Shown in pieces: positions 1 to 64,000 of a stretch of 64,000 nt of DNA. Each line of letters begins with the position of its first letter. Within the stretch, counting starts at the first letter, position 1. The translations under genes and the position numbers were made by a program. Source of the stretch: Octopus sinensis (Eukaryota). The notes under the pieces are model-generated. The model was not told the DNA's origin. It made no database searches and worked only from the letters and a program-made list of their open reading frames with translations. The DNA is taken from positions 146,940,001-147,004,000 of the forward strand of contig NC_042999.1 of assembly GCF_006345805.1 (NCBI RefSeq), read 5' to 3'.

Positions 1-183
1 AGATGGGACGGGTGTGAAAATGCTGATGATGTAGACACTGGTGACGATATTGCGGATGATGACGCTGATGATAATGATGATGATGATGGTGTGGATATGT
101 GTGAGGATGAGTATAATGGTGACGATGGTGATGATGATGATGTGGATGCTGTTGGTGGTGTGAGTACCAGTGGTAACTTCTTC
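1..183 (-). CDS. Candidate exon of a minus-strand host gene that continues off the left edge; Ser/Pro/Thr-rich if joined to the ATG at 982
   Basis: Acceptor tttttcag|GAAG at 185/184. Joined to the exon at 969-982 it reads MKTVR-KKLPLVLTPPTASTSSSSPSSPLYSSSHISTPSSSSLSSASSSAISSPVSTSSAFSHPSH with no stop. The other two frames are also open (low-complexity CAT repeats), so the frame is uncertain. Confidence 0.45.
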
Positions 184-968
184 CTGAAAAATTCATTTGG
201 TGGGGTATGTTGAGATGTGTGCTTGCTGTAGTGAGCATAAATGCATGTGTGTCTGTGTCTTTGTGTATGTATGTGCGTGTGAGTGTCAATGTATTTATAG
301 ATGTATGTGGAACTGGGTGTATAATAATATGAATGGCAAGCTTAGTGTATGCCAATGCGAAGGTTCGTTTCGTAGAACGAGCAAAGTGTCTATGAATGGT
401 CTACGGAATAAGTACATCTGTGTGCTTGTGTGTGTTTTACATGTGGAGTTTGTGTATATATGTAATAATTACTCTGAATGTATGTCAATGTGTGTGTGTG
501 TGTTTGTGTGCTTAAAACAAACTCTAAAGATGAGTAAATGAATGTGTGTTTATCCGTTTCCCATTGTGAATGAATTTTAGAGTGTATATGACTGCCTGAA
601 TATGTGTGTGTATCAGCTTGTGTATATTAGTGTATTTTTGAATGTGTATGTCGTTGTGTGTGTGAGTTTGTATGTGACTATGATACGGATAAACGTGAAT
701 ATATGACTTTGCTTAAAAATAGAAACGGAGTGGAAAGGGATGATGGAGGGAAAAACACCCGACGAGTGTTTCAAGTGGAGCTTTTAAGTGGATAGATTTT
801 GTGCAACAAAATATTCGGACTGATCATATGTTATTAAGTCTATAAAATGAACGTGTGTAAATGTGAGTATATACACACACAAATGTAAATTCAAACACAC
901 ACACGCATAGACATAAGTGTTTGCGTATATGAGTGAGTAAGATTTACAGCTATTAAAAAAGGAATAAC

Positions 969-1243
969 CTGACCGTTTTCATTTTGTGTTCACGGACACA
1001 TACCAAAAGAATTTATAATGTATGTTGTGTAAGAAGCAATTCTTGACTACATAGTTTTTTCTTACAGATTACACTTAAATTATTTAATGAGACTTGTTTT
1101 CCTTTTTCCTCTTTCGTCCTTGCTTCTGAAAGTTTATCTTTCTTATCTTTCTTCTTCACGGAATTCTTTGTTATTTGCCAGTTCAAAAATGTTTCTACAG
1201 TAGTCACGACTGATTAGTGTGCCGTTTGGTCAATTTCACATTC
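969..1243 (-). other. Candidate exon, mostly 5'UTR, with a possible start codon at 982-980
   Basis: Unique sequence bounded by acceptor tttactttcag|G (1245/1244) and donor CAG|GTTATT (968) or alternative TTG|GTATGT (1003). All three frames close early, so it is mostly non-coding. Confidence 0.4.
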
Positions 1244-2191
1244 CTGAAAGTAAACAGATGAAAAGAAGTGAAAGTAGAAATAATATTGATAAATGATATC
1301 TAGTTAAAATTACAAACATGGAAATATGTATGGTATCATGGAATGGTATCTTGTACAAATGTACTCGCATGAGAACACATCTCTCCTTCTTTCACGTCCT
1401 TTGTTTTTTCACTGTCTCTCTTTCAATATTTTAGTTTATTTCTACATTCTTACATATATGTGTAAATATATATACATTCGTACATATGTGTAAATCACAT
1501 ATACACATACAAACACACATACATACATACACACATACATACATACATACATACATACATACATACATACATACATACATACATACATACATACATACAT
1601 ACATACATGTGTGAACATGTTTATGTATATGTATGCACGTATGTATATTGATGTCTATTCTTGTTATAAAATAAACAAACGGAGAAAACAAAACAAGAAT
1701 TTAAGCGAGTGTACACAATATACAGAATAAAATCATTTGTTTTTTTAGACGATGGATCTCACAAAAATCATATTTCCTACTCTCAGACAAATACTTTAGA
1801 ATTAAAATAATACAAACAAAGGGAAATCACATCATCTAAATGCACTCATATAAATATATACTGATGTATCGCCATATGTCTGTATATATCACACATATAT
1901 CATATGTATGTATACATGTATATGCATACATATTGATATATATATATGTGTATACACATATGTAGATATATTATATAAATATATGACACATACATAGTGC
2001 ATATATGTATTATTAGTATGTATTATTATTCAAAATATCCATTTTATTTTATATATAGTTGTGCTTGATATAAATATTTTATACTATATAATTTATAAAT
2101 ATATATATGCATAGATGCACAATCACACATACACACGAACACACAAACATATATATATAATATATATATATATATTATATATATATATATA

Positions 2192-2236
<45 letters not shown>

Positions 2237-2249
2237 TATATATATAATA

Positions 2250-2304
<55 letters not shown>

Positions 2305-2821
2305 GCACACAAAAATGTATATGTAGTTTATATCTATGTGTGTATATATGTATATATTATGTGTATGTAAGTGTTAAAACGAGTGTTGTGTTTGAAAGAG
2401 GAGAGATGGTATACGCGCGAAATATTGATAAATGAATATCCCAAAAGAAACAGAGGACATGAAAACTAGAGGAAGATTCACTTTCTATAATTTCATGTGG
2501 TGGAAAATAAACAAAAATAGACAAAAGTAAAATGAAGTAAAATATATTGAAACGTCTTGATATATTGAAGTGTTGGTTTACACGCGTCTTAACGAAAGCG
2601 TAAGTTCACTACTTTCAAGACTAGTTAGTGTCTTGTCTTTCTGACAGAAAAATATATCAGTGTTTTTAAGCACAGAAATATACAGTCTATATACTCATAG
2701 CTTTATTCATCTCAAACAATACGAAGAAGAGCCGAGTCCATCAATGGTGTATTACTCTGATATATGAAGTAGTGTTGTTGCTGCTCATACATATATTAGA
2801 TAACAGCTTAGATCAAGAATG

Positions 2822-2905
<84 letters not shown>

Positions 2906-2906
2906 G

Positions 2907-2947
<41 letters not shown>

Positions 2948-3249
2948 GAAACATTCCTGTCACAACCTGAGACCTTGAAGGCTGCTTAAATGCAAGAAAG
3001 TATACTAGTCCCTTAATATTTGATATTCAATATTTCATCTATTCAATAAGACAATCAATATTTCATTTCATTTTACTATATATATATTATTTATACTATA
3101 TATTGTATATACTACATTTACATTATAAAGAATATAAATAAAACATAAAAAGCAGAGTTGGAATTCCTTTGAATAATACATATTCCTTTATACACAATCA
3201 TACAAACCCCTTTATATATATATATATATGTGTGTGTATATATATACTG

Positions 3250-3640
3250 TTTGCATTAGTCGCACTGGTCTCCCCATCTTGATTATTGCTTTCCCTACTT
3301 TTCAACTGTGTATTTTCCAGCCTTCTTCAGGTGTCTTGTGCTTTGCCTTGGAGCAAACTCAGAAATATAGAATTGTATTATCCAAGCAGAACTGAGCCGA
3401 TAGAAGGCATCAGTGGATGTTTATTAGCCTAAAAATATCACTCCTTCACTGTCTACGGGTATCGCGTAGTAGATAAAGGCATTAGTTAATGCTGTGCAGT
3501 CGTGTAGAGAGTCTGTGTTTAACCCTAGGCGAAGCATTAAGGTGAATCGCAAGACACCTGAAGAGAGCTGGGGCTTCCAACAGCTGAAATGTTGTGTGAA
3601 GCAACAATAAAGATGAAGATACTAATTCGACTAATGTAAA
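3250..3640. mobile_element. Divergent inverted pair of PLE-type terminal repeats, each with a hammerhead motif (decayed)
   Basis: Arms ~3250-3362 and ~3510-3640 are diverged reverse complements sharing caagacacctgaaga..., aagcaa.aat.aagatg and gactaatg.aaa. A (TA)n tract lies to the left. Confidence 0.7.
3554..3596 (+). ncRNA. Type I minimal hammerhead ribozyme motif
   Basis: ACAC-CTGAAGA-G-AGCTG(loop)CAGCT-GAAA-TGTT-GTGT. Stem I is ACAC/GTGT, stem II is AGCTG/CAGCT, and the core is intact. The stem III C15.2 position is changed to T (CpG decay). Confidence 0.7.
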
Positions 3641-3684
3641 GTAATTCGATCAATTGTCATTACAGACACGTTTTAACCACGAGA

Positions 3685-4038
3685 CAAGTGACTCCCAACC
3701 ATTTTTTTACTATGGGTCCCCTCGAATTCCTATCTTACTCGGATGGAGCCTCATAGACATTGTATGTTCAAAACGTTTATTACATTTCTATTATTGAACA
3801 TTATCGGAATTGTATAAAAATGGTGTTAATATATTTTTTGTATTGAAGAAGTATAACCAATTTATTTGGCGCAGGAGTAGCTGTGTTGTAAGAAGCTTGC
3901 TTACGAACCACATGGTTCCGGGTTCAGTCCCACTGCGTGGCAACTTGGGCATGTGTCTTCTACTATAGCCTCGGGCCGACCAAAGTCTTATAAGTGGATT
4001 TGGTAGACGGAAACTGAAAGAGGACCATCGTTTATATG

Positions 4039-4080
<42 letters not shown>

Positions 4081-4370
4081 TATGTGTGTGTATGTTTGTG
4101 TGTCTGTGTTTGTCCCCCCAACATCGCTTGACAACCGATGCTGGTGTATTTACGTCCCCGTAACTTAGCGGTTCGGCAAAAGAGACCGATAGAATAAGTA
4201 CTAGGCTTACAAAGAATAAGTCCTGGGGTCGATTTGCTCGACTAAAGGCGGTGATTCAGCATTGCCACAGTCACATGACTGAAACAAGTTGTCCATAAAC
4301 TTTAACAGCAAAATGTTATATAGCCCCTCCCTATCCGAGTGTCGTATGGATCCCGGTTGAGAACCGTGGC
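3685..4370. mobile_element. hAT/Charlie-like MITE remnant interrupted by a SINE
   Basis: Ends caagtgactcccaacc ... ggttgagaaccgtgg resemble CAGTGGTTCTCAACC-type TIRs. Confidence 0.45.
3868..4290 (+). mobile_element. tRNA-derived SINE family A, full length
   Basis: Head ggcgcaggagtagctgtg...ggttccgggttcagtccc, internal (TA/TG)n, tail ...catgactgaaacaagt. More than 10 copies or fragments occur in the window. Confidence 0.85.
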
Positions 4371-5001
4371 ACTAGACTACGGGCATGCACTCTCCCCACC
4401 ACCCGATGAATTCTTAGTACTCCTATAATGACTTCTCCTTATTGGAGCTACATTGACCCATACTACCTCCACACAGCAACCCACGATCCACTCGGCTATT
4501 CTTTCATTAAACGTGATTTCATGTCCCTTCCCTTCACACATGCATAAACACGCACACCTCGCATTTATCCTTACGCCCAATCTCTACTTCCTGGAGCGCT
4601 GGTCATCAGGAATACCTTTGCTGCTGATATATTTCCGGCAGTTTTTGTCTGACAAAGGTCAAAGATAAACATTAATGTCTTCAATCTAGAAGTAATTGCA
4701 AAGGCACTGGTCAGTTCCTCCTTCCCCCAGTCCCAGTAAAAAAGCAAAAACGTATGTCTGCCCGAAAAACCAATATTAGGTCTACGTGTACGATGATAGT
4801 GTATGATATTCGAATGATTTAGCACTTATATCTACTCTATCGGCCGACTTTATTTATTCTCACTTTGTAGTCTGCTTTTAGCTTAAATAAAAATATTGAA
4901 GACACTTCGTAATATCTACTCTCATTATGATCGATTAACCCTTTGAGGAAATGCTTTCAGCTGTTACCATCTTGATTTTATAATTTGTGATAGATTACAT
5001 T

Positions 5002-5032
<31 letters not shown>

Positions 5033-5444
5033 AAGTGTTTGGTAACAAAACTGCTGTTAGACCATAATCAGCAGATCTTTAATCGAACGTTTTGCAGCCA
5101 TAAAGAAACGGACTCTTTTGTATCATATGTAGTCTACATAAGACAAGAAATGAATGGTGTTCTTAATACAAAACCAGTATGATGAAATTTTATGGATGTT
5201 TTGTTGCTATTTCCAGTATGTCGAGACACTGCATTAACTGACATTCCATGTGCTCATTTGCTTGTTCACGATAATTATATTTTGATGTTCTGTGCTGTGT
5301 GTGATCTATGCTGTGTGTGCTGCAATATTAGTGGATGGAAAGCGTACGACGGAACCGGTTTTGGTGGAAACGGCATTTAAAAATAGTCTTGTGTACTTAG
5401 CTTAGACTTTGTGGACGTATTGTACAATCTGGTGAAGTTTAAGA

Positions 5445-6030
5445 AAACAAATTCCCGGCACCTATGGCCAAGTCACTTCTGTTCTAGCCTTGGACCAGCC
5501 AAAGCCTTGTGAGGTGGTTCATTAGACAGAAACTGAATGATGTCCGTCGTATATATAATATGATATAATATAATATAAAATGTGTGCGTGTCTTTGTGGT
5601 TGTGTTTGTTCTACCACCAACGCTTAGCCACTGGAGTTAATTTGTTTACATGTCTGTAATGTAGCTGTTCGGCTTAAAAGTAAAAATAAGTCGAGGGCAC
5701 GATTTTCCGACTTAAACTTTTTAAGTACTTATTCTATCGGTGTCTTTTACCGAACCGCTAATTTACAGGGACGTAAACACACCAAAATCGGTTGCCAAGC
5801 GATGCTGGTGAGTTAAACACAGACACACAAACATACGCAAACATACACACACAAACACGAACATATATATGACAGGCTTCTTTCAGATTATGTCTTCTAA
5901 AACCCACTCACACGGCTATGGTGTACCCGAGGCTATAGTAGAAGACACTTGCCCACGCAGTGGGACTGTACCTGGAACCATCTGGTTGGGAAGCAAGCTT
6001 CTTCCCACACAACCACTCCTGCGCCTGTAT
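5445..6030. mobile_element. Two SINE family A copies (+ then -)
   Basis: Match to the 3868-4290 copy in both orientations. Confidence 0.75.
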
Positions 6031-6109
6031 ATATATACATACATATCTATACATATACATACATACATATATATATATATACAAACATATATATACATAC
6101 ATATATATA

Positions 6110-6177
<68 letters not shown>

Positions 6178-6513
6178 GTATAAAAACACATGCACAACTT
6201 TTGTACTCAGACAAAATACTCTAACATTTGTACAAACAGACAAAATAAAAAAAGAATCTCGACTAGCCGACATATTTAGAACTTATTTCTAATTTTCAGA
6301 ACAAGGAATATCGATGCTTTACATGATCGAACTCTATGATTTATTTTCATTTTTCTGATTTCATCCCTTTACGTTCTGTCTTCGAATGAAACTGACCAAA
6401 TCTTTTTATATCCAGCCAGATTTTACGGAATAGGTCGCCCGATATGGATACCGGAAATTATTATATCGTCTGTAGTTATCCATCACATTTTGCGATTTAT
6501 TTTTATTACTTAC

Positions 6514-6780
6514 GTTAAAAATGAAAATGGTGAAAGAGATCGATCACCACAAATAGTCAACCTAAATGCATTGGAGTATTCAGTTTATTCCTTGTCTATT
6601 TAGTAAGACAATTTCTTCCTTCTTCTCCATCTAAACACACAAGCACACATGCACATGCGCAACTAGGTGCTTCATCCACTTCTGTAAGATAATTAGAATC
6701 AATGCAATCGACCATAACCACTCCACAATATAAACTGTGATATTGTCTTGGTAAAAACAAAAGCTAAACATAAATTTCAT
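6514..6780 (-). other. Candidate first (non-coding) exon
   Basis: Consensus donor AAC|GTAAGT at 6513-6508, in unique sequence just downstream (minus sense) of the X-box-like motif. The 5' boundary is a guess. Confidence 0.3.
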
Positions 6781-6803
6781 TTCTTTTTGTTTTGAGAATG
6801 CGT

Positions 6804-6826
6804 GTTAGCCATGGTTGCTAAGCAAC
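6804..6826. promoter_or_regulatory. RFX X-box-like palindrome
   Basis: GTTGCTAAGCAAC at 6814-6826, overlapped by GTTAGCCATGGTTGC. It resembles the RFX consensus GTTGCCATGGCAAC. Confidence 0.45.
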
Positions 6827-7269
6827 GTGCTTTTGTTTTATTTTGTTTTTGTTTTCTATAATCGTTGATATGTGAAGTGTAGTTACACTTAGAGTGATTG
6901 ATATGCAAACTTTGAACATGTCTGTTTGTGTGTGAATGCGGGTATATGTGAATGTTTATGTGTGTCTGTGTGTCCTTGTGTCTGTGTGCTCTTCTCTATG
7001 CAGGCCAGCAATGTTTTATGTTTTCTGGCAGTTTACGAATATTGATGAACTCGAAGTGAATATTGAAAATCCACGTGATTGATCTTTGGAAAATAAGCAT
7101 TTTTGAAGGATCCATTGAAGAAAATACGCAGAGCGGAGTCCGGCAACCATGATACTGGAGAGAAATCAAGACAATATTTTCTAATTTAGACACAAGACCA
7201 GCAGTTGTAAGGGCTGGTGTTTGGCCAATACCATTAATCTCAGTACTAGTCTGAGACATTTTTATCGCT

Positions 7270-7926
7270 CGAAACTGTTGAGCTAAGTTAACCTCGGCGG
7301 AATTTGAACTCGAAACGTAATGAAACGGAACAACTGCAGCCGATGCTCTAATTATGGTTCCAAATTTTAGACAACGTCAGAAATTTTAGGGGTGAGAATA
7401 AGTCGATTACATCGACCTCAGTCATAAAAATTAGTGGCAGCAATTTTATCGACCCTGTAAGGATGAAAGGCAAAGTTGATCTCGGCAAAATTTGAACTGA
7501 GAACGAACAGACGGGCGAATTGTTAAGCATCTTATCCAGAATCTTAATAATTCTCTACTAATCCTTTCTACTGAGGGAAGGGATTAAATCAATTATATCG
7601 GCCCCAGTGTGTAACTGGTACTTATTTAATCGACCGCAACAGACAGAAAAGCAAAGTAGACCCCGGCGGAATTTGAGCAGTAGACGCAATACCTATTTCT
7701 TTACAACCCACAAGGGGCTAAACACAGAGGGGGCAAATAAGGACAGACAAAGGGATTAAGTCGATTACATCGACCTCAGTGAGTAACTGGTATTTATTTA
7801 ATCGACCCCGAAAGGATGAAAGGTAAAGTCAACCTCGGCGGAATTTGAACTCAGAACGTAACGGCAGACGAAATACGGCTACGCATTTCGTCCGGCGTGC
7901 TAACGATTCTGCCAGCTCGCCGCCTT
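7270..7926 (-). mobile_element. Cluster of tRNA-derived SINE family B copies
   Basis: Reverse complement of aaggcggcgagctggcagaatcgttagcacgccg...ctgagttcaaattccgccgaggtcgactttgcctttcatcc. Confidence 0.85.
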
Positions 7927-8549
7927 ACAATTCTCTAATAACGAAAGCTGCTTATAACAAGTGGGTCTGAGTAATGGAAATACATAGGTAACTGCTTCAA
8001 AAGAGATGTAGCTGCCGTGATGTTGACAGAAGAGGCAAAGACACATATCATCGATTTATCAGTAACTGCATCATATTGTGGGAGAAATTTTAGTTAAGAC
8101 TCTGTTAGTGTTATTTGGGCGCAGCTAAGAACTTTATAATGCATAATTACTGTGCCTTTCCCACTAATTGAAAACGGGACACTTGAGGGTTTTGGCATGT
8201 CACATCCTACTTAGGGCTGAAATGTAGGGAATGTTTTTTTACTATAAAACTTTCTATTTTGCATCAAATCCTAATTTGATTATAAAACATTAATAAATTA
8301 TATAATTATCCGGATTATATCTGTATCAGCACAGTAATTGATATTCACTAAAGTGTATCGCTGATTTAAAATTGCGAAATTTCCTTCCTATTTTGCTTCC
8401 TTTTCTTCCTTCCTCTATCTTGACAAAGGACAAACATTCGAAACATCAGTTTCTTCATCTTTCCATTTTTTATTTTCGGTATCTCGGAAAAGACAAACTC
8501 TGACATAATGACTTCCTGCTGATAATCTTTTATTTATTACAGGAAATAT

Positions 8550-8995
8550 CAATACTGGTTTCAAATTCAGGCGCTGGGCTAGCATTTCGAGTAATGGGTG
8601 AAATCGATGAAATCGACAGCAGTTCTCAAACTGCTGTTTATTTTTACCGACCTCGAAAGTCTGAACGGTAAAGTCGACCCCGGCAGAATTTGAACATAAA
8701 GAAGGATGCAAAGCCACTAAGCATTTCGCCTCGCATGATACCGGCCCATCTAGCTTGTCCCTTGAATAACATAAGTATTGGTTTCAAACATTTGGCACAA
8801 AGCCAGCAATTTCGGAGTAGAAAGCAAGTCGTTTAGATCAGCCCCAGTGCTCAACTGGTATTTATTTTGTCGGCTCCAAAACGATAAAAGTTAAAATTGA
8901 CTTCGGGGGAATCAGAACTCATAACGTAAAGATGGACGAAATGCCGTTTAGCAATTTGTCTGGCGTAATAACGATTGTGCAAGCTCACCTCCTTA
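8550..8995 (-). mobile_element. Two tandem SINE family B copies
   Basis: Same motifs as 7270-7926, more diverged. Confidence 0.75.
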
Positions 8996-9414
8996 AAGGA
9001 AAGTATAAGTATTTAGACTTATTAAATATTTAAAAAATTTTGTTACATATTGTTCTTTTTTCTGTTTAATGTTTTCTTTGCAATATTTTCATTCATTACC
9101 TCTAATCCAGTGATTCCTTCAATAATGAGATTGCTTCTTTGCAACAGAAATTTTGTTAAAGGGAATAGCCGTTTAAATTAGCTACACAACATGTTTATTG
9201 ACAGCAGAAAAGTGAAAGGGGAAGTTGATACCAGCAGAATTAATATTTTCCCCATGTTCTTCTATTACTGTTGATTCACTGACCAAGTTTCAAGTTCAGC
9301 TCAAAGCTAAACGAAAAACAAACCTAGACATCATCCACCTTCTCTTTCTCCTCCTCATCTCCTTCATTATCTGTAGCAACAGCTAAAGAAAAACAAATGC
9401 AAGCATCATCATCT

Positions 9415-9415
9415 T

Positions 9416-9474
<59 letters not shown>

Positions 9475-9491
9475 TTATAATGATAATGATT

Positions 9492-9540
<49 letters not shown>

Positions 9541-9542
9541 TG

Positions 9543-9596
<54 letters not shown>

Positions 9597-9612
9597 TAAT
9601 AATAATAATAAT
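9415..9612. repeat. (AAT)n microsatellite
   Basis: Seen directly. Confidence 0.95.
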
Positions 9613-10125
9613 CCGCAGAAGCAGCAGCATCAATGATGTCTTTATCGCCTTCACGATCGCCATCTGATTGTAGTACGACAGCCATTACCCACTTCCCCCG
9701 TCTCCACCAATGATGCTGCAGTCGACGTTGTCGTCGTGCTCGTGGTGCTTCCGATGACCTACTTTTTTTTTCTTTTGCCTCATTGACATTGTAAACATTT
9801 TAAGACTTCTAAAATAGATTTTCGAAGATTAAGATAATCTGGAACAGTTCCTCCAACCCTCCCCTATGAAGTATTCGAATTATTTCTGTTATTTAAATTT
9901 TTTTTATTCCCCATACAGAAAACATGAATGTATATTTTGTTTAGGGACAAACTTTACCAGTTTTCTAAATTCCTATACGCACAGACACGTGCTCGCCACA
10001 TATACATACACGTTCAGAAAAACTTAAATGCATTAAGAAAACACTTGGACATTCATTCATACTCACATATATTCAGGCACACATCTTGATATATGAACAC
10101 AATTGTACTAATGAAAGTACATGTA

Positions 10126-10203
<78 letters not shown>

Positions 10204-10211
10204 AATAAATA

Positions 10212-10338
10212 AATATTCTGTTGAAGAGTGTAGGCTCGAAGCGTAAAAGACTTTTTTCATTTTTCCCGAGCGTCAAAGTAATATACTTGCTTGTTGTGCA
10301 TACACGTGTCTTCGTGCTTTGTTTTCTATGAATTTCAG

Positions 10339-10340
<2 letters not shown>
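10212..10340 (+). mobile_element. PLE-type terminal repeat fragment with a decayed hammerhead
   Basis: CTGTTGA-A-GAGT-GTAG-GCTC-GAAG-CGTA, with two core substitutions relative to CTGATGA/GAAA. It lies between (ATCT)n and (TA)n. Confidence 0.45.
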
Positions 10341-10372
<32 letters not shown>

Positions 10373-10423
10373 GTGATTGTGTGTGTGGTTGTATGTCTGT
10401 ATATGTATATATATATATATGTA

Positions 10424-10727
10424 AAATAATATGTGACAATTATTCAATAGCCAGGATAACACTCTGAGTTTCGGATGCTGAGGTGAAAATCCACAATACC
10501 ATCTCTTCGGTTATCTGGCCATCTGAAAAATTCCTATACGCACAGACACGTGCTCGCACACATATACGTAAACGTTCAGAAAAACTTAAATGCATTAAGA
10601 AAATACTTGGACATTCATTCATACTCATGTGGCCAGATAACCGAAGAGATGGTGTTGTGTATTTCCACCTCGGCACCCGGAACTCAGAGTCTTATTCTGG
10701 CTATTGAATAATTGTCACATATTATTT
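10424..10727. mobile_element. Divergent inverted pair of hammerhead-like repeats enclosing a copy of local DNA
   Basis: Arms 10424-10521 and 10630-10727 (~98 bp, ~8 mismatches). Each reads GATAA-CCGAAGA-...-G(A/G)AA-CTCAGAG-T(C/G)-TTAT. Spacer 10528-10627 is a direct copy of 9967-10065. Confidence 0.8.
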
Positions 10728-10806
10728 GACAGATAAATTTCCTCCATTTACATAATATTGAGGTTTCTTTCTTTCTTTTGTTATCTTAGCGTTTTTACCA
10801 ATATAA

Positions 10807-10872
<66 letters not shown>

Positions 10873-11693
10873 TACAGACATACAACCACACACACTCATA
10901 TATATATATATGCATATACCTGTGTATGTACGTGTGTGTGTGCATGTCTGTCTGTAAGTATATAGTGAGAGAGAGAGAGAGAGTGTTAGAGAGTGAAAGA
11001 CACGCAGATACATCCATATACATATACTACTGTAAATGCACGCACTGACATGAACACACGCGCATGGATTCACATTGTATAGCACTTAACATTGCACACG
11101 CTCAATCTCCTAAATTTTACACACAGACAAACACACATGTGCATATGTGTGTGTGCGCGCGTGCGTATGTGTATATAGATTTCTGTATACACATACGTAC
11201 AGAAACTGTAGCGAGCCCTCAAAGGAACAATACACGATATTATACAAAGCATTATGATCGACCGTTTATTAGGTAGCTTATGAACGATCCTTGGAGTGCT
11301 GGCTGTCAGTTTACCAAAATTAATGGTATTCGGAGTTGAAATAATGAATTCTACTACAGGTAATGCTATTGCTGCTGCAGCTACTGCCACTGCTGTTGCT
11401 TTTACTGAGGATGATAATGATGATGAGTAGAAGGAGGAGGAGAAAGTGGAAGAGAAACTTGAACAGGAGGCGAAGTTAAAAAGCAGAGATGGAGGACGAG
11501 AAGGACATCGTGACGATAATAATAATAATGCTTTCTTTCAAAGATACAAAGTCTTAAATACGAGAGGGGAGAATAATCTTAAATTGAAAAGAACCAGCAC
11601 TTCACTGCTATTTATTTTCTTGACACCGGAAGAAGTAAAGCAATTTAGACACCATTGACTTTAGAAAAGTGTCACAGAAACCATGTACTCTCC

Positions 11694-11779
<86 letters not shown>

Positions 11780-11798
11780 TATATATATATAATATATA

Positions 11799-11830
<32 letters not shown>

Positions 11831-12894
11831 GCATATATATATGGGTGTGTGTGATGTATATATGTGTATATATATATGTCTATATATATATATGTGTGTG
11901 GTGTATATATATATATATACATACATTCACAAATATATATATATATATTATGTATACGCACATTAATATATACATACATTTACATGTATATATATATATA
12001 TAATATATATATATATATATAGACACACAAATAAATTATCCAGGTAAGTGGTCGTGACCTGTGTTGCCAAAAGTTGTAATTATCTTTATATTTAAATGCA
12101 AATTTACCTGTCGTCGTTGAGAGATGACCCTAAATCCATTCTAATCTAGAAAATCTACAATCAATGACACTTCAACTATAACCATAATTCCGTTCCTTAT
12201 AGCAGTATTTACATTATTCGCCTACCAAGAATTTCATGATTAACCATGTTTTTCTTTCTATTCAATTCGTTACCTAACTCCCTTAAAACATTTAAGGATT
12301 TCACATTTTGAAAAATACTACAACTTAGAACCGTTTTAAGATTTTACTGTTGCGATGGCATCACAAATGTGTTGGTCATACGTAACCTACTGTATAGAAG
12401 GCCGTGTATGCTACAGAGGATGCTCAGCCTTGTTTGTGCATGCTCAGGAAGTGACCAAAGAAAATTAACTTTGAATAGAAACCAAATATGAAGCATAGGT
12501 GTACGAGAGAGAGACCACTCAAAAGCTGCATGAGGGCAATGAAGTAGGATCACAGGGATATCCTTTGCGGAGTAGACTCATGATAAGGCATGCAAATATA
12601 TTCATGGAATTCTCTTGTCACCCAGTTCTCTGATCGGGTGTGGGGAAGAAGGCCTAAGACTAAGAATAATGTAGGAACTTTGAGCGCTAAGAACGCATGA
12701 CTTTCATAGTAAAGACGAGAGAAGCTGATTTCAAGTGAGCAGCGTTTAAGATATAGACCTGTATTTCAAATAGATTGTACGAATTGCTCTAAATTGCTTA
12801 TCCGAGTCATAAACGTCATAACCAGGTTATCTGAAATTTCAATTCTCGAGTCAATTCAAATTGATACTATTCTGGAACCTCATCTGGAGTTGAG

Positions 12895-13040
12895 CTTCTA
12901 TTGGAACATTGAACTTCTATTGGGGCAACATTGAAATTCTATTGAGACAACATTGAACTTCTATAGGGATAACATTGGACTTCTATTGGGACAACATTGA
13001 ACTTCTATTGAGACAATATTGAAGTTTTATTGGGACAAGC
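12895..13040. repeat. 22-bp minisatellite, ~6.5 copies
   Basis: Unit aacattgaacttctattgggac repeated head-to-tail with no spacers. Confidence 0.9.
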
Positions 13041-14342
13041 ATAGTAACAACGAAAGAATATACAAATATCAATGTTTATCTTTTCTCGAAATGACATTTA
13101 CCTCTTGATTCGCCTCTGGCGATTGAGTGAAACACTAACTTTGCTATAAAACAAAATGATTCCGTCACCTTTCTTGTTGATACCTGTTGCAATTTGATGT
13201 CATCTCCGATTAGCTACTGGTGTTGCAGATAAATGAGGAACTATTCACAGAGCAAGCAAGTATCCTCTATATAACTGAGTTATCTTAATTGCAGTTGTTA
13301 ACTATCGTCTATTATTTTTATACAAAGATACCTTAACCCGTTTTTAACGGCCAAGTTAGAAGTTGAAAGCGTCTGAGATTATTAGGGTGAAGGAGAATGT
13401 TATCTTCACACCAAATTCTGACAAAATGCTTGCAATAAAGAATAGATAATGGTGCAAACAGAGGCAATGTATTGATTCCATCCTTCAATGCTACGATGCA
13501 ACCCTGCAGATGGGATTCCATGTAGTTTCTGTCGACTGGATTTCACACAAAAATGGTGCTACACTCGCGTAAGGAGTGAAACAATGGGAATACACAAGGT
13601 TTAAAGCTATTTTGTAAGAGCAGGGCCATACTTGTGTTCAAAGCAGTTAAACAACATGAAACCTTCTACGGGGTTGCTTGGAACAGCGACTAAATATTGT
13701 TTTCAGATCCCTCGCCTACCACTGTAAAATAGGAAGGACAGGGAAGTAATGTAGTCCTCAAAAATTGAACTACATACGAGCTGATCATGGTTAGGATGCC
13801 TTTGATAATAGTTCTCATCAAGTAGAATTGACCTGCAGCTTAAGCATCAACAAACCACCTCCCGCTCCTTGATATCTTTGCGGATTTCGACCTACAGGAG
13901 AGTTTGAAAGCAAATATCAACCGCAACGAGCTCTATATTGAGAATAGATGAATGAAGGTCACGTGTACTACCATACTTTTCTGAATAATTAATTAAATGA
14001 AATGCATTGCTATAAATGAAACGAAAGCGATGGTTTAAAATAGTTTTAATACCAGCCTACATATTTGTCTCTCTCTCTACCTCAACGTTTATATATGTAT
14101 ACATGCAGTAAGAATCTTGCAAACTAAATACAAAAATGAAATATGTGTGTGTGTGTTGCTTACATGTACGTGCACATGCACACACGCACACACACACACA
14201 CACGCACAATCATAGTTTAATTCAAGACAATGTATACACACTGGATACTAAATACATGCATACAAGCATATATACTTACGAATATCTATCTCTATATCTA
14301 TCTATATATATGTATCTATTTGTCTGTTTATCTATCTATGTA

Positions 14343-14381
<39 letters not shown>

Positions 14382-15724
14382 ACACACATATATATATATA
14401 CATACATATACATACACACACACATATATATATATGTATGTATGTACGTATGTATGTATGTATATATGCACAATTATTTGTGTGAGTGTGAAAGAGAGAG
14501 GAGAGAGAGGGAGAGAGAGAGAGCGTTTGTGCACGTACGTTTTATTCCTCGAATAGTTTCGTTATCTCTGACCTTTTCTGACCTTCTATACATTGTGAAA
14601 GTTGTTTTGGTGCGACCCCCACCCACCGACTGCGATTCTGCAACTTTACCTATAAAGCATGTATGTACCTTCATTATAAACCCCACCGCACTTCAAATCG
14701 TCAATAGAAACTCATGTTCGATCAACATACTAGACATTGGAGTCAAACCTCCTTCAAATGTCACACCACTTTCTCAAAAGAAGCATCATGTTCATTGCAA
14801 AATGTAGTTTGAATAATCTGTTTCAATAAAAGACTGGATAGCCATGACTGGAACTCGCTTGATCATAGTTCTTTTCATAACTGCTTCTCTGAATTATATA
14901 ACAGCTTCATAACGTCTATGGCATGATGGTTTCGACACTTAGCTATGTCCATGGTGATAGTGATGCACCGGTATCCTTTGTTTCCCACCATAATGCAATC
15001 AGTTATCTTAAGTTTGACAACTTAGACGACAGAGCTAACAGGAAGGGCAGGATTGAGGGGAATGATGCTTTCAGCATTTCGTAACTGCGAGATTTTATCT
15101 ATTTCTTCGTGAAACCTCTTGCAGAAGTCGGTGATGCTTCCTGGTGTATTTGCAGAAATCTGGATTGAAGTAGCGAATATGGTCTAACTGAATAGACATA
15201 TCCTGAACATGTGTGTTGGCCGGAAAGCAGCACATAGAGAAGTCACTTTACCTTATTAGCAAACGTTTACAATATATGTCGCAATTTATTTGTTAGATAT
15301 TTCCATGTATTCTTTCAATATCACAATCGATATAACACTCCCACCATACACTTTTTAAAAAAATTTGTCCCTCTAATACCCACTATGGACACTCTTGTGG
15401 CAATAAAAATAATCGCAATTTTTATAAGGGTGCTGTGACGGTGGGACACTGGCAGAGTCGTTAGAGCGTCGAACAAAATGCTTTTCGCTATTTCCTCCGT
15501 CCCTTTACATTCAAGATTCAAATGTCGCCGATATTGATTTTACCTTTCATTTAGCCCAGGTTGTTTAAAGAAACTGACAGTCAAGTGCTAAAATTGATAT
15601 AGTTGACTATTCCTTTCCTCAAAATTCAAAGTCTTGTTTCATTACTAGCGACATTAATTAGGAGAATGAAATATAGACTTTGTAAGGCATCAGAAAAATA
15701 TTTTTTAATATTTAGTTCTACTCT

Positions 15725-15910
15725 TAAGACGGTGAGCTGGCAAAATCGTTAGCGCGCCGGGCAAAATGCTTACCAGCATTTCGTCCGTCACCACGTTCTG
15801 AGATCAAATTCTTCTGAGGTTTGACTTTGCCTTTTATTTCTTCAGGGTCGATGCAATCCACTTACACTCTTGCCAAAAATTGCTGGCCTTGTGTCAAAAT
15901 TTGAAATCAA
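15725..15910 (+). mobile_element. SINE family B
   Basis: aagacggtgagctggcaaaatcgttagcgcgccggg... A further diverged copy lies at ~15430-15650. Confidence 0.75.
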
Positions 15911-16570
15911 TATTTAGTTCTACTCCTGTAACAAATATCTCCTGGAAAATGTTGACTTTCATTTCATAATGTACCAGTAATTAGAACCTGTACTTCCGAT
16001 TTACGCTACGGTGAAATTTATTGAAGTGGATTGTGAACCAATCGAATAACTACTATATAGATACATCGGCAAACTTCCTTAATCGCTGATAGCGTTGACA
16101 GAGCTGGATGGTATTTGCAGCCAGCATTGAGATAACCTAGATATGTTCCACTTCAGCACTAATATGTTTGCAGCCATCATTTCTTATAGGCATCACTTCT
16201 TACAGCTATCAGTTTTTGCAGTCCGGTCAGCAACCTTACAGTTTATCAAACCTTTCGACATACTTCGCTGGTCTCCAAACATAGCACTTCTGTACACGCT
16301 GTAAGCAAAACAACAACGCATTCTACATACGCAATCGCTAACAGAAAGCAACAGACTATTCCAGATGGAGAATAGTAATTCATCTCTTTCGAACCTGGCT
16401 TCAAGATAAGCAAGTGTTAGAAGAATAGTTATATGTGATTTCCAGTACATATACTGACTCACATATATTCACACGCAAATCCTTATGCTGTCCATGTAAC
16501 TAACTTAAAAAGCGATGCGTTCCAGAATGTTTTAGTTTAATTTTCTAACCACTGAGTTTGAACTCCTTTC

Positions 16571-17015
16571 GGACCTTTTCGGTTTGAAAGGCAGTTTTTT
16601 CTAGCGGTGTCATATGAAATTGTCACCCATAATTATGACCCTAGTATCAATCTATTGTATTTCAATCTATTTTAGGGTTAGGGTTAGTTAGGGTTAGTTA
16701 AGTTTAGGGTTAGGGTTAGGGGTGGGGGGAAGGGTATCTTTTTCTCTTCACAAATGTAAATAAACCCAATCTGTTTCTTAAACGAGGGACATATTCATAC
16801 GGCACAGAATGTTGTTTACCTCAATGGACGTCATTGATTGGTTGAAATTGCATAAATTGAAAAAAACAACAAATATCTTACAAACTATAGAATTTTTTCA
16901 ATAAAGCCAACAGAAAAAGATGTTTTATAAACAGATTCTACCAGTATACGAAGTTTAAAATTTTTTAGTTACCTAGAAATTATGTTAAAAACTGCCGTTC
17001 AAACCGAAAAGATCC
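16571..17015. mobile_element. MITE with GG-starting TIRs and an 8-bp TSD (Merlin-like), carrying internal TTAGGG-like repeats
   Basis: TIRs ggaccttttcggtttgaaaggcagtttt / aaaactgccgttcaaaccgaaaagatcc. Flanks ctcctttc / cccctttc match at 7/8. A (TTAGGG)-like tract lies at ~16671-16722. Confidence 0.75.
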
Positions 17016-17994
17016 CCCCTTTCATATCAAGAGGTTCAACGTTCGATTCTCAGTTATAATGGTCAAATTAATTTATCAGCGGCAACTGGAGAGTACACAC
17101 ACATACATGCGGTGGGGTTAATGGTGCGTATCCTAGTGACTTCAAAGTTGCACTCACTATCGGAAGAAGGATTGGTCAGTACGTGTTGTTCTTGAGCAAA
17201 ACACAACATTGCACGTTGCTCAGCGAACAGAACACCTCGACATCTGACTTGTGGTACACCGTGCACTAGTACAAGCAGTGTCGATTTGTTGGAGAGAAAC
17301 TGCTCATACATTGTCGAGACATTTGATCAGAATAATCAAATAATTTATACAGTTATACAAAAATTTGCTAAATCATCTATTACAGGCGAGTCCACCATAC
17401 TTACATATATGTGTCTTTGTACGTGTATGTCTACGCATTCTTTGTGATTGTCTACTAAGCATTATTTCAATTTATTCTCTATTTCGTCATTACATCTCTT
17501 CATTCTGCATATTCTACTCACCATTTAGTGCTATCGTTGTTTATTTACCAATTAATCTCTTTCACTTCCACCCACTATTTTTACTGCAAGCTATCGCCTA
17601 AATCTAATCAGACAGGACGTAAACAGTGATAACGATTACAGTGCAGGAGGTGTGCATACAAAATCCGTGGAGACTCTTTCTTCCTCCTCCGAATAATCTA
17701 TTTAAAAGTAAGTGTTGCTTTTAAATTCTGCTAGAATTACAATTTGCTTTTTTTGCCTTTCCTCCTTTCGTAGACAATAATTTGGTTCGGTATAATCGAC
17801 TATTCTCCTTCACCAGGTATATATACTGCGATTCATTTAATGCATTTTACCAGACATACATTAAGGTCAACGTCTAGGAAGGGCTGTAAAAATCGTATCA
17901 AATTCGTGGACTGTTGCCAACGACGGAAATGTTTAACTGTTTCTCCTAAATAAATAAAATGAAAAACAACAAAATCATCAACTGCAAAAATAAT

Positions 17995-18175
17995 AATGGT
18001 TCAAAATTTTGACACAAAGCCAGCAACTTCAGGGAATGGGTTCAGTCGATTTCATTGACCATCAGTGCTCAAATGGCAAGTTTGGCCTCGGTGGAATTTG
18101 AACTCAGAACGTAAAGAGGTACGATGTGCCGCTCACCATTTTGCTCGGTGAGCTAACAATTCTACCAGATTGCCA
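17995..18175 (-). mobile_element. SINE family B (diverged)
   Basis: cctcggtggaatttgaactcagaacgtaaag motif. Confidence 0.7.
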
Positions 18176-18579
18176 CAGAAACCTGTACTGAATAACTCAG
18201 AAAAAAGCACTGACTTCCACCTAAATTATACAAGAAAATAAAGTAAAATAATATACACACAAATTCAAAAAACAATAAAGAAAACACTGCAGCGAAGATT
18301 AAATATGTCTGTCAAGCAATTACATAGCAGTAACGTAACCAGGCATACTGTGGTAGCATTCTCTCTATATTTGCAGATAACGAGTTACTTTGACATTGAG
18401 TTATTTGTGTGTATGTGTAGATGTGTGTTTGTCTATGGGAATCCTTGCGTGCGCGTGCATGCACGTCTCTATCTGTTTTGATACTTAACAAGTACATACT
18501 TGTTTGGTTATCAATTTATCATTTGAGAGCATATCTTCACCTCCCCTTCTGCCAGTCTGTATGTCTGTCTCTCTCACTT

Positions 18580-18636
<57 letters not shown>

Positions 18637-19080
18637 CTCACACACACACAGATAAACACATGCACGAACGCAAGCAATGGCGAATAATAGTGTAATATTT
18701 ACTGTAGTACTTAGACTACTTGTTGAGTAGAGATGCAGTGCGCAACGTCGAGCTGCAATACACAGTATTCTCAGCACTGTAACGTAGGCAATTATCGTAT
18801 ACCGATACATATGCACATATATATATAGATACATTATATAAATATGTTTGTGTGTCTGTGTGTGTGTGTATGTGTGTATAAGGAGGGCTACAAACGAAAG
18901 AATATGGTACTCGTACAATACGCAAGTAATGGGGAAAAAATTGCTTGGAGTGCGAACATTTGGGGGTCTGTGTTAATCACTTGAGGTCACGTGTATAGAT
19001 TAGATAAAAGAGCGAGACCAGAAAATATTTCTATTAATTTCAAATGTGGCGACTGTGCATCGCCTCCAGATGGTCCACGG

Positions 19081-19138
<58 letters not shown>

Positions 19139-19187
19139 TTGTATGTATGTATATGTGTGTGTGTGTATGTATATATATGTATGTATG

Positions 19188-19229
<42 letters not shown>

Positions 19230-19258
19230 TATATATAATATATATATATATATATGTG

Positions 19259-19334
<76 letters not shown>

Positions 19335-20632
19335 GCTGTGGATCATCTGGAATAAGAAATTATGTAATGAACTTATGCTCTTATGCGTTCTGTTCTCGAC
19401 TAACGATTTTCTCTAAAGCAAATATATAATGAGTTATAACACAAGGTTGTCAGTATCATTATACATCAACAATATATGTGTGTGTCTGTGCCAGTGTGTG
19501 TGCGTGGGTGTGCGCGCGTGCATGTGTGTTTATACATTTATATTTTCGTTCGCCTTATTACTAATGCATCAATGGACACTGATTAGAAATGGAAAAAAAT
19601 GAAATGCAGAAAATGCGTATTGTATTTGAATATATTTGATCCCTATCCGCATGGCTCTGTGTTTTCCTTTTGAAGTATATACCTAAAGTTGTGAAGGCAT
19701 GTCGGGATTGCTTGCGTGTACTTCGTCAATATTTCGATTGATGTTTAAAGATCGATGACTTTCCTTTTGTACAATGGTTTTAAAAAGCATTCGATTGTGT
19801 ATTAAATTCCACTTTAACAGCTGCAATTTAATAGTTTGAGGTATATTACTATTTATCAAAAACCATATATATGTTGCTTGTTTTGTTTCAAATGTTTGTA
19901 TTGTTGTAACGTTGTAGGTGTGTTATTTTATTGATGGAGTCTATCTTTGAATTCTTCAGCGGTCATGCCTATATATGAAATGCAGTTTTAGATAATGTTA
20001 AAAGTGGCAACTGAAGAATACGTGATATTCTAAAATGCATTCTGTAGACTGGTAATGCATAAGAGCAGCAATGACATAGCGTCATCTATCGGGTATGTCT
20101 TCCATTGGCTATGACTTCTATTGGCCTTATTTTGTATGGGTGTTAGAGTATTGTTGATCTTTGTTAATACTGTGTCAGTTTAGATTATAGTTTCCAGTAC
20201 TTACGTCTCAATAGAAAATGTTATAATTCAAGAGAGGTGTTTTGCCTGTTGGTAAACTTACATTTTTCGCTTAAAGTCGAGAATATTTCATGATCTTGAT
20301 GCTATGCTTTTTCCTCGTTAGCTTTTTCTTTATGACTTTTATTGGTCAGTTTTAAACTGCTAGATGTCAATGCATTGTTATATCTATATCTGTACAATCA
20401 ATCTACCTTCATCTCTGTCCTTTTATCTGTCTCTCTCTACATATCCGTCTATATTTCTGTCTGTCTGTCTATCTATCTATCTACACGATCCCTATTGATT
20501 GGCCCCACTTTCTTTTCACGACCCTTTTGATCGGAATTCGACCCCCTTTTTTTCTTTCTCTTCTTCCCAAAAAGAAAAGCTCTACTTCGTATTTTGTCCC
20601 TTTATGTTTAGCCCTGTGTGGCCAATAAAGAA

Positions 20633-20890
<258 letters not shown>

Positions 20891-21984
20891 CAATCAATCC
20901 ATCCACTCTTCCATCCTTCTGTATGTTTACTAACTTGATTGAATGAGGTTTCATAACAAGAGATTGTAGGGGCAGATATTCAATTTAGTGACAATATTTC
21001 AAAGAACATAGGGTGTGTACTTTGAATTATTATAAGTATATTAGATTGAATGGTTTGACTTAATATAAGGATGCATTATGTTTCATGTTATCATTAATAT
21101 ACCGTGTTACACTTAAGGCAGTGATGATTATTGATTACACTACTTAACTTTATCATAGGTATAGAGGTCAGCTAAAAGCAAATCTCATTAGCTTTTACTC
21201 CGAATTTACCTGCTTCATGAATGTTTATAATTTGAATTATTATTAAAAACCGTTTGATCTATAATTTCCTATGTTTATGTAACATGTTTGTTGGTTATGC
21301 CAAAAATATATATTCCAATTTGTTACGTAATTTCTTTGGTTTACTTGACTTCTGTATGCAGAGAATCTATGATAAGTTTCTCAGATTTACAAATACATAT
21401 ATCGAATCTTCCCAAGAACCATGTCGAAGAAATGAAACAAACATACTATTCAATGAGAAAGTGCATAAATATAATAAAAATAATGCATTTGCACCCATAC
21501 ATTTTTGAAGAGCATTACATCAATGTTGAGTAATAAAGATTAACGGAAGACTACATTTATGGTGAAACAAGTAGCTGTAATAGATCGAGGGAATATCCAG
21601 CAATACAGAAATATTATAAATAATATAATGAGCTCTGCTAAAGGGCATGGAGTTCTCTTTTGTTCATTATTGTATATTTCCACATACCCATCCATATATT
21701 TGGGTGTGTGTGCATGCGTAACATTCCTCATTTCGGTGTCTGATGTTGAAGAGGAGATAACCACCCTGAAATATATGTATCCATCAGCCTGGTTAGAGAG
21801 CGCTGCGAACTGACATAGTGTATTTACATCTATCTGTTTAGGAAGGCAAATTTTCTTCAGCACAAAATACAGTTAATGGCTTTCTTACAGGTTCGAATAC
21901 GCCCCAAGCACATTTGAACAGGTAACAATTTAGTATTGGTACATATCACCGCTTAGCGCTTCTATTCTGTTCATCCCCCACACG

Positions 21985-22066
<82 letters not shown>

Positions 22067-22976
22067 CGAGAGAGCGATAGTCATTGGTGATTTTCTTTGA
22101 GTTTTCAAATTTAAAAGTTATGAATATTCATAGTGGAGCAATAAAGTCAAGTCTGATACCGTTTCAGATCTGTCCACCTCTTTATTTACAATTGATTTTT
22201 GATGGTAGCACGTTGTCTGTGCACTTCTGTGGTCGGCATCAAATTAAGATAACATAAAGCTGATAAAAGTTTTCATCGCGCAAAAGTGTTCTTTTCTTAA
22301 CCTTATTTAATTTCCGTAGTGTAGTTTATATGTTAGTGAGCGTTTATGATTCGTGCACATTTTGCTATCGTTAAGCTTCCACAGCTAATCTATTATTATG
22401 TCATTTGTTTATTTGTAGAACTCTCACGCAAGAGCGATACATTCTCATATTGGCTGAATATGTAGTTACAAATAATAGTCATTAAATCGTATAATACAGA
22501 ACTTAGAAAAAAAATAAGTACATAAAAATAATATCTTATACAGGATTCCAAGTAAAAGATTAACGCAGCGCAAGCATACATAGGGAATCCATGTAAAATT
22601 AACATTTAAAATAAGGTGGAGATAACAGGCAAATGACTTTATAATCAATGAAGGGGATTTAAAAAGTGTATCTATTCAAATTTTTTTCTATTTTCTGTCA
22701 ACAATAACATCTTGGCAACAACTTACTTCTGTTTTTACGTCATTCTCCAAAATGCACTGAAAGGGTTTTGACGTGAAATATGAAGGATTTGGTAAAGGTT
22801 TTGTTCCAAAGTAAATATAAATAACTAATATAGAAATAGCTATAATCATTTATAAGCAACTCTTAAACCTCCCACATACGTGTACTGCTGTTCAAAAAAA
22901 TTAAGCTTCCCATATATACAAATACACAAAGATGTACACACGCTCACATACATACATACATACATACATACATACA

Positions 22977-23010
<34 letters not shown>

Positions 23011-23129
23011 CATACATACATACATACATATATGCACACATGGTTGTGTGTGTTACATAAATATGTGTGTGGTACACGCGAGTGTGTTTTTGTGTATGCG
23101 TGCATGTAAAGAGTCTTAGGTCTAAATTT

Positions 23130-23785
23130 AACAGGTTGCAAAGTAAAGAGATACAAATTTACCGCATCCAAATATAAAAGTATTTTAAAAATTGAGGAAA
23201 AATAGATTATGACTTCCACACCAGACCTCAAGACTGCCCTGCACACTGGCGCATATATTCCTTACTATGTCTCGTGGAAGGTCTTCGAACACCTCCTTGA
23301 CCTTCGCCACCAGATCGGCCTTCGTGTTTCAGGCAGAGCGGTTGGTGTCTTAACCGCGTCATGCGCATAGTGATCCATGAGACTACAATTGAGGAAATTA
23401 GGAGGCCGGAAATTGGGGCTGGTGAAGTCGTAGAAATTCTCCGGCAATCACTTCTGTTATTTCATGAAGTAGGGCTGGTGCCTAATCCTTATACCATATT
23501 TATGGCCTTCCAATCGCCACCTTCCCCAACCAGGAATTGACCACCGCCACCAGCAGCAACCGTCTCCAACCAGGGATTGACCACCCCCTCCAGCAGCTTC
23601 ACATATCCTTCTGATCTGAGCCTCAAACCCTGATCAAAGATGTGCGGATAAATTCCAGTGTGCCACCGCGTTCAAAATGTTTGCTGTGTCCCTTCGTGCT
23701 GGGCATCACTTTGGACGTGTGTTGCAGCAGCCCGCATCACATCTTACAACCTTTACAGAGATCAGAATTTTAAGACCCGGTATGA
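23130..23785 (-). pseudogene. Decayed Tc1/mariner-superfamily transposase, C-terminal part
   Basis: Minus-strand fragments PHIFDQGLRL.SEGYVKLLE..VNPWLETVA, GRP.IW, ENFYDFTSPNFRPPNFLNCSLMDHYA (resembles WPPNSPDLNPLDY) and LVAKVKEVFEDLPRD. There are frameshifts and a ~40-bp internal duplication at 23525-23600. Confidence 0.7.
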
Positions 23786-24757
23786 ATTATTACGATACAG
23801 ACAATTGCTTTCCAATATTCAGATTTCCACTACTTTATGTGAAGTCAATTTTTTCTCAACTACAACTATAATTTTTATGGTCTTCGACACCGTTGACTAT
23901 TCACCAATACAGCAAACTGATGCTGACAAAAGAGGGCATCAAATCGACAAATTTATCCGAACATCTTGTTTATGTATGTATGCATGTATGTATGTATGTA
24001 TGTATGTATGTATGTATGTATCTATGTATGTATGTGTGTATGTATGTATGCATGTATGTATGTATGTATGTGTATACATACACACATATGCATATATACA
24101 TATGTTCATATGTACCTAGAGGAGAAGTATGAAATAAGGGCAGATACAAATCTCTTCCAAACGAGCATTAGTAAAATCTATTTATCCGGAAAAAAAGAAT
24201 TTAAAAAATGGAGCAGTTAACCGAGAGAAGTACATGGGTCCTTGACACGTAAAACACAAACCATAGAAAATATTGATCATGTCAAAAGTTTAACATCGAG
24301 TACCGTCAAGTTCATAACATCTCACTTCACATTACACCAGTTCACTCAGCCGTCAAAATGAGTCATCCTGGAATAGATCGAAGTCTCATTCTGGCACCGG
24401 AGAATATATACGCCCCAGAAACCAGAAACCGGGTTTATGTGTTTGATTCAGAAATGACCTTTGATTCTATCATTTTTGTATACGTATGTATTTGAATAGT
24501 TCTTGCTTTGTAATGTGTGTATGAAAACTGAACACTTACAGTATTGAAGTGTTATGGCTGTCCATTAGAATATAAGCACGCACAAGTATAGTTATGTATT
24601 GTTGACGCGTTAATTTTTCAACGATATTATTCAGTATAGAGTGGTGAAATAGTTTTTAGGACGTGACAGGTAAAACAATTCCTCTTCACCTGTTTAATTG
24701 TCATCTATTCGGTTGTATTTAATAGACAAATCTTCTTGTCACTTTATAGTATAGAAA

Positions 24758-25153
24758 TCTAATCTATATACATAAAGCTGAAGATGTCTGTGTATGGCAG
24801 GTTTGGTAGCCTTCAACTAACACTATCTCCTCCGAGACCCTGCGGCACAAGTTGACCAAAATTGAGAGTATGATAGAAGAAGGCTTTCTCTTCATTCCGT
24901 AGAAGATAAGATTCAAATCGGACCATGTTAAGACCAAGAATTATTTACATCAAAAAGGTGCTTTTTTTCTATGAAAATCCCTATTTTTTTACGATGTTTT
25001 GACTGCTGTGTCGTCATTTTTCGGTGTATTTCAACAGGAAAAATGTTCACTTAAAGAGAATAACAAGCTACATAATGCAAAAGTTTTACTTTTCAAAAAT
25101 TCCAATTCTAAAGGGTCGAAACAAACCCGAGCAACGCCGAGCAATACTTCTAG
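24758..25153 (+). mobile_element. Non-autonomous Helitron-like element
   Basis: 5' TC(TAATCTATATACATAAAG) start, subterminal cccgagcaacgccgagc hairpin-like motif, and terminal CTAG at 25150-25153. Confidence 0.7.
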
Positions 25154-26372
25154 AAAAAAATAAAGCGAAAACGAATCCTACAGTTTTCCGGCAGCACAAA
25201 TACACTTTATTAAACTTTTACAGGTGGCGGGATAACAGTGACTTCAAACTATGCTTTGCTACAAAAACTGTCAACCAATTTTGGTCAATACATTATTTAT
25301 GTGATACAGTTGACAGTTGAATTCAACTTGTTTTCATATGCAAAATCTTTGCATATATTGAGGGATTAGGTAATTTCTATTTTTCTGCCTCGAAATATAT
25401 CGTATTATGTAAAGAAGATGTATTTGAATATGGAAACGAATGTCAAGACCGAGATTTTGACTCTTGTCCAGGAATTGAGAATAAGTCTGCTACACAACTT
25501 AGTGAGAATGATACTATTCATATAATTTCTACGTACACGTTTGGCTAAAGCCTATAGATACATCATACATTGAACCATAGCAGACAAACAAGGTATAGTT
25601 GAGGTATCAGTAATGTATTAATCAAATTGTTGTCATGAAGGCTCGATAAATGCAAATTGGACTCTCCAGTTTTCTGAAGCCCTAAATATTAGACTCTTTA
25701 TAAGCTGTATATCACTTCACAGTAAAAGAGCGTAATCAGTATCGGCATTAGGCGTGTACCCAGGAGATTGATAATCGAAAGCTAGACCTGATGATAGCGC
25801 TTTTCTGTTCACGAATAGAAGGTAGATACAGAGTGGCCAAAGAGTTCGTGCTAACTTTGATTATACATTCAATTATAAACTGGTAAAGCCTCCCTGTATA
25901 AACATTGAAATTAGGGGTTTGTATCTGTCTGTTGCGTAAATAGAAAACGTTACATTTCTTCATTTACACATTGTTGCATGCGCAGACACACATACTCATA
26001 TACAAGCATATATGTATATATGTATATATGTATATATATATACACGAGTGTGTGTGTGTGTGCATTTGTCTATAAGGGAACCAGTTTTTCTTTTAAATGT
26101 CATATGCTTTATTCTACTTTGATTCTTTTTATAAGAGTTTCGTATTTATAAATTAGATCCGTGTAGTTTTCTTGCAGCTGTAAAGTTCCTAAGATTATTT
26201 TAATGTCAATCAATATTTCTGGGTTACCTCAGGGTTCATCTTCAGGATGCGAATGTTGGTCTCTACGTATATAGAATATTATATTGCATACATATATATT
26301 ATATATATATATATACATGCATACATACATACACATAAATATACATATATATATTATATTATATATATATAA

Positions 26373-26409
<37 letters not shown>

Positions 26410-26613
26410 ATTATATATATGTATATATATATGTATATATATATATGTATATGGATATATATATATATATAAATATGTAATATATATGTATATATATATA
26501 TATATAGTATATATTAAATATATGTATATATATATATATATGTATTATATATATATGTATATTAATATATATGTATAATATATAATGTATATGTATATAT
26601 ATATATATATAAT

Positions 26614-26679
<66 letters not shown>

Positions 26680-26681
<2 letters not shown>

Positions 26682-27108
26682 TGGTTGGCATCCTTTTTGT
26701 CTCGGAAGACAATGGAGTTGCGCATAAAATAGTCTAGTCCGGCTTTTACATTTCCTGCTGTGGTGTGTAGTCCTATCCTGGACAAACACTCCCTCTGGCA
26801 AGTGCCGCAAATGTAGCGAAGACTGTTCCTGGCTGGTTGTAATGTCATAGTTTCTTGTTGACGTCTTTTCTTGTCTTTCCATCTCTCCTCTCTCTCTCTC
26901 TCTCTCTGTCACTCCTTTGTATTCCCTCTTTTACGGTACGTCGCCAATCTCCACGGTTGCTGGCAACTGCTTCCCAATTGCTATATATGATGTTGGCAGG
27001 CCTTCATGTCCCTTTTGCAAACATCCTTGTAACGTAAGAACGGTCCTCCCACAGACCTAGTCCCTAGCAAGCTCTCCGTAGAGTATGTCCTTGGGGATTC
27101 TGCCATCT
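26680..27108 (-). pseudogene. RTE-clade LINE 3' fragment
   Basis: Minus-strand fragments DGRIPKDILYGELA, GTRSVGGPFLRYKDVCKRDMKAC, WEAVASNRGDWR and YICGTCQRECLSRIGLH, typical of the RTE C-terminus. Confidence 0.8.
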
Positions 27109-27132
27109 TTTATATATATATATATATATATA

Positions 27133-27168
<36 letters not shown>

Positions 27169-28172
27169 CATTCATACATACATATATAAGCTATTTATAA
27201 GGATACAGTTAGCCGGAATCAATGAATAATACTCTGAACAATTGAATATAAAGTTCTAAACGTTATGTAAGAGAGTTAACCTCTTGGAAAATCTTATTTG
27301 TTTAATTTAAAAACCAATATCATAGAGCGAGATTATTGTGTTACTGAATGTGTAGCCTAAAAACATTTGGAAAGAAACGTCCAGCTCTTCTAAAAAGTAA
27401 TTAAAAAATCAAATCATAACCATTTAACAAAAGCTTGCATAGGAAATTGGCGCATACGGGAAAAATAATAACATTTAATATGTAAGAATGCATTACAAAA
27501 TATTGGATGGGATGGAGAACTCAAGTAAATATGAATTATCTGTGATTGCAAACTAGAAAAATAAATTTGAAAAGAAAGACATCTTTCTTGTGAAGTACAA
27601 GGAAGGATGTACATAACGAGAAGTAACTGTAAGAAGTGTTTTAAATATGAAAAATTTAAGTAGTATTAAATATTTTAATAAATAAATGAAGTTACGTGAT
27701 TTTGACATATGATGCTAATGTAAGCGATAGCAAAAAGAATGATACGATGTGATTGAGTGGAGTATTAAAAGATTATCTAAAATGTGAACCGTTTATATTA
27801 TTGAAACCTTGCCTTGGGATGGGAAGACAAAACTGAGTTAAGTAAAATGCACCGGAACCGCATACATTGATGCACACATATATTTCCCTTCCGGCGCACA
27901 AACATGTACACGCACACACATACCTGCACAAGCATATACACACATATATTTATAAGGAAATAGTAAATCGTGTCATCAACGTTTCTCCGTTCATGCGCTT
28001 CTTTACAAATGCGTGACTGAGTCAAAGACTGCAGTGTGTAAACTACGAATGCGCTGTCAACCATTCCTGTCTGAAAATTTACGGAATCCTTCAATGTATT
28101 GAGTAAGGCCTTCAGTCCACACTTCACTGCATCACTGTATTTTTATATAATTATAAATAGAAATAAACATAT

Positions 28173-28480
28173 AGATGCAGGAGTGGCTGTGTGGTAAGTA
28201 GATTGCTTACCAACCACATGGTTCCGGGTTCAGTCCCACTGCTTGGCACCTTGGGTAAGTGTCTTCTACTATAGCCTCGGGCCGACCAAAGCCTTGTGAG
28301 TGGGTTTGGTAGACGGAAACTAAAAAACGTCCGGTGTATATCTGCATATGTGTGTGTGTTTGTGTCTGTGTTTGCTTGACAACCGATACTGGTGTGTTTA
28401 TGTCCCCGTAACTTAGCGGTTCGACAAAAGAGACCAATAAAACAAATACTAGGCTTACAACGAATAAGTCCCGGGGCCGA
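28173..28480 (+). mobile_element. SINE family A
   Basis: Match to 3868-4290. Confidence 0.85.
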
Positions 28481-28489
28481 TATATATAT

Positions 28490-28730
28490 ACACCGGAGTA
28501 GGCACATAAATTTGAGACAAGGTAGAAAAAAGGAGTACTCATATACCAGAGGTAGAGTAAAATGCTTTATTTAAAAGCAGCAGAAATATCACAAAAACTG
28601 TTATTCAGAGTTTCACGTTCCCGTTCGTTGGACAGTTTTGTTAGACTCTCACAAAACTGTACGACGAACGGGAACGTGAAACTCTGAGTAACGTTTTTTG
28701 TGATTTCTGCTGCTTTTAAATAAAGTACAC
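28490..28730. mobile_element. Divergent inverted pair of hammerhead-like PLE-type repeats
   Basis: Arms 28565-28641 and 28651-28725 with a 9-nt spacer. Consensus AAAACTGT-CCGACGA-ACG-GGAA-CGT-GAAA-CTCTGAG-TA-ACAGTTTT, then AATAAA. Flanked by (TA)n. Confidence 0.8.
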
Positions 28731-28834
28731 ACACATATATATATAATATATATATATTATATAATATATATATACTATACACATATATATATACACATTC
28801 ACACATACACATATATATATATACGTATATATAA

Positions 28835-28873
<39 letters not shown>

Positions 28874-28921
28874 GCATATATGCATACACACACATACACA
28901 CACATGTACATACATATACAT

Positions 28922-29627
28922 CGTGGCACTCCGTCGGTTACGGCGATGATTCGATCAACATAACAGCTTGTTCGTGAATTTAACGTGTAAGTGGCTGAGC
29001 ACTCCACAGACATGTGTACCCTTAACGTAGCTCTAAGGGAGATTCAGCGTGACACAGAATGTGACACGGCTGGCCTTTTGAAATTACAGGTACAGCAGAA
29101 AAAGGAAGAAAGTTGCCGTGAAAGAATACAGTAGTATGTATATATATGTATATATATATGTATAAATATACATGCCTACAAACATATATAAATGTTTATA
29201 TATATAGGTATACACACACACACACATATATATATATGCCTGTATATATATATATACACAAATATATGTATACGCGTGCATTTTATATATATATATGTGT
29301 GTGTGTGTGTGTGAAGGCGCGTAGCTTAGTGGTTAGGGCATTCCGCTCACGATCGTAAGGTCGTGAGTTCAATTTCCAGCGACGTGTTGTGTCCTTGAGC
29401 AAGAGACTTTATTTCAAGTTACTCCAGTCCATTCAGCTGGCAAAAGTGAGCAGTACCTGTATTTCAAAGGGCCAGCCTTTTCACACCCTGTGTTACGCTG
29501 AATCTCCCTGAGAACTACGTGAAGGGTATGTGGAGTGCTCAGCCATTTCCACGTAAATCTCACGAGCAAGCTGTTCTGTTGATCGTATCAGCTGGGAACC
29601 ACAACGTCGTAACCGACGGAGTGCTCC
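28922..29627. mobile_element. Two SINE family C copies in inverted orientation (28922-29135 minus; 29313-29627 plus)
   Basis: Shared tail cgtaaccgacggagtgc, gtggagtgctcagcca and tttcaaagggccagcc. tRNA-like head at 29313. Confidence 0.8.
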
Positions 29628-29674
29628 TAATCGCATTATATATATATATATATATATATATGTATCTATTATAC

Positions 29675-29722
<48 letters not shown>

Positions 29723-29769
29723 TATATACGTATACATCTACATACATATATGCATGTATATATATATAT

Positions 29770-29997
29770 CTTTACTACCCACAAGGGGCTAAACACAGAG
29801 GGGACAAACAAGGACAGACAAACGGATTAAGTCGGTTACATCGACCCCAGTGCGTAACTGGTACTTAATTTATCGACCCCGAAAGGATGTAAGGCAAAGT
29901 CGACCTCGACGGAATTTGAACTCAGAACGTAACGGCAGACAAAATACGGCTACGCATTTCGCCCGGCGTGCTAACGTTTCTGCCAGCTCGCCGCCTT
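29770..29997 (-). mobile_element. SINE family B (young copy)
   Basis: Near-identical to 7690-7926. Confidence 0.9.
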
Positions 29998-30049
29998 GTA
30001 TGTATATATATGTATACCTTCAATCCTAGATGTATGTATGCATGTACGT

Positions 30050-30930
30050 AACTTTCACTTTGTTTCTGAATATATATTGTATAATCTAATCAAATTATAT
30101 AATTTGAAACTGCCAGATTCAAAACTAATATGAAAAAAAAATCAATTTAAGTTAATGAATTCTCAATAGAATATGACGTAAAATTTAAGTATACGTAGGA
30201 TGTTTGCTGATGGAATGTCACTAACATATCTGAACATATATTTGTCACCGTTTCAATTGTGACCACCCAAACAGTTCCATGTCGTGGAACGAATAGCTGT
30301 GCGTACTATATCTTAGAACAACGGTTAAAAATGTTTCATAACAAAGACAGAAAATTTATTTTCCTGTTATGATCAATGGTCCTATTATAACGTGAGTTAA
30401 ATACTCACGATGAGTTCATGTCTGGTGAATAAAAGTATATGAGTGTATATATATATGTGTATGTGTGTGTGTGTATGTGCGTGTGTGTGTGCGTGCGTGT
30501 GTGTGTATGTATATATATATATATGTGTGTGTGTATGTGTGTGTGTATCTCCTTGTATATGAAGATCTATAACAACAAGCAAGGCTTTATATATAATAAT
30601 ATATCTGCAAAAATGCACATACTTTGTGTCTAAGAATATATGTGCATGTGAGTGTGTGTGTGTTTCTGTCTATCTGTCAGTGTGTCTGTCTATCTGTGTC
30701 TCTCTGTGTTTCTGCGTGTGTATTTTTCCTTTTTGTAAACTATAACTAATAAATAGTTTATATCGTGTAAATATTATCTCTGAAACTTAATACATTTGGA
30801 TAGGCTGGATAGTTGCGTATATTTTACGATAAAAAGTTCGTCTACTCTGAGTTTCCCCTTGGCAGATCACGACTCTCAGCTGGCTGACGACAGTCGTGAT
30901 GAGCCGAAGGCAAAACTCAGAGTACAGGGG
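30050..30930 (+). repeat. Copy 1 of an old local duplication; partner at ~33375-34630
   Basis: Collinear shared blocks, e.g. aaaaaaaatcaatt.aa, tatatttgtcac, tgcgtactat, tttcataacaaag, caatggtcc.attataa, tgaaacttaata.atttg.ataggctggatag, and the terminal hairpin. Confidence 0.75.
30838..30926. mobile_element. Compact inverted pair of decayed hammerhead-like motifs; paralogue at 34538-34630
   Basis: Hairpin tactctgagtttccc...atcacgact...agtcgtgatgagccgaaggcaaaactcagagta. Arms approximate AGTC-(G)TGATGA-GCCGAAGGC-GAAA-CTCAGAG-TA-GAC. Confidence 0.55.
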
Positions 30931-31014
30931 TGTTATTTTAATATTATTATTGATATGGATCATACACATACATATGTACATTTGTATATATTTTAAGTTT
31001 AGAAATATTTGGCA

Positions 31015-31154
<140 letters not shown>

Positions 31155-32811
31155 ACATACTATATCTATATGTATCTTATGTGTGTGAGTGAGAGAAAGA
31201 GTTTATATATACATATATATTTATATATTTATTCAGATATGTGTCTGTGTGTATAGATATATATGAATGCCACTGTTTGTGTGTGTATGCGAGGACAGAG
31301 CATGCATAACCTGAAATCTACTAATGTTGACGTATAATCCAGTTCGTCTGTGAAACCAACTACTTTGACAGGGAAAGTGATCACTGGGAATATTGTGTAC
31401 GAAAATCAAAACAAAGTGTTGATGGACTCATAGCAGATCCCGATCATTCAATACAAACTATATACTGACTCGCATCAACGTAGGTGAGAAGAGATGTGTA
31501 ACATGACAAACCTCTTCCGGTGATAAGTTCGAGTAGCCTCAGAATCAGTTTATCTTGCTATGTGATTGTTCACCGTGAGAGTGCTAAAGGTAACTAGAAA
31601 AGCTATTAACCATTAAAGCATTTGAAGTTGTCCTTTGAAGCAATGTTGTTAAGGGAAAAATACACCACATTGATCTTCGACCGGGCTGCCTTGGATTTTG
31701 TTACATGACTCATGTTCAGAGTAGCAGTTGAAAATTTTGCAGGATTCAAGAAATTTTGTCTATGTCTCAGTCAATAGAATGTCTGAATATTGCTAGACAG
31801 AGCATGGAAGCTCATCATCACACGACGTAGACATCAATACAGGTACCGTTTGTGAAAGGTATGCGTCAGGATAGGACAGTATATTGGATATTAGGTAGAT
31901 TTATTTGGGCATGAAAACCAGCAGATAAGATACATGTGAACATAGATGGTTTACCATAAGAATGGCATTATGGACATACCGTATTTATATCCCAAACCAA
32001 CTATTGTTAGTGACTGGATAAGACAAGAGTTCCTGTAGAAAATTCCACTTTCATCATATTTAATACCCCCACTAAAATCAATCGGAACAAGATAGGAAAG
32101 CAGTTCTGCAGCCCTCCTAAAATAATTGCTTGCCGAATGCTTCAGGAAGACTAACTGACGCAGGTATGTAATCCAGTGACAACGTTTGATCTAAAGCTGA
32201 AAAGTGACCTTGGGCTATTGGTAAACGCAATGTGGTACGTCGAAAACAGATAGAGTATTTCTTAATTCTTACTCTGAACAAAATGTCATTATTACTAACG
32301 CCATCTTCAGATAGACGGGAGAACAAAAAGTGAAAAGGATGCGTTCGTATCCCAAACAATTCTGTCAATCAGATATCTCGCATTACTGGTTTGAACAGGA
32401 CAGAAATCGTATGTATTTCACAGGAGATAAGTAGGGTAAATTATAGTGTGCTTTAGTAGTTGCTTTGATTGAAGATAGTCTTCTCGTTAGTCACCAAACG
32501 GAACAGAACCCTGTTATCCTACGACAAATAAATTAGCAACGGAGAGGTCCGGAGGTGGGAATGCAAAGGCTTTTCGGGAAAAGGTATAGATGATTTTCTG
32601 TAATTGTGGGGTAAACAAAACCTGGAAGCTTCAGTGTACCTAAGAGTATGACATAGATAAAGATGTGTTCAGTAAACTAACTTGGAATCATCATAAATAC
32701 TTGTTTGTGAAAATACTACTCTTCAACGTTATATCAACAAAAAGGAGCTCGCCAAAATTGCTTACAAGATCCAAACACAGTATCAAAGTAAGAGGAGTGT
32801 TCAGGAATATA

Positions 32812-33016
32812 CGAGGGGTACTGAAAAGTTCCTGCCTTTTGGTATTATAATAAAAAAGTGGATCAGTTAAATATGTTAAACGCATTCCTCTCTCAAACTT
32901 AAACGCTGCAGCGACCCTTCAGTTATTTTAAGCTCTGTAAAAGAACTCAGAAGTTTGGGCTTCCGGCAACCCTTGCGCAATACGCTTAAAACCAGGAATT
33001 TTTCTACACTCCCTCG
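32812..33016. mobile_element. mariner-type MITE
   Basis: TA|CGAGGGGTACTGAAAAGTTCCTG ... CCAGGAATTTTTCTACACTCCCTCG|TA. Confidence 0.75.
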
Positions 33017-33374
33017 TACCTACAAGATAAAGTTGAAATAAGGGCAAACATGGTTGAGTTGCAATGGGTTGCTCATTTCAGTGAAACGTTTAGTTCGTAT
33101 TATAAATTGAAGATAGTTTGCATTATGAATTGAAGCAAAAAAGAGGGTTTCTAATTAGCTGAGAGCAGCATAAATCAATAATGATTTATGAATAAGTACA
33201 AATTTCTGGTCGTTTTGTAGAAAACGTGCTGTAGTTCCTCACTGAAAGTCAAGTAGGTAATTTGGAAAACGTTATAAGCATACATATACATATTGATAAA
33301 ATAAATTACGTTGTGCAGTAACAGATTGCACGTGATGCTACTCTGCTACGATTATTATTAAAGAAATATATATA

Positions 33375-33792
33375 ATTTTCAGTTTGTTTCTGTATAGCTA
33401 CTATAAAATTTTGGAATGATGATATAGGTACATATTGCCAAAACAAAATTAGTATTAAAAAAAATCAATTAAATTTAATGTACTTTTTAATGAAATTTGA
33501 TCTAAGATAAAAATTTAGGCAGGATAGTTAGAGGTAGAATTTCGCTCACATATCCGAGATTATATTTGTCACAGATTCATTGGCGATCTCCCAACAAGTT
33601 CCATATAATAAAATAACTAGCAGCAAACTGCGTACTATTACTTAAAGCAATTGTGAAATTATTTCATAACAAAGGTAGAAAAATCTATTTTACGATCTTG
33701 ACCAATGGTCCAATTATAATGTGAACTACATATTTCTGTTGAATTTATGCGTAGTATATAATTTTTCGTGTGTGCGTATATGTATATATAAG

Positions 33793-33847
<55 letters not shown>

Positions 33848-33952
33848 GTAGGATATATTCATGTATATATATATATATATATACGTGTGTATATATATTT
33901 ATTGGTGACATATACACGTATCATATATATATATGTATATGTAGGTATATGG

Positions 33953-34010
<58 letters not shown>

Positions 34011-34630
34011 ATTATTTGTTTTTATTTAAGCGCATGTGTGTGTGTGTGTAAATATATACATACACGTTTGGACGAGTGAACAAAGTACTATATTGGTAAC
34101 AATAACAAGGACAGCCAGTGAAAATGAAGGAATTTTTTCGTATTATACTTATACCCATGTACAGAAAAAGTGCGTGTTCTTGGAAAATGAAATGAAATGT
34201 GTTAAAATAAAATGAAACAATCATAAAATAGTCAAAAATAAAGTAGGATATTTGAATTCCATTTACCATAGGAGAATGCAATGTACTTATATATATATAT
34301 ATATATGCATCTTTATGTAGAGATAGATCAGATAGAGACAAATACATATTTATGCATATACACATTCTTTTATTACAACAAATACACAAGTATGTATATG
34401 GATATGTGCATATATATATACATAGGAATCTTTGTTAAATATGACAAACAAGTCTTTTGCATCTTGTAAATGTTATCTATGAAACTTAATATATTTGAAT
34501 AGGCTGGATAGATGGATATATTATTGTACGATAAAAAGTTAGTCTGCTCAGAGTTCCCTTTTGGCAGATCACGACGCTTAGCTGGCTGACGACAGTCATG
34601 ATGAGCCGAGGGCAAACCTCTGAGTACAGT
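33375..34630 (+). repeat. Copy 2 of the old local duplication
   Basis: As above. The microsatellite-rich middle differs between the copies. Confidence 0.75.
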
Positions 34631-34943
34631 GGCGTTTCGTTTTTTTTATACAGATGTATCTCAATTTGTGTGCGTTCTCTCTGTGTGTGTGTGTGTGTGT
34701 GTGTGTTTGTGTGTGTGCGTGCATAGATTCATATACACATATATATATATGTAGGTGCATCTGTGTGCATACACACAAACACACACAAATTCTCTCTCTC
34801 TCTCTCACACACACACACATATATATATACATACATACATATATTATATGCATAGTAATATATGCCTGTGTATTTCTATACATGTGTGTGCGCGCGTATG
34901 CATTTATACATAGATATATACATGCATATAGATATATATATAT

Positions 34944-34977
<34 letters not shown>

Positions 34978-35092
34978 TTATATATATATACATATATATA
35001 TATTATATAAATATCTATATATATAGAATATATATATATATAGATATATATTAGATATATATATATATATGTATATATACATATTATATATT

Positions 35093-35125
<33 letters not shown>

Positions 35126-35203
35126 GATAGCTATATACGTATATATATATATAAGATTATATATATATATATATATATGTATAATATAACATATATATAT
35201 ATA

Positions 35204-35289
<86 letters not shown>

Positions 35290-35298
35290 TATATATAT

Positions 35299-35348
<50 letters not shown>

Positions 35349-35821
35349 TATATATATATACATATGCTTATACGTATGGTAAAATACATTGGTACATGCA
35401 AGATTTATGTGTTTATGCGTGGATGGTTGTATGGATGGTAACATAAGTTTGTGCATACATTCATACACATACATACATCATACTACATACATACATACAT
35501 ACATACAAAATGCATATTTAATTTCGGAAAGATATTTGAAGATTCGTATATATGTATATACATATTACTAATTACGTTTCATTTTGCTATTACATTCGAT
35601 GTATATGAAATAAATTTATATATATAATTAGAAAAATACATTTGTGTACTTTACCCTATCTTTCGAATACTGTAAATCGAAAATATTCACTATTTTTATA
35701 ACATAAAATAGCAAAGTTCCTACTTTTGATGTTTTATGGAAAAACCAGTAACTGAAAATTGTACCTTCGATAACAGACCGTTCTTATTAATAATTGTACA
35801 AAAACTACTTTATAACTATTT

Positions 35822-35873
<52 letters not shown>

Positions 35874-35996
35874 GCACACGCACATACACACACATGTCGA
35901 TTTATACACACAGTTTTCGATATAAGCATATAGTTATATATAAGCTATATATATATATATATATATAATATATAGGCGGGCTGTATGTTAAAGCAC

Positions 35997-36516
35997 AGGC
36001 GCAGGAGTGGTTGTGTGGTAAGTATAGGCACAGGAGTGGCTGTGTGGTAAGTGTGTTGCTTACCAACCACATCGTTCCGAGTTCAGTCCGACCGCGTGAC
36101 ACCTTGGGCAAGTGTCTTCTACTATAGCATCGGGCTGACCAAACCCTATATATATATGACTGTCTTCTTTCAGTTTCCGTCTACCAAGACCACTCACAAG
36201 GGTTTGGTCAGCCCGATTCTATAGTAGAAGACACTACTATGTATATATATATGTATGTATGTATGTACATTTATGTATGTATGTATGTATGTATGTATGT
36301 ATGTATGTATGTATATGTTAGTATGTCCGTGTTTGTCCCCCCAACATTGCTTGACAACCGATGGTGGTGTGTTTATGTCCCTGTCACCTAGAGCTTCGGC
36401 AAGAGAGACCGATAGAATACGTACTTGGCTTACAAAGAATAAGTCCTGGGGTCGATTTGCTCGACTAAAGCCGGTGCTTCAGTATGGCCGCAGTCAACTG
36501 ACTGAGACAAATAAAA

Positions 36517-36520
<4 letters not shown>
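35997..36520. mobile_element. Rearranged SINE family A (duplicated head, internal inversion)
   Basis: Head occurs twice (35997 and 36026). Minus segment 36150-36240; plus tail 36320-36520. Confidence 0.75.
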
Positions 36521-36557
<37 letters not shown>

Positions 36558-37208
36558 CTTTAACTGTTTCGGCTGTGGCCCTGCTGGGGTATAACCATTA
36601 TTATATCTATCATATATACACATCTTTCTATATATACATATATGTGCGTGAGTGTGTGTGTGTGCGCGGGTGTGTTTATGCATGTGTGTGCGCGGGTGTG
36701 TTTATGCATGTGTGTGATTGTGAACATTTGTGTGTGTACGTATCTTTCTGTATACCTATGTATCTGTGCAGGAATCATAGTAAAAGCATGCTCCCCTCAT
36801 ATACACGTGATAGAAATTTAATATAACTTAGTAAATTCAAGTATGAATATGTACTATAAAATACACACACACACACACAAACATACGCATACACACGCAG
36901 ATATATATAGACTAATGCACGTATATATACACTGTGCGTGCGTGTGTATGCGAGTGTATATATATATGTGTGTGTTTGTGTAATTGTATATGTGTATATA
37001 AACCTTTGATCGTATGTGGGTTTTTATGCGACTGTTGTTACACAATAAGTTTGCATACAACAGATCATTCAGTATCGGTATATCTAGCATTAACCTGTTG
37101 CTTTAACAACTATAAACCATTCATCAGGTGATAAAAATCACGTGAACTGGCAGAAGATCGAAACCCGCTGAAGCAGCCCAACTCATTAAACTTTACTGTA
37201 ACCTCTTG

Positions 37209-37242
<34 letters not shown>

Positions 37243-37288
37243 GCACTCACACACGCACAAATACACACATAAAATTAATAGTTTATGC

Positions 37289-37323
<35 letters not shown>

Positions 37324-37388
37324 GTGTGTGTGTGTATGTATGTTATGCATATATATATATATATATGTATATATATTATATCTATATA

Positions 37389-37435
<47 letters not shown>

Positions 37436-38906
37436 ATATGTTTATATATATGTATGTACGTATGTTTGTTGTATGGGTGGTGATGTGCCATGTGTGTGTG
37501 TATTTGTTTGTCTGTGCTTGTCCACCACCTTCGCTTGACAACCGATTTTGGTGTGCTTACATCCTCATGCCTTAACAGTTCAACAAAAGAGATCGATAAA
37601 ATAAGTAGTAGGTTTAGAAATTATCAGTCCTTATTATAGTACGTATATATATGCATGTGTGTATGCATATATATACATGCATATATATATATATGTGTGT
37701 ATATATAGTATATATATATGTATATGTGTATTATGTATATGTATGTATGCGTGCATGTATGTATGTATGCATGTATGTATGTATGTATGTATGTAGTATG
37801 TATGTATGTATGTATGTATGTATGTATGTATGTATGTATACACGTTTTCTTACTTGTTGCATGCAATGGACTGCGGCCATGCTTTAGCACCGCCTTGAAG
37901 TACTTTTGTCGATCAAAATCGAGACCGGTACTTTTCATTTTGTATTCCTGGCATTATTTTCATCAATTCCTTTTACAGAATCTCTAATTGCAAACAATTA
38001 TTTCATTAAACTTCCTTATTCATTGAAACAGTCACATTGCTAAACCACCAGCATTCTCTGTTGACATATTGATATAAACATGTAAACGAATAACTAGATA
38101 AACTTATAAATAATAATCATATAAATACATATTAGCTTACATATAAATCTAATAATAAAGTTTTCTAGCGTAGAAGATGTGTCCGTTTATAACCTTTTGG
38201 CCCAACCCAATAGCTTGAGGGTGCGCGTGGGACAATTGATTAAGTCGATCGACCCCCATTATTTGATGTGAACTCAAGTATATCGACCCCAATAAGACTA
38301 TAACCCTTATGAGGCTTTCTAATAAAGGATGATAGACCCGAAAGTTGGAGGATACAAAATCAGTGTCGATAACGATATAATCGACATTCGAACCTGGAAT
38401 TGGTAATTTTAGATGAAATACAAAGTTAACCACTGCAGATTTCGAACACAGAATGTAGGGTAGGGGACATAAAATCATACAAGTAAGGTATCTGTGACTC
38501 TACCGCTTCTGGTGCCATTATTCCTTATACTAGGAAATGAATATCATAAGAAACAACCACTGTATTATGAGCTTGTTTACTGCTACTGATCACACAAGTT
38601 GCATGTTAGAATTTTGGGTGGTCATTGTAAGCGAGATCAAAATTCACATACACCACACACACACACACACAAACACACACACCGGGAAGTGTACTAAATA
38701 ACAAAATTATCAACTTTGTTTCCCTACATCTTAATTCCCATCTAAACGTTTCCAGTTTCTCTGTTGTTTCGTAGAGAGAGTTTGACTAATCTATCAGACC
38801 TTTAAAATGGTGAACTTGTGCAAGTTGTGAGGTTCACAAGCAGACAGGATGGAGACATACAACACGGACCCACAGAATATATTTGTGTGTATGTACATAT
38901 ACATGA

Positions 38907-38975
<69 letters not shown>

Positions 38976-39960
38976 CACAGACACGCACACAGACACTCAA
39001 TATTATATTTGTGTGTGTACATACATACAAGTGTTCATACATATATACATATATATACATGCATTTTATAATTATATATATATATATCAAATTATATAGA
39101 TAATTAGATAGATACATACATATATATATATATATATTATATATATATATATATACAACACACACACACATACACAATATATGCGTATACATGTATGCGT
39201 ATGTATTTACATAGAGATGTAGATTAATAAATAAATATATATATATATATGCAAAGATATCTGTATATGTTTGTGTTTGCGTGTGTGCATGCCTGATCGC
39301 ATGCGCTTGAATATGTGTATGTGTGTGTGTGTGTGTGTATTTCATTCATACATACCTGATTTTTAAATATACGTATATCTCCAACTATTTGTTACAGTTA
39401 TTCAAATACTTCGGCGGCCAGCTGGTGCATACATATCTACAGGTGACAAGCTTGTATGAACTTCGAGAAAAAACACCAGTTGCTGTTGAAACGTTCATGC
39501 ATATCCCATGCCCAACTGTACGGTGAAACAGCGAACAGCTGCCGTGCACTCAACCTCCATGGCAGTCATGGTTCACTCGAGAACTGAACACACGCGCACA
39601 CACATACACAGACTTCCGCACGTAGAAGTTCGCAATGTTTATACCGATGTGATCGTTGTGGATTTGTATAGGTTCAGGGAAGGATAGCACAAACGGTCGA
39701 TTAAAAGGCCTCCAGCCGCGGCTATCACACAACTTTTTATTACTTTCAATTTAAATATTTATGAATTTTCTTTTCAGGCATATATTATCTATGGTTTGAT
39801 TATTCAATGTTTGTTAAGAGAGCAGGATGAGGGAGGTTAGTCTACCACTTTTGATAAACTGATATCTTCAGAAGAATCTTCCTCACTCTTTTGTTTATGT
39901 TTGTTGTTTGAGAAAACGGCTACGTATTAGTAAAGCTATATCTGTGTATATGTGTACGTG

Positions 39961-40044
<84 letters not shown>

Positions 40045-40089
40045 GGTATTATATAGATTTATATATATATATATATATATTCTTTTATT

Positions 40090-40490
40090 CCTTTTACTTG
40101 TTTCTGTTATTTGACTGTGGCCATGCCGGAGCACCGCCTTTAGTCGAGCAAATCGACTCCAGGACTTATTCTTTGTAAGCCTAGTACTTATTCTCTCGGT
40201 CTCGTTTTCAGATCCGCTAAGTTACGAGGACGTAAACACACCAGCATCGGTTGTCAAGCCTTGGCGGTGGGGGACAAACACAGACACATAAACACACACA
40301 GACACACACATACACACATATATACGATGGGCTTCTTTCAGTTTCCGTCTACCAAATCCACTCACAAGGGTTCGGTCGGCCCGAGGCTATAGTAAAAACA
40401 CTTGTTCTAGGTGCCACGCAGTGGGACTGAACCCAGAACCATGTGGTTGTTAAGCAAGCTACTTACCACACAGTCGCTCCTGCGCCTATA
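40090..40490 (-). mobile_element. SINE family A, full length
   Basis: Reverse complement of 3868-4290. Confidence 0.9.
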
Positions 40491-41099
40491 TGTATATGTT
40501 TGTGTGTACGTGTGTATATGTATATATCATACTATAAATATTTGTGTGTGTGTGTATGTGTGTGTGTATGTATGTGTATGTTTGTGTGTGTGTGTTTGGA
40601 AACTGACAAAATATTTAGAGCGCTGGTTAAGATATCTTGCGGTATTTATTCCGATTTACTGCATCGTGGTTTTAAGTGCGTGTCTCGCCGAATTCAACAC
40701 TGTAGTTGATTGTTACGAGTTCAATACAAATTAAATATCATAATCAAAGGCGTTGAAATGGTGTAATTTTTTATGTGCCGGTCGGTGTGACATGCAGGTA
40801 TCTGTTACTTGTCATTGGGTTCTGACGGCAGAACCTCGACCCACCACACAGGCCTAAACTTTTACTAACTGTACCTTTCCCCTTCGGAATGCATTGTTGA
40901 CATAATGAGGAAGATCTAAACTTGCAGGGGCAAAAGCTAATTTCCAATCGTAGAAAAGAGAGACCTTACCCAGGGGAACAATTACAGGGTTGTGTGTGCG
41001 CATGTGTGTGCATAACTGTCTGTCTGTCAGCCCGTCTATCTATCTAGCTATTCATCTATCTGTCTGCCTGTCTGCCTGTCTGCTTGTGCACCTATCTCC

Positions 41100-41168
<69 letters not shown>

Positions 41169-41207
41169 TAACTATACATGCATACATACATATACATATA
41201 TATGTAT

Positions 41208-41245
<38 letters not shown>

Positions 41246-41297
41246 TAAACCCACACACACACACACACACACACCACACACACATATATATTATATC

Positions 41298-41356
<59 letters not shown>

Positions 41357-41725
41357 ACATATATATATAAATACAAAATAAATAATATCACCACATATAG
41401 ACAGACAGGTAGATAGATATACATAAATACATACATATATACATGCACATAATAAACAAAATCACACTGAAAAATTACTATTTATGACATAGTACTGTAT
41501 TTAACATGAAAGAATTAAATACGGTTATAGAATAAAGTTCGGTTAAAAGAATAAAGGTTTGTGAAATTCAATACCCTACAAAGACCAGTAGCTTTATTTC
41601 ACTTCAGGACGCTTCAGATCGGTTTTTACTTTACTGGACTTTATCATAGAAGTTTTGTAAAACGTATAATTCTTGTCACAAACAAACAAAAAGGAACACA
41701 GCGTAAATAATGGACAGAGTCAAAA

Positions 41726-41762
41726 CTATTGAAAAGGTTGCGAGACGCAACCAAAATTTTAG
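41726..41762 (+). ncRNA. Decayed hammerhead-like motif
   Basis: CTA-TTGAAAA-GGTTGCG-AGA-CGCAACC-AAAA-TTT-TAG. Stem II is a perfect 7 bp; the core is eroded by C>T/G>A changes. Followed by AATAAA and (TA)n. Confidence 0.4.
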
Positions 41763-41826
41763 GAAAATAAAATAAAAAATAGGTGGAATTTTTACCGGTG
41801 GAAATGACTCTCCTCACACAACAACA

Positions 41827-41892
<66 letters not shown>

Positions 41893-41894
41893 AT

Positions 41895-41935
<41 letters not shown>

Positions 41936-41945
41936 GAGAGAGAGA

Positions 41946-42059
41946 GTAGGGCAAAATGATGTGAATATTTGTAGGTTTAATTACATTTTTTCATTCTTTT
42001 CTCTATTTCGCTTATATTAAACCTACAAATGTGTCAGGTCATTTTGCCCCACCCTGTAT
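41946..42059. mobile_element. Tc1-type MITE remnant
   Basis: gggcaaaatga.gtgaatatttgtaggtttaa / ttaaacctacaaatgtgtcaggtcattttgccccaccctg|TA. Confidence 0.65.
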
Positions 42060-42101
42060 ATACATAAATGTATGTAGGTGCGGCGCGTGTGCGTATGGTT
42101 G

Positions 42102-42172
<71 letters not shown>

Positions 42173-43234
42173 TACATAGATAGATATATAGATGATATAC
42201 ATATATATATAGATAGATATAGATAGATATACATATAGATAAGATAGATATATAGATATAGATAGATAGATAGATATACATATATAGAGAGAAACAGAGA
42301 GAATGATAGCGAGGGTGCGATGGAGTAAAAGATGTACATTGGCACATAAAACAACTACATTTGAATACGCGTCTACATGCATAGAGTCATGTAAGCATGC
42401 ATGCAAGCGCTTGCGTATACGACTGACAGGTGGTTCAGATATAAGCGGAATGTGTATATATTCACGTCTACCTCTTACTCTGAGTTAATAACCACGCGTT
42501 AAATAAAACAAGGAGAGGTTATACTAAAAAACAATGCTTACCTATCATTTCCTTTTTTTCCTTGTATTTCCATCGCATATTTGTGCTTGCAGTCGCGCAC
42601 GTGATACAGACCTACATAAGAACACATATATAAATATATATGTATATGTATATACGTAACAACAATAGAACTTTCAGTAATAATATGTCATTCGTCCTTT
42701 CTTCCTTCCTTTTCCATGTTTCCTTGTGTCTTGTTAACTTTTACTTCGTCAAAATTCTATCGCAATATTCTTCTTGACATTGTTACTGGGGGCGTTTTTT
42801 TCTCTCAACATTAATTGTTATTTCTTGTTACATGTATTATGAGGATAAGGGTTTTGCATTAATATTTCACTTCAATACTTTTCTTATATAGTTATATATA
42901 TTATTGTAATTATTTCAGCTACCAACGCTTTTTTTTTATACGACTTTATTTTGCTGGATTCCCATCCAGTTAGTTAGTTGTATACTCAATAAATAGAAGT
43001 GTACATACGTATGTATATATGCATGTATGTATGCACACTATAATTTTGAAGCAAGTAGAAAATTTTTTCAGTACTTATTCTTTGCCGTGCTGTGAGTACT
43101 CTTATTACTCCGAGTTTTGTAAGTATGTCTAATGACCAGCAGAACACTTGTGTAGTCAGGGATATATACAAATACCGACTTGGTGTAACCAGAAACACTA
43201 TAGTTTCATATATATATATAATATAATATATATA

Positions 43235-43354
<120 letters not shown>

Positions 43355-43589
43355 ATATTTTTGTATGTATGTGTGTATGTATATATAAATACAATATGTA
43401 AATAACTCTGTATGTAGTGTATGTGAATGTGTATAACTTTATGTAGTTTATAATTTATGTTGTCATATACATCATGTTCATTTTATATATACACTGTAAG
43501 TCGTCTGCGGCGTACACTGGTGTACTTTTTAGCATTTTCTTTGAGCTTACCCCTGTGGCAAATATGTAACGCAACAACCTCACATTTCC

Positions 43590-46290
<2,701 letters not shown>

Positions 46291-46429
46291 CGCTCCTCTT
46301 CTTGGAAGACACCTGGCATTCAGGTTCTAATCCTGGTCTATTGCATCGTCTAAAGCTTCCCACGCATATGCACACACACATACACTCATATGCACACACA
46401 CATACACTCATATGCACACACACATAGAG

Positions 46430-46725
46430 CAAGTCTGGTACTAAATCTATCGGTACCTTTTGCCGAACCGCTACTTGACATACACATATCAATATCGTCT
46501 GTCAAAAGGCATTTGGGTACAAACACAAGCACTAAGCAGTCACACATCATTACACACATACAGGCAGGCTTCCACACAGTTTCCGTTCACCAAATACACT
46601 TTCAAAGACTTGATCGTCCCAGGACTATAATAGATGACACCTGCCCAAAATGCCGTGCAATGGGTTCGAACCCAAAAGCATGTGGTTGTAAAGCGAGCTT
46701 CTTAACCACATAGTCACACCCAAGC
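46430..46725 (-). mobile_element. SINE family A (diverged)
   Basis: ctttgccgaaccgcta..., gactataatagatgacacctgccc motifs. Confidence 0.7.
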
Positions 46726-46798
46726 GAGAGAGGAAATATATATATGTTTTATGATGGCATCAATATCAGAAATTAAGAGAATATTAATTCTCTTAATA

Positions 46799-47110
46799 GT
46801 GGAGGCACATGGCCTAGTGGTTAGAGCAGCGGACTCGCAATCGAGGGATCGTGGGTTCGATTCTCAGACCGGGCGATGTCTGTGTTTATGAGCGAAACAC
46901 CTAAGCTCCGCGCGGCTCCGGCAGAAGGTAATGGCGAAGTTCTGCTGACTCTTTCGCCACAACTTTCTCTCACTCTTTCCTCCTGCATCTTGCAGCTCAC
47001 CTGCGATGGTCCAGCGTCCCGTCCAGGTGGGGAACATATACGCCAAGGAAACCGGGAAACCGGCCCTTATGAGCCAGGCGTGGCTCGAGAAGGAACAAAG
47101 AACAACAAAC
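46799..47110 (+). mobile_element. SINE with family C tRNA-like head and a different tail
   Basis: ggaggcacatggcctagtggttagagcagcggactcg...gggttcgattctc (A and B boxes); ends in (AAC)n. Confidence 0.8.
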
Positions 47111-47136
47111 AATTCTCTTAATAATCATACAACGTA

Positions 47137-47360
47137 AAGCGACGAGCTGGCAGAATCGTTAGCACGCCGGCCAAAATACATAGCTTCATTTCGCCGGTCT
47201 TTACGTTCTGAGTTCAAATACTACCGAGGTCGACTTTGCCTTCCATCCGTGTCGGGGTCAATAAAATAGGTACTAGTTGAGCATTAGTATCGGTGTAATC
47301 GACTTACTCCCTCCCTTCTGAGCCGAAATTGCTGACCTTGTGACAAAACTTGAAGCCAAT
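47137..47360 (+). mobile_element. SINE family B
   Basis: Family B head and body motifs. Confidence 0.8.
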
Positions 47361-47376
47361 AATGACACAATATAAC

Positions 47377-48028
<652 letters not shown>

Positions 48029-48427
48029 GACTGGAGACGGGAGACGACTGTGCAGATGTGAGGCAGGGATAAAGGTGATAAAGTTTTGAGGGTAGACAAA
48101 TGATGGGGGTTCGAGATTTACATTCAGAACTCTCTTGGTATCGGATCTATGCCAGTTTACATTAATGATTCAAAGAGATTTCAATCAGGTTTTCTTATGT
48201 GCGTATTTGTGTATATAAATCGTTTAGCTATTGGACGGTGGTCATACTAGGGCACTGCTTTGAAGGGGTAAGTTGAACAAATAGACCCCATTACGTATTT
48301 TTAAGTCTTGAATTTATTCTCTCGATCTCTTATACAGAATCACAAAGTTACAGGAACATACAAAACCAGGACCAGTGGTAAAGATTTGAGGGTAGACAAC
48401 CATAATGGCACACACACACATACAAAC

Positions 48428-48458
<31 letters not shown>

Positions 48459-48639
48459 AGCACCTTTTATCTTTTAGCTTTTACTTGTTTCACTCGTAGG
48501 AATGCGGCCATGCTGGGGCACTGCCTTGAAGAACTGTTAGTCCAATTAGCCCTGGACTTATCTTCTAAAGTTTGATACTCATTTAATCGCTTCTTTTACC
48601 GAACTGCTAATTTACAACACCAATGCTTAAGTAATAGAA

Positions 48640-49030
48640 GACGGCGGTGAGCTAGCAGAAATGCTTAGCGATATTTCGTCGTGCCGCTACGTTCTGAGTT
48701 CAAATTCTGCCGAGGTCGACTTTGCTTTTCATCCATTCAGGGTTGATTAAATAAGTACCTGTTACGCACTGGGGTCGATATAATCAACTTAATCTGTTTG
48801 TCTGCCCTTGTTTGTCCTCTCTGTGTTTAGCCCCTTGTGGGTAGTAAAGAAATAGGTATTTCGTCCGTCTTTATGTTCAAAATCCGCCGAGGTCGACTTT
48901 GCCTTTCATCCTTTCGGGGTCGATAAATTAAGTATCAGTTACGCACTGGGCTCGATGTAATCGACTTAATCCCTTTGTCTGTCTTTTTTTGTCTCCTCTA
49001 TGTTTAGCCCCTTATGGGCAATAAAAAAAA
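48640..49030 (+). mobile_element. SINE family B, tandem dimer
   Basis: The body is repeated twice. Confidence 0.85.
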
Positions 49031-49726
49031 TAGATGGCACTTAAGGTTCCACACAGTGGACTGAAGACGAAACCACGTGGCTGGGAAACAAACTTACCAC
49101 ACAGCCACGCCTGCACCTGTCTTCATCCCGTAGCTCTAATTTTTCTATCGTCGATGCCAATGAACTAATGCAAGACGACGCACACCTCGTTATTGGAGCA
49201 TAAGTAGGTACTTATGAGAAAGGGACAGTTGAAGGTTCTAATTGCTTTAACAATGCACATAATGAATCAAAAAGTGAAGTTGCTGTCGATATCGAATATG
49301 CTCGAAATATGTACCACTTTCACAGATTCCGAAATCATGGGTGATTTTCCAGTATTTGTGAAATATCAGAGTAATCTGTACTCATTTATGAACATTATAC
49401 ACGTGAAATGGAAATCCTTGTACATATTACAGTACACACTTCTTGGCTGGAAAAATAGGTGTTAAAGCTCTTATAAGTACAACAATATATATATATATAT
49501 ATAATATATATAATATATATATATATATCGTTTTTGAATACTATGCAAATATTCTTTTAAAAAACTTTTCTTTTAATTTTTCCAAAATTTTATTGATTTC
49601 CATACTTACAGTTGAAAAAATCTAAATGACTGAAACGGTACTGAAATGATTTTTATAAAATTATTTTAGCATTTTCTAGCTTGACTTTTTTCCATACATA
49701 CATACATACATACACACCACACACAT

Positions 49727-49802
<76 letters not shown>

Positions 49803-49831
49803 CGAGAAAGAAGCAACAAGAATGGATAGGT

Positions 49832-49922
49832 TTTTAGTACGATCGTTTCATACAAGGACAGGTTTTATTAAAAGTTGCAAAGATTACAGCATATAAACGA
49901 GTCCCGTACTCATCAGCTAAAA
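49832..49922 (-). ncRNA. Type I hammerhead ribozyme, identical copy on the minus strand
   Basis: Exact reverse complement of 50520-50610. Confidence 0.85.
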
Positions 49923-50519
49923 TACATGTAAGTTCTCTAGACATCCTAGTGTTTGAGGCTATACTCATGAAGTAATGTAGATAATTAAACAGATTTCTAA
50001 AGTTCATTAAAGTTCTTTAAAGATGATGTACAGTCTTATCACAGAATTTTAAAAAAGTTTTGATAGCATCACAGAGAAGGTGACCTAATCCATATGAATT
50101 TCCATAGATATGATGAGGGATTATATACTCACAGAAGACAAATTTATCCATTGTTAATTACAACGAGGTGGGTCTCAACGAGGTGGGTACATCTACACCA
50201 TTGGAATCTGTGCATATATACAAAGGATTAATTCACCCTCTCTGTAATGCTAATAAGCAGGAACTGAGACCCACCTCGTTGTAATTAACAATGGATAAAT
50301 TTGTCTTCTGTGAGTATATAATCCCTCATCATATCTATGGAAATTCATATGGATTAGGTCACCTTCTCTGTGATGCTATCAAAACTTTTTTAAAATTCTG
50401 TGATAAGACTGTACATCATCTTTAAAGAACTTTAATGAACTTTAGAAATCTGTTTAATTATCTACATTACTTCATGAGTATAGCCTCAAACACTAGGATG
50501 TCTAGAGAACTTACATGTA

Positions 50520-50610
50520 TTTTAGCTGATGAGTACGGGACTCGTTTATATGCTGTAATCTTTGCAACTTTTAATAAAACCTGTCCTTGTATGAAACGAT
50601 CGTACTAAAA
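50520..50610 (+). ncRNA. Type I hammerhead ribozyme, intact core
   Basis: TTTTAG-CTGATGA-GTACGGGAC...GTCCTTGTAT-GAAA-CGATCG-TA^CTAAAA. Stem I is TTTTAG/CTAAAA, stem II is extended, and stem III is the palindrome ACGATCGT. Predicted GUA cleavage is after 50604. Confidence 0.85.
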
Positions 50611-50866
50611 ACCTATCCATTCTTGTTGCTCTCTTTCTCGCTTATAATCACCCCACATTACTGTATTGTTAAATCAGTATAGTTTTTTTTTTTGGTGCAT
50701 CTAAGTTAGGTACCATATTCAAGTAAATTTTTTAAAATTAACTTGAATCTTTATTGCTCTTTGTATATATATATATATATATATATCATATGTATAAATA
50801 TGTATATACATATATACATACATATATATATATATCTATGTATATACATGCATACATACATATATA

Positions 50867-50899
<33 letters not shown>

Positions 50900-51889
50900 T
50901 ATATTGTAAAAATATTATAATATATTATAAAATATTATAATAATCCAGGTTTCTCGGAGCACTGGGCCACTTGGTGTTGAATAGATATACTATTAAATTA
51001 GTATCTAATTCTCTCACCCTTATTAATTAATTATATATATATATATATATATATACGACGGGCTTCTTTCTTTCTTTCTGTATATATATATATATATATA
51101 TGTTATAGGCGCAGGAGTAGCCGTGTGGTAAGTGCCTTGCTTACCAACCACATGGTTCACGGTTCAGTCCCACTCCTTGGGACGGTAGTAGTTGAATAAT
51201 ATTAAGGCCGCAATTTACTCACATGCAGTATCTTTCAAAGCTTGTCGCTAATTCAGTTCTCAACCAATTTGAAAATTGTTAACATTTTTGAAGACGACTG
51301 GTCCCTAGCTACATTTTGGCAGAAAACAAAACAGATTTGGTCCAGTAGAAAAAAGTTTACATCAAAATTTGTAGCAACGTTATAGGAGAGTATGTAACTG
51401 CACGAATCACGTTTAGCTCTAAATAACTTTTCTATTTTAAGAGCAAAATATATTTATATTAGCTTCAATGAGAGAAGAAAGCAGGAAATAATTTCATAGT
51501 TTTGGTCCCATGCAACAAACATTTGTATAAAAAAGTTGTGAGGTAGGTAAAATATCATGGCAAAAAATATAAATAAGGTGAAACATTGGATTTAAGTATA
51601 ATTAACTTTTTTTTTTATCTTAGAAACAAATTATATTTTAATTAAGCTTAGATAATAGATCTTAATTCGAGGAATTTCATGATATCAATCTTATGCAATG
51701 AAGTTTTAAAAGAAAAAAGTTATGAGTGTTTGTTTCTCAAATTTGAGGTTGATAATATGGTGCTATACCTTTACATGAATATAGTTCTATCAGGAGTCTT
51801 TTAATATATGTCATCGGTGACATTGGGATAAGGAAAAAATTACCAGCGACACCGCTTATTACACATTTGACACATTATTAATTAGCATA

Positions 51890-52271
51890 ATGGAAGCACT
51901 CCGTCGGTTACGACGACGAGGTTCCGGTTGATCCGATCAACGGAACAGCCTGCTCGTGAAATTAACGTGTAAGTAGCTGAGCACTCCACAGACACGTGTA
52001 CTCTTAACGTAGTTCTCGGGGATATTCAGCGTGACACAGAGAGTGACAAGGCCGGCCCTTTGAAATACAGGTACAACAGAAACAGGAAGTAAGAGTGAGA
52101 GAAAGTTGTGGTGAAAGAGTACAGCAGGGATCACCACCATCCCTGCCGGAGCCTCGTGGAGCTTTTGGTGTTTTCGCTCAATAAACACTCACAACGCCCG
52201 GTCTGGGAATCGAAACCGCGATCCTACGACCGCGAGTCCGCTGCCCTAACCACTGGGCCATTGCGCCTCCA
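51890..52271 (-). mobile_element. SINE family C, full length, young
   Basis: Minus-strand head ggaggcgcaatggcccagtggttagggcagcggactcgcggtcgtaggatcgcggtttcgattccc; tail ...cgtaaccgacggagtgcttcca. Confidence 0.9.
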
Positions 52272-52303
52272 ATTAGCATAGTAGCATAGCCTAGAAAAAA
52301 CAT

Positions 52304-53194
52304 GGATTACATGGAAAAATGCGAGCAAGAGAAATAATATTCTTACGATTATAAAGCTGGAAAATTACAGGACAAGTTATTGTACTTGGAAAAGTTCAGG
52401 ATAACTTATTACAACTGGTAAAGTACAGAACAAGAAAATTTTTGTTTAAAATACTGCAGCTCAGGATAAAATTTGAATATTAAAAATTATTTGATTTTAA
52501 TTTACAAAGTAACACTATAATTAAAAAAGGTACCATCGTTTTGTCAAAGTATTGACACAATAGAATACTTAAAAATGGGAGCCAGAAGTACCAATATAGC
52601 TAAAGTTTTATGCAAAGTAGAATAGTATATATGGTAGACAAATTCATTATGTAAAAAATAGGCATTGGGTCAAGTCTAAAAATATGAAGACTTAGCAATA
52701 ACTTAGTCAATACCTCAAGCAAATTTTACTGTGAATTTGTTGTTATAGGTAGATTTTACTGTAATATATGACTAATTTTTGTATTATTCTATTTATTGTA
52801 CTAATTATATAATACTATTATCTTTTATAATCCATTTTCAAATTTCTAATTATTAATTAATAATTTAAAAATTGAATTTTTCAAAGTGCAAAACATGTTT
52901 TAATTGAGTTTTTTTATTATTATTAGAAGTAACAAGTAATAACAAACAGAAGTAATAGCTTGTAATAATTTTTTTTTAGTTCCAATAAATGCTAATATTT
53001 TCTAAATATAAATATTTTATTTGAAATTCTATCCTTAGCTGCAATATTTTAAGTAAACATTTGCTAATTGTGTACTTTACCAGATGTAATAAGTTGTCCC
53101 GAACTTTTCCAACTGTAATAATTTGTCCTGTAATTTTCCAGGTTTATAATCTTGAGAATATTAACACTCTTGCTCGGAGTTTTCCATGTAATAC
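52304..53194. mobile_element. Foldback/MITE with ~125-bp TIRs and an AT-rich interior
   Basis: 52306-52430 (attacatggaaaa..cgagcaagag..aatattct.a.gattataaa.ctggaaaattacaggacaa...ctggtaaagtaca) is the reverse complement of 53068-53192. Confidence 0.8.
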
Positions 53195-54414
53195 GTATTT
53201 GTGTGTCTCTGTTTATCCCCACCCCACCATCGCTTGACAACCAATGCTGGCGTGTTTACGTCACCGTAACTTAGAGGTTCGGAAAAAGAGAACGATGGAA
53301 TAAGTACTAGGCTTACAAAGAATAATGGGGAACAGCTATCTTGCTCCATGACTCCTTTACAGTTGATGCCAATGACATATTTTCCAACGGCTATTGCGAA
53401 TGTATATCTCTATTCAACAACGCCAATGACATTGTTGGTTTTCACAGGTTTCCCCAACACCTCTAAAGTGTTTTGAAGAATGCCTCAACAACGTCCTTCA
53501 AAAATACAACTTCGGAAACATACTAGTGATGGGTGATTTTAACCTCACTTATATAAACTGACCCACAAATACTCTGAAGTTAGGCAAATGCACTACACCA
53601 CACAAAGCAGCAGCAGAATTACTCCTTAATCTAATGGATGACTTTTTCCTGACTCAGCCAGTGCCCGAACCAACAAGACAATAAACCGATCTTAGATCTA
53701 ATATTAACCGAGTACTCGAGCTCTTTTCACAGTATTTCAGTTGAAAACACTCTCCTCTTGGACCATGACATGATATTTTAAAACTTTAATTTCCGGCCAA
53801 TCCCACTCCACTGCACTTATTTGACAACATTAACTTCCACAAAGCGGACTTGTGAGCAATAAGAAAGGATATGTCCTTTATCGATTGGTCCTTCATTCTC
53901 AGTTCCACTGACATTGAAACCGCATGGCAGTGCTTTGAAGACATTGTCACTTATACATGCTCAAACACGCTCCAACGAAATCCACTACACAAACAGAAAC
54001 AGGGTCCCTAGAGAAAAAGAAATCCTCATCAGGCACATCAAAATACTTAAACAGCCAATTAAAATACTCCCACATACAATCCATATTCAAGAAGAATGAA
54101 AGACCTGAAGTTGGAAAAACTTGCTCTGCAAACCAACATGGAAACCTCCATTGAAAATCAAAGAGCTGCAGAGGAACAGCGGGTAATCAAAAAAATCAAA
54201 CCCAAAAGTGTTCTATTCATATGCAAATAAGCATAAGACTGCTGTCTCACTCATTGGTCCATTGATCTATCATAACGGCATTCTACAACACGATGCTAAA
54301 GAAATGACAGAAGTACTGCAGAAACAATACTGCTCTGTCTTAAGTGATGTGAACGAAGTCGATTCCCAACATAAAATGTCGGACATAACCTTTTCTGATT
54401 CAGACATCATAGCA

Positions 54415-54942
54415 GATGCAACCAATAAACTGTCTACGGTCTGGCTACTCTATGTGAAAAGCTTCTCCGAAAAGATACAAAAGATATGCGGCCCATATGA
54501 CATCAGGACAGTATTCAAGAGTAATACAACACTTCGCAAATATCTCCTTCGAGTAAAACCACGAACAGAAGATAATATGACCAAAAACTGCTTGTACTCC
54601 TTCCAATGCAGCTGTGGAAGGTTATACAAAAGTGAAACATACCGCCCCCTCAAAACAAGGGTAGAGGAACATCGCAAAGCTGTGACACGAAGAGATATTG
54701 ATAAATGGGGTATAGCTGATCATCTATGGAAAAATGGAGACCACCTCCCCCTGTGGGATGAAGTTAAAATAATTGACAGAGAACACCCCTGGAAAATTCG
54801 AAATCTAAAAGAAACAGCACATATGCTAGAACACAACAACCACCTAAGCAGACCGAGTGCAGATATGAATAGCAATTGGGAGCGGATATTAAGGAATGAT
54901 AGGAAAATATTAGATTTAAAAGCCCTAAAATTCACTCCATAA
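54415..54942 (+). pseudogene. Penelope-like element 3' ORF fragment (GIY-YIG endonuclease)
   Basis: LLYVKSFSEKIQKIC...NCLYSFQCSCGRLYKSETYRPLKTRVEEH...IADHLW...IIDREHPWKIRNLKE matches the PLE GIY-YIG layout with CxC, R..EH and E. It interrupts the CR1 sequence SDII|INEIKYYSAVGLD. Confidence 0.85.
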
Positions 54943-54945
54943 TTG

Positions 54946-55170
54946 CCCACGGGCATATGGTGTAGTGGTTAAGAGCGCGGGCTACTAACCCCAAGATTCC
55001 GAGTTCGATTCAATAATAATAATAGTAATAATAATAATAATAATAATAACAACAACAACAATAACATCGTAAAATACCCTAGGAATGAGAACCCAGGTTC
55101 GAAATTTCCCCAAGACACCTGATGACGGATGGAGAGTATATCCGTCAAATGTAAATAATATAAATAATGA
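54946..55170 (+). mobile_element. tRNA-head / (AAT)n / hammerhead-remnant module forming the 3' end of the PLE
   Basis: gggcatatggtgtagtggttaagagcgcgggctactaaccccaagattccgagttcgattc, then (AAT)n, then caagacacCTGATGAcgg.. with the GAAAC half deleted. Same module as 47377-48028. Confidence 0.75.
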
Positions 55171-56739
55171 ACAATAAATGAAATCAAATACTATTCTGCT
55201 GTAGGCCTTGATAGATTTCCTGCTAGTCTCCTGAAGCAATGTAGACACCAACTTTCAGTCCCTCTGCCCAACCTCCGGAGAAATTCTTTAGGCTCAGATT
55301 ATATACCGAAGCAGCTCTTATCCCAAGTCTGTCACTCCGGTTTTAAAAGAAGGAAACAGATCTCTCACAGTCAAATATTGTCAAATCTCACTCACCTCCC
55401 ATATTATTTTGAGAGGGTGATAGCTGGCTTCCTAGAAAGCTACACACTCCTAAATTCAAACCAGCATGACTTTCGCTACGGCAGGGACTTTTTAACACAG
55501 CTTTTACACCACATCGATGATATACTTAAAGCCTTGTGAATAGGTTCGGACTCTGATGTCATATATATATTGACTTCGGTAAAACGTTCGATAGAGTTGA
55601 CCAAAATATCCTACTATCAAAACTGACAAATGTTAGAATCCATGGAAACCTCTACACTGGATTGAGTATTTACTGGTGAACAGAGCACAACATGTGATCA
55701 GTGGAATCCACTCAAGCCCAGCAAAAGTCACCAGTAGTATGCCTCAGGGGATTGTCTTGGGCCCGCTCCTCTTTATAAGCTATATAAACGACCTTTCTAG
55801 CGTCATCAAACACAGAAAAGTGAAAATATTTGCTGATGACTCTAAGCTCCAGAAAATTATCAATGAAGAAGAAGACCGAACGCAACTCCAGTCTGATCTA
55901 TATGCTGTGAGTCAATGGGCAGATAAAAACAAAATGTAACGAAACGGAGGAAAATTTGAGCTGATGCAAACTACACTAAAACAACCATACTCTTTTCCTT
56001 CAGGGAAATCTCTCACAACATCTAATAATATCAGAGACCTGGGAGTATTTGTTGATAACAATCTCAGTTGGGGTCCCCATATCAACAATAAGGTCAATAT
56101 AGCTCGGAGGATGAACTTCTGGATCCTAAAAACCTTCCGGTCCAGAGAAGGTGTCATCATTCCAGCTTTCTCCTCCTTTGTATGGCTACACCTCGAATAC
56201 TGCTGCCCCCTGTGGTCCCTCTACGAAACAAAACATCTCGAAAATTGAATCACCTCAGAGGTCATTCACTAAAAGAATTAAGGGCATGACTAATCTCGAT
56301 TACTGGGACCGCCTTAAAGCATGGAAACTCTATTCTCTCCTCAACATTATCTTCAGAATTCATCCAGGCTAGGACCACGGGCCATACGTCCCCTACCCAA
56401 CTCAGGATCACAACACATCAATACGCTGCTACACAATTTCTTTTCCTCAACAGACTATGCCCTATTTACCATTGTCCCGAAACAGATGAAAGAGGAAAGG
56501 ATTCCATTACCTTTAAACGGAATCTGGACAATTTTCTTCAAGGAATACCAAATAAGTCACCTGTAGTTGAATACAAATCATTTAACAAGAACTCCGTACT
56601 CGAATGGACCCATGATACCGCCAAACGTGACCTAAAAAGGATTTTGATAATCCTATCAGGGTGCAATTAAGTTAGACATGACCTGGACCAATCTTTGGTC
56701 GAAACATATCTAAGCTTTGTCTAAGTTTATATATATATA

Positions 56740-56797
<58 letters not shown>

Positions 56798-56845
56798 TTG
56801 AGTAATTGAATGAATTATCTTATTAAGGATAATTCGAAAGATAAC

Positions 56846-56918
56846 CTGATGAGAAGTCTGCATAATGTACTCCTTATTCCTTCGGAATTAGGAATATGCA
56901 GCCTTCGAAACATATGTC
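56846..56918 (+). ncRNA. Hammerhead motif with intact core and branched stem II; stem I 5' strand missing
   Basis: CTGATGA-GAAGtCTGCATA...(tattccttcggaat hairpin)...TATGCAGcCTTC-GAAA-CATATG-TC^. Stem III is the palindrome ACATATGT. Followed by AATAAA; lies between (TA)n tracts. Confidence 0.65.
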
Positions 56919-56987
56919 GAGAATAAAGGATATTTGTTAACTAGTCGTTCAACTCCATTCTTTCATATACTTATATATATACATATA

Positions 56988-57215
56988 TACAACGGGCTTC
57001 TTTCAGTTTCCGTCTACCAAATCTACTCACAAGGCTTTGGGCGACCCGAAGCTATAGTAGAAGACACTTGTCCAGGGTACCAAAGCCTGGGAACCCGGAA
57101 CCATGTGGTTGAAAAGCAAGATTCTTACCAGACAGCCACACCTGCACCTATATATATATATGCCCCAGCATGGCCTCAGCCGGATGGCTGAAACAAGTAA
57201 AAGAGTAAAAGAGTA
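56988..57215. mobile_element. SINE family A fragments
   Basis: Minus head 56988-57150; plus tail 57163-57215. Confidence 0.75.
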
Positions 57216-57689
57216 ATATGTGTGTGTGTGTGTGTTGTGTGTGTGTGTATGTATGTGTGTGTGTGTGCGTGTGTGTGTGTGTGCGTGTATGTATGTATGT
57301 ATGTATGTATGTAAACACACGACCGGCTTCTTTCTGTCAATCAATTCCCACATGGCTTTATGCACGAAATACATATATACATAGATTCAATTACATAGTA
57401 GGTAAGGAGCGTAGTTAAGTATTTTTTCTTCTTCTTTTTTTTTTTTTGTACGTCAGAGTAAATTCGTTGTCGGAATCAGGCCATCTCTAGCCGTGACCAT
57501 TCTTCCTTTTACATTTTTTAAGCTGCCGATACATTACATTTAGTGCTAAAATACCTGTTTCAATTCTTCACTTTAAAAAAAAATCTTTTTACGTTTAATG
57601 ATTCAGTCAGGTGTGGCTGCTATTTCTTGGAAGGCTCATCAATGCACAAATCGTGTTCGATGTCAGGTTTGTTTGCTGCAGTACGTTTA

Positions 57690-57691
57690 TA

Positions 57692-57783
<92 letters not shown>

Positions 57784-59642
57784 ACCTTCTACTACTACTA
57801 CTACACCAAACTTCGTCGGGTTGTTTGTTGCGGCTGGTGCATTTCTTGTTTCTTCGTCTGTCACTCTCCTTGCTGCTGTTGCTGCTGCACTTAGAAATAC
57901 TGCAGCTGCATGTATTGGGATTGCTGCAGTTATCATCAGTAACTTCCATATTGTTTATGATGCACCTTTGTTTATTTTCGCATGAAGTTTTTGTTTTGTT
58001 TTTTATTTTTATTTTTTTAGCGTGGGGGGGGGTCTTACCAGAATCGTCACTACTTTCGCCGTTGTTATGGCAACACTATTCGAAGTTACTTTATTTGTCG
58101 GTATCCTCTCGTTACACTATACGCTTTGTTTATACCGCAGTTGTCGGTGTTTTTGTCAATTATGATGCAAATTTTAGTGTTGGCAAACATGTCGATGCAG
58201 GTGTTGGTGTTCTTCTTCTTCTTCCACGCCATTAGCCACAAAGAATAATCTCTAATTCGAGCCTACTCTAAGCTACTAAGAATGCGTACGGCAACTTGAA
58301 AATCCACCCACTACACGCGATAGCCTGGCGGTTGCACGGGCGCAAAAGCTACGTTGTTATCCTCATTCCGTAAACTGTGGCTTTTTACGGGTGGAGAGCT
58401 GAACCATCCTGGGGTACAGAGGATTTGCAATCTAGACTAGGGTCTGAAAATTTACCACACCATAGTGGGTTACACCATGGTTCCTCTGTGGCAGAAGTTC
58501 CTTGGTGACAGAAGTAGAAAGAAAGAGTGAGAGAAAATGTGGTGAAAGAGTACAGCGGGGTTCACCAACCCCCTACCCATCGGAGCCTCGTGGAGCTTAG
58601 CTGTTTTTGCTCACTAGACACTCACAATGCCCGGTTTGGGAATCGAAACCGCGTTCTTACGACTGCCCTAACCACTGGGCCATTACGCCTCCACTGGTGT
58701 TGGTGTTGTTGTTGTTGTTGTTGTTAAGCAAAAAGACGGGTATGGGTGATTAGGTGATGGTCTAGGGCTTAGGGGCGGGAGACCCCAGACCTTGGAAAAA
58801 AAAACTTTGGTCGTCTTGTTGTAGTCGAGGGCTTTTCGTTGACGCCCGACACCACTGGGAGGTGACCCTCGAAGTCGCTGGAAACGGAGATCTCAAGGTC
58901 CAAATTCTTGAACGGCTGGTGTTGGTGTTGCTACAGTTGTCAGCATTGTTTCTAGTTTACTTCTACACTTCTTGTTGTCGGTTCGGTTTTCACCTGTTGC
59001 TGTTCTTCTTTCTATCGCAGCGATGCACCTTTTGCCGTTGTTTCAGATATCGCTGATTGTGATATTACCATTACTATTGCACATCCAGATATTACTGCAG
59101 CTACTGGTGCATTGGTTATTATTACTGCACTTCTTTAGTGTCGCAGTCGTCGGTATCTGTTGTTGCTGCACTCTTTGGTGTTACGACACTTCACTGTTTC
59201 TTTTGTTGTTATTGCGCTCTTTGGGTTTTCTGCAGTTGTTGGTGCCTTTGCTACTGGTGCTGCATTTTTGGTGTTACTGCACTTGTCAGTATCTCTATTG
59301 TTACTATTGATATAATTTTAGGTGTTACTGCAGTTGTTGGTGTTTTTGTTGCTATTGCTGCACTCTTTGTTCTTACTGCATTTGATATTTTTTGTTGTTG
59401 CTGCACATTTTTTGTGTTAGTGCAGTTAACTATTTTGGTGTTTCACTTTTCGGTCTTACTGCAGTTGTAATTCTTGCTGTATTTCTTGCTGCACAATTCG
59501 GCGTTAGTAGATTAACCTGTCTTTCACGTTGCACCATTTGGTGTTACTGCAGTTGAAGATGCCTGTTGTGTTGTTGTTACTAATGTTAGTGTGTCGTTGT
59601 TGTTGCTATAGCCCACTATTACTAATATCACAACCACCACCG

Positions 59643-59693
<51 letters not shown>

Positions 59694-59980
59694 TTACTAC
59701 TACGATTACTACTACTACTACTACTACTACTACTGCAGCTGCTGCTAATGCTATTACTACTACTAGTGCTTCTTGCTCTTTTTCTTCTTGTCCTTCTTCT
59801 TCTTCTACTACTACTACTACTACTACTACTACTGCAGCTGCTGCTATTACTTTTACCACTAATAGTGCTTCTTGATCTTTTCTTCTTTTTCTTTTTCTTC
59901 TTCTCCTTCTACTACTTCTACTACTACTGCAGCTGCTGCTACTACTGCCACTACTACAAGTACTAGTACTGCTGCTGCTG

Positions 59981-60052
<72 letters not shown>

Positions 60053-60490
60053 TTACTACCTGTTGCAGTTGTTTCAAACTCTGGTCAACTGAAAAAACCC
60101 AGCCGTGCCCGGTCCGTCTCCTTTTCTCTTCTCATTCATTGATTCCAAATATCTCGGACGAAACTATTCAAAGTAACCTTGATGTAGAGATTTCGTGGCT
60201 ATTTCTAACAAGTGCGTTGGCCACGTATAAGACAGCCCCTCATACGTTCACTCGATGTTTGTGGTGATGATGGTAGTGATGCTGGGGCTCATGAAAGTAG
60301 TGTTGGTTGGGGTAGAAGAGGTTATTAGGATAGTGGTTTCGGTGGTAGCAATGGTAGTGCTTTGTGTTGGCGCTAGTGATATTGTTGTTTGTGACGGTAG
60401 TGGAGCTACTGTATCGTTAGCTGTGGCGATGGTTGCAGTAGTAGTAGTAGTAGTAGTAGTAATTGTTGTTGTTGTTGTTATAGTAATTGT
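57690..60490. repeat. Degenerate trinucleotide/low-complexity field (ACT, GCT, GTT) with embedded element fragments
   Basis: Seen directly. Includes a SINE C fragment at 58505-58693 (minus). Confidence 0.8.
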
Positions 60491-60608
60491 AGACATTCTT
60501 TATCTTGTTTTTGTGTCTCCTTCATACTTGGTCTGTATTTTTGTTTTTATCTAAATTTACAAAATGTAAATGAATATCTATCTGTCTATCTATCTGTCTG
60601 TCTGTCTG

Positions 60609-60646
<38 letters not shown>

Positions 60647-60657
60647 ATATATATATA

Positions 60658-60689
<32 letters not shown>

Positions 60690-60767
60690 CTAATATTATA
60701 CATTATAATATTATATATATATATATATATATACGTTTATATACACATATACTCACACACACACTTA

Positions 60768-60800
<33 letters not shown>

Positions 60801-60805
60801 CCCTT

Positions 60806-60941
<136 letters not shown>

Positions 60942-61160
60942 TATATATTATATATTTATGTATACATATATTTACACACGTGCACACACACACTCATCTA
61001 TCTATCTCTCTATCTCTCTATATATAATTATTAATGTATATAGGTGCTCATATAATCCGCTACTATATGTAGTATGCATACACACATTCACAGATGCATG
61101 TACACACATAGGCCGGATATTGATGTCTGAGACAGACAAGAAACACCATGTACCGTCAAA

Positions 61161-61568
61161 GAGATCAGTTGTCCTGCTGATGTGAATATCTGTTTGAAAA
61201 TCAAGGAGAACCAGGCGAAATATGGTCAACTGCTTCGAAACCTCCAACTTCTATATCCAGATTATACATTCATATTTATACCAACAATAATTGGTGCTCT
61301 TAGCTTTGGGAGTATGTGTCTAAGTCGCAATCTGGATAAGCTAGGGTTTTTAGAAAAAGAATTCAACCGACTGATTCGCACTTTACAAATACTATGTGTA
61401 AGTGGAACAGTAATAATATTCAAGACATTTCTCAACGTTAAAATATGACATCATACTTCGTTTTTGTATTTGGTTTACAAGATGTGAATTCATGTGTTGA
61501 TACAAATCTTGTTGTATCTTCTGAAAGTTATCACGCCAATAGTAATAATAACAATAATAATAATAATA

Positions 61569-61666
<98 letters not shown>

Positions 61667-61695
61667 GTAATAATAAAAATAATAATAATAATAAG
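61161..61695 (+). pseudogene. R4/Dong-type (restriction-like endonuclease) non-LTR retrotransposon 3' end with (TAA)n tail or target
   Basis: [48 protein letters not shown]...SGTVIIFKTFL (RLE C-terminus, stop at 61448), short 3'UTR, then (TAA)n 61543-61695. Confidence 0.75.
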
Positions 61696-63360
61696 AAGAA
61701 GAACAACAACAACAACAAAAACAACAACAACACACGCACTGGTTCAATATCATTTCTTTATTGTTAGTCAATGGCTAATCGATCGTTCATTTAATGTGTT
61801 GGTTAAACAATCAAACGGTTGTTTGTTTGCCAAAGTCCCTCTGTCACAATTCATCAATGACATGCCGCTTCTCTTCAAATTCTGCCTTGAGTGTGTTTCA
61901 AGATTTTGTGTCATGTCTGTGTGTATGTATGCTTGTATGAATTAAGATGTGTGGCCGCTTACAAAAGAAGAGAAGTGTGAGTAAATGAAGAGTATATATG
62001 TGTGCATGTGTGCGTATTTGTGCGGTTATGTGTGTCTGCCTATGGCCATGCTTATATGTTTGTGAATGTGTGCGCCATGTCTTCTTTAAGGGGTCGGCCT
62101 TTTGTTCAAGTTCAGTTCGGTCCCAGATCTGCAAGGATTTGCTTCATTTATGGCAGTAATACTTTATGTAGGGCGGAGGGAAGTGATAACAGAGTGTGTG
62201 TGTGTGTGTGAGTGTCTGACTGCTTGTGCGAGCGTTTGAAGTGTGTGGTCTAGAGTGCGACGGATGAGTCGGTTGTGTGAGTCAGTGCGTATGCTGTATG
62301 TGTGTTTGTGTTAATTTGTGAGTGTTTGCATTCAAAGGTGTGCATTCCATTACATGTGTGTGCGCACCTGGGTATGCGTGAAGTGTAGCCATTTGTTTTA
62401 ACAGGTAAGCATCAGTGCGTATGCCTGCATATGTGCGTTTTTCGTGAGCGTGAATGTCTTCTAGCGTACTTGTATTTGTGAGCGTATGTGTGCTCGAATG
62501 CTTGCGCATGTCTGTATGTGTGTATGTCTGCATATGTATATGTCTGTATGTTTAGTATATGCGCGAGGACTTCAGTGTGTGGTTGTCTGTTCAAGTGTGT
62601 GTATTTGTGTGTGTGTGTGCGTATGTATGTGCGATTATGCGTTCGTGTGTGTGTGCGTGCACTACCACGCGGTGGTGGAGGTGTATGGTAGTGTGTTGGA
62701 ATTGTTGATAATTGCCTGTATTTATTTGTATGGATTTCCCTGTACCCTGCAGTCATTTTAATCCTACCCTATAGACACATGCAATCCACCCATACACATG
62801 GACGCACATGTGTGTGTACACACACACAAGCACACACACAAATACACACAATACACACACATACAGACACTACACACCCTGTGTGGGTGGTATCAGTGAC
62901 GTTGAGTTGGTTCTACTACTTGCTACGTATATTTTCTATTCAGTATTAGCCATATCTTATTTATGAGGACATACGTATCTGTCGTAACGAAAGGTCACTT
63001 GGATGTTTAGGCAAGATTTGGATACTACTTTGATTAATATGCCGCCTTGGTGATCTTGACATGCTAATAGAATATAGATAACTTCTCCGTCCTATTATAC
63101 TCCCACCAGTGTGCATTTAATCTCTCAGTTGAATGATTTTAAGTCTCCGCAATGTATATAACATTCCTGATATTGAAATCACCCTGCGATCATTTTATGC
63201 GGTAGACGATATTTTTGGTCTTATAGTTACTACTGGGTCGCATTAAACGAAATGACTGATTAGTTGGGTGATTATATATTTCAACGACTGACTAACTATA
63301 ATGAAGTGATATTTGACGAATGTTTGTGTCTATTATTATTAGCGTAATATTGCTGCCAAG

Positions 63361-63765
63361 AAAGGCGGCAAGCAGGCAGAAAGGTTAGCACGCCGGGCAA
63401 AATGCGTAGCCGTATTTCGTCTGTCGTTACGTTGTGAGTTCGAATTCCGCCAAGGTCGACTTTGCCTTTCATCCTTTCGGGGTCGATTAAAAAAGTACGA
63501 GTTACACACTGGGGTCGATATAATCGACTTAATCCGTGTGTCTGTCCTTGTTTGTCCCCCTCTGTGTTCAGCCCCTTGTGGGTAGTAAAGAAATAGATAT
63601 TTCGTCTGCCGCTATGTTCTGAGTTCAAATTCCGCTGAGGTCGACTTTGCCTTTCATCCATTCGGAGGTCGATAAAGTAATTACCAGTTGCGTACTGGGG
63701 TCGATCTAATCGACTGGCCCTCTCCACAAAAATGTCGGGCCTTGTGTCTTGAGTAGAAACGAATA
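63361..63765 (+). mobile_element. SINE family B, dimeric
   Basis: aaggcggcaagcaggcagaaaggttagcacgccgggc...; body repeated. Confidence 0.85.
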
Positions 63766-64000
63766 TGCTTGACAAGAAGAAATGTGATATGGTTAGTTCT
63801 CTAATTCCAAAGATAGAGTTTGCGTCTTTGTTAGAAACTAGCTCCTTCTTTAGAGAAAGGATTTAACTAATTAAAAACATTGTCTAGGGTGTTGCACCCA
63901 TGATCGTGAGATCATGGTTTCAATTCATCAAACGGGTGGTAAATTGTGCTCTTGAGCAAACCACTTCATCGCATGTTTCCCTGCGATTACAGTGCACCTG

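Follow-up and report, generated by a model that had tools for sequence, protein, structure and literature searches.

In the genome of Octopus sinensis, two inverted arms with hammerhead-like motifs face each other across about 100 bp of DNA that also occurs a few hundred base pairs upstream. From where, at what stage and by which enzyme was this spacer copied? We addressed the question in a window of 64,000 nucleotides (contig NC_042999.1, positions 146,940,001 to 147,004,000, forward strand), the whole stretch analysed, whose own numbering is used below, and in other facing pairs of the same arm throughout the genome. The features of the locus are as follows, with (TA)n counts taken from the genome-wide pairs.

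9967..10065, plus strand: donor, single-copy host DNA, 350-449 bp to the left of the insertion boundary (alignment and genome search)
10340..10419, no strand: left (TA)n-rich target flank (sequence; (TA)n at 114/125 left ends)
10379..10402, plus strand: 24-nt flank motif, left copy, repeated inverted beyond the insertion
10420..10530, minus strand: left arm, antisense 3' end of a Penelope-like element (PLE) assigned to the Hydra clade, older subfamily; short 3' end without tail, adjoining (TA)n
10450..10520, minus strand: hammerhead-like motif of the left arm, CCGAAGA...CGAAAC; position 4 is C, helix III and the cleavage triplet are decayed
10528..10627, plus strand: junction insert, direct copy of the donor (alignment)
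10630..10802, plus strand: right arm, sense 3' end of the same PLE; long 3' end, adjoining (TA)n
10632..10701, plus strand: hammerhead-like motif of the right arm, CCGAAGA...GGAAC (sequence and fold)
10803..10870, no strand: right (TA)n target flank ((TA)n at 115/125 right ends)
10872..10895, minus strand: 24-nt flank motif, inverted copy (sequence comparison)

Donor, spacer and element

The spacer agrees with the donor in 96 of 100 alignment columns, in direct orientation and with an E value of 5e-41 within the window; the differences are three substitutions and one inserted base. A genome-wide search (E<=10, very common words skipped) found only two matching places in 2.72 Gb, the donor and the spacer itself. 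The donor is therefore not a repeat, and it shows single-copy depth in the contigs of all four public runs. Since the spacer occurs at no third place, it is a local duplication and not mobilised cargo. The open-reading-frame listing gives no evident host exon near the donor. A sequence-only reading of the window had already described the spacer as a direct copy of this upstream segment, belonging neither to an ordinary target-site duplication nor, apparently, to the element. Both statements hold, as the copy has no match in the genome besides its donor, lies inside the pair and has a donor that stands apart from the insertion; a high-copy repeat, which would have undone that reading, is likewise excluded by the two matches.

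The inverted arms (10420-10530 and 10630-10734) are about 92% alike, with 89/97 identical core positions. The right arm continues into a tail of about 68 nt (10735-10802), element sequence that is missing from the left arm. At the left junction, AAA is common to arm and donor, so that the inner end of the left arm overlaps the spacer at 10528-10530. At the right junction, TCA fits donor and element alike and is followed by two bases matching neither.

It is highly improbable that this arrangement is a long target-site duplication, a pair of unrelated insertions or an assembly artefact. The copy lies within the element pair and not outside it, and a stretch of other sequence separates the donor from the insertion. 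Four sites distinguish the copy from the donor, and the arms differ by about 8%. An artefact would be consistent with the lack of an independent contig spanning the joints: among the contigs of the four public runs, none covers 10572-10613 or spans the insertion, which proves nothing either way, and no empty allele was read. The donor in run X16, however, has the same extra A as the spacer copy. This extra A is thus a real allele and not an assembly error, and probably it is the allele that was copied. The donor contigs of runs X1 and X14 are identical to the window. A contig of run X3 tracks the donor to exactly 10065 and then continues with 31 unlike letters, possibly a spacer-arm junction, a deletion allele or a chimera. 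Two pairs elsewhere could also speak for artefacts: the flanks of the pair duplicate each other in inverted orientation for ~350 bp in L088 (centre ~1540) and for ~455 bp in L118 (centre ~2045), and these are either fold-back insertions or long-read chimeras.

Several further features lie close to the insertion. The inverted 24-nt flank motif could be another small fold-back patch, or else the target was an older hairpin centred on (TA)n; an inverted flank match of this kind occurs at 3/125 loci, compared with 2/1250 cross-locus controls. Positions 10205-10340 (plus strand) hold the truncated end of a second, far more abundant hammerhead-bearing PLE-like family, bordered by a (TCTA)n and a (TA)n tract; its core, CTGAAGAG...CTCGAAAC, is decayed. 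Because this fragment lies between donor and insertion, the original donor distance may have been shorter. Further to the right, 12890-12993 contains five copies of a 19-22-bp tandem repeat.

A first look at the genome gave 1842 candidates for the arm. Complete element copies were reached by tracing element sequence found in other joints. They consist of a pseudo-LTR, an open reading frame (ORF) of 708 aa and a second pseudo-LTR, with a unit of 2578 bp. In two of them, arm sequence stands both before and after the ORF, forming pseudo-LTRs from partial tandems:

L201, 1961-4087, minus strand: uninterrupted 708-aa ORF of the putative Hydra-clade PLE (translation)
L202, 2285-4411, minus strand: uninterrupted 708-aa ORF of the putative Hydra-clade PLE (translation)

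The translation contains RWK, DKT at 114, YKDD, a CxCX5C linker (CSCRNKELC at 557), CxxC (CGLC at 660), CxH (CPH at 691) and a C-terminal IIY...YVG without any Cys in between, hence no CCHH in the GIY-YIG domain. Atlas neighbours of the protein at 0.96-0.99 carry GIY-YIG and RVT_1, and sequence searches of Pfam, NCBIfam and PDB with the ORF gave no significant match. The arms thus belong to a PLE, as had been read from the window, since ORF-bearing copies carry both reverse transcriptase (RT) and GIY-YIG marks. Judged by motifs, by a unit below 3 kb and by (TA)n at 229/250 ends, the element is an endonuclease-bearing (EN+) PLE that we assign to the Hydra clade. The Neptune clade was rejected, as the protein has neither the CX2-5CxxC linker nor CCHH.

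Identity of the window arms reaches 92-95% in comparison with an older subfamily and 84-86% with the younger, ORF-bearing one; for the left arm, the values are 94-95% to older-subfamily copies and 84-85% to L201. Copies of the younger subfamily are about 99% alike, which indicates recent activity. An inverted copy that is truncated on its 5' side and tailed at just one of its ends is a described PLE layout (PMC8557442). The Hydra clade described by Craig et al. (2021, PMC8557442) shares with the present element the short unit, the RWK, DKT, CxCX5C, CxxC and CxH motifs, the absence of CCHH, the (TA)n targets and the one-ended tail. Its tail measures 30-40 nt, compared with ~68 nt here, and the hammerhead core here is non-canonical. 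The consulted portion of that study makes no mention of flank-templated joints, symmetric arm ends or an extra G.

Head-to-head pairs across the genome

Pattern searches for facing arms yielded at least 143 distinct pairs, with segmental duplicates merged; one search contributed the first 50 of its 96 matches, the remainder being partly reached by another. The flanks of 143 pairs were examined. Element copies have two alternative termini, which lie about 68 nt from each other, and one long and one short end are combined in 113/125 pairs of the first set and in 18/18 further pairs (131/143). This combination marks single events, which argues against two unrelated insertions. Of the first 125 pairs, 45 have a blunt or overlapping joint, while it measures 1-9 nt in 29, 10-19 nt in 12 and at least 20 nt in 39. 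The 18 further pairs add five large joints, and the resulting 44 comprise 24 of element sequence, one mixed and 19 of non-element sequence.

A local donor was found in the own flank for 12 of the 19 non-element joints (143 pairs examined). These 12 joints measure 29-166 nt and have donors 32-3765 bp away (median 348 bp), seven direct and five inverted. In the first 125 pairs, nine donors lie within 1.3 kb, and those of L150 and L064 lie at 1.5 and 3.8 kb; among the further pairs, that of L210 lies at 0.58 kb. For all nine joints of the first set with a donor closer than 1.3 kb (9/9), the own flank gave the best match of 125 loci, repeat donors included. The donor search passed for 9/17 own flanks versus 54/2108 other loci (p 2e-10), and at L150 and L210 the own-locus match stood above every other locus. 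The pair searches demanded a gap and missed another 124 pairs with very short gaps, so the true rate of capture is nearer 1 in 20 than 12/143.

The claim that spacers of local origin are general thus stands for this one family, where own flanks far exceed the cross-locus control in 12/143 pairs, and no such spacer was seen in a second one. The second hammerhead-bearing family, related to the 10205-10340 fragment, was searched with the anchor AGAGCGTAGGCTCGAA. None of the 32 pairs examined (of 33) has a local donor, compared with 11/125 in the first set (p 0.12). It has six private segments of at least 20 nt, without a donor in flanks of 1.3-2.3 kb and, for three of the six, none to ~10 kb either; several of its pairs look like unrelated neighbouring insertions.

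The remaining seven of the 19 non-element joints (L041, L120, L080, L128, L131, L216 and L077) gave no local donor. L041 is a microsatellite, L120 poly-A/T and L080 a set of rearranged element pieces. No donor was found within 8-10 kb for L128, L131 and L216, and the L077 joint matches one single-copy site on another contig at 90%. The mixed joint, at L254, has a weak local match of 20 nt only and was counted in neither class. A 131-nt joint (L094, 2580-2710, and L281, 1501-1622) has its sole other copy (90%) on contig C24; the pair is situated on an unplaced contig, whose start is 2.4 kb away, so that distant capture and a misplaced neighbour both fit.

Several of the 24 large joints of element sequence derive from downstream of the long end and hence from outside the insertion. 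As this sequence is absent from the insertion, the cDNA ends of these pairs jump templates. In nine pairs (L115, L116, L148, L149, L152, L154, L155, L036 and L075), joints of 60-220 nt derive from the element 5' UTR and first codons, in either orientation and mostly with both arms ending at the hotspot described below. Tandem arrays of 40-60-nt arm pieces, together with tandem duplication of the whole inverted pair, occur at L178 (~2050-2600), L157 (~2000-2250) and L027/L028. Target-site duplications were also sought: 0/125 pairs have a direct non-microsatellite flank match of at least 16 nt, a criterion under which a duplication inside (TA)n would be invisible.

Timing and template of the joint

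The structure is genuine and recurs within one PLE family, as a junction scar that records the joining step of PLE integration. We consider it probable that the window locus is one head-to-head insertion of the Hydra-clade PLE, whose joint was copied from unique neighbouring DNA in the course of integration, a free cDNA end having primed on the exposed flank before the two cDNAs joined. Capture at integration between two oppositely primed cDNAs, as the sequence-only reading had it, is the best interpretation, and its timing is drawn from divergence and end structure because no empty allele was seen and no contig covers the joints.

Regarding divergence, copies differ from their donors at 54/1038 positions and arms from each other at 48/1112 (p 0.36). 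The joints therefore look as old as the arms and not younger. Across loci, joint age and arm age show no correlation (rho -0.16, n 10).

Regarding end structure, the stops of the two arms coincide on the element to within 3 nt in 21 of the 39 large-joint pairs, while permutation gave a mean of 11 and 0/20000 permutations reached 21. Among the local captures, 6/11 are symmetric in this way (p 0.04). The symmetry pattern was found post hoc, and the search anchors favour stops near the hotspot. This hotspot, the commonest stop, is the A of TTCA, 5 nt before GCCAGATAA and the ribozyme-like helix, and in the older subfamily a TATAA lies about 29 nt upstream of it. The base before the arm is G at 16/27 hotspot ends versus 14/71 other ends (p 4e-4, one tandem-array locus left out), and the element itself has C there. 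At 15 short-gap loci, the excess of G at the hotspot was not seen (one G and one T at the site). The window locus is neither symmetric nor marked by the extra G; its arms end at 12 and 2, that is, 7 nt beyond and 3 nt short of the hotspot. An extra G is a known trace of cap copying, noted with an L1-made insertion. Because of this G, the hotspot is likely to be the 5' end of a capped RNA, at which many cDNAs would run off and then jump. PLE promoters have been located in the pseudo-LTR (PMC3846280). A 3' splice site, suggested by TTTTTCAG at this position in the older subfamily, was rejected as the cause of the hotspot: AG is missing there from the younger subfamily, and the upstream sequences vary by locus.

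It is possible that the joint formed after integration. A near-perfect palindrome would have been inserted first, and its centre would later have broken as a hairpin or cruciform and been patched from nearby DNA by an MMBIR- or polymerase-theta-like process, spaced palindromes surviving better. Perfect palindromes are fragile, trimming of a hairpin loop also predicts symmetric inner ends, and local joints occur in 10/79 older but 1/46 younger pairs (p 0.054, first 125 pairs). Nevertheless, we regard later repair as unlikely. Divergence between copy and donor (5.2%) is not lower than that between the arms (4.3%); without two repeat-rich cases, the values are 3.9% and 4.3%. Joints from element sequence outside the insertion are equally common in younger (7/46) and older (15/79) pairs. 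In addition, arms beside joints often keep the exact hotspot end with the extra G, and such intact ends at L161 and L150 argue against later trimming.

For copying during integration, we propose the following course. The element protein would cut both strands in (TA)n, and both 3' ends would be extended on element RNA from a long and a short start site. That both starts are used in one event is suggested by the 131 pairs with one long and one short end. The Poseidon PLE of Anolis behaves similarly in vitro: purified protein cuts and extends both strands in AT-rich targets, with two internal RT starts bounding the tail (Frangieh et al. 2024, PMC11167929). Both cDNAs would halt after ~110-170 nt, in many pairs at the likely capped RNA 5' end. 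One cDNA end would then anneal through 2-4 nt to flanking DNA and be extended by ~100 nt. At the window locus, the simplest route would have the right-hand cDNA pair via TCA/TGA with the exposed top strand of the left flank and copy leftwards; inverted copies at other loci would arise by fold-back on the same strand. The extended end would finally be released and would join the other cDNA through the AAA microhomology, which is itself observed.

The geometry of the joints is consistent with this course. Arm and joint overlap by 1-5 nt at 16/22 junctions, and inverted donors lie 32-346 bp away compared with 131-3765 bp for direct ones (p 0.018, a pattern found post hoc). At resected ends, priming on the partner tail yields direct copies (intermolecular) and fold-back yields inverted ones (hairpin) (10.1101/2019.12.20.882852). 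Templated insertions made by polymerase theta also combine direct and inverted flank copies with short microhomology, as here, but the tracts are rarely longer than 10 bp and come from ~30 bp away (10.1101/2019.12.20.882852); the present tracts are 3-15 times longer and their donors 10-100 times farther. Because the tracts exceed polymerase-theta lengths and distances, and because the same ends jump onto element sequence, we lean slightly towards the element RT over a host repair polymerase as the copying enzyme.

A more specific version, which we hold only tentatively, would make the PLE RT its own end-joining polymerase. After the cDNAs had run off a short, capped, pseudo-LTR-initiated RNA, the RT would use a cap-templated C and pairing of 1-5 nt to jump to other RNA positions or to chromosomal DNA within 4 kb. 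If this is true, PLE insertion routinely makes small local duplications, and the joints preserve in the genome, in readable form, how PLE integration is completed, a step so far unexplained.

The template may also have been RNA, if the PLE RT jumped at integration onto nascent or read-through RNA of the locus and copied this instead of DNA. The same cDNA ends reach element sequence that necessarily comes from RNA or from another copy, some donors, at distances of up to 3.8 kb, lie farther off than a resected tail would readily reach, and the R2 protein jumps between RNA templates (PMC11371274). Still, an RNA template appears quite unlikely. The greater proximity of inverted donors is expected of fold-back on single-stranded DNA and not obviously of RNA, the open-reading-frame listing gives no sign of a host exon beside the window donor, and on informal inspection no spliced joint was noticed.

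Copying of DNA from the exposed flank, the preferred reading, has parallels in several systems, which are compared here from parts of the cited texts. At L1 and R2 5' junctions, genomic templates of less than 250 bp are copied in during integration, and the ends of R2 cDNA snap back, onto either cDNA or target DNA close by (10.1101/2024.08.27.596794; PMC11702581; PMC11371274). For L1, this concerns 22 of ~3600 insertions with templates typically <=15 bp away (10.1101/2024.08.27.596794), whereas here it concerns 12/143 spaced pairs (~1 in 20 with the short-gap pairs), at a median of 348 bp and at a cDNA-cDNA joint. In Adineta vaga PLEs, non-element DNA likewise stands between terminal repeats, and template jumps have been proposed (Arkhipova et al. 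2013, PMC3846280). Those spacers, however, comprise 0.9-1.5 kb or whole genes, lie mostly between direct repeats and were moved to new sites, and inverted junctions were explained by self-priming on antisense RNA (PMC3846280). Here, 29-166 nt at a head-to-head joint were copied from the own flank. The Poseidon study leaves cDNA-cDNA joining aside in its consulted portion (PMC11167929), and it is this step that the present joints record. The origin of tandem and inverted PLE structures is named as an open question (PMC8557442; PMC11167929).

The head-to-head layout is already known. Flank-copied joints, symmetric ends or an extra G were not found for PLEs in the literature searched, mostly open-access main text. 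The joints lead to countable predictions, namely that both strands are primed, long and short starts are paired, ends are symmetric with an extra G, and joints derive from element RNA or the flank; these fit testing in the existing in vitro PLE system. They are also a source of local duplications of 30-170 bp and of hairpin-forming inserts in a repeat-rich genome. Their importance is bounded, as L1, R2 and break repair are also known to give rise to flank-templated insertions, and the rate is ~5-8% in one family.

Hammerhead-like motifs and captured DNA

The motif in both arms resembles a hammerhead by eye, and folding of either window arm gives helix I, with fold z-scores of only -1.2 and -2.0. 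Rfam gave no hammerhead match for the window at gathering score or E<=10, and at a relaxed threshold only low-scoring sub-gathering matches, mostly to microsatellites. The core departs from the canonical CUGANGA...GAAA: it reads CCGAAGA in 271 arms and CTGAAGA in 8, and it has an extra pyrimidine ahead of GAAA. The right arm is predicted to be inactive because its GAAA has changed to GGAA. Thus, the description of the arms as hammerhead-bearing holds only loosely. Both arms continue ~60 nt past the would-be cleavage site; the template was therefore uncut RNA, as in vitro (PMC11167929), and hammerhead cleavage is not needed by the Poseidon PLE (PMC11167929). The hammerhead-like motif has no visible part in joint formation.

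The sequence-only reading had also seen a ribozyme-flanked cassette in the arms and spacer. Such a cassette, retrozyme- or Pack-element-like, would be a working unit that mobilises host DNA. The hammerhead-like motifs in both arms would suit it, PLE terminal repeats moved host genes in trans in Adineta vaga (PMC3846280), and the L077 joint has its only match at the single-copy site on another contig. We nevertheless consider a cassette extremely doubtful, and this part of the earlier reading is not upheld. The motifs lie on opposite strands, so cleavage of one transcript to the left as well as to the right of the spacer is impossible. Nearly all arms have C in place of the canonical T at position 4, GAAA is missing from the right arm, both arms extend through the cleavage site, and the spacer has no third genomic copy. 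Retrozyme-type cassettes have same-strand tandem ribozymes and copies at new sites, neither of which was encountered here. Nothing shows travel or function of the captured DNA.

Remains of another PLE are present farther along the window: at 54187-54942 and 55171-56670 (both plus strand), read by eye, there is what we take to be a decayed GIY-YIG-bearing PLE end among presumably CR1-like LINE ORF pieces.
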